Part shown: positions 1-64,000 of the stretch, piece by piece
How the letters are laid out: the number at the start of each line of letters is the position of its first letter
Numbering within the stretch: the first letter of the stretch is position 1
DNA from: a virus
Lineage: Duplodnaviria; Heunggongvirae; Uroviricota; Caudoviricetes
DNA: 64,000 nucleotides
Strand: one strand, 5' to 3'
Virus record (IMG/VR): IMGVR_UViG_3300032167_005013
Made by a program: the position numbers and the translations under genes
Notes under the pieces: generated by a model
The model's input: only the letters and a program-made list of their open reading frames with translations
The model's database searches: none
What the model was told of the DNA's origin: nothing

Positions 1-150
1 AGGAGAATGGTTGGGGTGATGGTATTCCCGCGAACCATAGGTGAGGAGACTAACGTATTTCCCTGCGGATAACAGATGCTGCAGGTCCTCATGAGACCTA
101 CCTTAACAATTGTGATGGAACCCCCATCCTACTGAAATGGTCTCACTAAT

Positions 151-225
151 GCGAGTGTAGCTCAGTTGGCAGAGCGTCAGTTTCCCAAACTGAAGGTTTC
201 GCGGGTTCGAGTCCCGTCTCTCGCT
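151..225 (+). tRNA. tRNA-Gly(CCC)
   Basis: Cloverleaf; anticodon arm tcagt-ttcccaa-actga; T loop TTCGAGT; U73. Confidence 0.9.
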
Positions 226-233
226 CAAATAAC

Positions 234-318
234 GGCGACATGGTGTAATGGTAGCCACGCAGGATTTAAGTCCCTGTGGCCCGAAGGGGCCGTGTCGGTT
301 CGAGTCCGACTGTCGCTA
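234..318 (+). tRNA. tRNA-Leu(TAA)
   Basis: ggcgaca/tgtcgct acceptor; loop tttaagt; long variable arm. Confidence 0.88.
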
Positions 319-424
319 CAAAAAATTACTTAATATAGGTACTCTTTTGAGTACATTATTATAACTTTTTATTTTAACGTACTATTTATTATTACAAATA
401 AATTAAACTACATTAATAAAAAAT

Positions 425-514
425 ATGAGAAATCTCCAACATACAAATTATTCGTATCCCAAATCTCTCAATTTTGGGCTCGATTATCGTATAGTGGAGG
501 ATTTAGACGAATAG
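425..514 (+). CDS. Putative leader peptide MRNLQHTNYSYPKSLNFGLDYRIVEDLDE (29 aa)
   Basis: ATG at 425 after an A-rich leader; TAG-TAA double stop; overlaps alternative-pairing segments of the downstream terminator. Confidence 0.6.
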   Translation: MRNLQHTNYSYPKSLNFGLDYRIVEDLDE

Positions 515-549
515 TAAATTTTTAGATTTATACTCATATTCATGATGCT

Positions 550-590
550 ATCCTCCGGTTTAATAAAAAACTTGGAGGATTTTTTATTTT
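550..590 (+). terminator. Intrinsic terminator / attenuator hairpin upstream of the tRNA run
   Basis: atcctcc...ggaggat stem followed by a T tract; its 3' arm TGGAGGATTT is repeated at 495-504. Confidence 0.7.
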
Positions 591-605
591 GGCACGGTAT
601 TTGTA
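590..605 (+). promoter_or_regulatory. sigma54-type -24/-12 motif
   Basis: TGGCACGGTATTTGTA about 23 nt upstream of tRNA-His. Confidence 0.6.
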
Positions 606-628
606 TATATGTATTTTGAAAATATATA

Positions 629-701
629 GAGGATGTAGTTCAGTTGGTAGAATATCACATTGTGGCTGTGAGGGCCATGGGTTCAAATCCCATCATTCTC
701 C
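629..701 (+). tRNA. tRNA-His(GTG), no genomic G-1
   Basis: tcaca-ttgtggc-tgtga arm; C73; base at -1 (628) is A. Confidence 0.9.
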
Positions 702-716
702 CAAATTAAAATAAAT

Positions 717-811
717 GGAGGCGTACCCAAGTGCTTGAAGGGGACGGACTTGAAATCCGTTAGGACGGTAACCACTCCGTCGCGTGGGTTGGAATCCCAC
801 CGCCTCCTCCA
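717..811 (+). tRNA. tRNA-Ser(TGA)
   Basis: acgga-cttgaaa-tccgt; long variable arm; encoded CCA; T loop TTGGAAT. Confidence 0.88.
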
Positions 812-846
812 ATACAGTTGTAAGTAATCTGCGAAACTTTCAAAAA

Positions 847-928
847 CGGAATGTGATGGAACTGGTAGACATGCGACACTTAGGATGTCGTGCCTCCGTG
901 CGTAAGGGTTCGAGTCCCTTCATTCCGA
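847..928 (+). tRNA. tRNA-Leu(TAG)
   Basis: cgaca-cttagga-tgtcg; cggaatg/cattccg acceptor. Confidence 0.9.
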
Positions 929-934
929 CAATAT

Positions 935-1010
935 ATGGTAATAGCTCAGTTGACAGAGCGCTTGGTTTGGGACCAAGAGGCCGCAGGTTTGAGCCCTGCT
1001 TACCATACCA
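935..1010 (+). tRNA. tRNA-Pro(TGG)
   Basis: cttgg-tttggga-ccaag; encoded CCA. Confidence 0.85.
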
Positions 1011-1014
1011 AAAT

Positions 1015-1090
1015 GAGGTTGTAGCTCAGGTGGTAGAGCGGGAGCCTGAAGAGCTCCGCGTCGGTGGTTCAACTCCATCCAACCTCACCA
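1015..1090 (+). tRNA. tRNA-Phe(GAA)
   Basis: ggagc-ctgaaga-gctcc; encoded CCA. Confidence 0.9.
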
Positions 1091-1165
1091 AAATAAAAAT
1101 ATTTTTGGTATTGTTAAAAACAATCACTATATTTGCAAATGAAAAGAAAACGGTAAACAAAATAT

Positions 1166-1241
1166 TCCCAAGTAGCTCAGTAGGTTTTAGAGCAACGGTC
1201 TGTTAAACCGTGGGTCGGTGGTTCGAATCCACCCTTGGGAG
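1166..1241 (+). tRNA. tRNA-Asn(GTT)
   Basis: acggt-ctgttaa-accgt; tcccaag/cttggga; G73. Confidence 0.9.
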
Positions 1242-1310
1242 CGAGAAGAGGTTTTTCTTATTTTAGACTTCTGGTACAAAAAGAAAATAAGATGGTGCTC
1301 CAAGCAATAT

Positions 1311-1393
1311 GCCGAAATGGGACAGTGGTTGACTCCACCTGATTTGTAATCAGGCTCCGCAAGGACTCGTCAGTTCGAATCTGACTTTCGGCT
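1311..1393 (+). tRNA. tRNA-Thr(TGT) with long variable arm
   Basis: gccgaaa/tttcggc acceptor; cctga-tttgtaa-tcagg; 14-nt variable region with tcc-gcaa-gga hairpin. Confidence 0.75.
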
Positions 1394-1395
1394 CA

Positions 1396-1560
1396 AAAAC
1401 AAAACCTCAAGTTGGGGTGCCTCATAACATAGTCGTTCAAAATGGAGAACGGCCAAAGGGCAAGAATATAGATAGAGAGGCCTCACGTTCAAGCGGATAA
1501 GGCGTTTAACTTATCAACCTCTCACAAACGTGACTACGGAAATCGTTTGGGTTTTGTTTT
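1396..1560 (+). ncRNA. Structured RNA of unknown family
   Basis: 11-bp terminal stem aaaacaaaacc/ggttttgtttt plus several internal helices. Confidence 0.45.
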
Positions 1561-1565
1561 ATATT

Positions 1566-1727
1566 GGGTCAGCGCCGCAGTTGGAGAGGCGGGACAGACT
1601 GTAATAACAGAGTAAACTGTCACAAATCGCTGGTTGGAAATTGGTAGGAAGTATCGAGGTATCGTACACCTCTCCAATCACAATCTGTTGTCGTAAGGCT
1701 GAGTAGGTTCGATTCCTACCTGACCCA
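1566..1727 (+). tRNA. tRNA-Tyr(GTA) with a 78-nt anticodon-loop insert (1604-1681 or 1605-1682)
   Basis: gggtcag/ctgaccc acceptor; acaga-ctgta...aa-tctgt; Tyr-type variable arm and T arm intact. Confidence 0.85.
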
Positions 1728-1801
1728 CTATAAAATTAATAATGTAAAATATAGTATTTTTTAGTTCGATATACTATTTATATATAGAAAAACTAAAAAA
1801 T

Positions 1802-2587
1802 ATGATTACAAATGAAAGAAAAATATTTTACATAAATTTAATTAAAGATTCTTTTTCTTTACGAGAAGTTTGTTTAAAAGCGGGAATAGTTGTTACTACA
1901 GGCAATTATGATACTTTAAAAAGACTAATTAAAGAGGAGAATATTGATATAAGTCATTTTAAAAGACAAAATGTAAATAATCAAACTCATCATGAAATTG
2001 ATTATTTTTTACAAAAAGGAAGTAACATTGGGTCGTTTAGATTAAAAAATAAACTTTTTGATAATGGTTTAAAAGAACGTAAATGCGAATGTTGTGGAGG
2101 AACGGAATGGATGGGTAAACCTATTAATCTTCAACTACACCATATTAATGGAGATAATAAAGATAATAGATTGGAGAATCTTCAAATACTTTGCCCAAAT
2201 TGCCATTCTTATACAGAGAATTACTGCGGGAAAAACCAAAAAATCAATATAAAAGAAAAAGAAAGAATAATAAAAAAACGGACATATATAGATGTAAAAC
2301 TTTTACAAGAATGTTTAAATGAAACAAATGATTTAAATATTATTGGTGAAAAACTTAATAGAACACCAAAAACAATTAAAAAATATATAAAACAATATAA
2401 TTTAAAAATAGAAACAAAAGAAAAAAAACCAAAATATGATGTTAATTTAATGTTTCAATTAATGAAAAAATATAAAAATTATACCAAGGTTGGTGAAAAA
2501 ATGGGGATTAGTGATAATGCTGTGAAAAAACGTTTTATCAAACTTGGTTATCCATCTAATATTAAAGATTTATTAAATTCAATATAA
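1802..2587 (+). CDS. HNH homing-type endonuclease with HTH-like C-terminus
   Basis: CECC...LQLHHINGDNKDNRLENLQILCPNCH motif. Confidence 0.85.
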   Translation: MITNERKIFYINLIKDSFSLREVCLKAGIVVTTGNYDTLKRLIKEENIDISHFKRQNVNNQTHHEIDYFLQKGSNIGSFRLKNKLFDNGLKERKCECCGGTEWMGKPINLQLHHINGDNKDNRLENLQILCPNCHSYTENYCGKNQKINIKEKERIIKKRTYIDVKLLQECLNETNDLNIIGEKLNRTPKTIKKYIKQYNLKIETKEKKPKYDVNLMFQLMKKYKNYTKVGEKMGISDNAVKKRFIKLGYPSNIKDLLNSI

Positions 2588-2598
2588 TATATGGATTC

Positions 2599-2672
2599 GC
2601 TCTCAAAGCATTAAAGTGATGCACGAAACTTTTAATTTCGGGAAGAAGGGGCGGTACCTTCTGGGAGCACCA
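2599..2672 (+). tRNA. tRNA-Lys(TTT) with atypical D and T loops
   Basis: gctctca/tgggagc acceptor plus ACCA; cgaaa-cttttaa-tttcg; T loop GGCGGTA. Confidence 0.75.
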
Positions 2673-2824
2673 AATTTTTAACATAAAAAGCATATCTAAT
2701 AGGAAAAATTGCCTCCTTAAGATATGAAACCATATACGGAAGTTGCGTTTGGCAGACAATAGGACCAACAACCTATCCAAAGTACACGGATACGGAAAGA
2801 CATTATGGAATGTTAAATAAATAT

Positions 2825-2907
2825 AGGAATGTAACTCAGTTGATAGAGGCTTCGCTGAGATAATATCAAAGGCCAAGAGGACGGTGGTTTGAGCCCATCC
2901 ATTCCTA
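2825..2907 (+). ncRNA. tRNA-like RNA (Pro-like body) with an 18-nt anticodon loop
   Basis: aggaatg/cattcct acceptor; T arm ggtgg-tttgagc-ccatc; anticodon not assignable. Confidence 0.55.
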
Positions 2908-2914
2908 CAAATTA

Positions 2915-3048
2915 TGTTAGTTTATTGCAGTATATTGGAGACTGCAGCGAATGTTATTTCGTCTTCGTTTGAGCAACAGACCGTTAGGGTGCACACAATG
3001 ACAACGGTGTTGCGAGAAGTATGGAGGTTCAATTCCTTCAACTATCAC
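2915..3048 (+). ncRNA. tRNA-like RNA with extended D stem and very large variable domain
   Basis: tgttagtt/aactatca acceptor; ttgcagt/actgcag stem; T arm ggagg-ttcaatt-ccttc. Confidence 0.55.
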
Positions 3049-3056
3049 TAAGGTAT

Positions 3057-3203
3057 TGTGGCGTGGTGTAACGGTAGCACTAAGGATTTTTTAAGGCGTG
3101 GTTTCCGTAATAAACTATTGGTACGGGTCTTATGAAGTTAAGTAGAGCAAAACTACCCTGTATCGCGGTTCCTTCAGTCAGAGTTCGAATCTCTGCGCCA
3201 CAA
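3057..3203 (+). tRNA. tRNA-Gln(TTG) with a 76-nt insert inside the anticodon (3091-3166)
   Basis: tgtggcg/cgccaca acceptor; aagga-tttt[insert]ggt-tcctt; cagag-ttcgaat-ctctg T arm. Confidence 0.75.
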
Positions 3204-3338
3204 CTAAAATGAAATAAATTTGATAATATCAATATTTATATACTATATTTGCAACATAAAGGGATGGCTATATATGATGAATGATAGGAATAGCCTACAA
3301 CATATATGACACCTCCCTATTTTTAAAAAGAAAAATTA

Positions 3339-3421
3339 AGGAAACATACAGCAAAGTTTTTGGATAATAAAATTAATTAGACTTTAGTTTTTAGATAGTT
3401 CAATTCTGTCACTGTTTTCTG
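3339..3421 (+). ncRNA. Small RNA with ACAGCAA motif and a T-arm-like hairpin
   Basis: aggaaaca/tgttttct terminal stem; gatag-ttcaatt-ctgtc. Confidence 0.45.
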
Positions 3422-3477
3422 TCTTAATATAACCGTGGTTGCAGTCAAATCGGGATATAAATAGCGACTGCATATAT

Positions 3478-3550
3478 TGCGGCGTGTAGCAGTGGTAGCT
3501 AAGCGGTCTCATAAGCCGACGGTCGGTGGTTCGAATCCTCCCGCTCGCAA
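3478..3550 (+). tRNA. tRNA-Met(CAT), initiator-like body
   Basis: ctcataa loop; body resembles fMet; bulged acceptor stem. Confidence 0.75.
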
Positions 3551-3564
3551 CGAGTCTACTCACA

Positions 3565-3703
3565 GAGATGTACTCTTGGTTGGTCGCACTACCGTAAATG
3601 CGATACAATTGATGTTGAACAATGGTCTTGGAATAACCTGCAGCAAGTACAAGGCAACAACACTGGTAGTTAACGTGACATTAGCCGGTGAAGAGTATAT
3701 TTC
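3565..3703 (+). ncRNA. Structured RNA of unknown family
   Basis: gagatgtactctt/aagagtatatttc terminal stem; more GC-rich than its flanks. Confidence 0.35.
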
Positions 3704-3817
3704 AACATTTGTTGAATATTTTAATTTTTATTTATATTAACATTCAGTATCAGGACGGGTGTGAACCTCTCCTGATATTTTTTTCTATACACTATGGCAC
3801 GATTTTTGCTATCTCTA

Positions 3818-3864
3818 TTATTCGAAAATACTTTTCTCATTATTCGAAAATACTTTTCTCATTA
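3818..3864. repeat. 22-bp direct tandem repeat, 2 copies
   Basis: ttattcgaaaatacttttctca occurs twice in an AT-rich noncoding gap. Confidence 0.8.
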
Positions 3865-4242
3865 TGATTGTTTAACCTTCATATATTATAGTGGCAGTAA
3901 GCAGAAAAACGGTTTCTTAATACTGAAGTATAGTCTCCATTGTACCTATTTATCACCATTTAGAATTATTCTAATTAACAATCTATAAGCAAAAACATAT
4001 AAATAAATTATAATTTAGCACAACATTACATGGAGAAAAAATAAAAATTGTAAGCAAAATACTCGATAATGCTTACAATTTATTAAAAATGCGTATGTAA
4101 TATAGTGTATATTTCTATATGTGTGGAAAAATTAAAAAAATTTTGAAAAAATCCGGGGAAAATTATTACAAAGAACAGTTTCTTTTGTTATTTTCAATCA
4201 ACTTCCACAAACGGATAATTCGTTAAAATCTTAGTAAGATAA

Positions 4243-5280
4243 TTAATATGTTATAAGTTTCTCTACTTGTTCTATTGTAAGGTTTATCAAAATATTATAA
4301 ACATGTTCTTCCATTTTTCCACGATATTCTTCAGTTCTTTTAACGATTTGTTTTCTTTTACAATCAAGGTAAACTTTATAAGCTTCTTCTTCAGTATCAA
4401 ATTCATTTTTTTTACCTTCTAAAAAAGAGTCAATAAAATTTCTTTCCACATTCAACTTCCATTTACCTGTTTCTGAGTTATAAGTTGTTCCTGTATAGTA
4501 CCCGTTTTTAAGTTGTTGTTTTGGCCTTCTTGCAAAGATAATTCCAATCCTATTAGGAATAAACACAATATTATCAACAGTATAATTATTAATATTGTCA
4601 TCAAGATTTAAGATTAAATCATTAACAACCAAGATTTCATTGTAGGTATCTTGTGCTTTTTGATATTTTTCACAAAAGTCTTCTTGTTTTATATCAAATG
4701 TTTTATTTTTCAAATAGGCATAATTATTAAGGTTAGATTTAGCCCTGCTCATATATGATTTATAAGCGTTTTTTGCTGCTTTGTTATATTTGCCATTGAT
4801 TTTTGTTGTTTTTATTGGGGTCATTGTATTATACCCTTCTTGTAATGTTTTAAACACATCACAATAAAATGCTTCTCGTTCATCAAGAAGTTCTATAGGA
4901 CATATCTCCATTATATTATAATTCCATTTCCATGGGTCAACGTCCTTTCTTGCTTTTTCAATTTTACTTCCCGCATATGGATTATTTCCGAGAAATTGTT
5001 TGTATCTATTTCTCAAATTCTCGGTTTTTCCTATATATTTTTTATAATCATCTTCGGGGTTCACAAGCATGTATATTCCTGATGTCTCAGGTATTGTATT
5101 AATGATAGATTCTTTATAAGACTTGATACTACTTTCATTTATGATGTTTTTCTTTTTCTTCAACTCATTTTTCAATACTTTATTTTCTTCAGCATAAATC
5201 AAATTTTCATGTATTAATGCATTTTCTTTATCAGAAAATTCAGTACCATCTATAGTTTTATATTTTAAAATTATTTCCAT
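4243..5280 (-). CDS. GIY-YIG endonuclease
   Basis: SGIYMLVN...KKYIGKTENLRNRY...ERE...GYN; likely start MEIILK at 5280. Confidence 0.8.
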   Translation of the reverse strand: MEIILKYKTIDGTEFSDKENALIHENLIYAEENKVLKNELKKKKNIINESSIKSYKESIINTIPETSGIYMLVNPEDDYKKYIGKTENLRNRYKQFLGNNPYAGSKIEKARKDVDPWKWNYNIMEICPIELLDEREAFYCDVFKTLQEGYNTMTPIKTTKINGKYNKAAKNAYKSYMSRAKSNLNNYAYLKNKTFDIKQEDFCEKYQKAQDTYNEILVVNDLILNLDDNINNYTVDNIVFIPNRIGIIFARRPKQQLKNGYYTGTTYNSETGKWKLNVERNFIDSFLEGKKNEFDTEEEAYKVYLDCKRKQIVKRTEEYRGKMEEHVYNILINLTIEQVEKLITY

Positions 5281-5287
5281 AAAAATA

Positions 5288-5722
5288 TTATATATCGAAG
5301 TATCTATACAGGAGTTCACATGTGAAGTCTCTATCGAAATTATTATCTTCGACAAGGTCATTTAGTTTCTCCACGGCCTTATAGATTTTGTTTATTCTTT
5401 TATCGGCATCGCATCCTTTAACCATCCAATTAAATTCTTCTATGAATTCATCAACATCCTTTTCTTCTTCAATTACGAAATCAGGTAAAATGAATTCGTC
5501 GTTATATGCTGATGTTGGTCCATCAACCGTTTCAACGTTGTTAAGTCCTCCTGTTATGGTAAAGGTATTGGGGTTTTCGTCAAAGCATTCAATGAAAAAC
5601 GTCATTGATTTATGATAGACATAGAAGAAATCGTCCATACCTTCAAAGTTATATTTATATAATTTCTTCAGTTTATCTTCCAATTGGAGATATAGTGGGT
5701 TTGTTTTAAAATCTGTTGTCAT
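5288..5722 (-). CDS. Hypothetical protein
   Basis: ORF in a tightly packed minus-strand run. Confidence 0.65.
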   Translation of the reverse strand: MTTDFKTNPLYLQLEDKLKKLYKYNFEGMDDFFYVYHKSMTFFIECFDENPNTFTITGGLNNVETVDGPTSAYNDEFILPDFVIEEEKDVDEFIEEFNWMVKGCDADKRINKIYKAVEKLNDLVEDNNFDRDFTCELLYRYFDI

Positions 5723-5725
5723 AGA

Positions 5726-6346
5726 TTACCTTTTAAATTTATTAACAGTTTCCCTGATTCGTCTTTCCTTTTCAACGAATTGGCAGACTGCCTCATACAT
5801 GAGTTTATTAATCAGCCTATCCCATTGTCCAACAAGCGGATTCTCATAATACGTTCCTGAGATATTATTTTTCTCCCATCTTATTACCATACCATCATCG
5901 GGATTGTCCCATCCTCTATCGACTCTCACGACAAGTCCTTTCTTCAGCATGAAGGTCGTGAGGTATAAAAGTTCTTCTCTCTGTTCGTATGTAAGTTGTT
6001 TATCAAAGGAGATATAGGCGTGGGTTCCTTTATTGTCTCCTTGGCAGGAGAACTTTGTTTTATATCCATGCAGGTTAAGTTCCATTATGATATCATATAT
6101 GAGTTCATCAACGGTATGTAGTTTATCCTCTTCAACAACATAGAATTTATGGGAATATCCATATTCATAGTCAAAATTATTTCGGAAGAAATCTCGCAGA
6201 TTATTATCGTTATTGATATCATATTTCTCGGCTATTTCCTTTGCGTTCTTACAGAAAACAAAGAAATCTTTCATCGTCATATCATCATGTGTTATCATAC
6301 TTTTTATCATTTGAATTGTTTTACCGCAAATATCGTGCCATATCAT
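5726..6346 (-). CDS. Hypothetical protein (TKFSCQG motif)
   Basis: ORF; true start probably downstream of the internal sigma54-like motif at 6325-6340. Confidence 0.6.
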   Translation of the reverse strand: MIWHDICGKTIQMIKSMITHDDMTMKDFFVFCKNAKEIAEKYDINNDNNLRDFFRNNFDYEYGYSHKFYVVEEDKLHTVDELIYDIIMELNLHGYKTKFSCQGDNKGTHAYISFDKQLTYEQREELLYLTTFMLKKGLVVRVDRGWDNPDDGMVIRWEKNNISGTYYENPLVGQWDRLINKLMYEAVCQFVEKERRIRETVNKFKR

Positions 6347-6648
6347 AATCCTTTTATTACCGGATTTTCGGAGATTTCAAAAAATTCGGTTGGGTATTTA
6401 TTTCCGTAGAATCTGTTCCTGTCATAGAACGTTCTTCTGATGTTGTGCGCCCTCATTTTCCAATCAATTGTATATCGTGGTGTCCACCCGCTTCTCATTC
6501 TCGTTTTTTTTAAGAAAACGGAATTTCCCATTCTTTTTATTTCTTCATATTTGATATGTGATGGTTGGAGCATATTGGGGGCATCCATTCTTCCGTATTT
6601 ATTCATTTCAAATAATCCCCAATATTTCTTTTTTCTATTATTTGGCAA
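6343..6648 (-). CDS. Hypothetical basic protein
   Basis: ORF packed between neighbouring genes. Confidence 0.5.
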   Translation of the reverse strand: MPNNRKKKYWGLFEMNKYGRMDAPNMLQPSHIKYEEIKRMGNSVFLKKTRMRSGWTPRYTIDWKMRAHNIRRTFYDRNRFYGNKYPTEFFEISENPVIKGL

Positions 6649-7583
6649 TATCCATGCATTGTTGGTTCAATGGCAGGGCCCTCCTCATAGAGGCTTCTCA
6701 TGAAACGGCTTACCTTGAACTTTACTTTCTTCCATGCTTTGTCATACATTTTCAAGAGATAATTCATTATCTGTTTATAATTTTTCTTTTCTCCTTTTAT
6801 CTTCTCCCAACACCATTCAATATCCAGTTTCAAATATTCCTTTTGCTTATCAAGTTCCTTCAGGTTTTCCCCCATGATGATGAAATTCTTATAGTCCGGA
6901 ATTTCATTCAATATCCCCATACCTGTTTCGCTATCCATAGGATGCATCCTATTATTCTTAATGCTTTGATTAAGTTGTGCAACAAAAGCGTTCACCTCAA
7001 AACCGATGCACTTATATATGATATTGGTTATATCCTCCACAGTCCAATCATTTTCTATTTTTGCTGTGGCATTCATCTGATTTGCTTTGTAATATCCCAA
7101 GCGTGTGCTCAGGTCATGAAGTCCCTCAGCACCATTCTTCAACCTGTTCCAATTCTCATAGGCATGAAGTAATTCGTGGGCAACAATTGACGGTAGATTC
7201 TTTTCAATATTTTCCCAATTGCCTCCTAAAATGAATTTTCCTTTTAATATATTTAATTTACCATTATCACCGATGACAGAAAATTTTGGATTATATCCTC
7301 CTTTAATTGTGTTTTTATTTTTTTTATTATATTGAATTTCCCAATATACTTCATTAAAAAAACAATCTTTAATTTTATTAAAAGGATTTCCTTTTATTAT
7401 AAAACTACTTGACTTAAACCCATAAAGTGTTTTATGTCTTAATTTTTTTTCAAAAACATCGACATATTTTTCAATATCACTCATTGACCCCCTTGATTCA
7501 TAAAGGTGGTCCATATTTTCTTTTTCCGACAACAAGAACTCCAACCTTATTGAATTCCTCATTTCCTCATTTAAATTTCTCAT
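6603..7583 (-). CDS. HExxH zinc-metallopeptidase-like protein (paralogue 1)
   Basis: AHELLHAYE...FEVNAF. Confidence 0.7.
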   Translation of the reverse strand: MRNLNEEMRNSIRLEFLLSEKENMDHLYESRGSMSDIEKYVDVFEKKLRHKTLYGFKSSSFIIKGNPFNKIKDCFFNEVYWEIQYNKKNKNTIKGGYNPKFSVIGDNGKLNILKGKFILGGNWENIEKNLPSIVAHELLHAYENWNRLKNGAEGLHDLSTRLGYYKANQMNATAKIENDWTVEDITNIIYKCIGFEVNAFVAQLNQSIKNNRMHPMDSETGMGILNEIPDYKNFIIMGENLKELDKQKEYLKLDIEWCWEKIKGEKKNYKQIMNYLLKMYDKAWKKVKFKVSRFMRSLYEEGPAIEPTMHGYCQIIEKRNIGDYLK

Positions 7584-7681
7584 CTACACAATATTTTCCG
7601 TAAAGATAGTGATTTTATTTGAAATTAGCAAATGATGTTTTGGCATGGTTTTTGTAGTAAAGTAGATTAAAAACATTTATT

Positions 7682-8107
7682 ATGGAGAGATTTTACAGAG
7701 TAGAATACAATGGTGTCATATTGCGCCACGACAAATGTCAGGATGAAGAAGGATATTATGGTACATCCATTATGGTGCGTAATGATGATGACAGATGGGA
7801 AATTGACATTGACAAGCCCACATTCACAATCGGACGTTATTGCATGGGAGATGAAACCATTAGGAAGAACATTGCTGACGGGAAATTTTTCATCAATATC
7901 GAAGATGCCATTGAAAAGAGCAAGCCATTATGGGAAAAAGCATTTGGAAGTCCTGATGATTTATGGGAAGTCATTGAGATATTTGATGATGTTGAAATTA
8001 AAGTAATCAGCAAACCCATGAGCAAGAGATTGGCCAAGGAGGAAAAATCAAAATACAAGAACAGATATCTTGTACATTACGATATCAGAAAATATAAGAA
8101 CAAATAA
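7682..8107 (+). CDS. Hypothetical protein
   Basis: ORF preceded by sigma54-like motif TGGCATGGTTTTTGTA at 7641-7656. Confidence 0.7.
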   Translation: MERFYRVEYNGVILRHDKCQDEEGYYGTSIMVRNDDDRWEIDIDKPTFTIGRYCMGDETIRKNIADGKFFINIEDAIEKSKPLWEKAFGSPDDLWEVIEIFDDVEIKVISKPMSKRLAKEEKSKYKNRYLVHYDIRKYKNK

Positions 8108-8111
8108 GAAT

Positions 8112-8648
8112 ATGGAGGACGTTTTATATATACACATTGACAGCAAGGCTGATACCAATTGTTTATCTTCTGCATATTCATCCGATTCTCATGTCCTGTA
8201 TAATCCTACCAAGGGTGAAGTGCGAAAGGCATTGAAGTCATTTACCGGCCGGAGGATTGTTCTCCTTGGTCATGGAGACATCAATGGTCTTTATAACAAG
8301 GATTGGAATGGTTATGTCATTGACAGCAGTCTTGTTCAACTCCTGCGTGGTTTTGAGATAATCGGCATTTGGTGTTATGCAACTGAATTTGCAAGGAGAT
8401 ACGGTCTCCATGGCTTTTTCACAAGCATGTTCATTTCAAATGCAGATGAAGCGACCGAACTTGGATTCGATGGATGTCTTGGTGGCGACATCGAGGATAA
8501 TCTAAGGCTATTCTGTGAAAGGGTCAGGGAACTTATTCTTACAGGCTTCCCAACATCCACATGGTATGACTATTTCATGGAACAACCTGAAATTGAGGAG
8601 CCTTATGTACGTTACAACTATGAGGCAATGGAATTTTTTGAAAATTAA
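8112..8648 (+). CDS. Possible caspase/hemoglobinase-fold peptidase
   Basis: IVLLGHG...IGIWCYA His-Gly/Cys dyad spacing. Confidence 0.45.
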   Translation: MEDVLYIHIDSKADTNCLSSAYSSDSHVLYNPTKGEVRKALKSFTGRRIVLLGHGDINGLYNKDWNGYVIDSSLVQLLRGFEIIGIWCYATEFARRYGLHGFFTSMFISNADEATELGFDGCLGGDIEDNLRLFCERVRELILTGFPTSTWYDYFMEQPEIEEPYVRYNYEAMEFFEN

Positions 8649-9283
8649 ATGTTTTCACGTGGGATTTTAGCCCTTTTTCTTCCACTTTATTCCATTATTT
8701 TCCACGTTATAAACGTAAACGCTGTAAATGTTTGGTTTACAGCGTTTTAATTATAATATATTATATACCAAATATTTAAAGAAAAGGCATTCATAACTCT
8801 CTAAAAATAAGTGTATTAGGGAGGTGAAGAAAATTATTCTAAAAAAGGTTTATTTTGGAGGATAATTTTCTAATAATAATACATTCCCTTACCTTTTTGT
8901 ATGAAACGGTAATCTACACATGGTCTATCATTAAGTATTTTATATCTATCGGGGAACCAGTTGTGGGCGTCTTTTTTTATGTACTTAAAGAGTACTCTGC
9001 AGTTACAAGAGAAAGTGCTTGCCCAACCGCTTGGATGTATTGGTGCCTCGGTTGCCAAAGTGCATTTGGATAAGTTTGTCCTGAATCTTATTTTTCTGTT
9101 ATTATGCATATTAGAAATATGTTGGCGGTGAATTTCTCCATAGTAATTGCGTGGTCCCCCCATCTTCAAATAGTGAGTTAAGCCACTCATCATAACCACT
9201 ATGAGGGCTTTCGGGCCCTTTTACCACATGTTTATAAAACCCATTATAATTTGGGTCGAAATCATTTTTATCGTAAATCATTT

Positions 9284-9691
9284 TTAATCTCCAAACAATT
9301 CTGCGGTCCATTTTCTCCCACTGTATTCAAACCAATGGTCAGGATGGAAATACCAATTTCCGGTAAAGAGCCAATGAACGGGCCTTATGATTAAAAGAGT
9401 AATAAGCATCCAAATGAAGAAGAATGGCATTGTCAGTCTCATTATAGGTTTTGTTTTGATTTTCTCCGGTTTCCAAGAATATGCATGGAAAGGCATCCCC
9501 ATGTCTCCCCAATTACCGGTATTGTCTCCCCAATAATATCTTAGTGCTCGTTTCTGTTCATCGGAAAGATGATAGATTTCATCATCATATTCTTCAAAGA
9601 ATTTTTCAATTTCCTTGCAAACATCAAGTCCTGATAATCTTCTATATTTTTTAAAAAATAAACTCATGATTTTAATTATTTTATGTTGCAA
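9284..9691 (-). CDS. Hypothetical membrane protein
   Basis: One hydrophobic segment near the C-terminus. Confidence 0.6.
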   Translation of the reverse strand: MQHKIIKIMSLFFKKYRRLSGLDVCKEIEKFFEEYDDEIYHLSDEQKRALRYYWGDNTGNWGDMGMPFHAYSWKPEKIKTKPIMRLTMPFFFIWMLITLLIIRPVHWLFTGNWYFHPDHWFEYSGRKWTAELFGD

Positions 9692-9748
9692 ATATAGGGA
9701 AAATATATCATTAAAACAAATAAAGGAAAGGTTAACCTTTCCTTTATT

Positions 9749-10270
9749 TTAAAGAACAACAAACTGTGCAATTACCGCAGTGAATGTTGTCATGAAGGCA
9801 ATGGTTTCAAGCCAATATACCAAACAGGTTTTCAATGTTTTCGTCAACAGTGCAATCAACAAGACAAATACCGCCCACACGAGGATGAACCACCATAACT
9901 TTGCAACAAGAATCACCCACAAGAGAGCAAATACTGCAGCAAAAATAGCGCTTCCTGTATGAACACGACTTTCAAGCCCTCCGTTCTTGAATGCTGGAGC
10001 TGCTCCTGTAAACATTATGCCACTTGCAGCAAGAAATGCCGTGAACATGAACGGAGATGCTGCTGACAGTTCAAGCCATGCGGGAAGAAGCAGGAATGCC
10101 ATGCCAATCATCATCACCGGGAAAAGAAATCTTTGCCACGGTTTTCTATCATTGAAAAGATAGAACGTATTGCTCAAGGACTTCGGAACTCCGAAAAGAC
10201 TGAGGGCTGACATGTTATAGCCCCAATAAAGGCCAAATGCAGCCAATACCAAATAAATTATCCAACTCAT
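9749..10270 (-). CDS. Multi-pass membrane protein
   Basis: About 6 hydrophobic helices. Confidence 0.75.
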   Translation of the reverse strand: MSWIIYLVLAAFGLYWGYNMSALSLFGVPKSLSNTFYLFNDRKPWQRFLFPVMMIGMAFLLLPAWLELSAASPFMFTAFLAASGIMFTGAAPAFKNGGLESRVHTGSAIFAAVFALLWVILVAKLWWFILVWAVFVLLIALLTKTLKTCLVYWLETIAFMTTFTAVIAQFVVL

Positions 10271-10282
10271 ATAAATTTGTTT

Positions 10283-11117
10283 TTATCGTTTATTTCTCCA
10301 ATATTCAACGGTTTCCATAACTATATTGTAGTTTTCTTCGCCAAAACGTTCAATAAATTTCTCTTTATTGCAACAAGGGCATGGAATATCTTCACCCGGA
10401 TAATATAAATTGCCGTTATCATCACAGTCATCCAGGTCAAAAAGATAGCCGTTAATACAAGTGGCATCAGGGTAATTAGCCCCGAAAAAAGGAAAATCAA
10501 TGCATGTTTCTATCATAACTCAATAACCTACAGTATTAATAATCATCGACAGCAATTCCATTGGCTTATATTTTCTTGGTTTAAGTTTAATATATGCTTC
10601 TCTTCCGGAAGAATCACTTCTAACCCATATTCCTTTTACGTTACCGGTCTTTGTGTCATCACAAAGAATATAATAACCATGAGCAATACAGTAATTAATT
10701 GCTCCTACATATCTGTTCCACCGTTGCTGTCCATCCATTTTATTCTTCGTCTCTCTTATGGTTAATATTATGGCCGTAATCATATTCAGTATTTTCCGCT
10801 TCAAGTTGTTGACGACGGTCATTTTTCTTTTTCTCAATTTCGTCTTCACTTTTCACAATGTCTCTAGAACTGAAGAAAACAATCCCTGCGAAGATAACAA
10901 GGAACACAATCATCTCAAATGTACTCATATCTTACCACAAAACACAATTTAAAACTTCATCCATTGTCTCTTTGTTGATTTCAGGAAACTCCTGCTTTAT
11001 CGTATCAACAACCTCATTCTTATACTTCTTGTCAATGAGGTCTGACCAACCTCTGTCCTGTAAAAGCCTCAACGCTTTTGAAAGTAAATCAAAATCAATC
11101 ATATTTCTATTTTTCAT
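10283..11117 (-). other. Run of four small hypothetical ORFs (10283-10516, 10520-~10739, 10740-10928, 10932-11117)
   Basis: Abutting ORFs downstream of the promoter at 11127-11160. Confidence 0.55.
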
Positions 11118-11126
11118 TATTCATCC

Positions 11127-11160
11127 GCAAATATACAAATATTATGCCAAACTAACAAAA
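11127..11160 (-). promoter_or_regulatory. Bacteroidota primary-sigma promoter; further copies at ~12413, 15890, 19720, 27204, 43356
   Basis: Minus strand TTTG-N20-TATATTTG matches the -33/-7 consensus. Confidence 0.8.
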
Positions 11161-11293
11161 AATATGAAAATTATTTTGTTCTACGGACTTGCTTAAAGGA
11201 ACAACAGTATAATACTTACTATATAGACATATATTAAAAGTCGTGATGATATCCCCTTCTTCGTTTTATATGGCTATTTATAAAATAAAATCA

Positions 11294-11647
11294 GTGAAAT
11301 ATATCATTTCCATATTGTTTTTATTCATTCCCTTTACAGCCTTATCTCAGGAAAAGGAAGTCATTTCATATCACTTTGAATATGGCTTTGGATTATCTGA
11401 TTTTTATTCTTATCCACAACGTTTTGAACAGGATAAGATTATGCCATTTCCAATATTGGATGAATATATGGTGGGAATCAAGTTCAAGAAAAAAGAATTT
11501 GAAATCACGCCGATGATTGGAATTGTTGAACAGGAGTGGTATGACAGAAAAATGGTTTATAAACCCACTGTGGGGACTGTCATTAAAAAGAAAAACCTCC
11601 ATTTCAAAATATCGAATGGGGGTTTGTCTATTGTTATTTTATTTTAA
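11294..11647 (+). CDS. Small secreted or outer-membrane-like protein
   Basis: Signal-peptide-like N-terminus (KYIISILFLFIPFTALSQ), beta-strand pattern, C-terminal Phe; GTG start inferred. Confidence 0.45.
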   Translation: MKYIISILFLFIPFTALSQEKEVISYHFEYGFGLSDFYSYPQRFEQDKIMPFPILDEYMVGIKFKKKEFEITPMIGIVEQEWYDRKMVYKPTVGTVIKKKNLHFKISNGGLSIVILF

Positions 11648-11882
11648 AAAGAGTCTGTTTTTCAAACAGACTCCTCACAAAAACATCTACTCGACTTTCT
11701 TATTACCTGCAATGGCATAGCCGATAATTGCAAATACTCCGAAAAATGCACCAAGAATTGCTCCAAGCGTGGTATCACGTCCCCTCTTCTCAGCCATGCG
11801 ATAGCATAGATAGCCCCAAAGGACAGCAAACAAAAGCGTAATTAAAAAATCCATGTCATTTTATATTTAAAAGAATTATTTT

Positions 11883-12386
11883 TTACCAATAATAGCTGCT
11901 ACTTCCAAAAAGTATAAAAGCCCAACCAAGAAGTGCCAATGAAAATAGTAGCAGGATTCCATATGCAAGGTTATTCGGATAACGGGAAATCCCCTTAGGT
12001 AGTGTAATCTTGACACCATCATCACTATCATCAGTTAGGCTCTCCCTGACTTTCAACAGCACATTTGTCTTTTCAAGCTGAGAACTCTCGATGCAAGATT
12101 CGAGTTCCTGTCGGCATGCAAGAAGATTCTGATACCAAAAGCCGATATTATCACTTTCAGTCTTATAGAAGACTGATGTATAACCATCTGTCAGATGCTC
12201 GGACTCAGCATATTTGATTGCAACATCAAGGCGTTCCATCGCAAGTTCGACAGTATTTGCATCTGCTGCCTGCTTTATGTAACCGCTGCAGTTTTTGTTA
12301 AACATAATGGAGTTGATAGCATGAACTCCAAGACCAATGATTGAAATGACGAGACACAACATGCCCCAAACTGTAGTATTCCTCAT
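11883..12386 (-). CDS. Two-TM membrane protein
   Basis: N- and C-terminal hydrophobic helices. Confidence 0.7.
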   Translation of the reverse strand: MRNTTVWGMLCLVISIIGLGVHAINSIMFNKNCSGYIKQAADANTVELAMERLDVAIKYAESEHLTDGYTSVFYKTESDNIGFWYQNLLACRQELESCIESSQLEKTNVLLKVRESLTDDSDDGVKITLPKGISRYPNNLAYGILLLFSLALLGWAFILFGSSSYYW

Positions 12387-12482
12387 ATATTTTTAATTTA
12401 AAATGTTCGATTGCAAATATACAAAAATTGTACCAAATTAACAACAATAAGATGCATTATGAGAAAAAATCCGTTTTACTTT

Positions 12483-14033
12483 TTATTCCTCATCATCAGC
12501 ATACCCCTCAAGCATGTCCCCCGTGATGACACCCTTATCCATATCCTTCTTTTCCTGTTCAAAATAGAGGTCACTCTTAATCTTGAACGCCTCCTGAATA
12601 GGGTCATTTTCAATTCTGATGACAAGTCCTTCTCTCCAAACCTTATTCTTGCAAAGAGGCTCCTTAAGGTCCATACCGAACTTCTCCGAGTCAGTCTTCA
12701 TCCTGCGAACAAAGTTCTCATGCCAATGTTCCTCAGTTGAAAGGTCGGGGTAGATATCCTTTGCAGGGCCATGATACATCAGCTGCAGAGGGAAAATCTT
12801 ATCTTCAAGGTCAGGGTAAGTCTCAATCAGCCACTTGGTATATCCAATTACATCTGTGATTTCAAAATCCTCATACTTACCGGTTGCGGAGTTGAACTCA
12901 GTCACACGATAAATCATGAGCTTGTTCTCGCCCTTCTTACAACCATAGTCATATACCTTACCACCACGGGTAATGATGCCTGTTTCTGAATTAGGTACAT
13001 ATCCAAGAATTTCTCCGTAGATAATCATTCCATGGTCAACCTTACCCTTAAGAATCTCATACCACTGTGGGTAAACTGCATCAAGGCCTGTCGGATAATT
13101 GTCACCGGTCTTACCAACCTTTGAAGTACTGCTCTTAGGAGCCTCGACATAAGCATTTCCTGAACGAATGACATTTCGTGAACTGCAGACATCCTCCCAA
13201 TCAATATCCCATGTTCTCCACTTATCAGGCATCAACATGAATGCCTTAAGTATTAACTTATTAAGGAAATTGAAACGAGTCTTTGGGAGACGTGGGGTTC
13301 TCGTCTGAATATTACCGAAGATTATTGATGTTCCGTCCAACTTAAGAGAGATATCAACGACATCCTCAGGCTTGATTTTCCAAGCATTCCTCTCAAGGCT
13401 CTGTGTGTCGTAGTGAAACTGCCACTGTCCCTCGACAATCCTGTCAATCTTGGCAATGGTCTTCTTATGTCTCTTATAATGCTTTCCCTTTCCTGCTGAG
13501 TGCTTTCTCTCCTTGATTCGAGGAACATATGGCTTTGAGAAGAGGACACCATCAACGGTATCAAATTCAGTCCCAATATAATCCTCAAGATTCAACTTCT
13601 CAACACCCGGAAATGCGAGTGCCATTGCTCTCTGAGAGAAGAGGAAACCAAATGAAGGCACTCCGCCAAGACGAATCATCTTCACACGCCCATACTTATT
13701 GAAGAATCCTACCTTCCTCTTGGCTTCGTCCTTCTTATCCTCGCTCATCAGTTTTTCAACCTCCTCGTAGTTGACATTAAGTTGTCTTTCCCCAATTTCA
13801 AAAAGGTTGTTCTTTGAAAGGAAATCTGTGTTAAGTTCTGATTCGTTTGCTGCATAGAAAAGGATATCACCCTCGTGGCATTCGTCCTTTCTGACAACCA
13901 TTGTAAAGTTCTCAACAACAGTTACTCCGATTGAATCATATCCCGGAATATCCTTAACCTCTCCAATCTTCACGATTGTGGTACAATATTCCTGCTTAAA
14001 CTTTTCTGATTTTGTAAAAATGTTCTTTGCCAT
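12483..14033 (-). CDS. ATP-dependent RNA ligase (Rnl2/DRB0094-like) with N-terminal OB-like domain
   Basis: Nucleotidyltransferase motifs KLDGTS, IYGEI, REGLVIR, FKIKS. Confidence 0.8.
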   Translation of the reverse strand: MAKNIFTKSEKFKQEYCTTIVKIGEVKDIPGYDSIGVTVVENFTMVVRKDECHEGDILFYAANESELNTDFLSKNNLFEIGERQLNVNYEEVEKLMSEDKKDEAKRKVGFFNKYGRVKMIRLGGVPSFGFLFSQRAMALAFPGVEKLNLEDYIGTEFDTVDGVLFSKPYVPRIKERKHSAGKGKHYKRHKKTIAKIDRIVEGQWQFHYDTQSLERNAWKIKPEDVVDISLKLDGTSIIFGNIQTRTPRLPKTRFNFLNKLILKAFMLMPDKWRTWDIDWEDVCSSRNVIRSGNAYVEAPKSSTSKVGKTGDNYPTGLDAVYPQWYEILKGKVDHGMIIYGEILGYVPNSETGIITRGGKVYDYGCKKGENKLMIYRVTEFNSATGKYEDFEITDVIGYTKWLIETYPDLEDKIFPLQLMYHGPAKDIYPDLSTEEHWHENFVRRMKTDSEKFGMDLKEPLCKNKVWREGLVIRIENDPIQEAFKIKSDLYFEQEKKDMDKGVITGDMLEGYADDEE

Positions 14034-14036
14034 AAT

Positions 14037-16181
14037 TTATTCTTCGTTTAAAATTTCGTAAATTCTTTCAATTTGATTTTTGGTAAGATGCTTTTTGTTA
14101 AAAGAAGTATTATACTTTTCCATTTTGCCACATTTTTTGCAGACAAAAAGATATACATAGCAATGGATATACTCAGTTCTTGCTACTGTTTCCCATTCGT
14201 GTTTACAACCCCATTTTTCAAATATTTGCTTTATTAAATTTCTCATATGCTTTTTTTACAACCGCAACTACAACAAACCGAATATGACTCTGAACTAATT
14301 ATTGATGCTCCGCATGATGCAATAGCCCCAAAAATTCTCCAACCACCTTCAAGCCCCCAAAAATCTTCAGTAGTGACTTTATGTGTTGTTTCAGCCCTAC
14401 ATTTATCACAATATGTTTTTATATATTTTGCCATATTTTAATAAGTTCTCTTTAAACATAATGTCATATAATGTGTTGGACCATTCCAGTAATGTTCCCT
14501 TTCAACAACTTCCCAATATCTATTAAAATCATCTTTAATAGCATCTCCTTTAAGTGGTATATCCATTGGAGAAACATCCATACCGGATTTCCCAAATGTG
14601 CCAATATCTATTATACTTAAATTATCAATATCTTTAAAGTATACTGTCATGATTTATTTCTTAAATGTTTTACATAAATCTTTAATCAAACCTTCAGTAT
14701 CAAATGTTATGGAACACATGCCTGAGTACATAACACTTATATATTTAGTCATATCACATTCCCTTAACCATTTAATAATATCATCAGTTTTAGGAGACTT
14801 CTTTTCCAAGACAATCTTCTGAGCATTGATTACATTGCCGTTCTCGTCTTTGAATTGGTAGCCATCGGGAAGGTTAAACTCATTAACCCATCTACTTGAA
14901 AAGTTATCAACTAATCCTACTTCCTCTTCAACAAAATCCGTAGTTGGGGGTGATGGTGTTTTTTCACAAAGTTCATCTTCATATTCCTCAAGAGTGTAGA
15001 TTTTATAACCGAGTTTCATCAAGCCAAGTATATCCCAATCATTAGCAATACAATTACCATAATTCTTTTCAATGGCAATAATACCTTTACTCCCGTCAAG
15101 ATTATACTTATTTACTCCACCCATGTTTTCAAGAATCTTGATGATTTCCTGTCCTCGCGTTTCATGAGGCTTAAATGCTATTTTGTCCATATTGTTCTTA
15201 ATTTATGTAAGTCCCTTTTGAATAACCGTTTTTTATGATTGCCGCTCTATTTTCTAATTTCTTGTCTAATTCCTTTCGGCTCTCATTTGCCTTCTTCATC
15301 ATTTCCTCATTATGTTTCAAACATTTATCAAGTGTGTTGAAAGATTCCAAGGCATTGGTAACATAATCAATATGATATGATTTAATTTCTGTTGTTCTAT
15401 ACGTAAGGCCGCTTTCAAGTTCAGTTCTAAGTCCCAATATAGGATGCCATTTCCATCCATTATTATCTGTATATTCGATATAACAATACATTGTAGACCA
15501 CCAGAAATACTTGACTCTTATCATAAAAATTGGCCTAATATGGAGAATATCCTCCTTAATGAATTTAATTAATCGTTTCATGGTACTAAATAATCTACAG
15601 TTACCTTCCAAGTTCCATTTGGTGTATATATATAATCTCTAATTTCATCATTCATTGTGTCTAACAGTTCATCCCCGATATCAGCCAATTCTGATTTCGA
15701 ACAACGGATAAACTCCAATCCGGAGCCACCACCACTGTCAATGACAATGGGATGAACTCCTTCTTTTTTAAGTTCTAAAAGCAATGAAATAATTTTGTCG
15801 CATTTATGTTCCTGTTTCTCAGTAAGAGGTTTCAACGTTTTAAAAGTGTTATCCATAATCAAAGCGTATATCGTTCCCTTTTGTTATTTGCAAATATACA
15901 AAAATTATGCCAAACTACAAAATAATTTTTTCAATATTAAGAATCTGTTCAAAATCAAAATAAAGGAATTTAGTTGAACTTGGTCCGTCGTCACCATAAG
16001 TACAAATATCAAGACTATTATCACCACGATGATATCCCAATGCCCCCTCGAATGTAATTGTCTTAGGTATTCGTTCAAATATTGTCTTCCTATAATTTGG
16101 ATTAAACACTTCAATTTTTACTATATCGTTCCAAAGAATTCTTTTGTTTTCTAATATTTTTTCAAATGTTTCTCTCGTCAT
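14037..16181 (-). other. Run of small hypothetical ORFs (14037-14246, 14243-14434, 14438-14650, 14654-15190, 15198-15611, 15578-15862, 15915-16181)
   Basis: Abutting minus-strand ORFs; two have Zn-ribbon CxxC pairs. Confidence 0.6.
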
Positions 16182-16554
16182 ATTTTATAATTCTTGTTGG
16201 TAAATTCTTTTCTTTCGCAATATCAATCATATGTTTCGTCCCACGACTTTCGCCATCCCAAAATGCAATCAGTGCATCGGCATTCTCAGCCATTTCAAGA
16301 TTTCGTTTATATCCTGCGGACTTTCCATGCTTCTCCCAATCTGCAGGAAATTCCATGATGTTCAAACCATTTTCATTGGCATATTTCTCTCCAAGGAAAT
16401 CGGCCCCACGTGCTTTTCCTGAAACAATATATATCTGATGTGTTTTTCGTTTCTCGGATATGAGATTATTAACCTTTTCTTTAAGAAGATTATAATCATT
16501 AAAATCCCTTCCTCCTGCGATGATTATTCTGAATATTGGCTTTTTAATTCCCAT
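16162..16554 (-). CDS. SLOG/YspA-like (DUF2493) protein
   Basis: IIIAGGRDF...VSGKARGAD...SAGYKRN...AFWDGESRGT. Confidence 0.85.
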   Translation of the reverse strand: MGIKKPIFRIIIAGGRDFNDYNLLKEKVNNLISEKRKTHQIYIVSGKARGADFLGEKYANENGLNIMEFPADWEKHGKSAGYKRNLEMAENADALIAFWDGESRGTKHMIDIAKEKNLPTRIIKYDERNI

Positions 16555-16588
16555 ATCTCAACTATATTTTTGTATAAAAATACAAATT

Positions 16589-17773
16589 TTATTCCAAATC
16601 AACAAATTTTTGTTTTATTTTGATAGAATAAAACAACCCTATTGAGTAAAAAACAAATAATATCACAAAAAGAGCGTTATAGGATAGTCCCATTATATTG
16701 ATAATGAAATTGGATAATTGATTACCCGACAATCCAGCAAAAGCCCATGCTGATAATGTAAGCCCATGCAAGGTACTAATATTGCTCATCCCAAAATGAC
16801 TTTGAATGAGTGTTGGTAGTGTACTGAACCCACCTCCATATCCTGCATTGACAACACATAACATCATAGGAATTACAAGAGGTAAAAATGTTCCAAATAC
16901 CAATGTTAATGAAGAAGATAAAAATATTACAACATAAACCCATGCTTTATTTTTCATGAAATCAGATGCTGTTGAATAACCAAATCTTCCTACCGTATTG
17001 AAAAATGCTGTTAATGTGGCAAGTATTCCAATATTTGTGAGACCTGAGTATAAACCAATGTTTTTTTCAAATGAAATCAATGCTAAACCACATGTAATAT
17101 TAAGGTAAAAAACAAACCATATTTGACGATATGTTTTATTTTTAAAAATTTTTAGTGTCTCCCTAAAATGTGTTTTCACAACCGGTTCCACCCACCCATC
17201 AGGCTTTTTTATACAATACGTTGCCAAACCCATAAGAATTATACTAACGCCTGATATTATACCTAATGTCCATTCAACTCCCATATTGAAATTACACCAT
17301 TCAATGAACGGGGAAAATATGACTTTAGATAGGCCAAACCCCGATATTGCAATTCCTGTTGCAAGTCCTTTATGTTCTGAAAACCAAAGCATTAATGTTT
17401 TTACCGGGCTCAGATAACCAATACCCAAGCCAATGCCCATAAGACAACCGTATGATAATATAAGACCTATTCTACTTTTCAAATATATTGCTATAATTGA
17501 CAATACAAGACCTGATACAAAACATATAGTTGATAATAGTGAAGATTTTTTGACATTTTTTTCAACAAAACTCCCACCAAAAGCCGCTGACATACCTAAA
17601 AAGAAAATTGCCAACGAAAAACAAATCTCAATTGAAGCAACGCTACAGCCTATTGATGTTGCAATCTCATCTTTCAATAATGACCAACAATATACACTCC
17701 CAATACAAGAGTGTATTAATAAAGCAGGTATAGCACCTCTAAACCATTTATTATTTAATATTTCTTTCCCCAT
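16589..17773 (-). CDS. MFS transporter, oxalate/formate antiporter (OFA)-like
   Basis: About 12 TM; GIGLGIGYLSPVKTLMLWF, GYGGGFSTLP motifs. Confidence 0.85.
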   Translation of the reverse strand: MGKEILNNKWFRGAIPALLIHSCIGSVYCWSLLKDEIATSIGCSVASIEICFSLAIFFLGMSAAFGGSFVEKNVKKSSLLSTICFVSGLVLSIIAIYLKSRIGLILSYGCLMGIGLGIGYLSPVKTLMLWFSEHKGLATGIAISGFGLSKVIFSPFIEWCNFNMGVEWTLGIISGVSIILMGLATYCIKKPDGWVEPVVKTHFRETLKIFKNKTYRQIWFVFYLNITCGLALISFEKNIGLYSGLTNIGILATLTAFFNTVGRFGYSTASDFMKNKAWVYVVIFLSSSLTLVFGTFLPLVIPMMLCVVNAGYGGGFSTLPTLIQSHFGMSNISTLHGLTLSAWAFAGLSGNQLSNFIINIMGLSYNALFVILFVFYSIGLFYSIKIKQKFVDLE

Positions 17774-18390
17774 AGTATAAATCCATAAACACAGTTAATT
17801 GTCCAAAACACATATTGCGCCACCATGAACCAATTTTCTATTGACACCCACATTGCAATGCATATTATATCTTGAATAAACCATAATATCCAATTTTCCT
17901 TATATCTTAACATCATCAAAATCTGTGCCAAAATACCTAAGACAGTAGTGATGCTGTCAAACATAGGATGTGAATCCCCTAAATTATCAAGAATAGCCCA
18001 TCCCATGATGGTTAATCCGACTACAACTCCAAATACCCCAAGTATTGAATGGAAATCCAATGATTTTGTTTTTACAAGTTTTTCATCATCAAGGTTTTTC
18101 AACCATATGAAAATACCGGTAATCATTGTAAGAAAATAGAAAAGATTTTCAATGATTTTTCCATGAAGACCCTCCTGTACGCAAATTATCGTATATGTAC
18201 TCATCTGTAGAAAAGACCAAAAGTAGTAAGTCATTTTCTTTTCACTACACTGTACAACGGATATCATGCCAGCAATACCACTTACAAATGATAAAAAACT
18301 GTCCTTAGTGACTATATATACAATCACCTGAGACAACAAACCACATGCAAGCAGCATCGAACCAAAGTCAATTTTCCTTCTTATCTCCAC
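17755..18390 (-). CDS. pnuC: PnuC-family vitamin/nicotinamide riboside transporter
   Basis: DSITTVLGILAQILM..RYKENWILWFIQD motif. Confidence 0.85.
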   Translation of the reverse strand: MEIRRKIDFGSMLLACGLLSQVIVYIVTKDSFLSFVSGIAGMISVVQCSEKKMTYYFWSFLQMSTYTIICVQEGLHGKIIENLFYFLTMITGIFIWLKNLDDEKLVKTKSLDFHSILGVFGVVVGLTIMGWAILDNLGDSHPMFDSITTVLGILAQILMMLRYKENWILWFIQDIICIAMWVSIENWFMVAQYVFWTINCVYGFILWGKKY

Positions 18391-18614
18391 TTCTCAAAAT
18401 CTTCCGGATATTCAACATAAACCCATGCCCAAACATCGTCAATGATAAAATCAATATCGGGTTCGGGAAAATTATAAAAGGCTTTTCTTCCTTTTTCCTC
18501 AGAGTAAATACCATAATAGAACCAACTGCCGTCACGAGTAAAAAGAACCCGCTGCCCCTCATAAGGAACTTCTTCCTCAGTCAGGAACCATGTCAAATGT
18601 GTAACACTATTCAT
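18381..18614 (-). CDS. Small hypothetical protein
   Basis: ORF with likely start MTMNSV, overlapping the upstream stop. Confidence 0.5.
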   Translation of the reverse strand: MNSVTHLTWFLTEEEVPYEGQRVLFTRDGSWFYYGIYSEEKGRKAFYNFPEPDIDFIIDDVWAWVYVEYPEDFEKWR

Positions 18615-19692
18615 CGTTAAATTTTTTAATAAATTTCTCTGCTTTGTTTCGTTTTTCCATGTATTTTTTACGTCGGAATTCATTGGTTTTTTCAATGTTT
18701 TCCCTTATCTTGTCATTATGCTTCCTGCATTTCTCATAGGTATTTAATTCTCTTGCCCAATCTTCAATCGAAGCCGCAGAAATATCTTTCTTTATTGCCT
18801 TGTACCCATCATAAGGTGAAAGAATGTCGACAGTATCATCAATGATATATTCCCAATCCCATCCGTTATTGTTTGAAAATTTTATATTGAACCAATTATC
18901 TGTTTCGGATTCAACATTACCGTTCGCACGTGGATTTACAGCAAGTTCCTCAAGTGTATTTCCTATCCAACCCTGACCATTCCTATGATAACCGTTCATT
19001 GTAAGGAAATCAATAGACGATTTATCATTGAATTTATAACCTGTTTTCAATGTCAAGGCCTGTGAACTATTAAAACCGAAATCTCTAAAACCCGCTGTCT
19101 GCTGATGTCCTGCCCTTACATGTAATCCCCATCCATTCTGAGGAAGCATATTATATACTGCAGTTGCCTTAAATGAATTAAAACTACCGCCACCAAAATA
19201 AACATATGAGTCCTGTGGTTTATGAATATTGACCGATTCCAAAAGGATTCCTCCGGCCACACCCGCAATTCCATTATATGATGAAGCAGTACCCTTTTCT
19301 ACCCTAACTGTCTGCATCGAAGACAAAAGGTCAGGACTGTTAGCAAAATAAGCACCATAGTCCTCAGCCTCATTCCATGGGCAACCATCAAGAGATACAT
19401 TTATACGGGTTTGGTCAAGTCCTCTGATTCTAAAGTAACCGTAACCAAATTCTGTACCATTGTCATTCAATGAAATAATTGATGGCATCTTACTAAAAAC
19501 ATTTGATGGTTCCTGTCCGTAATTGGTTTCAGTAAGCGTTTTAATATCAACTACCGAACTTACTGTTGTTGAACTACTATAAAATGAAGATACGACAATT
19601 TCGTCAAGCGCCACAACCGTAGTATCTGATTCCTGTGCAAACGTAATAATCGCAATAAATGCAGAAATAAATGCCAAAATAAATTTTCTCAT
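18607..19692 (-). pseudogene. Truncated TonB-dependent receptor (signal peptide, plug, first barrel strands) fused to a phage protein C-terminus
   Basis: LDEIVVS TonB-box region; FRIRGLDQTRINVSLDGCP plug; after ~18890 the sequence resembles ORF 15198-15611. Confidence 0.7.
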
Positions 19693-19856
19693 ATTTTTTT
19701 TAATTTAAAATGTTCGATTGCAAATATACAAATATTATGCCAAACTAACAAAAAATATGAAAATTATTTGAACAGAGTTTGTCGTTTACTTGTCTTATAA
19801 CTATTTATAGTTATAAGACAAGTGTTTATATTAATAAAAATAACAATATATATTAT

Positions 19857-20447
19857 ATGGCAACCGGAGCAACTAACGGTATTCCTACCGCAAGAGAATT
19901 AGAAAATACAGGCGCATTTTCTTTCAATACAACAAACGCAAATGTTTTATCATATGTTCCGAGTTTGGATATGTGTCCAACAAGACAAACAATCTTGGCT
20001 GCTATAAAAAGTGGTTATGGGGCGGAAATTTCAACAACCTATAGTAATGGGCGACTTGTGCCTTACAATGCAATACAATGGCAGAAAAATGTTGGTAAAC
20101 TAACCATATCCTTGCTAAATACGCCTCCGTATAGTCTCAATGATTATATGATGATACCAATCAAGTATTCAACAAATACTTCTTACCTACCATCAAAATA
20201 CAGCGATTTAAATTCTTTATCGAATTTGAGTGGTGCATTGATAAATACGTTTACTAACACCAGTGTGACAATATATTCTCCTTCATGGAGTGCATATACA
20301 CAAAATATTAGAATTTATTATTCATGGGAAACATTTTCCACCCAGTCCATTTATCTTTACGGAAACGTAACGTCAGCTCAATTATCTTCTTTAAAAAATG
20401 GAACTAACATTACTATAACCGGTTATTGGACAACAAATATTGGCTAA
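19857..20447 (+). CDS. Ser/Thr/Asn-rich beta protein, paralogue of 43490-44107
   Basis: Start MATG at 19857; shared MCPT...LVP...KNxGKLTI motif. Confidence 0.75.
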   Translation: MATGATNGIPTARELENTGAFSFNTTNANVLSYVPSLDMCPTRQTILAAIKSGYGAEISTTYSNGRLVPYNAIQWQKNVGKLTISLLNTPPYSLNDYMMIPIKYSTNTSYLPSKYSDLNSLSNLSGALINTFTNTSVTIYSPSWSAYTQNIRIYYSWETFSTQSIYLYGNVTSAQLSSLKNGTNITITGYWTTNIG

Positions 20448-20493
20448 ATTAAAAAACACATTTTTACTTACTTATTATATACTTACACACGAA

Positions 20494-20527
20494 AAAACGG
20501 GATGTGTCGTGAGACACATCCCGTTTT
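20494..20527. terminator. Palindromic bidirectional terminator family (also 27251-27281, 40373-40406, 44139-44172)
   Basis: aaaacgggatgtg...cacatcccgtttt hairpin with A/T tracts on both sides. Confidence 0.75.
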
Positions 20528-20993
20528 ATAATTTCCAATATTCAATATCAATGTCCATATCCTTAAAAACTGCTTCAACCATGCTGCAGATTACCTGCCA
20601 ATCAGCACCACCCCTATCAGAACTCATCTTCCAAGGAAATGCAACTGATTTGATTCCGTTTTCGGCGCAATAGACACTCAATTTTTCCAACGCAACATAT
20701 ATTCCCTCATAGTTGGTATATCGTTTTCTATCATACCCATATTTTTCCTGGCCACAAAGGTTTGCTACCAATCTGTTATCATCACCTCCGGGGTTTGTTT
20801 TCACAATTTGGCACATACCCAATTTCATTAAACCTTTCTTACACGCCTTATGATATTGTTCAGCAACACGTGGATACTTTTCCTTAATTGCCCTTGCAAC
20901 CCCACTTCCAAATCCATCGGATGCATTTGTTTGATGAGCAATTATATCTGCTTCTGAATCCAATAAACTGCCGTTATAAATATTCTCCTTCAT
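20526..20993 (-). CDS. Macro domain protein
   Basis: IIAHQTN...GFGSGVARAIKEKYP...SDRGG. Confidence 0.85.
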   Translation of the reverse strand: MKENIYNGSLLDSEADIIAHQTNASDGFGSGVARAIKEKYPRVAEQYHKACKKGLMKLGMCQIVKTNPGGDDNRLVANLCGQEKYGYDRKRYTNYEGIYVALEKLSVYCAENGIKSVAFPWKMSSDRGGADWQVICSMVEAVFKDMDIDIEYWKL

Positions 20994-21057
20994 ATTCTTA
21001 AATTTTTAATCATATCGCAAATATACAAAAAAGGTTTGGATTTGCCAAACCTTTTAA

Positions 21058-22008
21058 CTAATCTTTCTTCTCAGCAAAATCCTTAGGGAGATACCCTCTA
21101 TTAATGAATTCATCCATCAATGGTACAGCCAATTCTGCAGCCTGTGGATGGGGTTTTCCTGTTGTACCAAGAGCTCTCAAATTGAAGAAATTTTTCCAAT
21201 CACTAATAAATGCAGTTTTAATAAGAGGTGAAGAAATTGCACAAGGTAAAACAGTTCTTGCCTCTTCAGCCTTCCATCCAAACTGATTTGTTAGCGTACA
21301 ATACGACCATTCACATGCTTTCAATGCAAACATCCAAGCACACACATCATCCATTGGTCCTACCCCATATTCAAAATCAATTACGCATCTACAAAAATCA
21401 TTTATACTATAATCCTTAAGAGTATTGATTTCATCTATTCTATCAAGCATCCATACAGGAATGATATACTTAATAGAACCACCACCAAACTTCTCTTTTG
21501 TGAATAGCACATATCTTGTACTCTCCCTATTGAACGATGCAACTCTGTGGCGTAGGAACTCTTCACCTGTAAACCTGTCAATTTGAAACCTTACCTGATA
21601 TCTTCTCTCATGAAACTCAGTGGGTTCACACCAATATTTCAAGTCATCCATCCAACCATTCTCAAAAAGAACTCGGAGATTGGTGGTTACATACATATAA
21701 TCATTGTCTGATGTACACTTAGAATATTTATTATGTTGATATTTGTCAAGGACACAACCAAGATATTCAATATCAATATTATTCACATAATCATAATCAA
21801 GTGGCGCTTTAAGATATACTGTACCATGTTCTAGTGGTGCCCCATGATTAGATTTCATCAATCCATTGCAAAACTTCTCTGCAGTTCCCGGAGCCATCTT
21901 ATCCTGAGAACCATAACATATTCTTCCCGGGAGTTCCGCTGCTTTATACATACCCTCAAGACCCGGCTCCTGTTCAATAATTTCAAATCCTGCTACTAAA
22001 AATTCCAT
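21058..22008 (-). CDS. thyX: FAD-dependent thymidylate synthase
   Basis: HGAPLEH; RHRVASFNRESTRY; EARTVLP. Confidence 0.92.
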   Translation of the reverse strand: MEFLVAGFEIIEQEPGLEGMYKAAELPGRICYGSQDKMAPGTAEKFCNGLMKSNHGAPLEHGTVYLKAPLDYDYVNNIDIEYLGCVLDKYQHNKYSKCTSDNDYMYVTTNLRVLFENGWMDDLKYWCEPTEFHERRYQVRFQIDRFTGEEFLRHRVASFNRESTRYVLFTKEKFGGGSIKYIIPVWMLDRIDEINTLKDYSINDFCRCVIDFEYGVGPMDDVCAWMFALKACEWSYCTLTNQFGWKAEEARTVLPCAISSPLIKTAFISDWKNFFNLRALGTTGKPHPQAAELAVPLMDEFINRGYLPKDFAEKKD

Positions 22009-22113
22009 ATCCTGTTTTCTTTTTTATTTTATCTTTTGACCCAAACACAATGGGAACAATCAATATCAGCGCAAAACAAATTGTACAACCGAATAATATT
22101 AAACCGTCTATCA

Positions 22114-22986
22114 TCATTTTATAAACCAATCTGTTTTTTCTAATTTAATGTGTTCGTGGTAATAAAGCATTGCGTTTTTCTCAATATATTTCAATGCTAT
22201 CTTGGATTTTCGTTCAATAAAGGTAAACATACGGTCCAAACCATCTTCATCAAAATCAAAGCCCCAATATTGCAAAACAAATAAAATAGCATGAGTTCTA
22301 TTTCTTGCTTCAGGCAAAATTTTATATAATGCAGTATAATATCTTTGAAATGGTTCGGAACTTTTCAAGGCCTCAATAAAAGTATCTCTATCATAACTCC
22401 CTTTCTCCCTAACATAATTTTCAATATGAGGTGTTGTTTCAGAAATTATAGCCTTCATTTCTTTTTCATGGCAAGCATATAGTGCCTGCACAAATTGGTA
22501 TGCAATATCATTATTCTTATAATCGTTAAGAAAAACAACGCATTGGTTATACCATAAAGGAAGAGGATTTACCAAATTTTTACCGCCCTTCTCATTGTAT
22601 TTCGCCTGATTCAATATCACATAACCATGATTCAACTCATGAACAGCAATGTGATATATTGTCTGTTCCAACTTATCATAACTTTGTTTCAATATATCAT
22701 TTCTTGATATAAAGAATTTAATTCCCACAGTATCATCATTAACACCATTAAATGTCCCTGATGTCGGACGCATATCTATCATCATGTCCCGATAATTCAC
22801 ATCATCTTCCGAATATTCAATAGTAATAATATATTTTTTAAATTGACAGTCTGTTTGTGTGTCGAAAACGCCATTTCTATGATGTGATTTAATCATAGAA
22901 ACAGCTTTTTCTGCAATTTCTTTCGCTAAATTATATTGATTGGAAAACTCCCCTAACGCTTCGTTGATAACCTCCAATTGTGTCAT
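22114..22986 (-). CDS. HExxH metallopeptidase-like protein (paralogue 2)
   Basis: VHELNHGY...KEMKA; N-terminal INE. Confidence 0.6.
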   Translation of the reverse strand: MTQLEVINEALGEFSNQYNLAKEIAEKAVSMIKSHHRNGVFDTQTDCQFKKYIITIEYSEDDVNYRDMMIDMRPTSGTFNGVNDDTVGIKFFISRNDILKQSYDKLEQTIYHIAVHELNHGYVILNQAKYNEKGGKNLVNPLPLWYNQCVVFLNDYKNNDIAYQFVQALYACHEKEMKAIISETTPHIENYVREKGSYDRDTFIEALKSSEPFQRYYTALYKILPEARNRTHAILFVLQYWGFDFDEDGLDRMFTFIERKSKIALKYIEKNAMLYYHEHIKLEKTDWFIK

Positions 22987-23021
22987 ATCATTTAATTTTG
23001 AGCAAAAATATGGAAAAAATA

Positions 23022-23768
23022 TTATTTTTCCAAATCAATTTCTTCTCTAAACATAATTTTCCTATACTCGACAATCCCATCAGTCACCACTATATAGTAA
23101 TTAGGAAGAAGGTCGTTAACATAAATCCCCTCTTCATTGCCTAATTTCATAAATTCATCAAATTTTTCAGCCCAAACAACCGTATGTCCCACAACCTGTT
23201 TGTACCCCTCAAGTTTACTCTTGCTTAATGCATTTGGCCTTATCCATATCGGTGAATTTGAAATAGTATCCCCCTCTTCACTGTAACCCACATGACAGTT
23301 CCAAGCAAGAAGTCTTGTATCGAACTCAGGTCCGTTGATTTCTTCTAATGTATCCACGTTACATAGTTCTTCAAACCACCATTTTGAAACACCTGCATGT
23401 GAATAAAGAACACCATCTTCAATGTGAAGAATCTTCATTTTTCCTGATTTTAGTGCATCTACCAGTAACTCATGAGCATTAAAGTAAGTGACCTGATTAT
23501 ACCCGCTGTATTTTTCTCTATAATCATAATAATGAAAATCATGATTTCCTAACAGCAATATAACCCTATCCTCGCCCAATTCTTTTTGGAGTTTCAATAT
23601 CTCTTTGAAATTAAAAATCTGCCTTGCCGGATGATATTTCTTTTCATGGGAATCAAAATAGTCCCCTAAAAAAATAAATTTATCCGCATCAGGATTCTCA
23701 TCAACTATTTTCCTCCATATTGCACGGCCATGTATATCACCTATAGCAACTATCTTACTCATAATCAA
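23022..23768 (-). CDS. Calcineurin-like metallophosphoesterase
   Basis: GDIHG, GDYFD, GNHD, HAG, GHT motifs. Confidence 0.9.
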   Translation of the reverse strand: MIMSKIVAIGDIHGRAIWRKIVDENPDADKFIFLGDYFDSHEKKYHPARQIFNFKEILKLQKELGEDRVILLLGNHDFHYYDYREKYSGYNQVTYFNAHELLVDALKSGKMKILHIEDGVLYSHAGVSKWWFEELCNVDTLEEINGPEFDTRLLAWNCHVGYSEEGDTISNSPIWIRPNALSKSKLEGYKQVVGHTVVWAEKFDEFMKLGNEEGIYVNDLLPNYYIVVTDGIVEYRKIMFREEIDLEK

Positions 23769-23811
23769 TTATATATGTTTAAAATTTGCGATTTGCAAAT
23801 CGCGAATTCAT

Positions 23812-24430
23812 TTATACAAAATACCTTGCAAACCATTCTTTGTCATTAACAATGACCTTTAGATATTTCTCGCCATCCTCAGTCTGAAACGCATTTTCAA
23901 TGCCACGAACCTTTTTTAGAGGAAGATAATTCCTGTCAAGATGCTTTTCAATTGATTTTAATTTCTCCTCAATGGAAAGCCCATCATAATCGGCCTTATA
24001 ATGGCAAAAATAAGTCATTTTAGGCGTTTTCTTTACAAAGTGGACTAACTCTTCGTCTGAAAGATTTAAAGCCTTTTTAGGGCCCTTTTTGTAAGGATAT
24101 GACTTATCATCAGTCTTGGCTGGTAGAACAAATATCCCGAACATAAGAATCTTTTTTATACATAACGGTGGAATCAGTTGGCGTAAAAACGCCATCTTTC
24201 CAAGTTCCTTCAATCTTTAATTCTGTTTTACCTTCATATACTTCCAATGCGGTAGGATTATTGATATGATAAATTAGCACCGAAAGCGATAAGGCGAACA
24301 ATATTAATCCTAATATTATTAAATGAGGGACAGCGCTGTTCCCTTTTTTTTCTTCGTATATACCGTGACTGCCTATGAACACTGTTGATAGGCTACCCAA
24401 AAATGCTAAAAAGATTATAAATGTCAACAT
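23812..24430 (-). other. Two hypothetical ORFs (23812-~24135; 24110-24430, membrane protein)
   Basis: ORF track. Confidence 0.5.
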
Positions 24431-24555
24431 AATATTATTGGTTTTTAAATAAACAAATATATTCCACAGCCAAGCATTACAATACCCGCCATAATAGTCA
24501 TGAATAACACAAAATGTAATGAGAAACCACTGTGTGGTGACTCAGTAAGAGCACT

Positions 24556-24625
24556 TGTCAACGTGCCATGCCAAAGGGTTTCACCCTTTGCTCAAGCACC
24601 CTCCTTTAGGTGGGTGTAGTTGACA
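24556..24625. mobile_element. Non-autonomous IS200/IS605-type end element (MITE-like)
   Basis: tgtcaac...gttgaca termini with a caccctcctttaggtgggtg hairpin; the same end recurs at 32924-32949. Confidence 0.6.
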
Positions 24626-24654
24626 TACTCTCTTAACTAATTCAAGCATACTTT

Positions 24655-25569
24655 TTAATATAAATCTTCTGAAAATAATTTACTCTTTTGACTTTTAATC
24701 TGTCCGGCTGTATATGCAATTTTCGCTGCTTCCTCTCGGCTGACAAACCGCCCTTTCGATGTATAGAAACCCTGCGAATACAAACCATCTTCCAATTCCT
24801 CACCAAATCTCCAAATTATGTCATGATGACGATAACCAAGTTCAATATTTATAAGGTCATTTGTCCCCTCATGATATGGGTTATCACAATTTCTTCTCTC
24901 ATTTCTTTTAATTGCGCTGCAGAGAATCCACTCCACATCCTTATCATGGTTATAAATGTTATTCAACTCAGATACAGCAATATCATAGACTGCATGCCAT
25001 TCGGGACGGAGCCACTCTTTCCAAAAGGCATGGTATTTTCTCTCGCCATATTTCTTGGTATGCTGTGTCATTGTACCCATCTGCTTGATACATTCTTTCA
25101 GGTCACCGGCATCAACACCACTAAGATATTCCATCATGAATTCATAATATTCATCCTCATGGTATTTATCCTCAGTGTCAAGAGGTATTTCAAGATAGAA
25201 AGAAAGTGCTATACCAAACGCAACAATGGAAAAATGGCCTTTTCTTTCAAAACACGGGTTATCATATTTCCACTTACTTGCAAAATCGAAGTTAATAATT
25301 CTAAACGTCATCCAATCAGGTAATCTGATTCTTATCGACTTATCAGGGAAAGACGGGAAGAATTTCCTCATTTTCATTACGAACTTCGGGTCATACTCAT
25401 ATTCAAAAGTCTCTCTGTTAAGATACCTGTGTTTGGTAAACAAATCGAACGAGAACGGTGGTATATAAAACGGTTGTCTCGACATTCTGCCGAACATCAT
25501 CTTAAGTTTTGGACGAACCAAAATATGCTTAACCTTATTGAAGGTATTATATAATTTAATCTTCCCCAT
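24655..25569 (-). CDS. Hypothetical two-domain phage protein
   Basis: C-terminal GYRH...QGFYTSKGRFVSREEA...LFSEDLY module. Confidence 0.65.
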   Translation of the reverse strand: MGKIKLYNTFNKVKHILVRPKLKMMFGRMSRQPFYIPPFSFDLFTKHRYLNRETFEYEYDPKFVMKMRKFFPSFPDKSIRIRLPDWMTFRIINFDFASKWKYDNPCFERKGHFSIVAFGIALSFYLEIPLDTEDKYHEDEYYEFMMEYLSGVDAGDLKECIKQMGTMTQHTKKYGERKYHAFWKEWLRPEWHAVYDIAVSELNNIYNHDKDVEWILCSAIKRNERRNCDNPYHEGTNDLINIELGYRHHDIIWRFGEELEDGLYSQGFYTSKGRFVSREEAAKIAYTAGQIKSQKSKLFSEDLY

Positions 25570-25780
25570 ATATTATCTGACCAACAAAAATATTATAAAT
25601 GCAATAAAGAAACAAATGCCACATCCTTTGTAATATTTTATTGCAGTATCATCATCGACATAAGTATCAAAAGAGGAGTGAATTAGGCCAATAAAAAAAA
25701 AATACCCAACCAAGCATAAAAATAAAAAAAACCATAATTTTTCGTTTAAATTTTTTTTAAAAATTAATACTCAATTTTAC

Positions 25781-25796
25781 TACAAATACCGTGCCA
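25781..25796 (-). promoter_or_regulatory. sigma54-type -24/-12 motif (others at 3795+, 6325-, 7641+, 29464-, 35624-, 38718-, 47501-, 59305-, 63842-)
   Basis: TGGCACG-N4-TTG(C/T)A. Confidence 0.65.
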
Positions 25797-25801
25797 AACT
25801 A

Positions 25802-26728
25802 TTAAAATGCCTCATCCTCCACATCATCATCATTATCATCACTATAATGACATAATATAGATTTTTCGATGAATTTCACCATTTCCTCATAATAAGGGAG
25901 TGATGTCTTATAGTGAGTTTGTTGTGTTCCATATACATGATATCCAAAACACCATTGGTGATGCACAAATACGTTAACAAACGTCAGAAAATCTATATAA
26001 TTAGATTTTAACTCGGTGCAGAGTTTTTTAGTTTCATCATCACTGTTATACACTGCAAGAGCCGATGATTCATCAAAACCATCATAAATCCCCCAAAAGG
26101 AAAGTGGATATATAAACCCCGGCTTTACCGAAATAATACGTCTTGAATCATTATAATCCAATCCTGCATTATAAACATTAAATTCATTATCACCCAATCC
26201 CCAACATTTCTTATCACCTATAAGAGCAAAGGTTTTATCAATTGACATATTAAAATCAAATGTCGCAGGCATCAATTTTTTGATTGTTTCGTACATGAAA
26301 CGATGGTCCATGGTGAAAACGATATCATATATCTGTTCAAATTCACTACCCATCGTAAATCTCGACTGCATGTCATGAATTTTAGTACAAATATCATTAT
26401 ATGTCTTTATATCATCCTCTTTCATGTAACGACCCGCCATTTCATCGTCAACAATTCTCAGAACCTTTTCAATATCATGTCCAAAAAAACGTTCTATCGC
26501 AGCAACATTCTCATCTCTTATGATATTTTCTATATTTCCATAATCATTATATGTTCCGAATATAGGGAGGGCAATAGGGGTAAATACTGTACCTGGCGCA
26601 AATTTAAATGTGTCTGGTAAAACAGTCTTATTCTTATATCTCGGCTTTACCCCAAGAAAAAGCACAACATCATCATAACATACAATTGGTAGGTGGGTAT
26701 GGAAACCCATAACATTAAAACACCCCAT
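25802..26728 (-). CDS. Hypothetical phage protein
   Basis: 308-aa ORF; PIFGTYNDYG motif. Confidence 0.7.
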   Translation of the reverse strand: MGCFNVMGFHTHLPIVCYDDVVLFLGVKPRYKNKTVLPDTFKFAPGTVFTPIALPIFGTYNDYGNIENIIRDENVAAIERFFGHDIEKVLRIVDDEMAGRYMKEDDIKTYNDICTKIHDMQSRFTMGSEFEQIYDIVFTMDHRFMYETIKKLMPATFDFNMSIDKTFALIGDKKCWGLGDNEFNVYNAGLDYNDSRRIISVKPGFIYPLSFWGIYDGFDESSALAVYNSDDETKKLCTELKSNYIDFLTFVNVFVHHQWCFGYHVYGTQQTHYKTSLPYYEEMVKFIEKSILCHYSDDNDDDVEDEAF

Positions 26729-26733
26729 AATCT

Positions 26734-27135
26734 TTAAATTGAAGTTCCTATTTCTTTTCTTTTATTACAATCGTAACCATATACAGTCAATGACGAATCG
26801 GTTTCGGGGCACCATTTACCATAGTCGACTGATGCCTGAAGGTCATCCACACCGAACGCCACCTCTTGTATTTCATGGTTTTCCTTTTCCCTGCAGAAAT
26901 CAACAACCGTCTGAACAAGTCTTTCATGAAGTTCTGTAATATCATCGGAAGTTGTTACAGGATTTGGATAATGTTCTTCATCTTTCTTTGCCCGCAGAAC
27001 AACAGTCTTAGGGTCAACTTCATACCAAGCGTATCTATCATATAGATATGCGTAGCCATCGACAAAATTGATTCCTGTACCTACAATTTTCTCACCGTTT
27101 TCGAGTTTTTTCGCTCTTACAATTAGTTCAGTCAT
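26734..27135 (-). CDS. Hypothetical protein with YopX-like N-terminus
   Basis: RAKKLENGE...YEVDPKTV. Confidence 0.55.
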   Translation of the reverse strand: MTELIVRAKKLENGEKIVGTGINFVDGYAYLYDRYAWYEVDPKTVVLRAKKDEEHYPNPVTTSDDITELHERLVQTVVDFCREKENHEIQEVAFGVDDLQASVDYGKWCPETDSSLTVYGYDCNKRKEIGTSI

Positions 27136-27289
27136 AATATATTATACAGTTTTTTTGCTTTATTATACGCATACCATATAATAATGCAAAATTATTTTCA
27201 TCTGCAAATATACAAAAATTATGCCAAACTAACAAAAAAAAATAAAAAGAAAAGGGACCTGCTGTGAAGCACATCCCGTTTATTTTTTA

Positions 27290-27664
27290 TTAATCAACTT
27301 TTGTTCCTTTCTGTTGGATTATACTGAATTCCGTCATGTTCATGCAATGCCAATGTTTATCAGGAACGGTTCTGAGATTGTCAATATCAATTATATCCTC
27401 TACATCAATAACATAGACACCGGTTTCTTTATGGCAAATCCCACATCTTGTTTCATAGATAACATGAGGATGTTCATCCTCATTTGCAAATAAATATTCT
27501 TTTACTCTATACTCCCTGCCATAGGGGTGATTACAAAGCCTGAAAGTTCTCCTGAACCACCTTAAGACATCCCATTCAAAATCAATCATATCCACAAAAA
27601 GACTAATGAACAAATATATTACAACCCCCAAAAACAATAGGCTGAAAAAGAAATCCCAAAACAT
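27290..27664 (-). CDS. Hypothetical protein with N-terminal TM
   Basis: ORF between a TATTTATA motif and a palindromic terminator. Confidence 0.6.
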   Translation of the reverse strand: MFWDFFFSLLFLGVVIYLFISLFVDMIDFEWDVLRWFRRTFRLCNHPYGREYRVKEYLFANEDEHPHVIYETRCGICHKETGVYVIDVEDIIDIDNLRTVPDKHWHCMNMTEFSIIQQKGTKVD

Positions 27665-27720
27665 AATTCAAGTTATTTTACCTATATAAATATAATGTTT
27701 AAAGAGTTCCTATTCAAGTT

Positions 27721-29607
27721 TTATCTCAGTATTTCTACCACTATATTAAATCTATCTTCGTATTCAAGGCATGAATGAGTTAAACTCCTCTTAAGTTTCA
27801 GAGGGTCATAGGAACCTTCCTGCAAATCTGAAATACATAAACTACAATCAGAGATACCATACAACTCTGTTCTACTAATTGGGTTGTAAAGTGTTACGGC
27901 AGTACATTCAACTTCTCCGAAAGACGTTAGTCTTCTTAAGCGATAACAACTCGCAGTGCGTGGCTCTTCAATTACCTTGAAAGGTATAGAGTCGTCAAGA
28001 ATTGAATTAAGTTTTGACAAATCTTCCACTTCGTATCTTCCTGAGGTGCGTTCGATTACATATGTGTTTCTGAAAAAATCATCATACATCTCAGCGAACA
28101 TCTCTTCACCGACATCAGGCCATTCGCCATAAGGCTTTATGTCGTGAAGATGGATTATACGAAGTTCAAGAAGGTTATAAAATCTCACCTGAACACAACC
28201 GTCACCTCTGAATTCTTCTGACCAATCAAAATCATCATCTTTCTTAATGTTATATTCTTTATCATACATTACAATATACCACTCCTCCTGCCTTTCATTG
28301 ATTTGATTACAACGATAAAATGTGGCATTTTCAGGAATATTCTTCAATTCCCCGTCCCAATCGTCGCCATAAGCATATGCCTGTCTAAATCTATAATCCG
28401 CCATATTTAATTTCCCTTTATAAATTTAACTGTACCGTCAACATTTATACGATATTCTTCACCATTAACTGTATATGTATATCCCTCTAAGTGTTTTTTA
28501 AAAACCTGTGCAACAACGTCAGCCAATGTTTCTTCGCTATCAGTTATAAACATAGGCGCCCCAAAACGTTTTACAACATATTCTTTTCTTGGAAACTTAT
28601 GTGGTACGACAACGTCTCCAACTTCATGAAGTTGATAGTCAACTGAAAACAGTTCATCAATTTCTTCAAGTATGAACACACCTAATAGGTCATATTTCCT
28701 ATAAAAACCCCAAGTGCTTTTTTCAACTGGAGGAATTACCTCCACACAATATTTTTCAGCGTATGCCCATAAGAGTCTATAAAGCGATTTATAATACCCC
28801 ATATTATCGTCATTAAAACGCTTATAATATTCAGCGCTATCATATTTCTCCTTTAATTTATAAAGGAACGCAATCTTCTCCTCATTTGACATCGAGTGAA
28901 ATTTCTCAATGTATTTTTCATTGATTGATTCCACATGAGCCATATGCGCTTTTTCTTGCTGAAGACGGATTTTGCCCTCTTCACTTTCAAGATATTCTTT
29001 CAACTGTTCACTCAATTTTCCCATAACACCCCAAAATTAACAAAACAACATCAAAAAACCAATAACAGTATAGATGAGTCCCAAAGCAAAGGTCAGCCAA
29101 CACTGTTGTTTCTCAACTGCGCTAAGTTGTGAGAATACGGTAACGTCTTTCAAATACGTCACCGCCACCACATAACATAAAACCGCAAGTAACATACAGA
29201 TAAATGATGCGAGTATATCAAAAAATGCCATAAATTAGTCTATTTTAATATTATATAAATCTTCAATAACCTCTTTAATCTCATCCTGAGGGAAAATATC
29301 AAAACATTCAGAAAAGCACAGATGGTCAGCAACATGCTTTTTCAAGAATTCAGTCTGATGATAAGCACTTAAGTCAGTAAAAAGGTCTTCAATATCAACC
29401 TCGATAGTTGTCTTAAATTTTGTCATAACTTTTTTCTAAAATTTCTTTAACATCATTGTCTACTGCAAATACCGTGCCAAACTTTTCAAGTTCTTCAATT
29501 CCTTTTTTTGTTAATCTTGTACTTTCTTTCCTGCCAAGACGTATTTGCTGCTTAATAGCATTAATAATTGTCATGTCTTTCAGCAAGTTTAATAAGATAT
29601 TGTCCAT
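27721..29607 (-). other. Hypothetical ORFs 27721-28404, 28407-29024, 29037-29231, 29235-29426, 29413-29607
   Basis: Abutting minus-strand ORFs. Confidence 0.6.
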
Positions 29608-30451
29608 ATGGATTATTTTTCATACCCATACCAAGTTCCATAAGTTTCTCCCTATCAATCCAATCATTGTTGTAGGCAATCTCCTCAAGGCAAGCAATTT
29701 TCTGTCCCTGCCTCTTTTCAAGTACCTCGATATAAGTTGATGCCTCCGAGAGAGAATCATGTGTTCCGGTATCAAGCCAAGCAAAACCTCTCCCCAACAC
29801 TTCAACATGAAGCCTCTCTTCTTCAAGATAATGCTGATTCACTGCAGTTATTTCAAGTTCGCCTCTTGCTGATGGCTTAATTGTCTTTGCTACTTCAACA
29901 ACCGAATTTGGATAAAAATATAAACCGGGGACAGCATAATTTGATTTTGGGTTAACCGGTTTCTCTTCAAGAGAAATGGCGAAAGCATTATCACTGAGTT
30001 CAACAACACCATATCTACTAGGGTCGTCAACATAATATCCGAAAATGGAGGCGTAGCCACAATCAACCCATAATTTCGCTGTTTCAAGATTATGAGTAAA
30101 ACCCGCACCGTGAAAAACGTTATCGCCAAGAATAAGACAGACATCATCATCACCGATGAACTCCTCGCCAATTATAAACGCCTGTGCAATTCCATCAGGA
30201 GACGGCTGTTCCGCATATTCAAAACGAACACCATAATCGCTTCCGTCGCCAAGGAGTCGTTTAAACCCCGGCAAATCCTGAGGCGTCGATATAATCAATA
30301 TATCCTTAATACCCGCCAACATCAATACGGATATCGGATAATAGCAAGTTGGTTTGTCATAAATTGGAATTAACTGCTTAGATATTCCTTTGGTTATCGG
30401 GTGGAGTCTCGTTCCTGCCCCACCGCAGAGACATATTCCTTTCATAATCAA
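29561..30451 (-). CDS. rfbA: Glucose-1-phosphate thymidylyltransferase
   Basis: [22 protein letters not shown]; RGELEIT; WLDTGT. Confidence 0.95.
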
Positions 30452-30499
30452 TTAGTTATATAGATTTTCGTTATAATCAAATAAGTTATTCCACATTGT

Positions 30500-30670
30500 T
30501 AAAGATGTAGTGTCAAGCACCGTATGTAAAATTCTAAGAAAATCTACCTTTCCTATATTTTACTTCTTATTTCAACGAACCACTGCTTTTTAGAAGGCAT
30601 TGCCTCGGTCATCCACAGTTAGGTTCTCCATAAGCGTATATTCGGTGCTACGGACACCTATTATTCTTTC
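30500..30670 (-). ncRNA. Putative TnpB omegaRNA scaffold plus flanking guide
   Basis: Overlaps the tnpB 3' end and the right end; expected location from TnpB biology; boundaries approximate. Confidence 0.5.
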
Positions 30671-31789
30671 TCCCTCTAATAAGATATTCATCGCTGCATT
30701 TATATCCCTGTCATGATGTTCGCCACATTGTGGACATGTCCATTCCCTGTCACTTAACTTCAAATCATGTTTCTTATATCCACAAACTGAACATGTTTTA
30801 CTGCTTGGATAGAATCTATCAACAAATATTACTTGTTTTCCGTTATTGAATGCTTTATCAACAAGTATTGATTTAAATCTATAAAATCCTACTTCTTGTA
30901 TCGCTTTCGCTAACTTATGATTCTTTAACATTCCACTAACATTTAAGTCTTCCATGAAGATTACATCATAATATATAAGCAATTCATTTACTACACTATG
31001 AATATAATTCTCTTTCTGATTGTTTAACTTCTCAAATGCCTTTGCAAGTTTGATTCTTGCTTTATTTCTGTTATTAGAACCTTTTTGTTTCTTTGATAAT
31101 TGATGTTGGAGTTTTGCTATCTTCTGTTCTTGTAATTTATAGAAATGTTTATTTTCAAACACTTCACCATCACTTGTAATTACAAAATCTTTAACTCCTA
31201 AGTCAATACCAACATGTTCATCAGTTAATTTGAATTTAACAACTTCTTCATTTGGTAACTCAATTAAGATAGATAAGAAGAAATTACCACTCTTGGTTTT
31301 CGATAAGGTAGCACTTCTTATTCCATCACGATATTGTCTGAGTCTGTTGTGATTCAAATCAGAACATCTGAAACGAATATCTTTTAAAGGTTGTGTCAAC
31401 GTTATTTTTCTTGTTTCAAATGTATTCTTCTTTGAAATCGCTTCAAGTGGGAATAACGCTGACTGTTTATCTTTTTTACTTTTGAATTTTGGGAAACCAT
31501 TATGTTGTTTAAAGAACTTCTCATAAGCAGATAGCATCTGCCTTATTGACTGTTTCATTATCTTTGTGTTTTCTTCTTTCAACCATGAGTATTGTTCATC
31601 CTTCAATAGTTCATTATGAAAATACTTTGATAAATCAGTTAAACCTAATGATTTCTTATTTTCAGTATATTCTTGTTGTTTACGAGCAAGTGTTTGATTA
31701 TAAACAAAACGGTAACACCCCAATACTTTATTCAGTTTCAGTTCTTGCTCCTTATTTGGATATAATCTTATTTTAATTGCTCTTAACAT
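30590..31789 (-). CDS. tnpB: TnpB RNA-guided endonuclease
   Basis: KIRLYPN; GIDLG; EDL; SSKTCSVCG...CPQCG..HDRDINAA. Confidence 0.95.
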   Translation of the reverse strand: MLRAIKIRLYPNKEQELKLNKVLGCYRFVYNQTLARKQQEYTENKKSLGLTDLSKYFHNELLKDEQYSWLKEENTKIMKQSIRQMLSAYEKFFKQHNGFPKFKSKKDKQSALFPLEAISKKNTFETRKITLTQPLKDIRFRCSDLNHNRLRQYRDGIRSATLSKTKSGNFFLSILIELPNEEVVKFKLTDEHVGIDLGVKDFVITSDGEVFENKHFYKLQEQKIAKLQHQLSKKQKGSNNRNKARIKLAKAFEKLNNQKENYIHSVVNELLIYYDVIFMEDLNVSGMLKNHKLAKAIQEVGFYRFKSILVDKAFNNGKQVIFVDRFYPSSKTCSVCGYKKHDLKLSDREWTCPQCGEHHDRDINAAMNILLEGERIIGVRSTEYTLMENLTVDDRGNAF

Positions 31790-31986
31790 TATTCTTTTTA
31801 TATTTCTCCTAAAATTATTTTTCTTTGTATTTCGTAGTTAACTCGATGATTTCAGTTTTTTGGGATAATCTATCACTAAGTTCTTTACTTATCTCGTGTA
31901 ACATTTTATTAATATATGGTTCATCATTAATGTATCCGTTTTTCTTTAAATCATCATACATTTCCTTTGTGAACTCTGCCATATCG

Positions 31987-32604
31987 CTATTCCCCCATAT
32001 TCTTTTTCTTTCTTCTTTCAGCACTTCGCTTACCATAGAATTTACCTGAGAAACTTGCCAATAAAGACATCATGTCAGCAGCAAGTTCTTCCTCATTTGA
32101 TACATCTAAACCATTTATAACAATAACCTCACATCCATAACTTTCAAACATTTTCTTTATGAATTTGAATTGGAATCGTGTAAGTCTGTCTTTATGTTCA
32201 ATAACCAATTTATTAACCTTTCCTTGTATAATCAAATCAGTTAATCTGATGAATCCACTTCTATTATCATTTAAACCACTACCAACATCTTTAATGATAT
32301 GCGTAACTAAAAGTCCTTTCTTAGCACAATACTCTGATAATCTTTGTGATTGTCTATCCAAATCTCCTTTTTGCTTTTGTTCATGAGAACTAACCCTTGC
32401 ATATGTTGCACAAACAATAGGTTTGGCTTCAGTTTCTTTCACTTCTTTACCAAGAAATTCATCAAGTGCATCAGTATCATATCTTCTATGTCCACCAGCA
32501 GTTTCAAGAGGTTTCAGTTTATTTGCTTTATCCCACTTTCTTAGAGTATCTTGAGATACATTGAGATATTGTGCTGCTTCTCCAATTTTCAGTAATCTTC
32601 CCAT
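31987..32604 (-). CDS. tnpA: IS607 serine recombinase transposase
   Basis: MerR-like HTH (TAGGHRRY); YARVSS; DVGSG; DRLTRF. Confidence 0.95.
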   Translation of the reverse strand: MGRLLKIGEAAQYLNVSQDTLRKWDKANKLKPLETAGGHRRYDTDALDEFLGKEVKETEAKPIVCATYARVSSHEQKQKGDLDRQSQRLSEYCAKKGLLVTHIIKDVGSGLNDNRSGFIRLTDLIIQGKVNKLVIEHKDRLTRFQFKFIKKMFESYGCEVIVINGLDVSNEEELAADMMSLLASFSGKFYGKRSAERRKKKNMGE

Positions 32605-33021
32605 TATATCTCATTTTTTTCTATTTTATTAAGTGTATTCAATACAGTTTCTCTTGCATTATCAAGTAATGCTTGGAATTCTTCTACTGTTATACTTGAA
32701 TCAATAACAAATGTATGTTCATAAACATCCCCATTTTCAAGAGTATAATTTGTTTCCGTTACATCAACTACTTTCATTTGCATATTTTGCAACACTTTCT
32801 TTACATTATTTATTTTTGTGTTCATATATAAATATCTTTAACTTTACAAAAATACTAAAAATCTTTCATAAAAACAAATATTTTTTCTTAATTTTTCTCA
32901 GTTTTTAAATGAACAGTTATCCACCCTCCTTTAGGTGGGTGTAGTTGACAGAAATATCCTCTATTATCTTTATACACCTGAGGCTCAATGATTTTAACCT
33001 CAGGTATTGCTATATCAATAA

Positions 33022-34032
33022 CTAACATTTTTCAAACATATCTTTAACAGTTATTTCAATTCCCTTTTCAAAATCCATTTCAGGCTTCCAACCCAGTTCC
33101 CTCTGCAATTTGGAACTGTCAATGGCATATCTGAAATCATGGCCGGGTCTGTCAGTGACATAAGTTATCAGGTTATTAGAATATCCTTCAGGATGTCCAA
33201 GAAACCTGTCGGTAACCTTAATCAACGTCCTTACCATATCAATATTAGTGACTTCATTATTTCCGCCGATGTTATATGTCTCTCCGGTTTTTCCTTTATG
33301 GAAAATCATGTCAATGGCACGGACATGGTCTCCCACATACAGCCAATCCCTTATATTTGTACCATCGCCATATACTGGAATCTTTTCATTGTTCACAATC
33401 TTGGTAATCACAAGGGGAATCAATTTTTCGGGATATTGGTTAGGGCCATAGTTGTTGGAACAGTTTGAAATAACAGTTGGTAAACCATATGTATCGTGAT
33501 ATGCTCTAACAAAATGGTCGGATGATGCCTTGGAAGCACTGTATGGACTATGAGGCTCATATCTATTATCTTCTGTAAAAGGAACACCATCAGCATCCAA
33601 TGCCCCATATACTTCATCAGTAGATACATGGTAGAACAATTTGCCATCAAAACCGTCAGGACATTCCTTCCAATAGGTAAGTGCAGCATGAAGAAGAGAA
33701 AGTGTTCCCATTACATTGGTCTTTGCAAATACAAACGGGTCCTTAATTGAATTGTCAACATGGGATTCCGCAGCAAGATGGATTACGCCACTCACCTTCC
33801 AATTTCTCATGAAAGCCAATATGTTGTCATAATCACAAATGTCTGTTTTAGAGAAGAAGAAATTATCTTTTCTCTTCACCTCCTTAAGGTTATTAAGATT
33901 TCCTGCATATGTCAGGTTATCAACAACCAATATATTATATTCAGGATATTTGTTAACAAAATAGTTAACAAGATTACTACCAATGAAACCGCAGCCACCG
34001 GTAATCATAATTGTCTTTCTATCTTTCGCCAT
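33022..34032 (-). CDS. rfbB: dTDP-glucose 4,6-dehydratase
   Basis: TGGCGFIGS; HLAAESHVD; STDEVYG; YSASK. Confidence 0.95.
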   Translation of the reverse strand: MAKDRKTIMITGGCGFIGSNLVNYFVNKYPEYNILVVDNLTYAGNLNNLKEVKRKDNFFFSKTDICDYDNILAFMRNWKVSGVIHLAAESHVDNSIKDPFVFAKTNVMGTLSLLHAALTYWKECPDGFDGKLFYHVSTDEVYGALDADGVPFTEDNRYEPHSPYSASKASSDHFVRAYHDTYGLPTVISNCSNNYGPNQYPEKLIPLVITKIVNNEKIPVYGDGTNIRDWLYVGDHVRAIDMIFHKGKTGETYNIGGNNEVTNIDMVRTLIKVTDRFLGHPEGYSNNLITYVTDRPGHDFRYAIDSSKLQRELGWKPEMDFEKGIEITVKDMFEKC

Positions 34033-34035
34033 ATC

Positions 34036-34794
34036 TTAAAACTTGAATTTTCTTAACTGCGATTTATGGACGAAAACACGTTCAACCCTAACATTCTGTG
34101 CAACACCCATCTTAGTTGTGCCCATACCATCTTTTCTTGCTTTCTCCCATATACAGACAAAATCAGAAGGTGCTGAATATTCCGACACCATTATCTTATG
34201 CCCCTTATCACACATTCCACGGCACCACTCCCAAAACAGTTCATTATCAAACCCGTTCTTATTGTATCCTTTAGTTGATGCATAAGGCGGGTCACAATAG
34301 ATAAAAGAATTCTTAGGGTATTCCAATGTTCTATAATCACCATGCACAAATGTACAACTATCAAGGCCAATGAAACTGTTTATATGTTTCAAAAGTCCTC
34401 GTCGTGCCTCAGCAATATGGTCCTCATTTCTGTTAGGATTAAAATGTGCATATCCATTCCACCATCCACATCCGTTTGAACAGGCATTTCCCACGTAACC
34501 AAGGAGGGCTGAATCATATTTCCCACTATTGGTTAAACAATCTTCGCGCATTGCCTTGTATTCGGTTTCAGTAACTCTCTCAGGTATTTTAAATGTATTG
34601 TTTTGAATTGCTTTCCACATGGCAATTACATGTGGATTAATATCCATTGCAATTTTATTGTCGTGGTTTATTACCGCAAATGAATTCATTCCACCGCCAA
34701 ACGGCTCAATATAAGCCTGACACTCATCAAGATTTCTCTCAATGAGTGCTTTTAAGTTTTTCATCAAACCTCTTTTACTTCCTTGATATCTCAT
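34036..34794 (-). CDS. DNA adenine methyltransferase (D12 class)
   Basis: YQGSK; EPFGGG; YCDPPY. Confidence 0.85.
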   Translation of the reverse strand: MRYQGSKRGLMKNLKALIERNLDECQAYIEPFGGGMNSFAVINHDNKIAMDINPHVIAMWKAIQNNTFKIPERVTETEYKAMREDCLTNSGKYDSALLGYVGNACSNGCGWWNGYAHFNPNRNEDHIAEARRGLLKHINSFIGLDSCTFVHGDYRTLEYPKNSFIYCDPPYASTKGYNKNGFDNELFWEWCRGMCDKGHKIMVSEYSAPSDFVCIWEKARKDGMGTTKMGVAQNVRVERVFVHKSQLRKFKF

Positions 34795-35588
34795 TAAATC
34801 TGTGGGATTATATTGCGGTCCTTAAAAAACGTTCTGTTTGTTTCATCATTAAGCGGAACAGCCGGGAATACCTCAGGGTTATGTCTTGTATATACATCAC
34901 CATTATTGTTGGTAAATTGGGTTTCAACCCTATAGATAAATCTACCGAACTTCCATCTATCAGGATACTTATCCCAATCCTCACCGTTATATTCCTTAAG
35001 TTTTTCAATCTGTTGGTCAACAAGCAATCCCATAAGTTCCTTGTGAGGAAAAAATGTCTGTGCTGTCTGCGCCTTAGAATTCCTGATACAGTCATTCTGT
35101 CTATACAACAACCATGCAACTACATCATTATAAGTTGGAACATTCCACGCCTTGCAATCAAATTCATAAAGGCCAATCTTCTCAGCAATGACCTGAGAAC
35201 CTTCAATACTTGTCCTCAATTCATACTGCATCATCAGATTATTAAACTTTGCAGTTGCCATAGATGCAACAATAGACAATATCTTGGTAAGCCTATATCC
35301 AAAAAATGAGTCTGTTGTTGGCGTTTCGAAATCAGTAATAACAAGAGTGATTTCATCTGACTGTGTATATGCAAATTTACAACCCTGAACATTCTTTACC
35401 AAGTATTTTGCTGTTTCATCCATCATATCAATGAAATCATCATCAAAAGGCTTCGCAAACTTCTTCTTGATTTTGGAAGAAAAACTTCTTCCATCAAGCA
35501 TTACCAACACATAAGAGTTAGGCATAAGCCTATAATCCGTAAGACTACGAAAATACTCACATTTCTCTTTTAAACTATCAAACTGCAT
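34794..35588 (-). CDS. thg1: tRNA-His guanylyltransferase-like (Thg1/TLP) 3'-5' polymerase
   Basis: MLDGRSFS...KPFD...YTQSDEI...FDC...RQND. Confidence 0.9.
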   Translation of the reverse strand: MQFDSLKEKCEYFRSLTDYRLMPNSYVLVMLDGRSFSSKIKKKFAKPFDDDFIDMMDETAKYLVKNVQGCKFAYTQSDEITLVITDFETPTTDSFFGYRLTKILSIVASMATAKFNNLMMQYELRTSIEGSQVIAEKIGLYEFDCKAWNVPTYNDVVAWLLYRQNDCIRNSKAQTAQTFFPHKELMGLLVDQQIEKLKEYNGEDWDKYPDRWKFGRFIYRVETQFTNNNGDVYTRHNPEVFPAVPLNDETNRTFFKDRNIIPQI

Positions 35589-35783
35589 ATAAATCTGTTT
35601 TTAAAATATTCAAACCAAAATATTACAAATACCGTGCCAAACTTTTACAAATATTTTTCTTCACTGTATTTTTTGCAAAAATAGAAAAAAGAAATGTAAA
35701 AAACAAATAAAAAAAAGAAACCACTCATTACGAGTGGTTTCTTAAAACAAGGTGAGATAGAACAAACACTCTACACCAGACTT

Positions 35784-36398
35784 CTATTTTACATCTTTAT
35801 ATAAATATGTAAATATTTCATAATCGTATATAAAATTTTTCATAATTAATTTATTATTTCGTATTGGCTGCCCATCAAAATGACATTGTATAAAACAAAC
35901 CCTAACGCCAAACGTAAATCTCCAATCATCAGGTAATTCTCCACTGGTCCCACCATCAAACAGTCTTTTGGCATTTGTTTCATAATTATATATTCTTCTA
36001 TGAGGTTTGATAACATAAATATCAACTGACTGTTCAATCTCAGCAAAATGAGGGTATAAGTTACCTCTTTCGTTTGGGTTATTATAGCCGCCTATTATTT
36101 CAATAGCAACATAAAAATTATTATCAATTAAATAATCATCAATTGCATCGAAAGAAACTGTTACTACTAATATTCCACCACTATTAAATTGCGCTTCTAC
36201 ACTATATTTTGTTGTTTCATCAAAATGCCATCCCGCTTCCGGATAATCAGGAGATACATAAAAAACTTCGTATTCATTAGGATTAACTTCACGTACACAT
36301 ACGCTTTCACCGTACCATTGTTGATTCCTTGCCTTGTCAACAATATGGCTGTATCCATCGTATTTTCTTATATATTTTCCCATAACACAATTACACAT
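35784..36398 (-). CDS. Hypothetical protein
   Basis: ORF followed by hairpin terminator at ~35716-35742. Confidence 0.55.
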   Translation of the reverse strand: MCNCVMGKYIRKYDGYSHIVDKARNQQWYGESVCVREVNPNEYEVFYVSPDYPEAGWHFDETTKYSVEAQFNSGGILVVTVSFDAIDDYLIDNNFYVAIEIIGGYNNPNERGNLYPHFAEIEQSVDIYVIKPHRRIYNYETNAKRLFDGGTSGELPDDWRFTFGVRVCFIQCHFDGQPIRNNKLIMKNFIYDYEIFTYLYKDVK

Positions 36399-36454
36399 GT
36401 TCTAATATTTAACATTAGAACATGTGTAAAACTACTAATATTTTTCAAAAAAAG

Positions 36455-37651
36455 TTATTCTACTCCAACGAGATACTTATAGACCTCAATTTCATGTGGG
36501 TCTCCCATTGCTTTCGTAGGCACATCGGATAACTTAACACAATTATACACAGGCTGTCGAGGATTAACCTGAAACTTGGTAAGTTTGCAGACGATATTCA
36601 TCGGTTTGATTCTGACACCACAATCAACATCATAAAGATTATTCGACAAATTGGTTCCAATTCCAAACGATACTTTTATCCTGTTTTCAAAATGTTTCTT
36701 CAATTCAGCACACTTCTCAAAAGTAAGGGCATCTGAAAAAACAATTGTCTTGCTCATAGGGTCAATACCATATGATTCATATTTCTTGATTATCTTTTCA
36801 CCGAACTCAATAGGGTCTCCCGAGTCATGACGCACTCCATCGAACAACTTTGCGTTCTTCCTTGAAAACTGTCTCAAGAACTCGTCAACTGTATATGTAT
36901 CAGTGAGGACTGTACCGAGATTACCGTCATATACCTTACTCCAATTTTCCATCACAATATGATTTGCCTCCTTAGGCGAAGTTACTGCTGCAGTTGCCAT
37001 AAACATTTCATGGGCCATTGTTCCCATAGGCTTCAAACCATATTTCTTCGCAAAATAGACATTGGATGTTCCCACGCAATTAGCGCATTTTTTTGAAAGA
37101 TACTCACACACAGCGTCTTGTACATCGAAAGAATAACGTCTGCGGGTTCCAAACTCCATGAATTTGAAATCTTCGGTCATTGCAATTTGACAGTTCTTTC
37201 TGAGAGGCTCATGAACCTGATAGTTAAAATCTCCCAAATTTATTGCATAATATTTGTAATAGATTTCAGATACTGTTGCAAGAATAGGAATTTCATATAA
37301 TGAAACTTTATATATCACATCAGTGACATTAATATGAAGATGCTGTTCCTCATCAAGCCATGCGTTAATCTTATTATGGTCAAAACGGAATGTCTTAAGC
37401 CATTCCCAGTAATGTCTTGGGATATATGGAATGTTTTCAATACACCACTCGCACTCTTCGTCAGTGAGGGCAAGGACATCAAGGTCCATAAATGCATTTT
37501 GTAGTGTAATCAGAAACATCTGATTAAATTTCATGCCATTTCGGTCCTTAAATGTAAATGTTCCTCTTGCTTCAGGATACATTTGCTGATAATAATAATT
37601 CATTGACAGTTTATATAAATCATTGTCCAGTATCGATTTAATTGTACTCAT
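36455..37651 (-). CDS. pncB: Nicotinate phosphoribosyltransferase
   Basis: DNDLYKLSM; EFGTRRRYS; GTSNV; GTMAHE; GVRHDSGDP; FGIGT. Confidence 0.93.
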   Translation of the reverse strand: MSTIKSILDNDLYKLSMNYYYQQMYPEARGTFTFKDRNGMKFNQMFLITLQNAFMDLDVLALTDEECEWCIENIPYIPRHYWEWLKTFRFDHNKINAWLDEEQHLHINVTDVIYKVSLYEIPILATVSEIYYKYYAINLGDFNYQVHEPLRKNCQIAMTEDFKFMEFGTRRRYSFDVQDAVCEYLSKKCANCVGTSNVYFAKKYGLKPMGTMAHEMFMATAAVTSPKEANHIVMENWSKVYDGNLGTVLTDTYTVDEFLRQFSRKNAKLFDGVRHDSGDPIEFGEKIIKKYESYGIDPMSKTIVFSDALTFEKCAELKKHFENRIKVSFGIGTNLSNNLYDVDCGVRIKPMNIVCKLTKFQVNPRQPVYNCVKLSDVPTKAMGDPHEIEVYKYLVGVE

Positions 37652-37849
37652 AATATTTCGTTTTTAAAGTAAATCAAAAAAATTTTCGTCTATTATTCTT
37701 GATGAAGATAAGTGTAAGGTTCTACCTCTTCACTTTTTTTCTTAATATAATCTTTGCACCTATAAAATCTCAGGTGTTTCATGCAATACCCAACATAGGC
37801 GCATGTTTCGCACAGGGATATCTTTCCCTTTTTGTTTCTCCCGTATAAA

Positions 37850-39717
37850 CTATTGTCTTCCACTGGATGGTTCTATATAACAATTATAAAAAACATCAAA
37901 TGATGTTGAATTAATTTTTGTCTTGCGTTTTCCCTTTTCGGGTTTGGTAACTTCATATTTCACATAAAGTTCTCCCTCCCCATTTTTTCTCAAATCAATG
38001 ACTTTGGCAACAATGTTAGGAGATATCTCATTAAATGGATTATCTTCATGAGGAAAACCTTTCGGTACAATTGTATATTCACTTCCAATGAAAATTGAAT
38101 TCAACGCTTTTAAATAACGCCTTCGCTCTATATAATAACCAATTGCACAGCCACCCAAAACTATCACCGCAAAACCTATCATCACAATAACACCAATTTC
38201 TTTATATCCCATTGTTTATTTCCTCCTCTTGATGTTCAATTGATTTGATTAGAGTCTGAACTCCATCAAGTACACAATCATCATAAGTTTCATAATACAA
38301 TGCCGTGCGATGCTTCAAACCATCACTCATTGTAATATAATACCATTCCCATTTCTTGTCTCCCAGAAAATCGACTTTCACAAATACCTTATGTTCATCA
38401 ATGAGATATTTGAAAGCCTCCCACACTGTAGGGGCATAAACTTCTTCGCCAAGGCCATAGGGTCTGTCAAGTTTCATCGAGGTATCATATATGTCTTCCC
38501 ATTGTAGTTTACCACCACCCCTAACGGTCAAGTCATAAAAACCATCGTCGGTAAGTTCACCATATTTTTCAACGATGTCCTCCCTGATTGTGGTTCTTAC
38601 AGCATAGCATAGTCCGCCCCAAAAAGATTTTGGTTTAAAACCGAGTTTTTGCATTGCCAATGCCGTGTCATAATCAACGTAAATTGTATCCATAATTCAA
38701 AATTTTTCTTATCTTACTGCAAATACCGTGCCAAAGTTCTTATCTTAGAGATAAGATTCTAACGAACTTAAGATAATCGGGGCTTTATCACCCATATAAG
38801 GGCATGCACGAACAGTATTATAGTCAATAAATTCCTGAGCCTCCTCGTAATCCATTCCATCTTTCTCCATAAGATGCTCAATCATCATATTGTAATCATA
38901 GACGATTCTTTCGCTATTGATGTCCCAACCAACAATCGCTGAATCATAATCAGGATTCTCAAAAACTACCGAGTCTTCCAACCCAAGTTCTACTAAAAGT
39001 TCTCTATTTGTCGTTTCCACTTTCATTATTTTTTCTCCATTCGTTTATCATAAAATCAGTTTCTTCATTGATTTTTACCACAGTGTTTCCTTTGGATAGG
39101 AGGTGATTTCTATAACATTTAAGAAATTCTCTAAAATGATGGTCTTCCATCGGAAGAATCCTACACCAATCGTATAACAATTTCTTTTCAATAGATGTGT
39201 CAAACGTTGTATCAATTAACAATACCCCCCTTATTAACACCCCATCAACAATTTTTTCTGAATACGTTACATAGCACCATAACGTATTGCGTTCTCCGCT
39301 TGCAATAATCCTGACAAATGGATTTCTGCTAAAGTCGAATGCCTTATTACCCTCTATATAATCGTCATAATTGATGGAACGATTCCTTAAGGTTGTTTCC
39401 ATGGTATTTCTAAATACCGTATATTTAAAAACAGCATTTTTAAGACATTTTTTAAGTTCTTCTATATCTTTATAATGTATTCCAGTTGTGCAGTCGTATA
39501 CCGTGCTCATTGTAATGTAATGAGTGATATGCTGAGGAAAAGTATTGTTATTAACCAAATCCCATTTATATTTATACAGCCTACGTTCCCATGCCATAAT
39601 ACGGTCAATCAAAGCCTGCTTGTACTTTGCGACCCTCCCATAATCCAACCTTTTTAAAAACTTTCTCATAAAAAAAATTCTTTGATATAATCTTTTCCCA
39701 ACCTTGTCATCTCCCAT
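37850..39717 (-). other. Hypothetical ORFs 37850-38212, 38202-38693, 38745-39026, 39004-39717
   Basis: Abutting minus-strand ORFs. Confidence 0.6.
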
Positions 39718-40280
39718 TTATTAGTCACATCGTTAACATAGATAAAGCCAATTGATTCAAACTCGTCCACAATACTGCTGCCAATAACAGATTTTAAATC
39801 ATTGACATCATCCGACTGCAGTCCCATAATATAAGATAATGCTTCCATTCTTATATTATTGTTTTCGTGAGATAATTCCAATTGATGCAATTGTGATGCT
39901 GTCAATGCCCCAAGTTTCACGAGTTCTTCAGCAATTTTAATCCAATCAACAACTTTATGCCCATAATAGTTTATTAATGGGCAACCTATATTAATATCAT
40001 CAATGAAATAATCTGCGAGTTGTTTCGGCGAAGAAGATGGATGTATAGGGCTCTCATTATAACCGTCAATGGCAATTCCATTGTCAACACAAAAAGAACG
40101 TGCATTGTTCAACGCATTTTCCTCGAAAACCACATTATCCCCTCTGACTGTCCATAAAAAACAATGATGCCCATTTTCGTGAAGCATATTAATAACCTCT
40201 TTAGCATAAGGGACCAATTTGCCCGTATAGGGATATGCATGGGTGGATATTGTATTATCAAAATCTATTCCAAAAACCAT
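39666..40280 (-). CDS. HAD-like hydrolase (BT0820-like)
   Basis: IDFDNTI...LWTVR...K..AD.FIDD. Confidence 0.75.
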   Translation of the reverse strand: MVFGIDFDNTISTHAYPYTGKLVPYAKEVINMLHENGHHCFLWTVRGDNVVFEENALNNARSFCVDNGIAIDGYNESPIHPSSSPKQLADYFIDDINIGCPLINYYGHKVVDWIKIAEELVKLGALTASQLHQLELSHENNNIRMEALSYIMGLQSDDVNDLKSVIGSSIVDEFESIGFIYVNDVTNKWEMTRLGKDYIKEFFL

Positions 40281-40414
40281 ATATTTTTCTTTGTTGCAAA
40301 GATAGGAATATTATTGGTAATAACCAAAAATATTCAGATAAAATATCTATTTTTATACACACATAAAACAATAAACGGGACCTGCTGTGAAGCACATCCC
40401 GTTTTTATTATTTG

Positions 40415-40579
40415 TGAGCCATGAGGGGCTCGAACCCTCATCCCTTGCCCCCGGCAAGTGTTTTTTAATAGTGTTTCAGAAACGGCAAAACTCCATACCG
40501 AATTTCCGGACATTTCAATATTTGAAAACCATTCCCTCAGCATATGCTGATACCACCAACCAATTAAATCCAATGGCTC
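40415..40579 (-). ncRNA. tRNA-like RNA (acceptor and T arm) with a large internal domain
   Basis: gagccat/atggctc plus A; gaggg-ttcgagc-ccctc. Confidence 0.55.
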
Positions 40580-40591
40580 GAAGTTTTTTCG

Positions 40592-40672
40592 TGCGGATGA
40601 AGGGACTCGAACCCCCACGCCTTTCGGCAACAGGTTTTGAATCTGTCGTGGCTACCATTACACCACATCCGC
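40592..40672 (-). tRNA. tRNA-Leu(CAA)
   Basis: acaga-ttcaaaa-cctgt; long variable arm. Confidence 0.9.
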
Positions 40673-40867
40673 ATAAAACTCCGATTAAAGCACCGCTCGG
40701 AGCAACACGTCCAACCAACGATTTGGCCAAGGGCTTGACTTACATGCACATAGATATGATGAACAGGGACTATAAGGGATTCTTACCATATAGTTTGAAC
40801 ATCCTATGACAAAGCCTTGTCGTTTCGTTTCCACCTTAACCGCGAATCCGGTGGACTAACTTTAGTC

Positions 40868-41191
40868 TTAAATATATGCCTCCCAATAGGTAACAACAAA
40901 ATCAAGTGTGATTGAATCAACTTCCCCTTTTTCTGTTGTTATTCTTATTTTGAACGGACCGCAATGGGAATAGAAAGTATCTCCTTTATAATCTCCGAGT
41001 CTTCCTAACAACCCATATATCATATTTCTTGCGTCTTCTCTTAAATAGGTTTCATCAGGAATGCCCCTATTTTCAAGGTCACCTCCCATATAAACCTCCC
41101 AATTAAGAAGTTGCATTGTCTTCGCAACTTTATTGAAATCAAAATTATCCATGATTTCATTAACAAGTTGCTGTGTTTTACTTATTTCCAT
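40868..41191 (-). CDS. Hypothetical phage protein
   Basis: IMDNFDFNKVAKTMQLLNWE motif. Confidence 0.7.
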   Translation of the reverse strand: MEISKTQQLVNEIMDNFDFNKVAKTMQLLNWEVYMGGDLENRGIPDETYLREDARNMIYGLLGRLGDYKGDTFYSHCGPFKIRITTEKGEVDSITLDFVVTYWEAYI

Positions 41192-41205
41192 ATTTTTTAA
41201 AATTG

Positions 41206-41323
41206 ATGTGATGGAGGGATTCGAACCCCCGGTCCCGGTTTAGCAAACAGTCTCAAACATTGCTGTTCATTTCCATAAGCAGGAAACTAAATTTACGGAG
41301 CATTACCACTTTGCTACATCACA
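41206..41323 (-). ncRNA. tRNA-like RNA with the anticodon arm replaced by an ACAGCAA-containing domain
   Basis: tgtgatg/catcaca acceptor; D loop agtggta; TTCGAAT T loop. Confidence 0.6.
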
Positions 41324-41336
41324 TGCCATAATTGAT

Positions 41337-41612
41337 AAAGGATATATGTGCTGTTACGCCAAAGCATTCTCGTATGTCCTACCGAAAATCGGGTTCATAA
41401 CCCCGCCATACTGCCAACTGATGAGGAATAACGGTGGACTTTTACCGAACCTCAAAAGGCAGACCAAACTCGAAGTTTGTCATGTTGTGGAATATTCCCT
41501 CACGGCACATCACCTACGGCTTTTCATCTCACGCAAGCATATCGCACTCACAGGGCACTTTCTGCGCACTCCTTAGAAAATGGCTGCTTCCAAGCCAATT
41601 TTTATATCCTTT
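41337..41612 (-). ncRNA. 23S rRNA L11-binding domain (H43/H44) mimic with a ~200-nt insertion
   Basis: TTGGCTTGGAAGCAGCCA...TAAGGAG...GCGTAACAGCAC closed by an aaaggatata/tatatccttt stem. Confidence 0.75.
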
Positions 41613-41797
41613 TCAAATGCAAATATATTGATAATATATTGAATTACCAAATATTATTTATCTAATAATAGATTTCAGATGGACAAAATCTCTGTTTTTC
41701 GTCCTGTTCTTTCCAAAATTCCTTTAATCGTTCTTCGTATTCCTTAACATCCCGGTTAAATGAGAGTGTCGGCCACTCAGGAACAAAATTTTCAAAA

Positions 41798-43335
41798 TCA
41801 CTCATTGGTTACCTCCTCCTGTACTACATGTGGTTTGTTACAATAAAAACGAACATTCTTAATGGCGGGATATACCCATTCAAAACGTTTATCCGTTTCA
41901 AGTTTCTTGATATCTTCTCTAATTTTATTAGTAAGATGCAATTCAACTGATTTAAATGTATTTATTTCATCATCTAACTCATATTCCTTCTCCCAATAAA
42001 ATGAACAACTAACAAGATGAGACGTTTCTGAATTTGACGTAATGCTACGTTCACTCATGATTTTATCATTCATCATTGTATATTGCGAAAGGACGCCAAG
42101 TTTTTCCCTGATTATCTGAAAACCGATATTAAAAAGATTAATAATCTCATCAGTTGTAAGTCTTTCAGGGTCAGCAACAGTCACCACATCATCAACCTTA
42201 ATGGTAACATGAATATTTGATTCAACTATATATCTCATATCATTTCTCTAAATGGTTCTATGTTTGAAACGAGTTCATCACCATTGTAATCGACGAATAA
42301 ATACAATTTTTCCATATCACCTCAAAAGGGCGCATACTCCCAATATAAGTCCCACCAAAACCAAAATAGCAATTCCAAGACCAAGTGGTATCCAAAGAGG
42401 GGCTGTTACCCACCACCAAGACCATGTAATCACATTAGTCAACTTAAGTACCAAGAATACAATAAAAAGTACCGACATCATCGGAAACGAAATTCTAATA
42501 GTATTTTCTGCCATATCTTTTTTAAAGTTATTTAATTATTTGTTCTTGTATGTGTTAAATCTATATCAGGAATATGAGTCTGAAGACATTCCCTAATCGC
42601 AGTCAACATCGCGTCATCATATGAATATGTACCTTCACCGAATAAATCAATTGATTTCTTTGTTCCCTCTCTATAAATCTCATAATGACAATCATACTGA
42701 GCACCATCGAACCCATCAAAACGAGGAACAACATAAATATAGAGATGATAAATCTGTCTCAACCATTTATGAACCCAATCAACACTTCTACTTGGAGAAG
42801 AATACAGGCTTCCGTTAAACCTTTCACACCGTCTTAGGAGTTCCATCATATCCTTAGGAAGAGTTTGAACTTCAATATGTTGCTTGCTTCCACAGAAATA
42901 CTCATATAATTCCTTCACATCAGCCTTATGGTATTTATAATCTGCACTATTCTTATCCTCATAGGAATATGAATAACTTCCCTCGGGGATATATCCTATT
43001 GATGGCCCAAGGTTAACTGTTTCATCAACCACAAAATACTGATGGAAATCATTTTCATCATTAACAGCAACAACGGCTAAAAAATAAGCAAAATTGTCAA
43101 GACAATCAATACACCAACTCCGTAAACTATTATCTGATGAAGTAATGTACACAACACCATAACCATGCTCATCAAGCCCCGTAAATATATATTGAGTATC
43201 ATCTGTATTAACCTCATTGTCTCCCGGACAATTATAACCTAAAATTCTTAGGGAACTTAGTGCCTTTAATACAGTACTCTTCTTATCTGCCTTGAAAAAG
43301 GCCACATATTTTGGTTTTATTTGCCTATCACCCAT
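41798..43335 (-). other. Hypothetical ORFs 41798-42238, 42317-42514 (small membrane protein), 42532-43335
   Basis: ORF track. Confidence 0.6.
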
Positions 43336-43489
43336 AAATTAAATTCTTTTACGAAGCAAATATACAAATAATGTACCAAATTAACAAAAAAATGTGAAAA
43401 ATATTTTTAACAGAATTTGTCGTTTACCTATTTATAATTAAAAGTCAAGTATTTATATTAATAACGAAAAGTAAAAATATAAAATACAT

Positions 43490-44107
43490 ATGGCTACGAA
43501 TAATAGTAATGCTATATACATGGCAAAAGAAATGCAAGATGGAGGAACATTTCTTTTTAGAGATACCATTCCTAAGATGTGCCCAACAAAAGCCCAAATT
43601 ACTGTAGCGGCAAAAACCGGCTATACTTTAACAATTCCAACTTCATATCATGCAAAACAACTTGTACCATCCAAAGATTGGTCTATGACAAAAAACATTG
43701 GTAAACTTACAATAAATATTTCCCCAAGCCCTTATTTAAATGGCCAAGGTGACTCTTCATTATGGTTAGTGCATTTCGGTAGCAGACCACAATTTACTGA
43801 TACAAAGATACATGAAAATGCCAGTTATCTTTATTGTCAAGCCGATGCTAATAATGGTGGTTTCAATAGTTCAACCACAAGCATAACAATGACTTTAATA
43901 ACATATGAAACACCAACATGGCCAACAAGTGGAACTAATCTCGTATTTCTTTCTTATGTTTGTTACACCAACGATGGAGGAGCCGCGGTTCTAAATGGTT
44001 TTTATACATCTTCAGAAGCAAGTCAATTGAATTCAGGAACTAATGTGACAGCGGGAACATGGTTTACCGTTACATATGTCTCAGCAGAAAATTGGCATGA
44101 TTATTAG
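43490..44107 (+). CDS. Ser/Thr/Asn-rich beta protein, paralogue of 19857-20447
   Basis: Shared motifs and shared flanking DNA. Confidence 0.75.
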   Translation: MATNNSNAIYMAKEMQDGGTFLFRDTIPKMCPTKAQITVAAKTGYTLTIPTSYHAKQLVPSKDWSMTKNIGKLTINISPSPYLNGQGDSSLWLVHFGSRPQFTDTKIHENASYLYCQADANNGGFNSSTTSITMTLITYETPTWPTSGTNLVFLSYVCYTNDGGAAVLNGFYTSSEASQLNSGTNVTAGTWFTVTYVSAENWHDY

Positions 44108-44176
44108 ACACATTTACTTACTTATATACTTACACGAAAAAACGGGATGTGCTTCACAGCAGGTCCCGTTTTATTT

Positions 44177-44632
44177 TTATTCATTATCGTCATCCCTCAT
44201 ATCAGGGTCATATCTTGACACGTTGTCCTTGAATTTTCTCCACCGTTCATTTTCTTCAGATTCCTGTCGTTGACGCACAGCCGTTTTCCAAGCCTGATAA
44301 TATTCCCATGCCTTTGGCTTCCAAAGAAAATTCCCATCAGCCCCTTTTAGATAGAATCCCGAGTTATCACGCTGAAGAAGGAGTTGGAAAAGCCATGCGA
44401 GGTAATACAGTCTGATTTTCGTGCCGTCAGGTTTTACCATCCATCCACCCTGTTTATATTTTCCTTCTCGAAGCAACAATTTTATGAACTCAGGCTCGAT
44501 TCCCCCGGGTATTGTATTGTTTGCCTTTACCGCAAGATTATCAAACGTTGAAAAACATTTATTGAAATAATCATAATCAACTTCCTCACCTTTCATTGTG
44601 AAGAATCTCATGGGTATTCTACTCTTTGCCAT
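44177..44632 (-). CDS. Hypothetical protein
   Basis: ORF. Confidence 0.65.
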   Translation of the reverse strand: MAKSRIPMRFFTMKGEEVDYDYFNKCFSTFDNLAVKANNTIPGGIEPEFIKLLLREGKYKQGGWMVKPDGTKIRLYYLAWLFQLLLQRDNSGFYLKGADGNFLWKPKAWEYYQAWKTAVRQRQESEENERWRKFKDNVSRYDPDMRDDDNE

Positions 44633-44637
44633 ATATC

Positions 44638-45538
44638 TTATACAAATTGAACGATTTCGTTATTTTTCTCAACCATACTTTCCACCAACGACATGTCATA
44701 ACCGAACTGCAACACAAAACGTGTTGACGGATATTCCTCAAGAGTTTCAATATTAACCCAACATAATGCAACAACGCCTTGAATTGCATGTTCCATTGAA
44801 AAACAGTTGGTATTCTGCAATGTTGTCAATTCATATTTAATCCCAATTCGTTTAACGACACTATAAGTGACTGAATCGGGCGTCAGGTCGCCACATGACG
44901 ATGGATTCGGGTCATCCCAAAACAAAGCCCACACTTCATCAGGAAACTCCGAGAAAAGAAGGTCATATTCATAAATATCACCATCACTTTTTCCCACAGG
45001 GCGAACATAAACCAATTTCAAATTACCATTCGAGTCCATCCGAATCCCCTCCAAGTTTTTCAATAAGGTTATCAATCATATCATCAGTTTCATCTACTTT
45101 CTCATAATTAAGATTCATTTCGTAGTTGAAAGACAATATTTTTCTCTCTACATATTCAAAATCCTCACCGAACTTGAACTTTGTTACCTGTTTTTCATCT
45201 TCAAACACCATACCACTGTCAATATCAAACCAACCAAGTGCGATTATTTGGTCAATACAATCTTGCATGGAGAAACAAGAATTTTTCGTCACAAGATTAA
45301 GAGGCTTTTCAAAATGGCACTCATATATTTTGGATATTGCCGACAAATCAGGCTTCACCTCAGGAATAATTGATGCTGGGCAAACATTCCAATAATCGCC
45401 CCACACAACCTCAGGAGTTTCTGAAAAATAGAAATAATATACATATTTTTCATCCAAGTTTGTTCCAACATCAGCAATAAATACAAGATAATTTCTATTC
45501 ATATTATAATAAGAAAATTTTTTTATTAAGACTTTCAT
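44638..45538 (-). other. Tandem paralogous pair (44638-~45039 and 45023-~45502)
   Basis: Both have LVxxxxVG...Y...FSExP..VW...W...CFSM...ALxW. Confidence 0.7.
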
Positions 45539-46490
45539 TCATTCTCGAACCAAAAAAACCCATTGCATTCCAAATACTGCGATTAATTACATATCTCATT
45601 TTTTTCACAGTATAGTCAAGAACAGAATAAAACCATTTCAAGGATTTACCATATATATTTTCTAAATAACCACCAACAATCTCTTCATTATCTTCAATAG
45701 TTTTTTTCAAAACTTTAATCTTTTCAAAATCTTGATAAAAATCAAGAGTTTTTATATATTCATAAACCTCATTTTTGCTATTTGTATGGTTAATGATATT
45801 TCGATATATTTCCTGTTCAAAAGCGGTCTGTTCTGTTTTAAAGGAATAATAGACAACCTGATTTATTACGGTAAAAATTTCTTTCAATTTTTTATCATCA
45901 ACACCTTCCGCATAGGCCTTACCTTGTCGTTGCCTATTTCGCAAATTATTTGTTTTATCGCTTTCATAAGAAGAAATGGAAAAGGCTCCATGTTTTAAAT
46001 ACGTCTGATATGCATGCTTAAGTTCATGTTCAATCAACCCTTCAAAGTCACTTCCAAATTTATTGAATCTAAAGTTCTCAACTGTCTTTGACAGGCCGAA
46101 AATTTTAAAAGTTAATACTCTTGGGTCGGGAGAAAAATGTATATCATTCCCCTTTAATTTGGCTTTATTAGCATACCAAAACAATATTTCTTCATTATCT
46201 GCAACACACACATCCAAATCCACCCTAATACTGAATTCATTGAAAAATAATCTATTGTATTGACAAACGATTCTTCTTACCGTACCGGGAATTTCGGGGT
46301 TATAATAACCTCTATCTGAACACAGTCTATTTTCAATTCTCTCATTAAGGTCATCAATAAATAAATCTGATTCCAATGAAACTAATTCTGATATACCATA
46401 TGATTCTTTCAGGAGAGTCTTTTCAACCAGACTCCCCAAATCATTTATATTTATATTAATAACATTGTCACACATACTAATAAATACCAA
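45504..46490 (-). CDS. HExxH metallopeptidase-like protein (paralogue 3)
   Basis: EHELKHAY...TEQTAF; LKESYGIS. Confidence 0.65.
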   Translation of the reverse strand: MVFISMCDNVINININDLGSLVEKTLLKESYGISELVSLESDLFIDDLNERIENRLCSDRGYYNPEIPGTVRRIVCQYNRLFFNEFSIRVDLDVCVADNEEILFWYANKAKLKGNDIHFSPDPRVLTFKIFGLSKTVENFRFNKFGSDFEGLIEHELKHAYQTYLKHGAFSISSYESDKTNNLRNRQRQGKAYAEGVDDKKLKEIFTVINQVVYYSFKTEQTAFEQEIYRNIINHTNSKNEVYEYIKTLDFYQDFEKIKVLKKTIEDNEEIVGGYLENIYGKSLKWFYSVLDYTVKKMRYVINRSIWNAMGFFGSRMNESLNKKIFLL

Positions 46491-47475
46491 CTAAGTTCAG
46501 AGGATAAGTAAAAGTTGCCAACTGCCCCTCAGCCAAAAATACGAGGTCATGACTATTAATATCCTCTTCCCTTCCTTTCCAAATCTTATAGAACTGAGGA
46601 TAGAAAATCTGAGAACATGATTTCAATGTCTCTTCTCCCGTAAGCAGATTTGTTCTTATATAACAATCCACAATAACGTCATTGTGATTTCTCGTTTCAA
46701 TCCTGCCCACCTTAAACAGGTCTATATGAACATCAATATCAAACTTTTCTTTTATCCGGGCCTTCCAATAGTCAAAAAGAGGTTGTGTGCCTACAGCAGG
46801 ATTTTCAGAATTGACTTCAAATATCAATTCATCAGACTTAAATGCAACCAACTTTGCGTCATATTCACTGGTAATGTTCATTATGTCTTCCATAAGAAAA
46901 GCATATATCTTTGACATAATGAATTTCTCAACAGTAATGGTTCTCTTTGGATTTAACTTACCGAAGATAACCTGCCTTGTATACTTCGAGGTTCTGAAAT
47001 ATTCAGATTCATAACCAATAAACTTATCAATGAACTCCTCATAAGTTTCAGCCTCAAGTACAATATCAGGATTAACAAATCTCAGGGCTTGAAAATTTGC
47101 CTTCTTAAGGTCAATCGAAATAAATGTCTTGCCAACTGACGACTGATTATAAATGTTCATGTCAGGGAATGACCTCATTTCCTTAGGAACCTCCCATTCT
47201 TTCATATCACGAGAATTGAAATCCTTATATGCATCAAGATTCTCCAATGTCGTGATTATATCATCCCTGATTGCAGCATATTCTTCAAGCCACAAATTCA
47301 GGTTTCCTTGGAAACGATTATCAATATCCGCAAGCAATTCGTTATATTCCTTCTTTGGAAACCAATCATATGTTTCCATATAATATTCAAAAAAGGGACT
47401 GTCAACCACATTAATGGGAAGATTATAATCCTTAACAAACCTTCTTCTAAATGATATTAAATTTCTATCAACCAT
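46477..47475 (-). CDS. Hypothetical protein with polymerase-palm-like motifs
   Basis: FISIDLKKANFQAL and FKSDELIFE. Confidence 0.5.
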   Translation of the reverse strand: MVDRNLISFRRRFVKDYNLPINVVDSPFFEYYMETYDWFPKKEYNELLADIDNRFQGNLNLWLEEYAAIRDDIITTLENLDAYKDFNSRDMKEWEVPKEMRSFPDMNIYNQSSVGKTFISIDLKKANFQALRFVNPDIVLEAETYEEFIDKFIGYESEYFRTSKYTRQVIFGKLNPKRTITVEKFIMSKIYAFLMEDIMNITSEYDAKLVAFKSDELIFEVNSENPAVGTQPLFDYWKARIKEKFDIDVHIDLFKVGRIETRNHNDVIVDCYIRTNLLTGEETLKSCSQIFYPQFYKIWKGREEDINSHDLVFLAEGQLATFTYPLNLVGIY

Positions 47476-47518
47476 AAATTTTGTATTTTCCTTAATTTAC
47501 TGCAAATACCGTGCCAAA

Positions 47519-48358
47519 CTACCTACCCAAACTCTTCAGATATTTCATCTTATCTTTCGTCATCTCATTAATGGCAAAAAACATCTGCAGCGACAAATGA
47601 GGATGATAGATATTCAATTCAGGTGGCGAATCAGGATATCTCCTGACCTGTTTCTTGGTAACCCATTCTTCAAGGGACTTCGTCTGATAGTGTTTCAATA
47701 TCGCCTCATCATATATATAAGGAGTATGGAACTCCATCGGCACTTCATTTCCAACACTGTTGCAACATTTTGTTGCATTTGACGGAGTATGACTTCCATA
47801 ACGTCGTTCAAATACGAGGGTTTCAAAACAGCCACGTCCTCTTACAAATGACTTATGATGGTTATTCTCCGGAAAAGGATATTTAATCTCTTTCTTATAA
47901 GGCATGGTCTTGGTAAATCTTTCCTGTACAGGCTTCTTCTCATAGCGAATCTTTCCGCTATCGGTATAGATTTTCCAATTTACATAAATGCATTGGAAAC
48001 CATTGAACTTCTCCTGCTGTAGATACTCACTTACATTATCAACCTTTTTCAGTTCAAGGAATTCATCAATGTCAAAAAATGCAAGCCAATCATATTCCGC
48101 ATTGTATTTGTTATAACAATTAATATAAGCGGGCCATTGGTAGCATGTCTTGCCACGACAGTCCTCGACAATGACATAACCTTCTTCAATGTAATCACCA
48201 ATCACATCTTCAAAACGTTCGCCATCAACATCATTGTTATCGTATAACACTACATTGGTGAATCCTATTTTCTTATAGTGTCCCACCCATTCCCTGATAT
48301 AATCATTTTCAAGTTTTGCGATTCCGCAAACCAATGTCTTTATTCCTGTGGTTTCCAT
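47519..48358 (-). CDS. Glycosyltransferase (GT2/GT92-like)
   Basis: YIREWVGHY...LYDNN...WLAFFDIDEFL...HYQTKS. Confidence 0.8.
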   Translation of the reverse strand: METTGIKTLVCGIAKLENDYIREWVGHYKKIGFTNVVLYDNNDVDGERFEDVIGDYIEEGYVIVEDCRGKTCYQWPAYINCYNKYNAEYDWLAFFDIDEFLELKKVDNVSEYLQQEKFNGFQCIYVNWKIYTDSGKIRYEKKPVQERFTKTMPYKKEIKYPFPENNHHKSFVRGRGCFETLVFERRYGSHTPSNATKCCNSVGNEVPMEFHTPYIYDEAILKHYQTKSLEEWVTKKQVRRYPDSPPELNIYHPHLSLQMFFAINEMTKDKMKYLKSLGR

Positions 48359-48948
48359 TCCTCAATATCGTTTTCTTTCATGAATTCTCTTATCGTTGTG
48401 CCATCATCAATTGATACACCACCATCAAGCCATACATAGCATTTGATTTCAGGATATCGTTCAATAAAATTAGCAACAGTTTCTTTTACGCAATGAGAAA
48501 GAGCAATGCCACAAAAAACAACCTCACATTCAGCATATTTGCAATTCTCAGTTGGAAAACTTGTTCGCAGTTTAATTGCATCAGCCCCATATTCTTCATA
48601 TAAATAAACTTCTCCTTTAGAGATTACATTTTTATTTTGTATTCCAATACCTACCCAATTTTCAAGCCCTTCCCTTATAAATGGTATAAACTCCTTTGGT
48701 AATGATGCACCCTCAGTATATGCGACACAATGCATAGGCCATGTGCCCTCAACACCATTTTCATCTTTATTACCAATAAAACTACAATGATTAAAAGGAT
48801 GCCAATCAACTGTAAAAATAACATCATCAAAATCAGGGATTACCTTAGCAATCTTCTCAGGAAGAACTTCTCCTCCCTTTACATATAATGCACCATCAGG
48901 ATGATAAAAGTCCTTCTGTACATCTACAACAACCAATACTTTCTTCAT
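48340..48948 (-). CDS. pncA: Nicotinamidase (isochorismatase family)
   Basis: VDVQKDF...GAL.V...DWHP..H...WPMHCV...GIALSHCV. Confidence 0.88.
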   Translation of the reverse strand: MKKVLVVVDVQKDFYHPDGALYVKGGEVLPEKIAKVIPDFDDVIFTVDWHPFNHCSFIGNKDENGVEGTWPMHCVAYTEGASLPKEFIPFIREGLENWVGIGIQNKNVISKGEVYLYEEYGADAIKLRTSFPTENCKYAECEVVFCGIALSHCVKETVANFIERYPEIKCYVWLDGGVSIDDGTTIREFMKENDIEEWKPQE

Positions 48949-49070
48949 ATTTTTATTTTTGGTACAAAGATAGGGAAATTAATAAATAAAACCAAATTTT
49001 TAGGAAACAATACACATGTTTACACAAATAGCACAAAATAAAAGGCAGGTAATTTACCTGCCTTTTTCTT

Positions 49071-49517
49071 TTATTTCAACTTTAAACTGCTAAGAATCTT
49101 ATCAATTGCAATTTCATCTTGTTTATCCTTTGAATAGAATTTCTCCAATTGATATGCTGAATCTTCAAGATGCCCAATTGCCTCCTTATAAGCAAGTTTC
49201 TTTAAAAGGTATTCGATATCCGAAAGCCAATCATCAACATGAAAACCTTGCATATTGAAAACATTGTCATAATCAGAAAAGGTTTCTTTCAGGAAAGGTA
49301 GTTTCTCAGTAACGACTGTCTTGAACTCACGATACTGATAAACCTTATGATAACACTGAAGCAATTCTCCCAACGACAATGTCTTAATGTTCTTGTCATC
49401 AAATCTGCAATTAGTCTTGAATTTATAGAATTCTGCAGGTTTGAAACTGACAAATTCTTTCTTCTTTTCTTCAATTTCTTTCAGCGCATTGCTGATTACC
49501 AAGTCTTTGTTTTCCAT
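49071..49517 (-). CDS. Hypothetical protein
   Basis: ORF followed by hairpin terminator at ~49040-49066. Confidence 0.65.
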   Translation of the reverse strand: MENKDLVISNALKEIEEKKKEFVSFKPAEFYKFKTNCRFDDKNIKTLSLGELLQCYHKVYQYREFKTVVTEKLPFLKETFSDYDNVFNMQGFHVDDWLSDIEYLLKKLAYKEAIGHLEDSAYQLEKFYSKDKQDEIAIDKILSSLKLK

Positions 49518-49740
49518 ATTTTTTAAATTTTATTTTTTATTCTATATATTCCTCTTCCATTTTGGATTTGATTTCCGCTGCTATGTGTCTATTGACACTA
49601 ATAGTTTCACCGTTATTGAAATGTACATACCAAAGATTATCATCTCCTTCTTCAAGAAAACAGATACTACTTATGGGAAAGAAAAAATATCCTACATTAA
49701 TCATATAAACTTCTTTTTAAATAATCATATAAATTTCTTT

Positions 49741-51063
49741 TTAAATGTTTTCAGGTAGCGGGGCATTTTCATTAAAACTCAATTCAGCATGAGAAATGCT
49801 TCCATTGCTTATTTTTTTCACAAACTCTCCCTTTGAATTTAAGAAACCCCCAACGTTATAGATATCATAAGAAGTCCCGCAACACATGTACTTCCAATCA
49901 TCTTTTGTTAAGTTAATGGCCGGATACTCAAATCGGTTATGCTGCACTTCTTCTCTCCTGAATCTCCCATCTTTGAATGTTAAGTATGCAACTACAGTGA
50001 AATGTATTTCAATCTGTTTTCCCTTTTCAAACTCAGCCGTAAGTTTTTCTTTCGCTTCATAATCCATGAATCCCCATTTATTGGCCGAATGTTTGTTAAG
50101 CCATTCGCTTAATAAATAACCCTGATATTTGTATTGCTTTGTACCCTTTATACATGTAATATGTTCATCTCCGGGCTTCTGTAAAAGAAGACTCATACCC
50201 CATGAATAATTGGAATCGTCAGTTTCCACGTATTTAATCCATTCGTCAAGGCCGCCTTTCAATGTAAGGGTTTTCAAATCACTTCCTTTATAGGCTGCAG
50301 TCGTTTTATAGTTTTCGACATAAGTTGCAATATCGTCTGCTGTAATGGCGTGTTCCTCAATGAGATAATCAAGTTTATCGGTTGTTTTATAACCCACAAA
50401 CTTTTTGTTTTCAACATCAACAAACGTACTCATCTTGACTAAACGTATCTGTTCATAAGTAGGTTTCGACCACCTGTTAGGGGAATATGCGTTCTTATCT
50501 TCCTTTTCCTCCCATAAATACCATTCCATCTTACCAATATAAATAAGATATGGATATTCTTTTGACTTATAAGCAGCACCAAGTTTAAGGTCTCTCACAA
50601 TTATCTTCTCCTTACGGTCCTGAAGTTCAGTGGAAAGCCTATAATCTTCAGAACAAACAGGAAGAAGAATCAATTCAGGCCCCTCCCATGCGTAAACAAA
50701 CTCACCTTCAAGACCCTTTCCTTTTGTGGAAGTGCATTCCTGCAATATGAAAAGAAGATTTTCGAGAGTGATTTCTATTTCAAATCCACGAGGGTCATAA
50801 ACTCGGCATTTTGTTTCCCTATAATTCCAACCTGATTTATAACCCCCCACACGTTTATTAAGAACAAAACCCTCAGTAGGTTTGTTTTCAAACTCACCAA
50901 TACCAAGTTCCTTGGTTCTCCAATGTTCCCATGACGTATGTTTAGCAATTTTATTCTTTTTATCAAGATAAGTCACATAAGCCAATTTTCCTGAATATGT
51001 GTTTTCTCTCTTCTGATATCCAACCCTCAATTCCTGAGGAATATTCAATCTCTCATTTGCCAT
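49741..51063 (-). CDS. Hypothetical phage protein
   Basis: 440-aa ORF; KLAYVTY...WEHWR...RVYDPRGFEIEI. Confidence 0.75.
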   Translation of the reverse strand: MANERLNIPQELRVGYQKRENTYSGKLAYVTYLDKKNKIAKHTSWEHWRTKELGIGEFENKPTEGFVLNKRVGGYKSGWNYRETKCRVYDPRGFEIEITLENLLFILQECTSTKGKGLEGEFVYAWEGPELILLPVCSEDYRLSTELQDRKEKIIVRDLKLGAAYKSKEYPYLIYIGKMEWYLWEEKEDKNAYSPNRWSKPTYEQIRLVKMSTFVDVENKKFVGYKTTDKLDYLIEEHAITADDIATYVENYKTTAAYKGSDLKTLTLKGGLDEWIKYVETDDSNYSWGMSLLLQKPGDEHITCIKGTKQYKYQGYLLSEWLNKHSANKWGFMDYEAKEKLTAEFEKGKQIEIHFTVVAYLTFKDGRFRREEVQHNRFEYPAINLTKDDWKYMCCGTSYDIYNVGGFLNSKGEFVKKISNGSISHAELSFNENAPLPENI

Positions 51064-51580
51064 ATTTTTCTAATGTTTCCGTTTCTATTTTTATTACTTC
51101 TCTTACCCATGTGAGGCATTTGCCCAAAAGATTCTGTCCAAGCCAATTTTTCTCATCATCAATCATCTGGTCATCCTCACCTAAACCAACACCCCACACT
51201 TTATCATATGGTGACGCTTCGACAAATGTCTTTCCATCAAACTCAGGATTAAGAAGAAAATCCCGTAATTCTTTATTATAAACGAATTTTTTGTATAATG
51301 CACTTTTCATCACATTTTCCTTCACAAGATTCCAAGTATCCTCATTAAATCCTTTCACTTTCCTACCCAATTTCTTGGCCTCCTTAGGTGTTTCCGCATC
51401 AAGAATCAATTTAGCAGTTTCATCATCACCAAACATTATTGCTTTCCACCACATGAAAAACTGTTCACTTGTAGTGAATTTATACCAACAATTATCAACG
51501 CCAAAAAATGTTATATTGCAAGGATAGAAATTAGATAACTCCCCACCCCAAAAGAAAACATACTTATCAGTTACTCTCAT
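51053..51580 (-). CDS. NADAR (YbiA-like) protein
   Basis: LSNFY...SEQFFM..KA...AKKLGR...EASPYDKVWGVG...GQNLLG. Confidence 0.9.
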   Translation of the reverse strand: MRVTDKYVFFWGGELSNFYPCNITFFGVDNCWYKFTTSEQFFMWWKAIMFGDDETAKLILDAETPKEAKKLGRKVKGFNEDTWNLVKENVMKSALYKKFVYNKELRDFLLNPEFDGKTFVEASPYDKVWGVGLGEDDQMIDDEKNWLGQNLLGKCLTWVREVIKIETETLEKYGK

Positions 51581-52565
51581 ATTTTTTAATTAAATTGTTA
51601 TCATCAATAATTGAAACTTCACCATATTTCTCATAGACATCATATGCTATTTTGGCTACAGTTCTCTTAAGTTTTTTCCACTGTTTGTTGTAACGTTTCT
51701 CTATTTCACTAAGAATATCATACGCCTTTCCCTTCTTTCCTGTTGCATTGTACCAAGCCTGTTCAATAATCTTAGCATTTGATGTATCAAATGTTTTCCA
51801 CAGATAATCAAGATTCATGCCATTAACAATATAATTCTGATAAACAACCGTATTTTTTATGATTTCAAAAGCATCTGCAGATGCTTTAATTTTGTCAACA
51901 TTAGATTTCAATGCACCATATATTGAACCAATATAAGCACGTAGTTCAAAATTGGTTGTGAAATAAACAAGATTTGATATCGCACGTTCAGCATCAACAG
52001 TAGAGTAATATCTATCTACATTCTTATCATAGTTGATTTTACGTGCATAATCAAACAGGGATTCGGCACCATTTTTTTTACGTTTAAACTCCTCATAGGC
52101 ATGAGTCAATTCATGCGCGAAAATCGCAGATGTATGTTCTTCAATTTGATGGACTCCAGTAAATATAATGAACTCTCCTCTCAATAACGGAATTTTACCA
52201 TCCACCAATTCACTGGCCATACCTGTAAATACACCTTTGACATTAGACTTATCACTGACACAATAATTGATTTTTATATTAACATCTTTGAAAAAACATC
52301 CTTCAATATCTTTCCATATATTATCAGTCAAAACAGTTGTCTGTTTTTTGTCAGTGAAATTAAGCGTATTGATGAAATCAAGAAAAGCATCAATGTAATA
52401 ATCCATGTTAGGTATTATACCATGTTTCTCACATAACAGATTTTTATTTTCCGTTAAATAATATGATGGTACAATTTTTCTACCATAATAAAATTCTATG
52501 AACAGCGATTTCTTAATCTCTTCATTTAATATTTTTCTAATCATAGTCTTCAATTGTTTCGTCAC
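51567..52565 (-). CDS. HExxH metallopeptidase-like protein (paralogue 4)
   Basis: AHELTHAYE...FELRAY. Confidence 0.7.
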   Translation of the reverse strand: MTKQLKTMIRKILNEEIKKSLFIEFYYGRKIVPSYYLTENKNLLCEKHGIIPNMDYYIDAFLDFINTLNFTDKKQTTVLTDNIWKDIEGCFFKDVNIKINYCVSDKSNVKGVFTGMASELVDGKIPLLRGEFIIFTGVHQIEEHTSAIFAHELTHAYEEFKRKKNGAESLFDYARKINYDKNVDRYYSTVDAERAISNLVYFTTNFELRAYIGSIYGALKSNVDKIKASADAFEIIKNTVVYQNYIVNGMNLDYLWKTFDTSNAKIIEQAWYNATGKKGKAYDILSEIEKRYNKQWKKLKRTVAKIAYDVYEKYGEVSIIDDNNLIKKYESN

Positions 52566-53397
52566 TTAAATTTATTAACAGGTTTTCATTTGTTTCTGCA
52601 ATATCTTTTTTTAACAAATAAAGTAATCTACCAAATGCTTTTGTATATTCGCTAACAACCCTGTTTGCAATTTTCAAATATGAATCAATCGTTTTGTTAA
52701 ACGGTTTCAACGCTCTCACTATCCTTTCATGTTGGTTCCTATCCTCAATAACCTGTTTAATTGCATTAATGTTTTTATATACTGCTGTATTCTTGATTTC
52801 TTCCAAAGGATTCAATACATGGCCATTAATGTTCTTTCCCATTACATCACCATAAATCCCATTAATCAACGCATTCTTTTCCACACGAGCATAATAATAA
52901 TATGTACACCCAATTATTTTTTCAATGAAATCAGAACTATGCATCAACTGCATAAATGCCTGATATTGTTGATTCTGTTTTGTATTCAATAACGGTTTGC
53001 CTTTCTTATATAATTGGAACAAATGTTCTATCTCATGCTGAATTGTTCTGTTATGCTTCTCCCACAATATTCTATCCCCATGTCCAACTAAGTAAAACGT
53101 TAATTCATATTTTTCTATGTTTGATGTGGAGTTAAATCTTCTTAAATAATAGGATACCACATTTTTATCAGCATCATCAACAACATAATATATCACATTT
53201 ATAACAATGTCTTTCCATTTTACATTCAAATCTCCATGAAATGCTTTATATGGGAAGTTATTGTTTAGAGCATAAAATCGAGTTTTATTTTTATAATTTT
53301 TAGAAAAATTATCTCCTATCGAGCTCTTAATTTTCACAACAAGTTGTTTAACATCATTGGAAATCCCAAGTTCCTCATTAATTATCTGTTTTTCCAT
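52537..53397 (-). CDS. HExxH metallopeptidase-like protein (paralogue 5)
   Basis: QHEIEHLF...VEKNAL; INEELGIS. Confidence 0.6.
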   Translation of the reverse strand: MEKQIINEELGISNDVKQLVVKIKSSIGDNFSKNYKNKTRFYALNNNFPYKAFHGDLNVKWKDIVINVIYYVVDDADKNVVSYYLRRFNSTSNIEKYELTFYLVGHGDRILWEKHNRTIQHEIEHLFQLYKKGKPLLNTKQNQQYQAFMQLMHSSDFIEKIIGCTYYYYARVEKNALINGIYGDVMGKNINGHVLNPLEEIKNTAVYKNINAIKQVIEDRNQHERIVRALKPFNKTIDSYLKIANRVVSEYTKAFGRLLYLLKKDIAETNENLLINLSDETIEDYD

Positions 53398-53644
53398 TTT
53401 TCAACCTCTCCATATCTTTTAGAACAATCTCTTCACAATCAACAAGCATATTATATATTTTCTCCTTATCCTTAATATTATTCTCAGGAAGAATTTCAAG
53501 GCAATAATCAATCTCTCTTAACAATTCTTCACAATCCTCTACAGTAAGCAATTCATCTGATGATATCAAAGACACAAGATACAGGTATAGAAGACCTTCT
53601 TTTTCAAGGCCTTCCATCCATTTATTCTTATCAATATTACCCAT
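53378..53644 (-). CDS. Hypothetical protein
   Basis: ORF. Confidence 0.55.
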   Translation of the reverse strand: MGNIDKNKWMEGLEKEGLLYLYLVSLISSDELLTVEDCEELLREIDYCLEILPENNIKDKEKIYNMLVDCEEIVLKDMERLKNGKTDN

Positions 53645-53645
53645 A

Positions 53646-54038
53646 TTAACGGTTTTTAATTAAGTCAGGATTATCATGGATATTTCCCACAACAGTCGCC
53701 CATTCATGAGTTGGAGCATTTATTGGGCACTCATCATCAAGGTCTCCATCCCATAAGAAAGCAAACACACCTCGGACAAAACGTACCTCCAATAAAGATT
53801 CCGTAGTAGGTTCACCATCACCCCATAGAAAAGCAATTACATCACCCTCAAATATCTCGTTATGATTCTTATCGTAAAGGCTCGTAAACTCTCCAATTGT
53901 TTCAGGGTCAACTTCTTCTTGGAATCCTTCTTTATCCCACATAAAATATCCAACGCCCTCTTTTGCCGGTACCTGCAGGTTCCCATACAGCCATTCACCC
54001 GTTCTCTTGCATTTTCCTCTGAATTTAATTTTTCTCAT
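53646..54038 (-). CDS. YopX family protein
   Basis: IKFRGK...GEW.YG...TIGEFT...EIFEGD...VGNIHDNP. Confidence 0.88.
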   Translation of the reverse strand: MRKIKFRGKCKRTGEWLYGNLQVPAKEGVGYFMWDKEGFQEEVDPETIGEFTSLYDKNHNEIFEGDVIAFLWGDGEPTTESLLEVRFVRGVFAFLWDGDLDDECPINAPTHEWATVVGNIHDNPDLIKNR

Positions 54039-54067
54039 ATCTTATTATTGCCAAAAAATTACTAAAT

Positions 54068-54496
54068 TTATCTTCCTGTTGAACCAAAACCACCTTCTCC
54101 TCGTTCCGTTTCATCAAGAACTGCAACCTCATCCCATTCTACCTTTTCATAACGTGCAACTACCAACTGTGCAATTCTTTCACCAGGCTTAATTACAAAA
54201 TCATTATCTGAAAAATTGAACAGTTTTACACCAATAGGACCCCGATAATCAGCATCAATTGTGCCAACATGCGACACAATATCATATTTAAATGCCAAAC
54301 CACTTCTTCCCCTTACTTGTGCTTCACAACCCTCAGGTAATTGAATATGAATGTTTGTTGGAACCACAATACTCCCTCTTGCTTTAAGAACCATAGGTTC
54401 AAGAATATCTGCTTTCAAATCCATACCCGCAGCACCGGGAGTTGCATACTCAGGAAGTCTATGATTAGACTTATTTACAATCTTTACTTTTACCAT
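54068..54496 (-). CDS. dut: dUTPase (trimeric)
   Basis: AGMDL; RSGLA; GTIDADYRG; RIAQ; RGEGGFGSTG. Confidence 0.95.
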   Translation of the reverse strand: MVKVKIVNKSNHRLPEYATPGAAGMDLKADILEPMVLKARGSIVVPTNIHIQLPEGCEAQVRGRSGLAFKYDIVSHVGTIDADYRGPIGVKLFNFSDNDFVIKPGERIAQLVVARYEKVEWDEVAVLDETERGEGGFGSTGR

Positions 54497-54509
54497 ATAT
54501 TTTTTATTA

Positions 54510-55932
54510 TTACATGTTTATCGTCATGTTTCCGTTAACCTCTCCAATATTAAGAGTTTTTGTTGGTTTAATACCTTCCCCCCAATTCAGCATTTCAACT
54601 GACCTGATAAGGAATTCATCAATCTTACTATCGTCGTAATAACAATCTACGCCACAACAGAATTGCACTATTCTTGCTACTCCATATAGTTCATTAACCA
54701 TATTGAACACAAACTGTCCCTCTCGCCAATTTTTTGGCTTTTCATATGAATATATTTCGTTTTTAACTTCTTCTACTGTAAACAGTTGTTTATGCTCAGC
54801 AAAATTTTCATTGAAATCATTCAATTCCCTGACAAAAATCATTGTTTCTCCTGTGTGTCTATCATCACCTTTATATACAACACCATCGACCCACTCACCA
54901 TTGATTTTGATTTTGCATTTATCCACAATTGTTTCAATAACACCTTTTTTCTTGTGCTCAATGATTTTTCCACTAACTATTTCCATATATCATTCCTTAT
55001 TTCTTATTTTTTCTTTTCTGTCCGTGATAAGGTTCCCCCATAAAAGATTTTTCATCAAAACCAAGCCTATCGCGGTCGACAATATTTTTCTCCTGTTCTT
55101 TCTCTTTTTTTCTTTGTTCTAAATCATGTAAAAGGGTTTCGTTTCTTAATTCCCTTTCTTTCAAACGTTCCCTATACTCTTTCTTCTTTTGTTTTAACGT
55201 TTCCTTTTTCCATTGTCTATACTCAGGACTATTATACTCATAATAATAACGAATTTGCCCTTCCACTTCAAAGCAAGATTCCACAAAATCTCTTGCGTGT
55301 GAAGTTTCATTGTACCATTTATATCCATGTTTACTGACCTCAGTACTTTCATTTTTTATGTGATAAATGATACTATCATATTTTTCCTGATTAATTCTGC
55401 CACCGCAACAAATATGATGAAACCAACCCCCAAGATTAACACCGTTATCCACCAAGATAGTACGTAAAAGAAGAATCTGATTTTCACTCAAATCTGTACG
55501 AAGAAAAAACATTGCATTGGAAACATCCTTGCCTACAGTTGTCCTCCTTTCTTTCTTTTTATCTATCCAAAGTTGTGTTCTTTCAGCCTCTTTTTTATTA
55601 ATCTGCAGTCGCCCCTGTGAATCAATAATGTATTCTTTTAAACGAGTATCACCTTCTTTAAATTCAACTCTTGAACTTAACAATAATTCAACTAAATTAG
55701 GTTCATGCCTTGCGACATTGAAATCTTTCATTTTTTCGAGAATATGCTCCTTGACTTTGTCATAGTTTCTACCAACAGATTTCTTTAGATACCTGTCAAT
55801 ATATCTACCAACAATCTTGTAATTTTGTGTACCTTGGTCGTATATCTTCATATCATAACTTTCCCGAAAATGAGTCTTTCTCATTGAAATCCTCTGAGGA
55901 GAATTATCTATTGTTTCAATATCTTTCATCAC
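54510..55932 (-). other. Hypothetical ORFs 54510-54986 and 54997-55932
   Basis: ORF track. Confidence 0.65.
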
Positions 55933-55972
55933 TTTATTAAGTTTCTTAATGCAAATATACCTATTTTTCTAA

Positions 55973-56935
55973 TTAAAACAAAGTACTTAAATCAATTTCT
56001 TCGTTTTTAAATGGTTTTAACCGGCTGTTTTCAAAAGCATCCAAACACACCTTTGCTATCACTTTTCTTAACTGATTCCACCTTTTATAATAAAGGGATG
56101 TTATTTTTTTTATGATTTTATTATATGATAAGTGTCTTTTTGTTATTTGTAACCATATTTCTTCAACGTCACTTTTATTATTGGTATTAGCAATTTCTTC
56201 AATCCAATTATAGATGATTTTAAAATTATTAAACGTTATATTTTCTTCTATCTGTTTCAAACCATCCTGAGGATTTGCCCATTTTGATGCGCTATACAAT
56301 AATGACGTGTATAATGAAGCAGCATAAGCATTTGTTTCAAAATCAAACAGATAATAAACTATATAACCAATTTTCTTTTCAAGAGATGTAGAATTACTCG
56401 ACGTTATCAAATCTCTGGTTGTTACGTAACTATCAATGTAATTATCAACGGTATAAGGTCTCTGTCCTTTCTTCAAACGCATATAAATCTCATATGCATG
56501 GGTGAGTTCATGGGCAAATAAACTCCTTGCACGGTTCACAAATCCATTCCAATCTTTACCGCTTAATGTAAAATTCATTCTTAGTGTATTAATTTTCCCT
56601 TCCTCATTAAGCTTTCTAATATCCCCAACAAGATAACCATTATTGCCCCCCTTTTCTTGTTTATTTACCACAATATCCACATTAGAGAAAAAACAGTTCT
56701 CAATCTTATTGAAATTATTTTGTGTTAATAGAAACTTCCCATATGAATCTTTATGCTTCTTAAGAAAATTGATAAACACATTTATATATTGTTCTACATT
56801 TGGAATCATTCCATGCTTTTCAAGCAAAATGGTTTTTTGCTCATTAAGTTTACCAAAACCATTCCGTAAATAATCTTCAAGCACGATACTATTTTCCACA
56901 GTATCGTGCAAAAACTTATTAATATCTAACTCCAT
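55973..56935 (-). CDS. HExxH metallopeptidase-like protein (paralogue 6)
   Basis: AHELTHAYE...FETNAY; LLEKHGMIPN resembles paralogue 4. Confidence 0.7.
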   Translation of the reverse strand: MELDINKFLHDTVENSIVLEDYLRNGFGKLNEQKTILLEKHGMIPNVEQYINVFINFLKKHKDSYGKFLLTQNNFNKIENCFFSNVDIVVNKQEKGGNNGYLVGDIRKLNEEGKINTLRMNFTLSGKDWNGFVNRARSLFAHELTHAYEIYMRLKKGQRPYTVDNYIDSYVTTRDLITSSNSTSLEKKIGYIVYYLFDFETNAYAASLYTSLLYSASKWANPQDGLKQIEENITFNNFKIIYNWIEEIANTNNKSDVEEIWLQITKRHLSYNKIIKKITSLYYKRWNQLRKVIAKVCLDAFENSRLKPFKNEEIDLSTLF

Positions 56936-57587
56936 CTTTCTCTGTTTTCCATTCTATATATTTCTCAAAATCAGTGAAACCTTTTTCACCAACCTTGTTT
57001 TTCATAAATTTATATAGTGATTCAAGACTAACAAGACTAAAATTAGCAAGTTCACTGTCAAGACCAACATCCACCCTAAGTTCCTCACTTTCTTCATTTA
57101 TCTTTAAAAGTGAGTTATGTGTATGGCCATGAACCATGAAAGCCCCGTGTAATCTTCTGTTCCACGCAACCATTGGAAAATGACAGAGCACAAGATAAAT
57201 GTTTTCTTCAAGAAAATCATACTGATGTTTCTTTATCGGGAACTCTTTAATCTGAGAAACCGATACAAAATAATTCTCAAGCCCTTTGCATGACTTATCA
57301 TGGTTTCCTATAATAAGATGCTTCTGCCCATGCAGCCTTTCGAGAAATTTTCTCGTATCCTCCGGAGTACCAAAAGACACATCACCAAGTATATATACAT
57401 GGTCATGCTTTGCAACAGTCATATTCCACATCTTTACAATCCATTCGTTGTGTTTCTCCATTGCCTCAGTATCACTCATGTCATCGGTTATCCCCATGGT
57501 TTCCCTACGCTCTTTCTGAAATTTCAAAATGTTTCGATGAAAAGCGTGTAAATCTGCAGTAAACCATATCTTATATGCATTTTCCAT
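56919..57587 (-). CDS. Metallophosphoesterase (phage type)
   Basis: FTADLH; LGD; GNHD; HGHTH; DVG. Confidence 0.88.
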   Translation of the reverse strand: MENAYKIWFTADLHAFHRNILKFQKERRETMGITDDMSDTEAMEKHNEWIVKMWNMTVAKHDHVYILGDVSFGTPEDTRKFLERLHGQKHLIIGNHDKSCKGLENYFVSVSQIKEFPIKKHQYDFLEENIYLVLCHFPMVAWNRRLHGAFMVHGHTHNSLLKINEESEELRVDVGLDSELANFSLVSLESLYKFMKNKVGEKGFTDFEKYIEWKTEKDGVRY

Positions 57588-57589
57588 TT

Positions 57590-60412
57590 TTAATACCAAT
57601 CTTTTAAAAAATCTTCATAATTTTCGTATGTTGTACCTTCTGAATATATCCTTCCTTTAGCATCAATACTCCAACATTCTGTCCATTCAGAACCTTCACC
57701 TTGGTCACTATGCCCATAGACTTCAAACGAAAAATAATCATCATATTCTTCTATATTCCCGCAACAATAGGTACAGTGATAATCCCAATAATGTGATATC
57801 GCATCAAGCACCTTATCTAACAGATTTTGCAATTCTATTTTATTATCCATTCTTATCCCTCCTTATCCATTACAGCCATTGCAACCTTTTCTCCCCTATA
57901 CTGTCTAAGTTTTTCTTCTACAGCCTTAGCGTCAACATGATATCCCTCGGATTTAAGATGCTCAATTAGTTTTTCAATATAAACTTCCCCACGTTTTTCT
58001 TTAGGTATTAACTCAATTAACCTAAGCATGGGGGTAAAACATAATCTATCTGTACTCATAATATTCCAAACAATCTTTTAAACCATCCAATAATTGCTGA
58101 TGGTAAAGTTCTATAAGGGTACCACCAACAATTCCTATTGGAATAGCCGACTTCATACCTATAATTCCTCAAATTAGATTTCTTAATTACCGGAATTTTA
58201 AACATAATGTTCACGATTCTATACAAATTATACTGTTTTTGTTCAGGATTCTAAACACATTTCCTTTTCTTTTATTATATAATACTCCCAAGTCTTTTGT
58301 TGTCTTCAATCCATTCTCCAATAAAATCCCAATCAAAATCATACATGGGGGTATCATCCATAATAGGATAACCATCATAATCTGCAATGTAACCGTTCAA
58401 TTCATAATCCCCCTTTTCGATTTTATCTGCAATTTTTCTTAGATGATTAGCAAGTTCAAGCCTGAAACGTTTATCACCTTCAACAACATTTACGATATAG
58501 TTTTCAGCATCATCTAATGAAACTTTATGTTTGGTACAATCTATTGGAGATGTAAATACATAATGGTCAAAATCTATGTCAATACACGGTCTATATTTAA
58601 AAACATCTGCTTCTTTCATATTATTTTTTGTTTAAAACAGCCATTGCAGTTACAATACCCATTATATGATTCTCCTCATAATTTTTGTTAACCATTGCAA
58701 GCGTATCATCACCAACAACATTAAATGTGTTAATAGGGACATATCCCCCATTGTGATGATATGCAAGATTAACATCATCCCTCATATTTTTTGTATATTC
58801 TCTAAATTCTCCTAACGTCATGATATTTTATTTTTAGTTTCTTCGTGATTCTCAAATTTTGCTTTCAACCTAAGATATGTTTGATATTCTTCTTGAAACT
58901 CCTTTTCCCTTTTATCATTAACTGCTTTTACCAAGGCTTGTTCATCAATATGCGGATGAACGCCCATCTCAATCTGCATGCTTCGACGTGGGCTATAAAC
59001 GACCTTATCATCCTTTACATAACAATCATCCATATTGTGAAAAACATGCAACGGGCGAATTACAACATTTTCCAAGTAATAGTCAACACAATTCAAAAAA
59101 TCATTTTTGTCAATCCCAATATGTATATAAGTGTCATCAGTAAAAGTGATTATAAGTTGATTGTCGTCATGGTCAGTCATAGTCCTAAGAAAACCAACCT
59201 CACGAACCACCTTCCCTGATAATACATCATTTTCAACTATACCGGATTGTAATTTAATCTGTTCCATAATATTCTTTTTTTTTAATGTTATTATCTAACT
59301 ATACTACAAATATCGTGCCACGAATTCTCTCCTTCGTGGTTTTTCTCGTTCTTTTCTCAAAACAACTTTCATCCGGAAAAAACCAAGAGGAATCTCCCGC
59401 CATCCCATCAAGCCACAAGTTACATACATATCCTTTGGTTTTTCCTTTCCTGTCAACAACTCTACAATAGTGTTCACAGCGTTCACAGCATATCTTATTC
59501 TTTCCCATCGTCTTTTGGATTTAAATCAGGACGTTTCTTATATATCTCCTCTAACTCTTTTTCTCTCTTCTCTTTTTTTACTCTTTCAGATTCATGGTAA
59601 ATATCCCATGTCTCCTTCTCCCATTCCTCCCCATATTCCTCAATCATGGCCTCTTCAAACTCATCACCATAGTAATCCATATCCCAAAGAAGCATTGGGT
59701 TTCTTTTTTCAATTTGAACATCAACCCCTTGTTTCTTCCAATATTCAACAACTTTATCCGGATTTGAAGTCGGTGATGCTCCTAAAGCAATACCACATCT
59801 GAAACTACTTTCCTCTCTTTCAAATGAATAAAAATTCTTGCAGTCAGCAATTATACTATCCACCATATCAGAAAGGTCCTTTACATATATACTAACATCA
59901 GGATTATCCTCGCCAAGCACAAGTTTGAAATAGTTTTCAAGTTGCTTCTTCATCGGAAGAACCTTCTCATAGTCTCTATGGCCAGGATGCCATTCACCAT
60001 CCTTATCAGTATAATCAGGCTTGTAAACATCCTTACTACCACCATTTGATACATATTCTTGTAGAATCTCCATATAACGGTTCCACTTACCCTCAATATT
60101 ATATGCTTTCACATATTTGTCAAGAATATATGAAAATTCTTCTGAAGACAAATAATATCTATCATATATATGGTCGTTTGGCCCCTCAGTTATTTTTCCT
60201 GATTTAAAATCAGCAATGAGTTGGTCATAATCAACCGAAGGTTGTGCCTTTGCATACATTTCTTTCATGCAGTCGTGAAATGCCTGTGATATCACTTTTT
60301 CCCTATCTAACATAATCCTAAAAATTGTTTGTGGCAAATATACTATTTTTTCTTTAAAAAACAAAAAAGAGAAGAACATTTCTATTCTTCTCCTTAAACT
60401 ATTTCTCGTCAT
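57590..60412 (-). other. Hypothetical ORFs 57590-57850, 57853-58059, 58275-58619, 58621-58821, 58818-59267, 59299-59508, 59495-~60313
   Basis: Abutting minus-strand ORFs. Confidence 0.6.
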
Positions 60413-61166
60413 TTTTCAATCTTTCATTTTCTCGCTTTAATATTCGATTCTCAGACCTTAAAGTGAGAACTTCACCAAAAAGTTGTTCCCTATATTTTTC
60501 ACTGTCTATTTTTTCTTTAATAAGAGCCTCATACATTTTCTTATATTCACCTGCTGTATGTGGATATTTGTTTCCATCCTCATCAGTCTTAGCCTCTTTC
60601 AATAACTGTCTTGTTACATCAAGTTCACGCTTATAATCGTTAATCGCCTTATTTCGCCAAGAAACCATGTTATAATAGAACTTCTCGCACAGATTAAGGT
60701 CATCTTCACCTAACTTTTCACCGTGAATTTTAGGGGCTTTTTTAACCCATTTAATATATGGCCATACATCGCACATATAAACTAAGCCGGCATATTCAGG
60801 CACTTCTTCAGGTTCAATAAGGCCCTCAGGAACTGCATAGAAAAAATAATTCGGCTTTAAAACTTTCTCGGTATATGCCTCTTTACCCCATGGCTGAATC
60901 ATTTTTGGTTCATATGTTCCTTCAAGAATTTGATGCTTTCTCTTTTTCTTCATGTCGGCCTTGAAATCTGCACGTGAAATTTTCACTTCACCCTCATAAA
61001 GGTATCCTGATTTTGTCATTGCAAGATAATCAGATTCCCATGATTTATCAAAAACATACAAATTTCTTATCACATATTTAGGCTGTGATAAGAAATTGCG
61101 TTCAAGAACATCAATTATTTTTTCTTCAGACCATTCAACTTTCTCTGTCTTTTTTTTAAATCCCAT
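60399..61166 (-). CDS. PD-(D/E)xK nuclease-like protein (MmcB-like)
   Basis: ESD...EGEVKISRADFKAD...YFFYAVP. Confidence 0.7.
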   Translation of the reverse strand: MGFKKKTEKVEWSEEKIIDVLERNFLSQPKYVIRNLYVFDKSWESDYLAMTKSGYLYEGEVKISRADFKADMKKKRKHQILEGTYEPKMIQPWGKEAYTEKVLKPNYFFYAVPEGLIEPEEVPEYAGLVYMCDVWPYIKWVKKAPKIHGEKLGEDDLNLCEKFYYNMVSWRNKAINDYKRELDVTRQLLKEAKTDEDGNKYPHTAGEYKKMYEALIKEKIDSEKYREQLFGEVLTLRSENRILKRENERLKNDEK

Positions 61167-61259
61167 ATTATTTTTTTTCTAAAAATTAGTTTCCAACCCA
61201 TCTCTTATCACAATCAACGGCCCGGGAGTTAAATCTCTTAAAATAACCATATAAATAGT

Positions 61260-61715
61260 TTAAAGACATATATTTAAACGTTCTTTTGCATGTTCAATCA
61301 TATCTTTATGGTCAAATGCAAGAGGAGGGAGTTGTCTGAGACTAAACCATTTACATTCGACAGCATCGTCACCTGCAAAAAATTCAGTATCGCATGGCAC
61401 AACGACAATTGATAGTACCGAAATTACCCTTCCTCTCTCATCCCTGTCAGGATTATCGAAAATCTTATCATTAAAATATTTAAAGCATGACCTATTAATG
61501 TCAATACCCGTTTCCTCCTTAACTTCCCTCTTTACTGCATCTTCAAGAGTTTCATTTATTTCCATGTAACCACCAGGTAAAGCCCAACAGCCTTTATGAG
61601 GCTCATTTTTCCTCTTAATGAGCAGGATATCAATTCCTGCATTTTCATTGTACTTTAAAACCGCACAATCAGCTGCCAACGACGGCATTGGATATTCATA
61701 TACGTATGTTCCCAT
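61260..61715 (-). CDS. NUDIX hydrolase (ADP-ribose pyrophosphatase/NrtR-like)
   Basis: WALPGG...REVKEETG; PDRDER; LAFDH. Confidence 0.9.
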   Translation of the reverse strand: MGTYVYEYPMPSLAADCAVLKYNENAGIDILLIKRKNEPHKGCWALPGGYMEINETLEDAVKREVKEETGIDINRSCFKYFNDKIFDNPDRDERGRVISVLSIVVVPCDTEFFAGDDAVECKWFSLRQLPPLAFDHKDMIEHAKERLNICL

Positions 61716-61716
61716 T

Positions 61717-62877
61717 TTAATTCTGTTTTACAACCCAAAGGCTATGATATTCATTATGTTCAGGAAATTCAAAATTCTGAACCATATTGTAAAATACATT
61801 CTCAGGTATCTGTCCCTTACGTCTCTTGATATTATCCTTAAACGTAGGTGCCTCAATATACCAATAGTTCCAACGGATTTTCTTTCCTCCTAAGAAACCT
61901 TTCAATTCCTTTCTTCTCTTGGCAGATAGATTAATGTTATTCAATATAACAGGACGATTATTTTCTATTGCCTCAAGAAGCCTTTCATTAAAAATCTTGG
62001 TAACTTTATTCTCCTGTTTGTTTGTTCCAACAATCTTTTCATCTGCAGAACAATAACCCAATTCCACCCTGATATCATCTCTTGACAACACCACAGGGTT
62101 ATCCATCTTATGAATGAGTGTATTCTCAATGAAAGTATTCTTGCCTGACCCAGGAAGCCCAATCATCACATTGACCTCAACGGCATCGTCAGCAAATTTA
62201 GGAAGACTACCACTGCAACCGTAAGGACTTTCACCAATCTTGAACATATTCAGCCATGAAATGTTGTTCAATTCTTCACCGATGATTAGGAATCTTTCAA
62301 GAATCTTCTTGTCTTCCTCTTTAGTAGAACAACTTGGTTTCTGAATTGCACCCTCAAGGTCACACATCTTCAGCCTGTATATATCATAATAAGGGAGAGT
62401 TTTTGTAATTTTATCAACAACATCCCTTGGCTTCTTGGCTTTTTCGAAGAAGAGAGGCTCCATATGCCACTTAACCATATGAACAATATACTCACGGTCA
62501 TAAAGAGGCCAATCCCACAGCATTTCACGTGCAAGTTTTGAACCTACATTTTCATGACCATAAGAGTGCCAATTACCATCTTTTTCTCCCTTGAAAGTCG
62601 TCTTAGGCTTTCCAACATCATGGAAAAGTGCTGAGAGCATAAAAAGTCTCTTCTCGTGAAGGTTCTTCTCAGTATCTTCTTCCATAAATCCCAAAGCATG
62701 CTTGCACACAAGACGGGTATGTTCCAATGTATTTCCCTCACTATGCCAACGAGGATTCTGCATAGTATTCTCCATATCTCTAAAATGTGGAAGTTTCAAA
62801 ATGAAATCCCAATTCAAGTTCAAAGTATTATCAATAAAAAAATCTTCAAGTACCATATTATTCTTTTCCAAATACAT
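61717..62877 (-). CDS. HD phosphohydrolase + P-loop polynucleotide kinase fusion (HD-Pnk-like)
   Basis: WHSEG...H...FHDVGK...GHE; GLPGSGKN; LSRDDIR. Confidence 0.8.
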   Translation of the reverse strand: MYLEKNNMVLEDFFIDNTLNLNWDFILKLPHFRDMENTMQNPRWHSEGNTLEHTRLVCKHALGFMEEDTEKNLHEKRLFMLSALFHDVGKPKTTFKGEKDGNWHSYGHENVGSKLAREMLWDWPLYDREYIVHMVKWHMEPLFFEKAKKPRDVVDKITKTLPYYDIYRLKMCDLEGAIQKPSCSTKEEDKKILERFLIIGEELNNISWLNMFKIGESPYGCSGSLPKFADDAVEVNVMIGLPGSGKNTFIENTLIHKMDNPVVLSRDDIRVELGYCSADEKIVGTNKQENKVTKIFNERLLEAIENNRPVILNNINLSAKRRKELKGFLGGKKIRWNYWYIEAPTFKDNIKRRKGQIPENVFYNMVQNFEFPEHNEYHSLWVVKQN

Positions 62878-63346
62878 GTTCTATTACATTAATATTCTTG
62901 ATTTTCTCAAGTTCTTTCTCTTTCTTCTCAATAGAATTGCGCATAGATATTATGTTTCGTTCAATTTCGCTGACATATTCGTCAGTGGCAATTTCCACCC
63001 ACTTCCTCAAAAACTCATTACGGTCTTTAAACCACTCCAATGGAATATATACATAATATCCAAAAGGAGATACGTAATTTATATGGATATAATCACCATT
63101 TACACCACTTTGAAAATCTGCACAATCAATCTTTTTAATGTCATCCCTATTATCAACAATTCTTCCAATAAGTTGCCAACCAATTGTATCTATTTTAAAT
63201 GGGACAGCCCTTGCTAATTTCCAATAATCGGCAGAATAATCAGCAAGTATGTCTTTCCAAAAATCCTGATATATGTCAGAATCTTTAGGCTCTGACATAT
63301 ACTTTTCAAGTACCTTTTCTTCAATCTTATTCCACATTTTTTTCAT
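62858..63346 (-). CDS. Hypothetical protein
   Basis: ORF. Confidence 0.6.
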   Translation of the reverse strand: MKKMWNKIEEKVLEKYMSEPKDSDIYQDFWKDILADYSADYWKLARAVPFKIDTIGWQLIGRIVDNRDDIKKIDCADFQSGVNGDYIHINYVSPFGYYVYIPLEWFKDRNEFLRKWVEIATDEYVSEIERNIISMRNSIEKKEKELEKIKNINVIEHVFGKE

Positions 63347-63349
63347 TTT

Positions 63350-63805
63350 TTAGTCAACCAGATTTTCTTTTAAAGGGTCATTATTCCTAACATACTGAGC
63401 AATTTTTATCTCATAATCAGTGAGTTTGAAATCTGTCTTGTCATGCAACCACATAGCATAATGAGGTTCTGTATTGATAATTTCCCAAACAGTTCTTCCT
63501 TGATGTTTCCCAAATGGAATGCATCTGCAAATATCTACACCCTCATTCTTGGCTTTAATTTCATCCGACAGTTTATTGATAACCATCATTGCTTTCTCAA
63601 GCATCTCTTGTGCTCTGTTAAAAGGCATCCGCAAAAGATTATCAGTTGTTAAGCACACGATTTTCTGAGGTGCGATTCCGTAAATATCCTCAAAATCCTT
63701 TTGCCTTTTTCTGTGAGTTTCCAATCTCCTCTCGGCTTCCCTCGCCCATCTTGCACGTTCTTTTTCCTCAAACTCTTGATAGAGTTTCATATCACCTAAG
63801 TTCAT
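63350..63805 (-). CDS. Hypothetical protein with C-terminal PFGKH.G module
   Basis: IPFGKHQGRTVWEI...Y.MWL. Confidence 0.6.
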   Translation of the reverse strand: MNLGDMKLYQEFEEKERARWAREAERRLETHRKRQKDFEDIYGIAPQKIVCLTTDNLLRMPFNRAQEMLEKAMMVINKLSDEIKAKNEGVDICRCIPFGKHQGRTVWEIINTEPHYAMWLHDKTDFKLTDYEIKIAQYVRNNDPLKENLVD

Positions 63806-64000
63806 AAAATTTTCTATTTAAAAATTAACAACCTAATTCAATACAAATATCGTGCCAAACTATCTGAAATTGATATCATCTAACGCTCTTTCAAGTCTAT
63901 TTATTGCATTTTCAATATTATCTTTGATATTGTCAAATGTCCGGTCATCATCTTCTTTAGATTTTTCTGATGCTTCAATTTTTTCCCACATAGATTCCAA

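Follow-up and report, generated by a model that had tools for sequence, protein, structure and literature searches.

A candidate leader-peptide attenuator ahead of a phage tRNA gene block, with leader codons that sample the phage's own tRNAs

Why phages carry tRNA genes, and how these genes are timed and dosed, is an open question. It takes a concrete form in a 64,000-nucleotide stretch of a Caudoviricetes genome (IMG/VR record IMGVR_UViG_3300032167_005013; the whole stretch is referred to here as the window), in which a short ORF and an intrinsic terminator at 425–590 precede a run of tRNA genes. An earlier note, made from the letters alone, had proposed that this segment is an attenuator that senses depletion of the very tRNAs it controls. 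Does it make transcription of the tRNA genes depend on translation of the ORF? Based on codon statistics, folding models, and related loci, we conclude with moderate confidence that 425–590 is probably a ribosome-mediated (leader-peptide) transcription attenuator placed before a block of phage tRNAs.

The tRNA array and its setting

The window starts within the tRNA array of a large phage with a genomic G+C content of ~35%. Contigs that match it fully or at 99.95% identity, the window phage itself being uncultured, are present in assemblies from JGI, ENA, and Logan; one such contig measures 349,824 bp. Relatives are located in the JGI datasets 3300018878, 3300018427, and 3300022660 as well as in several ENA/Logan assemblies. 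In the coordinates of locus L001 (window position x corresponds to L001 x + 8199), the array begins 3′ of a DUF7448 gene and runs in the order Met(cat), Gly(ccc), Leu(taa), a spacer at window positions 320–628, and then His, Ser, Leu, Pro, Phe, Asn, Thr, and Tyr. The tRNAs described here lie on the + strand. The Gly(ccc) and Leu(taa) genes occupy 151–319, upstream of the leader, while the genes 3′ of the terminator, His(gtg), Ser(tga), Leu(tag), Pro(tgg), Phe(gaa), Asn(gtt), and Thr(tgt), occupy 629–1394 with tRNA-His starting at 629. The remaining array (1566–3549, +) extends from Tyr(gta) at 1566–1728 through an HNH endonuclease gene embedded in the array (1802–2587, +) to further tRNAs, the last of which is Met(cat) at 3479–3549.

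The earlier note had assumed ten non-Met identities downstream of the leader, and these hold to different degrees. His, Ser, Leu, Pro, Phe, Asn, and Thr are ARAGORN/Rfam calls. The Tyr identity requires a 78-nt insertion, and the Lys identity stems from a non-canonical Lys(UUU)-like cloverleaf at 2599–2675 (+), with the anticodon loop CUUUUAA, an unusual T loop (GCGGTAC), and an encoded CCA end, which was missed by Rfam and by ARAGORN in its default mode. Gln depends on a splice point: the insertion-bearing tRNA at 3057–3203 (+; U1-A72) acquires the anticodon UUG, UUU, or UCG according to where splicing or excision is placed, and a comparison with the tRNAs of a related locus (L009, described below) left its identity ambiguous. 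Two further tRNAs, at 2825–2907 and 2916–3048 (+), are uncertain.

Short insertions in or near the anticodon loop recur in this array, with 78 nt at 1566–1728, about 10 at 2825–2907, about 40–60 at 2916–3048, and 76–79 at 3057–3203. For group I introns, these insertions are too short. The tRNA at 1311–1394 is called as Thr(UGU) by ARAGORN, yet has a long variable arm and thus the type II body usual for Leu, Ser, and Tyr tRNAs. Between two tRNAs, a 165-nt element at 1395–1560 is closed by the inverted repeat AAAACAAAACC/GGTTTTGTTTT and has no Rfam match. The spacer between tRNA-Met and tRNA-Gly (window 1–150; L001 8137–8349) is ~76% conserved in the distant relatives L007 and L017–L019, a conservation that exceeds expectation for a spacer, and for this reason it may be a structured RNA.

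Bacteroidota-type promoters (TTTG-N18-22-TAnnTTTG) are in excess on the gene strand of the window, with 20 observed vs 3.6 expected, which makes Bacteroidota a plausible host phylum for this phage. A GIY-YIG endonuclease gene lies at the array edge (4243–5361), and an IS200/IS605-type transposase homologue is found further on (30590–31789). The phage also codes for a TonB-receptor plug-domain protein (18607–19692), a nicotinamide phosphoribosyltransferase homologue (36455–37651), ThyX (21058–22008), and an RNA ligase (12483–14033). Array content is mosaic among close relatives, three of which (L006, L010, and L012) diverge directly 3′ of the same DUF7448 gene. In several unrelated IMG/VR phages (L057, L079, and L085–L087), DUF7448 genes likewise adjoin tRNA arrays, which suggests that this domain of unknown function has a role connected with tRNAs.

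Leader codons and competing hairpins

The leader ORF (425–514, +) comprises 29 codons and a TAG stop, encodes the peptide MRNLQHTNYSYPKSLNFGLDYRIVEDLDE, and begins with an ATG in an A-rich, SD-less start context of the kind typical of Bacteroidota. Its existence ahead of the terminator and tRNA run agrees with the earlier reading. So does the composition of residues 3–17, which use exactly N, L, Q, H, T, Y, S, P, K, and F, although the Gln tRNA behind this list is uncertain. The match further extends past residue 17, where the note had ended it, to codon 18 (GGG), corresponding to the upstream Gly(ccc), an unusual tRNA, and codon 19 (CTC). The putative sensing codons are therefore codons 3–19 (431–481, +), reading N L Q H T N Y S Y P K S L N F G L.

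Codons were scored against the 13 anticodon species of the array under relaxed wobble, with U34 tRNAs reading whole four-codon boxes. Under these rules, and with the Gln tRNA counted despite its uncertainty, codon 1 and codons 3–19 are decodable by phage tRNAs (18 of 19 codons), and 12 of the 13 species are represented among them; the exception is codon 2 (AGA), for which the phage has no matching tRNA. The match breaks off at codon 20 (GAT), which has no phage tRNA, and only two of the ten codons from 20 to 29 are decodable; codon 27 (TTA) matches the upstream Leu(taa). Compared with a background of 124,836 stop-free 19-codon windows drawn from six frames of ~160 kb of the same phage group, at least 18 of 19 decodable codons together with at least 12 of 13 species were found in six windows, of which two are the leader itself and four represent one antisense locus in two relatives. 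When only tRNAs found by default ARAGORN were used, 27 of the 124,836 windows matched as well as the leader. Under relaxed wobble, then, the claim that the leader samples codons of the phage's own tRNAs describes a match that is rare in background windows. Under strict wobble the window leader is no outlier relative to background and the match is not significant; the codons that need whole-box reading by U34 are CTC (three times), CCC, and TCT. A run test at the amino acid level is by itself significant at only ~1% for this leader.

The intrinsic terminator (550–590, +) consists of a 5′ arm at 550–556 (region 3), a loop, a 3′ arm at 574–580 (region 4), and a T tract at 581–590. A G-U pair and an inner GUUU/AAAC helix lengthen the hairpin ATCCTCC/GGAGGAT, whose predicted energy is −12.9 kcal/mol, and both hairpin and T tract are confirmed as the note had described them. 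The 10-nt sequence TGGAGGATTT at the terminator 3′ arm (573–582) is present a second time inside the ORF at 495–504 (+; region 2), as an exact copy from which 496–502 can pair with 550–556 as an antiterminator. Because the + strand of the 64 kb window contains no more than 19 GGAGG sites and the spacer is G-poor, the presence of two such copies 78 nt apart is not ascribed to chance. Folding of the region is more stable than that of shuffled sequences, with z-scores of −3.0 for 425–590 and −3.7 for 320–628.

The effect of a ribosome on this pairing was modeled by making 30 nt around each A-site codon unavailable in an RNA ending just before the terminator 3′ arm. The predicted probability of the antiterminator (496–502:550–556) is 0.34 without a ribosome, 0.71–0.98 with the A site at codons 1–19, and 0.00 from codon 20 to the stop codon. 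In these models, the isolated 2:3 hairpin (−14.3 kcal/mol) is as stable as the terminator (−12.9 kcal/mol), and the duplicated arm is thus predicted to be able to act as an antiterminator, as had been proposed. The constrained folding that the note had called for as a check also places the boundary at which stalling ceases to favor the antiterminator at codon 19, the codon at which the tRNA-matched run stops, so that the predicted stalling-competent codons 1–19 coincide with that run.

The remaining part of the proposed 1:2/2:3/3:4 geometry fared less well. The 1:2 pairings are present in the letters but hardly populated in the models (~0.0 for 461–470:495–504 and 0.1 for 449–455:507–513). In minimum free energy structures, the predicted partner that partly sequesters region 2 without a ribosome is instead 430–438 (+; region 1), with a probability of ~0.2–0.3. 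When the whole sequence is folded at equilibrium, the terminator wins at every ribosome position (P=0.95–0.97); the switch must therefore be kinetic, as in trp, and from the models we infer a kinetic competition between terminator and antiterminator. An Rfam cmscan of window positions 1–6000 at E≤1 found tRNAs only, with no T-box or other leader family.

Relatives and a second leader

Two diverged copies of the element were found, one (L014) 97% identical over the spacer and the other (L024) 91% identical over window positions 1–721. In both, 425–514 carries 0 substitutions, compared with 7–8 changes in the flank at 320–424 and 14–15 in tRNA-His, where a swapped anticodon stem is included. The whole 425–549 block is invariant, the ORF is the most conserved stretch of the region, and changes in the terminator are confined to the loop, leaving the stem intact. 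Conservation of the ORF in relatives, against which the earlier note had staked its claim, is thus found in L014 and L024, where the block of identity could reflect either constraint or recent exchange. As the ORF has no substitutions in the only relatives found, the window locus yields neither synonymous/non-synonymous nor covariation evidence.

Elsewhere the module is wholly absent from phages with a 65–68% identical DUF7448, in which protein genes follow tRNA-Leu(taa). Searches of INPHARED phages with blastn gave matches at the tRNA level only, and exact-pattern scans of IMG/VR for the leader, tRNA-His, hairpin, and terminator gave no match, as did a search for related loci with the GIY-YIG protein and a first metagenome scan for the hairpin. 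Among 80 DUF7448 loci from distant phages in IMG/VR, no leader homologue and no outlier run of array-decodable codons was found. On an unrelated metagenome contig recovered in scans for the terminator motif (L107 632–795; Ga0102829_1013707), a 33-codon ORF encoding 19 different amino acids is followed by a GCCTCCAG/CTTGGAGGC terminator and then by tRNA genes in an array, whose full set lies beyond this short contig.

A second leader was found on an ENA contig, L009, where a DUF7448 neighbor 90% identical to that of the window is accompanied by a different, larger array of 19 tRNAs with 18 anticodons. A 40-codon leader ORF (5508–5630) upstream of this array is followed by a terminator (5667–5707) with a T tract, a consensus promoter, an 84-codon ORF, and the tRNA array. 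The L009 ORF has no alignable similarity to the window leader. All of its codons 1–25 are decodable by L009 tRNAs under strict wobble, and 28 codons are under relaxed rules. Of the 18 anticodons, 17 are used in this run, and Lys, Arg, Gly, and Ser are each represented by both isoacceptors. Elsewhere in the L009 locus no decodable run exceeds 14 codons; in the other background sequences (the window and five related loci, ~127 kb), the maximum is 16 codons for the window and 18 for 63 kb of relatives. The expected number of runs of 25 in the L009 locus is 0.002, no other window among 100,651 reaches 25 of 25, and the codon match has a p value below 1e-5.

Folding models of L009 point in the same direction. 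The sequence TGGAGGT (5594–5600) inside the ORF is complementary to the terminator 5′ arm, and the resulting antiterminator is predicted at −23.4 kcal/mol vs −13.4 kcal/mol for the terminator. In masked folding, this antiterminator forms with the ribosome at codons 1–25, and the probability of 2:3 pairing falls to 0 at codons 27–36; it also forms by default (P=0.94). Each leader fits its own array: with the L009 tRNA set, 31% of background windows score as well as or better than the window leader, and with the window tRNA set, 49% equal or exceed the L009 leader. The co-variation of leader composition with tRNA content that the earlier note had predicted is therefore borne out across two leader types and a few variants.

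Seven variants of the L009-type peptide, all 40 residues in length, are present in the protein collection; they were found as called ORFs, a source in which broken copies would be missed and which is therefore biased towards intact frames. The most divergent variant, L105, differs at 17 of 123 ORF bases (14%) and keeps its frame through a compensated −1/+1 indel. This indel gives V-G-Q, in which Q is encoded by CAG, the codon of the sole tRNA (Gln-ctg) unused by the L009 leader, and the substitutions at residues 1–27 all stay within the tRNA set. Across the 40 residues there are 7 amino acid changes vs 5 synonymous ones. Over the 131 nt that separate the stop codon from the next ORF, L105 does not differ from L009, so that terminator and promoter are 100% conserved, and the antiterminator is retained. 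Our confidence that the L009-type leader is an attenuator is higher than for the window locus.

These comparisons bear on a different reading, in which the element would be an independent small gene, encoding a 29-aa micropeptide or a structured small RNA with a terminator of its own, whose matched codons would secure translation when host tRNAs are scarce, with no antitermination involved. The invariance of 425–549 in relatives, the better folding of the region compared with shuffles (z −3.0 to −3.7), and the constant 40-aa length of the seven L009-type variants would all fit such a gene. However, a functional peptide would not be expected to sample the tRNA species almost completely, the window and L009 peptides have no sequence in common, and amino acid substitutions in the L009 type are frequent (the 7 vs 5 given above). 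A search of representatives with the L009 peptide found no wider family, and no Rfam family matches the element, Rfam searches of L009 and L105 having returned tRNAs only. Nor would such a gene account for the copy of the terminator arm inside the ORF, or for where this copy lies with respect to the matched run, and we consider a small gene of this kind quite improbable.

Another question is posed by the sequence between the terminator and tRNA-His. A strong promoter-like motif, TTTGGCACGGTATTTGTATATATG, lies at 588–611 (+) and shares bases with the T tract. It is one member of a recurrent class: the 24-nt motif TTTGGYA-N3-TWTTTGTATATNTG has seven sites in the window vs 0 expected (588, 11128, 12414, 15891, 19721, 27205, and 43357) and is probably one temporal promoter class of the phage. 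The promoter at about 590 to which the earlier note had pointed as a potential source of all tRNA transcription thus proved to be a genuine member of a recurrent motif class. With this motif between terminator and tRNA-His, the array need not rely on read-through alone; the tRNAs probably have a promoter of their own at 588–611, and read-through would then be an added, conditional input, or could even act on that promoter.

Upstream, no match to TTTG-N19-21-TAnnTTTG was found in 320–424 that could serve as the leader's own promoter, and the nearest consensus promoter is at the array start, at about 7710–7745 in L001. The hairpin GTACTCTTTTGAGTAC at 339–354 (+), 3′ of tRNA-Leu(taa), is a repeated intergenic element of the phage group, with copies in L001 (including 5048–5083 and 8039–8054), L006, L007 (2665–2680), L012, L016 (several), and L017–L020, located before tRNAs and between protein genes and with conserved flanks. 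It is possibly a processing or regulatory site, or a weak terminator, upstream of the leader.

The simplest account of this layout would be a plain boundary between two transcription units, with 550–590 ending the Met/Gly/Leu unit, 588–611 starting the His unit, and both the ORF and the duplicated arm being non-regulatory. A recurrent-class promoter directly 3′ of the terminator, with the same layout in L009, is what such a boundary would look like, and the equilibrium models, in which the terminator always forms, are in line with it. Near-same terminators also arise independently in unrelated genomes: motif scans of metagenomes and genomes recovered five unrelated terminators, with near-identical sequences in unrelated bacteria, so the similarity of the window and L009 terminators (27 of 29 alike) is not proof of homology between the two loci. 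A mere boundary would nevertheless give no reason for the codon/tRNA match, for its replication in L009 where the tRNA set is another one, for the agreement in both loci between matched run and stalling boundary, for a 10-nt copy of the arm in a spacer in which G is scarce, or for the ORF being the most conserved stretch. We regard it as quite unlikely.

A translation-sensing switch could also have a different output, with read-through occluding or stimulating the 588–611 promoter, or with the leader controlling the processing or stability of a tRNA precursor. In favor of this, the −33 element of the promoter motif shares bases with the T tract in the window as well as in L009, and L009 and L105 are 100% identical between stop codon and promoter, with 14% of bases differing in the ORF. 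Such a switch would need the same leader and antiterminator logic plus an extra step, whereas a simple attenuator explains the same data; we consider it unlikely.

A proposed mechanism and its relation to known systems

Under the favored reading, leader-peptide attenuation of the tRNA block, we infer a translated ORF, a kinetic competition, a direction of regulation, and a physiological trigger that would fit together as follows. A transcript entering from upstream would carry the 29-codon ORF; as no leader promoter was identified, its source is probably the tRNA-Met/Gly/Leu unit. Within the first 19 codons, almost all tRNA species of the array would be needed, most of them once or twice. Slow decoding of any such codon would hold the ribosome at codons 1–19 and leave region 2 (495–504) free to pair with the terminator 5′ arm (550–556) before the 3′ arm is made, resulting in read-through into tRNA-His and the genes that follow. 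With fast decoding, the ribosome would reach codons 20–30, which mostly lack matching phage tRNAs, and would cover region 2, so that the terminator could form and the transcript would end in the T tract. The net effect would be negative feedback on tRNA supply, superimposed on the input from the 588–611 motif. Cleavage of host tRNAs by anticodon nucleases, which the earlier note had placed behind the switch, is a possible trigger and a conjecture; simple autoregulation of tRNA supply accounts for the design equally well.

If this is true, tRNA supply is actively sensed and regulated in infection, and attenuation is able to monitor tRNA species instead of amino acids. The signature of a leader codon roster followed by a terminator could then predict which tRNAs form a regulatory unit, and the element would represent a natural multi-codon stalling sensor for synthetic biology.

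A similar design was examined in a published, cultured phage, Caulobacter phage RB23 (MZ574433.1). Its ORF at 11178–11276 of locus L111 contains 13 consecutive codons strictly decodable by the seven following tRNAs; such a run is expected 2e-4 times in the whole locus, where the second-longest comprises six codons. As judged by eye rather than computed, a terminator-like hairpin lies 3′ of this ORF, and a near-copy of the hairpin 3′ arm lies inside it. The other array of this phage, which covers eight amino acids, is preceded by the annotated gp135 (L111 3324–3443), in which 32 of 38 residues belong to these eight. RB23 thus resembles the window in having a mini-ORF composed of the array's codons, together with a hairpin and an in-ORF arm copy seen by eye; it differs in that its sequence is unrelated to the window leader and its host belongs to another phylum. 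As RB23 is cultured, the mechanism is directly testable there.

That roster-type leader attenuators serve large phages across host phyla as a general means of autoregulating each tRNA block is, in our judgment, an evenly balanced proposition. On this proposal, loss or shortage of any one species, through host rarity, shut-off, or anticodon nucleases, would open the terminator, and the leader would evolve with tRNA gain and loss.

Among known systems, the closest are the enterobacterial amino acid attenuators, including trpL, hisL, leuL, and pheL, some of which are multivalent: thr senses Thr and Ile, and ilvGMEDA senses Ile, Val, and Leu. The window element shares with them a short ORF upstream of an intrinsic terminator, an antiterminator that uses the terminator 5′ arm, read-through favored by a ribosome stalled at regulatory codons, and codons that reflect the product of the controlled genes (for pheL, reviewed in PMC3082878). 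Unlike these systems, it sits in a phage, controls tRNAs rather than enzymes, and would sense tRNA species rather than an amino acid. Its leader lists about a dozen different codons, mostly once or twice, where enterobacterial leaders contain runs for only one to three amino acids. In the window the anti-antiterminator (1:2) is weak, L009 lacks it, and a promoter follows the terminator.

Leader-peptide attenuation also reaches the translation apparatus in E. coli, where pheST, encoding phenylalanyl-tRNA synthetase, is under such a control. As in the window, the target is a gene of the translation apparatus rather than of biosynthesis; in contrast, a single amino acid is sensed through runs of Phe codons, and the target is a protein gene. 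T-box riboswitches are alike in that transcription read-through is set by the state of a particular tRNA, and differ in binding uncharged tRNA directly, without translation, through a conserved Stem I and T-box sequence. In Bacteroidetes, a candidate Trp leader attenuator, the Bacteroid-trp motif, was reportedly described by Weinberg et al. in 2010. It suggests that leader-peptide attenuation exists in the presumed host phylum; unlike the window element, it belongs to a host amino acid operon and uses Trp codons only, and it has no sequence match in the window. Literature searches returned no description of leader-peptide attenuation of tRNA genes. Relative to published knowledge, the element would therefore represent a known mechanism, leader-peptide attenuation, in a new form, acting on tRNA genes.

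Follow-up and report, generated by a model that had tools for sequence, protein, structure and literature searches.

A putative Lak-type intron with a tRNA-like domain in a phage tRNA-Tyr gene

How could a functional tRNA be made from a phage gene whose anticodon loop is interrupted by a short insert? To our knowledge, the textbook view is that bacterial tRNA introns are exclusively self-splicing. The question is raised by a tRNA-Tyr(GTA) gene, probably from a large phage of Bacteroidota, in IMG/VR record IMGVR_UViG_3300032167_005013; we refer to the whole 64,000-nucleotide stretch that was analyzed as the window. In intron mode, ARAGORN calls tRNA-Tyr(gta) at 1566-1728 (+) with an intron of 78 nt, whereas by default it skips 1566-1728, as does Rfam at the gathering score, and both list ten to twelve tRNAs of the surrounding array, which lies on the + strand at the start of the window. 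The parts of the gene are as follows.

1566-1603 (+): tRNA-Tyr exon 1, nucleotides 1-36 (5' strand of the acceptor, D arm, 5' strand of the anticodon stem, C32 to A36), by ARAGORN in intron mode and spliced constructs
1604-1681, or equally 1605-1682 (+): putative intron, 78 nt, by its exact presence/absence and a plan like that of Lak introns
1682-1728 (+): tRNA-Tyr exon 2, from A37 onward (3' strand of the anticodon stem, long variable arm, T arm, 3' strand of the acceptor)

An earlier note on this DNA had described four intact arms and a loop CTGTAAA once the insert is removed, and had proposed ARAGORN in intron mode as a check; both that call and our spliced constructs bear the description out. 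Deletion of either 1604-1681 or 1605-1682 leaves the same clean 85-nt class II tRNA-Tyr (the two registers are equivalent because A1604 and A1682 are the same base), with 7/7 pairs in the acceptor stem, 4/4 in the D stem, 5/5 in the anticodon stem and 5/5 in the T stem, the loop CTGTAAA and a long variable arm, which is a mark of bacterial-type tRNA-Tyr. Deletion of 1603-1680 instead changes the anticodon, which is GTA at 1601-1603. Exon 2 has A1727 as its discriminator base, and CCA is not encoded.

The tRNA-Tyr also exists intact in related phage tRNA arrays. When the final 24 nt of exon 1 were used to scan the metagenome collection, six contigs were retrieved (L047-L052), and in all six the tRNA-Tyr is uninterrupted, with an identical 24-nt exon-1 end and the junction ...ACTGTA^AATCTGT... 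(the caret marks the insertion point). The 3' exon in L049 differs from that of the window at one base. Because the six intron-less alleles are joined exactly at CTGTA^AATCTGT, the 78-nt insert is a precise presence/absence element. We found no relatives of the window phage in IMG/VR when the 3' exon, the 5' exon, the 3' part of the insert (the mini-tRNA described below) or a neighboring protein was used as the query, and no near match to it in the GenBank phage collection.

Within the insert we distinguish two modules.

1605-1628 (+): module 1, consisting of the 16-mer TAACAGAGTAAACTGT (1605-1620), CAC and then AAATC (1624-1628), by folding
1631-1681 (+): module 2, a mini-tRNA, by MFE and centroid folds and by covariation over six family members

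Module 1 contains a hairpin (1607-1620) in which ACAG (1607-1610) faces CTGT (1617-1620) across the loop AGTAAA, and an A/U-rich spacer (1621-1630) lies between this hairpin and the mini-tRNA. The mini-tRNA is closed by a helix of 8 bp (1631-1638/1673-1680), including a U-A pair of the -1:73 type, and holds a small hairpin (1643-1655) and a T-like arm (1656-1672, GAGGT / ATCGTAC / ACCTC); a single unpaired C1681 separates its closing helix from exon 2. Its T-like loop, ATCGTAC, is degenerate compared with those of the Lak introns, and the Rfam tRNA model gave no score on the window mini-tRNA. The fold energy of the isolated intron is unremarkable (z = -1.0). We also considered that 10 nt of the D-loop (1580-1589) could pair with 1669-1678 in the 3' part of the intron, and dropped this match when 63 of 500 shuffles gave one of equal length.

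To judge by sequence and layout, the insert belongs to the family of 'enigmatic' tRNA introns described in Lak megaphages (Devoto et al. 2019, Nat Microbiol, PMC6784885, Table S6 and Fig. 4). That paper gives no architecture, mechanism or free-standing copies for the Lak introns, and does not report their removal at the RNA level. It is, with its preprint, the only description of such introns that we found in the literature searched, in which we came across no study of how they are removed; introns go unmentioned in the 2020 huge-phage paper, and the 2026 Jug-phage paper describes only introns of group I. The window thus extends an already reported but unexplained intron family to a new lineage of phages and to a tRNA-Tyr of class II, and we add to it a two-module anatomy, exact intron-less alleles and a link to a free-standing phage cassette. 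The earlier note was right to describe a short insert in an otherwise intact tRNA-Tyr, but overlooked that this insert is mobile, shaped like a tRNA and part of a published family.

We fetched the Lak-A1 and Lak-B1 records and checked their intron sequences directly beside Table S6; the Lak-A2 Gly intron is known to us from the 2019 paper only. Two further members of the family were found on contigs that also carry an intron-less tRNA-Tyr.

L047, 144-331: tRNA-Arg with intron
L049, 3042-3229: tRNA-Lys with intron

A common plan can be recognized in eight introns (window Tyr; Lak-A1 Phe, Tyr and Thr; Lak-B1 Tyr; Lak-A2 Gly; L047 Arg; L049 Lys). It begins with a hairpin of 4-5 bp that starts 2-3 nt past the 5' junction (L049 is an outlier in this), followed by an A/U-rich spacer of 8-12 nt and then by a tRNA-like domain, which may be a complete cloverleaf or only a miniature and whose closing helix and T stem stack to about 13 bp; one unpaired C (CU in Lak Tyr) then precedes exon 2. 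The tRNA-like domains, at about 50 to 85 nt, are not reliably alignable by MAFFT, so we counted helix pairs by script in the six introns that could be cut from fetched DNA (that is, without Lak-B1 Tyr and Lak-A2 Gly). In this small, hand-registered set, whose sequences are otherwise unrelated, all 24 cells of the hairpin stem are paired and all 4 of its columns show a double change, and in the closing helix (42/42 cells paired) and the T stem (30/30) every column has a double change. The Lak hairpin stems vary yet are always complementary, which argues for a hairpin and against a fixed protein-binding sequence.

The likeness to the Lak introns extends beyond this plan. They too lie directly after the anticodon of phage tRNAs, including a tRNA-Tyr(GTA) interrupted at CTGTA^AATC, they too show a precise presence/absence polymorphism, and a homolog of the RNA ligase described below is encoded by both phages. 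The first 16-17 nt of the insert are identical to the start of the Lak-A1 tRNA-Phe intron; this match is the 16-mer TAACAGAGTAAACTGT at 1605-1620, which occurs once in the 541-kb Lak-A1 genome and once in the window. On the other hand, the window lineage has about 35-40% GC as against 26% in Lak and has no DNA match to Lak outside the 16-mer region, the window tRNA-Tyr is of class II whereas the interrupted Lak tRNA-Tyr has a short variable arm, and the window mini-tRNA is unrelated in sequence to those of Lak, besides its degenerate T-loop.

These relatives bear on the exact position of the insert, for which the window sequence permits either 36/37 or 37/38. All three Lak-A1 introns with an unambiguous junction are inserted at 36/37, directly after the anticodon, and the L047 and L049 introns lie one or two positions earlier than that. 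The window insert is therefore most likely located between nucleotides 36 and 37. The earlier note had placed it at or next to 37/38, and its adjacency to the anticodon holds, but 36/37 is equally allowed by the sequence and is the site used by the unambiguous Lak-A1 relatives.

Introns in the anticodon loops of bacterial and phage tRNAs are classically group I, so the first alternative to consider is that the RNA removes the insert by itself, as a miniature group I-like intron or through paired small ribozyme sites. The insert resembles group I introns such as that of tRNA-Leu(UAA) in its anticodon-loop position, in its mobile presence/absence and in having homing-endonuclease genes as neighbors: HNH and GIY-YIG genes flank the tRNA array, and one of them lies close to the tRNA-Tyr.

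1802-2587 (+): free-standing HNH homing-endonuclease gene, 75 nt downstream of tRNA-Tyr (Pfam HNH_3; PHROG HNH endonuclease, E 3.8e-42)

An HNH fragment related to this gene is found beside the intron-less tRNA-Tyr allele in L048. However, group I introns have 200 nt or more, and the insert, at 78 nt, is far below the size of a group I core and lacks a P3-P9 core, which makes self-splicing implausible. No Rfam family, ribozymes included, matched 1566-1728 at E <= 10 (the covariance models for hammerhead, twister, pistol, hatchet and HDV-like ribozymes among them), and no group I core matched at E <= 10 anywhere in 1-4500. Beyond the T-loop, what the family conserves is helices only, with no common catalytic-core sequence. 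We therefore regard a self-splicing or self-cleaving RNA as very improbable.

An intron of archaeal or eukaryal type, cut by an EndA-like endonuclease at a bulge-helix-bulge (BHB), is the alternative that a short intron at or next to 37/38 would suggest, this being the canonical position in those domains. BHB introns (processed by EndA/TSEN with RtcB or Trl1) are likewise short, protein-dependent and adjacent to the anticodon, and their joining by a kinase/phosphoesterase and an ATP-dependent ligase could have a parallel here, but the insert has a tRNA-like domain in place of the BHB. A 4-bp central helix is impossible in any register (the best has 3/4 pairs even with G-U counted), and pairing within the mini-tRNA helix ties up the 3' end of the intron. 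Moreover, the tRNA-Tyr is of the bacterial class II type, related introns lie at 34-36 and not at 37/38, and no tRNA_int_endo or RtcB domain is found in the window. We consider this alternative extremely unlikely. The earlier note had seen no obvious bacterial route for splicing, and this still stands: the insert is too small for self-splicing and contains no BHB, and Pfam scans of the 90 ORFs of the 64-kb window gave no EndA (tRNA_int_endo), no RtcB and no recognizable RNase.

Further evidence that these introns are mobile comes from the Lak phages themselves. The tRNA-Tyr introns of Lak-A1 and Lak-B1 are identical at 90 of 93 positions (97%), aside from a 48-nt insertion in the tRNA-like domain of Lak-B1, and occupy one insertion site, CTGTA^AATC, which is also that of the window intron. 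The exons around them are only about 58-68% identical; their acceptor and anticodon stems differ but the differences are compensated, so that both spliced products are good tRNA-Tyr molecules. Because a near-identical intron sits in diverged exons, it must have moved between, or been homogenized across, distinct intact tRNA-Tyr genes. The modules themselves appear to be shuffled, since the window intron combines a hairpin module of the Lak-Phe type with an unrelated mini-tRNA.

Module 1 also occurs on its own. We found 49 copies of the 16-mer TAACAGAGTAAACTGT in 44 IMG/VR loci (L001-L044), none of them inside a tRNA. In 32 of the 49 viral copies the 16-mer is followed within 1-4 nt by AAAT(C/T), compared with none of 54 copies in prokaryote genomes. 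As an element, (A)ATC-TAACAGAGTAAACTGT-NT-AAATCA is invariant and is present at 1-3 copies per phage genome (for example, L025 3393-4307 and L008 6145-6250). The viral copies come after terminator-like hairpins, and some are 37-46 nt upstream of small ORFs; in L008, L002, L033 and L007 the 16-mer immediately precedes a structured RNA with a long closing helix, an arrangement also seen in the intron. The flanks of the free-standing module are shuffled among the IMG/VR loci. Five essentially complete phage genomes (CheckV 97-100%; 88-245 kb) have 1-2 copies each. By contrast, we found no copy of the Lak Tyr intron's 5' module on its own in IMG/VR, where all four matches to it are Lak-B tRNA-Tyr genes.

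The free-standing module 1 thus behaves like the head of a low-copy mobile cassette, and it may be a specialized start signal or RNA processing signal. We found no earlier report of a free-standing hairpin-plus-AAATC module. Mobile promoter/stem-loop cassettes and 'morons' are exemplified by the PeSL elements of T4-type phages. Like these, module 1 is short, invariant and hairpin-containing, sits after terminator-like hairpins and before small ORFs, and has flanks that are shuffled between phages; unlike them, it is present at only 1-3 copies per genome and matches neither sigma-70 nor the TAnnTTTG motif of this phage's own spacers. We rejected the idea that it is a general phage promoter, in view of the 1-2 copies per complete genome and the single copies in Lak-A1 and in the window, and also the idea that it is host-derived, because the 54 prokaryote copies are spread across taxa that are not related, and AAAT(C/T) follows none of them.

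These copies raise the alternative that there is no splicing at all: a mobile RNA-gene cassette, made up of module 1 as a start or processing signal and a tRNA-like small RNA, would have inactivated this copy of tRNA-Tyr, with the mini-tRNA as a useful or selfish product and the tRNA halves as by-products. The viral specificity of the 16-mer plus AAAT(C/T), its low copy number in the five complete genomes, its position ahead of small ORFs or of helix-closed structured RNAs, and its shuffled flanks are all consistent with this. So is the presence of a second, uninterrupted tRNA-Tyr in Lak-A1, and the window exons are too similar to the intron-less alleles to reveal selection after the insertion; for the same reason, the window copy may represent a recent, inactivating insertion. 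However, the tRNA genes concerned are perfect apart from the insertion, which in every case found so far is at the anticodon or beside it, and removing the insert always restores a 7-nt loop, in the window tRNA as in its relatives. Furthermore, each of the 15 Lak genomes retains the Tyr intron, even though the exons differ between clades and yet still fold, and such persistence is unexpected for random gene-killing insertions. On balance we think that a cassette without splicing is unlikely.

If the insert is spliced, enzymes for cutting and joining are needed, and the window encodes two candidates for the latter.

12483-14033 (-): ATP-dependent RNA ligase, candidate sealing enzyme (PHROG 968 'RNA ligase', E 3.7e-31, full length)
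61717-62877 (-): fusion of an HD phosphohydrolase and a P-loop polynucleotide-kinase-like domain, candidate RNA end-healing enzyme (Pfam HD and AAA_33; PHROG polynucleotide kinase, E 4e-18)

The ligase gene sits 11 kb downstream of the tRNA array. Its translation contains the motif I sequence KLDG (nucleotidyltransferase KxDG) and an N-terminal OB domain like that of DRB0094/PHA02142, although the OB-domain matches are weak, and it has no sequence match in the PDB. The Lak-A1 homolog has 34% identity (E 1e-37) and contains one in-frame TAG, as expected from the genetic code of Lak-A1; no genes adjoining the ligase are common to the window and Lak-A1. RNA ligases are common among the accessory genes of large phages, and finding one here does not by itself tie it to the intron. 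The HD-kinase has weak PDB matches to Pnkp1 and T4 polynucleotide kinase and no detected homolog in Lak-A1. Two metallophosphoesterases and a Thg1-like enzyme are also encoded in the window. The earlier note had called for a phage-encoded or RNA-based splicing route. For the joining step the ligase and HD-kinase fit the phage-encoded half of this idea, but the cutting might be done by host RNase P and RNase Z, and Rfam gave no ribozyme match in support of the other half.

Our preferred reading, which we hold tentatively and at somewhat less than an even chance, is that the insert is a mobile Lak-type intron removed by host tRNA-trimming nucleases together with a further, hairpin-adjacent cut, after which the phage ligase would reseal the tRNA. 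The anatomy and family of the insert, its mobility, the intron-less alleles and the ligase gene are observed here, whereas every cleavage step, the ligation and splicing itself are things that we infer. The pre-tRNA would be cut by protein enzymes and not by its own RNA, and the mini-tRNA would act as a handle for the host enzymes that process tRNA ends. RNase P would cleave the 5' end of the mini-tRNA. Exon 2 would receive its 5'-phosphate from a 3' endonuclease of the RNase Z type, acting at the 3' splice site or beside it; this second cut would coincide with the splice site if the 8-bp helix sets the register. Exon 1 would acquire its free 3'-OH from an additional cut, located 2-3 nt before the module-1 hairpin, and the two halves, kept together by the body of the tRNA, would finally be sealed by the phage ATP-dependent RNA ligase.

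Several features of the locus are consistent with this scheme. The mini-tRNA has U at -1, a G1:C72 pair, no CCA after it and an A-rich leader before it, all of which are features of an ordinary unit of the tRNA array. Minihelices made of an acceptor and a T arm are substrates for both RNase P and RNase Z, whose cuts leave 5'-P and 3'-OH ends, the kind required for joining by an ATP-dependent RNA ligase. Several tRNAs of the phage, including tRNA-Tyr, have no encoded CCA, so a 3' processing route for CCA-less tRNAs (an endonucleolytic 3' cut plus a CCA-adding enzyme) must be in use. The hairpin lies at a constant 2-3 nt from the 5' junction, suggesting that it directs the cut, and the free-standing copies suggest that whatever recognizes module 1 also acts elsewhere in phage transcripts. 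Other points count against the scheme, among them the degenerate T-like loop, the missing Rfam tRNA score and the unremarkable fold energy given above. RNase P and RNase Z would by themselves release the mini-tRNA only, leaving the 27-28 nt of module 1 on exon 1, and we know of no enzyme for which a cut 2-3 nt before such a hairpin would be predicted. In addition, a standard 7-bp acceptor register would place the RNase Z cut after A1680, one nucleotide early, with an extra C on exon 2.

Those fixed distances are better explained by a different proposal for the cutting, in which a dedicated phage or host endoribonuclease recognizes the three-helix junction of a Lak-family intron and cuts at both sites, leaving 2',3'-cyclic phosphate and 5'-OH ends that the HD-kinase would heal and the ligase would seal, much as in tRNA repair by T4 Pnkp/Rnl1 or tRNA splicing by fungal Trl1. 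Unlike the RNase P/RNase Z scheme, it would account both for the 2-3 nt between the 5' junction and the hairpin and for the 1 nt between the closing helix and the 3' junction, and the HD-kinase (61717-62877), the RNA ligase (12483-14033) and the two metallophosphoesterases are all encoded in one window. Still, no candidate for the endoribonuclease is found among the 90 window ORFs, and the HD-kinase has no detectable homolog in Lak-A1, which bears the same intron family. We judge this proposal improbable. T4 Pnkp and Rnl1, and the bacterial HD-Pnk/ligase pairs for healing and sealing, fix damage caused by host anticodon nucleases, and we know of no role for either in intron removal. The window phage resembles them in encoding a ligase and a kinase/phosphohydrolase that could in principle reseal a broken anticodon loop. 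The earlier note had also suggested that the insert might shield the tRNA from anticodon nucleases; it would protect only the precursor, and the mature tRNA would be exposed anyway.

The preferred reading, removal by host tRNA-trimming nucleases with resealing by the phage ligase, could be part of something broader, which we regard as possible but doubtful: a protein-based phage pathway of tRNA splicing with no cellular counterpart, in which RNase P and RNase Z would cut out the mini-tRNA, a mobile hairpin module would mark the 5' cut while heading small genes or RNAs elsewhere, and the phage ligase would rejoin the exons. Once excised, the mini-tRNA may then itself be a functional small RNA; its N-C end could be extended to CCA. 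Such a pathway, if true, would be a third way of splicing tRNA and would explain how phages tolerate mobile elements in their tRNA genes. Short phage tRNA introns that are not self-splicing have one prior report, that of the Lak phages in 2019, in which they were termed enigmatic. The window locus is a compact test case for them, with an exact intron-less allele, two recognizable modules of which one points to RNase P and RNase Z, and a candidate ligase in the same window; and through the free-standing copies of the hairpin module these introns are connected with a broader group of small mobile cassettes that gut and rumen phages carry.

The tRNA array has other unusual members. Just upstream of tRNA-Tyr, the tRNA at 1311-1394 (+) has a class II body and the anticodon loop TTTGTAA; ARAGORN calls it Thr(TGT), and it resembles the Tyr loop shifted by one base. 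Tyr-like tRNAs with anticodon loops of 9-12 nt also occur next to a normal tRNA-Tyr in L047 (861-935) and L052 (128-205), and tRNAs of this kind may be decoys or unusual decoders. Between the two window tRNAs, 1395-1565 (+) encodes a structured RNA of about 160 nt with an 11-bp closing helix (CAAAACC.../...GGTTTTG) and no Rfam match; related sequence (CTCAAGTTGGG...AAAATGG) is found beside the intron-less tRNA-Tyr in L048 (956-984) and in L051 (after 242). Two tRNA-shaped genes of the window, at 3057-3204 (+) and 41205-41323 (-), have anticodon arms enlarged by inserts (of 76 nt and about 47 nt, respectively) that do not follow the hairpin-plus-mini-tRNA plan, and L048 has a tRNA-Leu (994-1467) with a 392-nt insert after the anticodon, which may be a group I intron. 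The phage tRNA-His at 629-702 (+) has A at -1 and C73, so that G-1 is not encoded; the Thg1-like tRNA-His guanylyltransferase at 34794-35588 (-; Pfam E 2.6e-26) could add it. Atlas look-ups gave no functional lead for two unannotated ORFs beside the array.

Elsewhere in the window, 29561-31789 (-) is an IS607-like unit whose TnpB (OrfB_IS605 and a Cas12f-like TNB domain) lies at 30590-31789. A MerR-HTH/serine-recombinase (Resolvase) match among the ORFs of 5.3-39 kb most likely belongs to the ORF at 29561-30451. The gene at 36455-37651 (-) and its neighbors encode NAPRTase, an NMN transporter, and NUDIX, NADAR, Macro and isochorismatase domains, a NAD-related set that suggests salvage or reconstitution of NAD+ by the phage, possibly as a counter-defense. 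Finally, two spacers of the tRNA array, at 1128-1135 and about 3247-3254 (+), contain TATATTTG, the Bacteroidota -7 promoter motif (TAnnTTTG), which fits with a Bacteroidota host.

Follow-up and report, generated by a model that had tools for sequence, protein, structure and literature searches.

A tRNA-Gln(UUG) gene near the start of the phage DNA analysed here is split inside its anticodon by a 76-bp insert, and the orthologous genes of related phages are uninterrupted. The DNA, a stretch of 64,000 nt from a member of the Caudoviricetes (IMG/VR record IMGVR_UViG_3300032167_005013) that is referred to below as the window, starts with a phage tRNA array. We regard it as a working-type tRNA-Gln(UUG) gene with a mobile insert between bases 35 and 36, and judge the chances to be about even that the insert is cut out by proteins.

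Identity, boundaries and alleles of the split tRNA-Gln gene

The gene is composed of two exons and the insert:

3057..3090, plus strand: tRNA-Gln exon 1, with the acceptor 5' strand, the D arm, the anticodon stem 5' strand and loop bases 32-35 (TTTT)
3091..3166, plus strand: 76-bp insert (intron), missing from the orthologous tRNA-Gln genes of related phages
3167..3203, plus strand: tRNA-Gln exon 2, with G36, loop bases 37-38, the anticodon stem 3' strand, the T arm, the acceptor 3' strand and the discriminator A

The default tRNA finder made no call at 3057-3203. The Rfam tRNA model in sensitive mode matched this interval over its whole length (47.5 bits, E = 3e-8; model positions 1-71), and ARAGORN with introns allowed predicted a tRNA with a 76-nt intron there, choosing the TCG register. 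When joined, the exons form 21 of 21 standard cloverleaf pairs. The acceptor stem is TGTGGCG/CGCCACA with U1-A72, the anticodon stem is AAGGA (3082-3086)/TCCTT (3170-3174) with 83 nt between its strands, and the T arm is CAGAG-TTCGAAT-CTCTG; exon 2 does not encode CCA.

The boundaries of the insert were defined by comparison with L196, a related array that is 98% identical to the window over the block of tRNA-Tyr and HNH genes. BLAST of L196 against the window gave one piece that ends at 3090 and a next piece that starts at 3167, and the two are contiguous in L196. This break cannot slide because the flanking bases differ between the window and L196, which is an exact empty site for the 76-bp insert. 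C3166 precedes GGT and therefore only the removal of 3091-3166 gives the loop TTTTGGT, which places the junction between U35 and G36. Both the empty-site alignment and the intron-less orthologues thus agree with an earlier, sequence-only reading of this DNA, according to which a tRNA-Gln is split inside the anticodon and excision of these 76 nt restores that loop.

Positional orthologues in L192, L196, L199 and L185 are uninterrupted tRNA-Gln(UUG) genes with the loop TTTTGGT. The downstream flank AAATAAATTTGATAATATC is common to the window and all four of these contigs, and the upstream spacer CACTAAGGTAT is common to the window, L192 and L196, the contigs that reach that far. At one and the same tRNA, the insert is present in some related genomes and absent from others.

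The wider comparison also identifies the gene as tRNA-Gln. Its 5' half alone matches annotated phage tRNA-Gln genes, and an 18-nt word from its D arm occurs in about 105 phage tRNAs in IMG/VR, 58 of which are tRNA-Gln and none of which is tRNA-Arg(TCG). TTTTGGT is the commonest loop among the tRNA-Gln genes sharing this word (34 of 58). Two further IMG/VR contigs, L205 and L206, contain a tRNA-Gln without an insert, the central 39 nt of which are the same as in the spliced product of the window gene; the expected spliced-junction sequence of that product is GGATTTTGGTTCC. The tRNA finder, Rfam and ARAGORN found no second tRNA-Gln within the window.

The reading of the gene by ARAGORN as tRNA-Arg(TCG) was rejected. 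tRNA-Arg identity requires A at D-loop position 20, which is U here; Arg(TCG) is missing among the D-arm relatives; and the orthologues are tRNA-Gln. The alternative TCG and GCG registers raised in the sequence-only reading are arithmetically possible, but comparisons with orthologues favour neither of them.

Relative to the intron-less L196 allele, the exons of the window gene are 72% identical, and the nine base pairs that differ between the alleles have changed on both sides in every case (9/9). Judged by this pattern of substitutions, the exons look functional; it fits a gene kept under tRNA constraint and is also compatible with a recent insertion.

Three other contigs of this phage, from three samples, have the 76-bp insert and its allele without any difference; they were read from a set of 24 contigs, up to about 350 kb long, in which the neighbouring HNH protein is encoded in identical form. 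The sole natural variant of the Gln insert is found in L198, a contig that ends inside the insert and covers its last 39 nt and exon 2. It has a single change, G3165A. Exon-anchored and junction-anchored pattern scans of IMG/VR gave no match, and a metagenome pattern scan for the split gene gave only chance matches in coding DNA. Likewise, IMG/VR, JGI metagenomes and GTDB genomes yielded no homologue of the 5' leader of the insert or of the remainder behind it (one chance match in the leader scan and none in the scan for the remainder), and an ORF near the split tRNA-Gln has no relative in IMG/VR.

Several other RNA elements were noted in these arrays. At 2599-2672 of the window lies a gene resembling tRNA-Lys(UUU), which encodes CCA, has an unusual T loop (GGCGGTA) and is kept in L196; default finders missed it and ARAGORN called it only at a lowered threshold. 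The approximately 165 nt between tRNA-Thr and tRNA-Tyr (1395-1560), which are closed by AAAACAAAACC...GGGTTTTGTTTT, are also kept in L196 and may be a structured RNA, with no match in Rfam. In L192, an HDV-like ribozyme (11619-11687; Rfam RF02682, 47.6 bits, gathering score 44) adjoins the 3' end of the intron-less tRNA-Gln without a gap. It resembles ribozymes that are reported to trim the 3' trailers of phage tRNAs. No equivalent was found after the split tRNA-Gln in the window.

Architecture of the insert and its relation to Lak-type introns

The Gln insert can be divided into a leader and a tRNA-like 3' domain, and a second insert lies upstream in the tRNA-Tyr gene of the same array:

3091..3118, plus strand: 5' leader of the Gln insert, with a weak candidate hairpin GTGGTTT (3098-3104)/AAACTAT (3112-3118)
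3119..3127, plus strand: 5' strand of an acceptor-like helix, TGGTACGGG, which pairs with 3157-3165 (architecture script)
3128..3141, plus strand: 14-nt linker with GAAGT at 3134-3138, a position that recurs in the Tyr insert and in L058:1205-1281
3142..3156, plus strand: T-arm-like hairpin GTAG-AGCAAAA-CTAC (4 bp, 7-nt loop), which stacks straight on the acceptor-like helix
3157..3166, plus strand: 3' strand of the acceptor-like helix, CCTGTATCG, and the one-base tail C3166; exon 2 starts at the next base
1566..1728, plus strand: tRNA-Tyr(GTA) with a 78-nt insert (1604-1681; ARAGORN -i), which has a 13-bp stack

The acceptor-like helix has 9 bp, three of them wobble pairs, and together with the 4-bp helix it makes one 13-bp stack that is capped by a 7-nt loop and followed by a 1-nt tail, the layout of a tRNA acceptor stem and T arm. 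The change in L198 converts the outer U.G pair of this helix into U-A. Among shuffled inserts, a stack that had 13 bp or more and a 7-nt loop and ended at most 3 nt from the end of the insert was seen in 0.2% of cases for Gln and in 0.03% for Tyr; the 3' architecture that the two inserts share is therefore beyond chance.

The literal motifs listed in the sequence-only reading are present in both inserts. The Gln insert begins with TTAA, contains TAAACT at 3112-3117 and ends with ATCGC, and the corresponding motifs of the Tyr insert are ATAA, TAAACT and ATCAC. The 3' domains are likewise as described there, with closing stems TGGTACGGG/CCTGTATCG (Gln) and TGGTTGGA/TCCAATCA (Tyr), GAAGT in the internal loops and short hairpins. 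The claim of a shared architecture holds for the 3' domains, given the shuffles, but does not extend to the 5' thirds, which differ in structure, and models built from the Tyr insert miss the Gln insert.

We also considered predicted folding energies. The RNAfold energy of the leader hairpin (-2.3 to -2.6 kcal/mol) is no better than those of shuffles, and that of the whole Gln insert is at shuffle level (z -0.13). At minimum energy, the whole insert is predicted to adopt an alternative fold in which the leader pairs with the T-like region, whereas the isolated 3' domain folds into the acceptor-like and T-like helices. According to these predictions, the whole insert has no thermodynamic preference for a tRNA-like fold. 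A guide-like pairing of the leader with exon 1 was rejected as well, the common ACA/ACAG being better explained as a conserved motif.

Inserts with these shared dimensions span five phage lineages. The architecture script found 13 bp and a 0-3-nt tail in the window Tyr insert, in L196:678-753, in L192:9193-9307, in L193, in two introns of L058 and in the tRNA-Tyr and tRNA-Thr introns of the megaphage Lak-A1, and the Lak-A1 tRNA-Phe intron has the same layout by eye. L058 is an unrelated IMG/VR phage, and both of its introns with the stack are in tRNA-Tyr genes. The Tyr insert and L058:1205-1281 have GAAGT at the corresponding place in the linker, whereas the Lak and L196 members lack it; what the Gln insert and L196:678-753 have in common is the loop AGCRAAA and the 4+9 split of the stack.

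The L196 member interrupts a tRNA of the sister array (642-791) by 75-76 nt and has the same 9+4 stack, with the loop AGCGAAA, as the Gln insert. Its junction would also be 35/36 if the family rule that the intron begins with TACAG holds. ARAGORN called this tRNA Asn, while the loop CTGATAA would make it Ile(GAT).

The tRNA-like part behind the leader, or cargo, varies in size among members, from as little as 46 nt up to complete tRNAs of class I and class II, and it is a full-size tRNA in Lak Thr, L192 and L193. L193:106-320 and L192:9158-9345 have the same host tRNA and the same leader, CACAGAGTAATTCACTGAAACGAATTG, with different cargoes: one contig has a class I tRNA-like RNA and the other a class II RNA with a long variable arm. 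From such comparisons, the cargo appears to be modular and exchangeable.

Although the sequence-only reading took these inserts for an uncharacterised class of mini-introns, their build matches that of the 'enigmatic' tRNA introns of Lak megaphages, whose sequences have been listed (Devoto 2019, Nat Microbiol, PMC6784885, Table S6, Fig. 4). Like the window inserts, the Lak introns are short (79-114 nt), lie in the anticodon loops of phage tRNAs, have no Rfam match and are present or absent between relatives. The Tyr insert and the Lak-A1 tRNA-Phe intron start with the same 16 nt, TAACAGAGTAAACTGT. The Gln insert shares with the Lak introns a leader followed by a tRNA-like stack of acceptor and T arm that ends 1-2 nt before exon 2.

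The four introns listed for Lak A1 and A2 have a common plan, consisting of W-UA, a hairpin with an ARUAAA loop, an A-rich linker, the tRNA-like part, and C or CT before exon 2. The stems of their leader hairpins differ between introns yet stay complementary. The Gln insert fits this plan in its 3' two-thirds and at its boundaries (WTAA at the start, helix and C at the end), but its leader has neither the UA-stem-ARUAAA-stem hairpin nor the A-rich linker. Accordingly, a hairpin scan found the ARUAAA hairpin in the Tyr insert, Lak Phe and Lak Thr and not in the Gln insert. Moreover, the Gln T-like stem has 4 bp and the loop AGCAAAA, compared with TTCGAAT-like loops in Lak, and the Gln junction is at 35/36 rather than at 36/37. 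The window phage also belongs to a different lineage from Lak (34% versus 26% G+C), and its reading frames are contiguous under table 11.

Covariance models built from the Tyr insert (R1), its 3' domain (R2) and the L196 3' domain (R3) gave no match to 3091-3166 at E<=10, a weak test of membership in that each model is derived from one sequence; R2 did find L058:1205-1252 (25.8 bits). Membership of the Gln insert is therefore a matter of architecture. Because its 5' third differs, the models miss it and its fold energy is unremarkable, we regard it on this comparison as a divergent variant of the Lak-type tRNA mini-introns.

TAACAGAGTAAACTGT followed by WWAAATCA, which makes up the leader in the Tyr and Lak Phe introns, is also found between genes in AT-rich phages (L001-L044 in IMG/VR, e.g. 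L025:3393-4307). There are one to three such copies per genome, located after terminator-like hairpins and about 45 nt before small ORFs or structured RNAs, and they may be processing sites, promoters or mobile modules. A tRNA-like stack follows 6 of 37 intergenic copies of the 16-mer, compared with 9% of shuffles, which is not above chance. It is unlikely that the 16-mer is a general phage promoter, given that the stems co-vary between members and that genomes have only one to three copies.

Neighbouring HNH genes and mobility

The split tRNA-Tyr gene is adjoined by a candidate mobility gene:

1802..2587, plus strand: HNH homing-endonuclease gene immediately after the split tRNA-Tyr, with matches to Pfam HNH_3/HNH below the curated cut-offs

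Its protein is 35% identical to an HNH protein encoded in L198 (E 5e-44), and the two are paralogues. In L198 the split tRNA-Gln is followed by the HNH gene, then by the final 19 nt of the allele that lacks the intron and then by the normal downstream flank. The HNH frame (8723-9529, minus strand) ends inside this 19-nt tRNA-Gln remnant, its stop being the TAA just after it. Given both the HNH gene and this remnant in L198, we conclude that the split allele came in a cassette that overwrote the resident gene.

In contrast to L198, the window has no HNH gene adjoining its split tRNA-Gln. A possible cause is a deletion between two AACTAAAA repeats, which are present in L198. As far as these loci can be compared, the split allele probably spreads at the DNA level together with a neighbouring free-standing HNH gene.

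Free-standing endonucleases are known from tRNA clusters (T4 SegB), as is collaborative homing of an endonuclease with an endonuclease-less intron (PMC2988022). The L198 and Tyr loci resemble such collaborative homing in that a free-standing HNH gene lies directly beside the split gene and, in L198, a remnant of the replaced allele is left. The differences are that the Gln insert is not a ribozyme and that the window Gln gene stands without an adjoining endonuclease gene.

Elsewhere in the window, a TnpB-like gene (30590-32604, minus strand; OrfB_IS605 and Cas12f1-like TNB domains) adjoins a serine resolvase with a MerR-type HTH, forming an IS607-like pair.

Possible routes of removal and their significance

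The sequence-only reading invoked sealing by a phage ligase, for which the window does encode a candidate, along with other enzymes that act on RNA ends:

12483..14033, minus strand: candidate ATP-dependent RNA ligase (PHROG 968 'RNA ligase', E 3.7e-31, full length; KxDG motif; PF21189)
61717..62877, minus strand: fusion of an HD phosphoesterase and a P-loop kinase, a candidate RNA end-healing enzyme (Pfam HD, residues 50-154; AAA_33, residues 237-372)
34794-35588, minus strand: Thg1-like enzyme (Pfam E 3e-26, PHROG E 2e-58)

A metallophosphoesterase is encoded as well. Thg1 family members add nucleotides to the 5' ends of tRNAs. The 13-bp stack of the introns has the 8+5 geometry of tRNA-His, which may be a coincidence.

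We put it at roughly an even chance that the insert is removed by proteins rather than by self-cleavage and that the phage ligase seals the exons. In such a route, the tRNA-like part would expose two sites, the 3' boundary and its own 5' end, to nucleases of the RNase Z and RNase P types, and an additional cutting or trimming step would take the leader off at the 5' boundary. The cloverleaf would then hold the two tRNA halves together until the phage RNA ligase sealed them; where the ends required healing, the HD-kinase fusion would supply it. The 3'-OH and 5'-phosphate ends that RNase P and RNase Z produce can be joined by an ATP-dependent RNA ligase.

The tRNA shape is the only constant feature across members, which points to two enzymes, RNase P for the 5' end of the stack and RNase Z for its 3' end, and the full-size tRNA cargoes in L192, L193 and Lak Thr argue that this shape matters. 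Nevertheless, two points count against the proposed route. RNase P and RNase Z cuts alone would leave the 28-nt leader on exon 1, and an RNase Z cut after the 13th stacked base (a ruler of 12 bp plus discriminator) would be one base short of the junction.

The pair of an RNA ligase and a kinase/phosphoesterase in the window recalls the repair of RNA breaks by T4 Pnkp and Rnl1, which act against PrrC, and by HD-Pnk of Runella. These systems repair nuclease damage in mature tRNA, whereas for the window enzymes a use in splicing is no more than a proposal.

A reading that we think rather unlikely, though it is the best of the alternatives, is that the insert is never removed and that the phage uses the host tRNA-Gln; the insert would then be an inactive passenger of homing traffic or a decoy that resists anticodon nucleases. 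We know of no splicing machinery in bacteria for such inserts, the split allele is linked to an HNH cassette in L198, the fold energy of the insert is unremarkable, and the window has other odd tRNA-like RNAs without usable anticodon loops, all of which would suit a gene that is not spliced. However, such a gene would not be expected to keep all of its exon pairs or to show nine fully compensated differences, and the insert is identical in phage contigs from three samples. That unrelated members keep the 13-bp dimensions with different sequences further suggests selection on the RNA and not on the DNA only, and a second tRNA-Gln was not found in the window.

The insert might instead be a nested small-RNA gene. 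The mini-tRNA, released by RNase P and RNase Z, would then be the useful product, tRNA-Gln would be its landing site, and rejoining of the exons would be secondary or absent. We consider this unlikely. It would account for the complete tRNA-like genes that form the cargo in Lak Thr, L192 and L193, for the exchange of cargoes behind one leader and for the leader-type motifs that precede other structured RNAs and small genes in AT-rich phages. The 48-nt Gln cargo, however, has no anticodon arm, no CCA and no evident function of its own, and the boundaries restore the anticodon loop exactly in every member examined, which a landing site would not need.

Self-cleavage was one of the two possibilities left open by the sequence-only reading, the other being enzymatic splicing, and the former looks unlikely: the tRNA-like part has been swapped for unrelated whole tRNAs behind the same leader (L192 versus L193), so that there is therefore no constant catalytic core. 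A new small self-cleaving or self-splicing ribozyme is accordingly very improbable in our estimation. Conserved unpaired bases (GAAGT, the WTAA start and the final C) and alternative pairings in the insert could be seen as signs of one, and the end-healing candidate encoded in the window would suit 2',3'-cyclic phosphate and 5'-OH ends. But no Rfam ribozyme or intron family (including hammerhead, twister, pistol, hatchet and HDV-like) was found in 1-4500 at E<=10, in a search that works on such DNA, as its detection of the HDV-like ribozyme in L192 indicates, and GAAGT is missing from some of the members.

The same search bears on known introns. Group I introns are self-splicing ribozymes, typically of 200 nt or more. 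With its 76 nt and no group I core, and with no Rfam intron family in that region, the insert is indeed too short for group I or group II, as had been claimed. Group I introns nonetheless occupy anticodon loops of bacterial and phage tRNAs, together with homing endonucleases (review PMC3984707), and they are like the Gln insert in being mobile, in this location, in having to leave at the RNA level and in their association with homing endonucleases.

Archaeal and eukaryal tRNA introns have a bulge-helix-bulge that is cut by the EndA/Sen endonuclease, with RtcB or Trl1 as the ligase. They resemble the proposed Gln route in their small size and in protein-dependent removal from the anticodon region followed by ligation. 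We give hardly any credence to an intron of this type, despite the similar size and anticodon-loop location and a possible 3-bp GCG/CGC pairing beside the 3' boundary: inspection of the sequence allows no 3-4-3 motif to be drawn, as the sequence-only reading had also concluded, the junction is 35/36 and not 37/38, the L198 change G3165A would break the GCG/CGC pairing while improving the tRNA-like helix, and no tRNA-intron endonuclease family (EndA) occurs among the 71 ORFs of the window, which is from a bacterial virus.

The only route by which bacteria and their viruses are known to remove tRNA introns is self-splicing by group I ribozymes. Inserts of 76-115 nt without a ribozyme core, which sit in well-kept tRNA genes of several giant-phage lineages, would imply either that a protein-based splicing route exists in bacterial cells or that phages tolerate broken tRNA genes for some other reason. 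To this, the Gln case adds boundaries that are proved exactly by an empty site, a junction that falls within the anticodon and so suggests cut sites set by the intron rather than by the tRNA, a tRNA-like ruler of a constant 13 bp across members, and a direct link to homing-endonuclease cassettes. It also gives a defined substrate and candidate enzymes with which removal can be tested.

We tentatively suggest, as a possibility that we ourselves regard with some doubt, that phages infecting hosts of the Bacteroidota type have a third kind of tRNA splicing, in which a mini-tRNA within the intron recruits RNase P and RNase Z of the cell to excise it, a phage ligase reseals the anticodon loop, and the intron shields the gene from a neighbouring homing endonuclease by which the split allele is spread. 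If this were true, the geometry of the intron would set the splice sites, which would explain how a junction can lie inside the anticodon.
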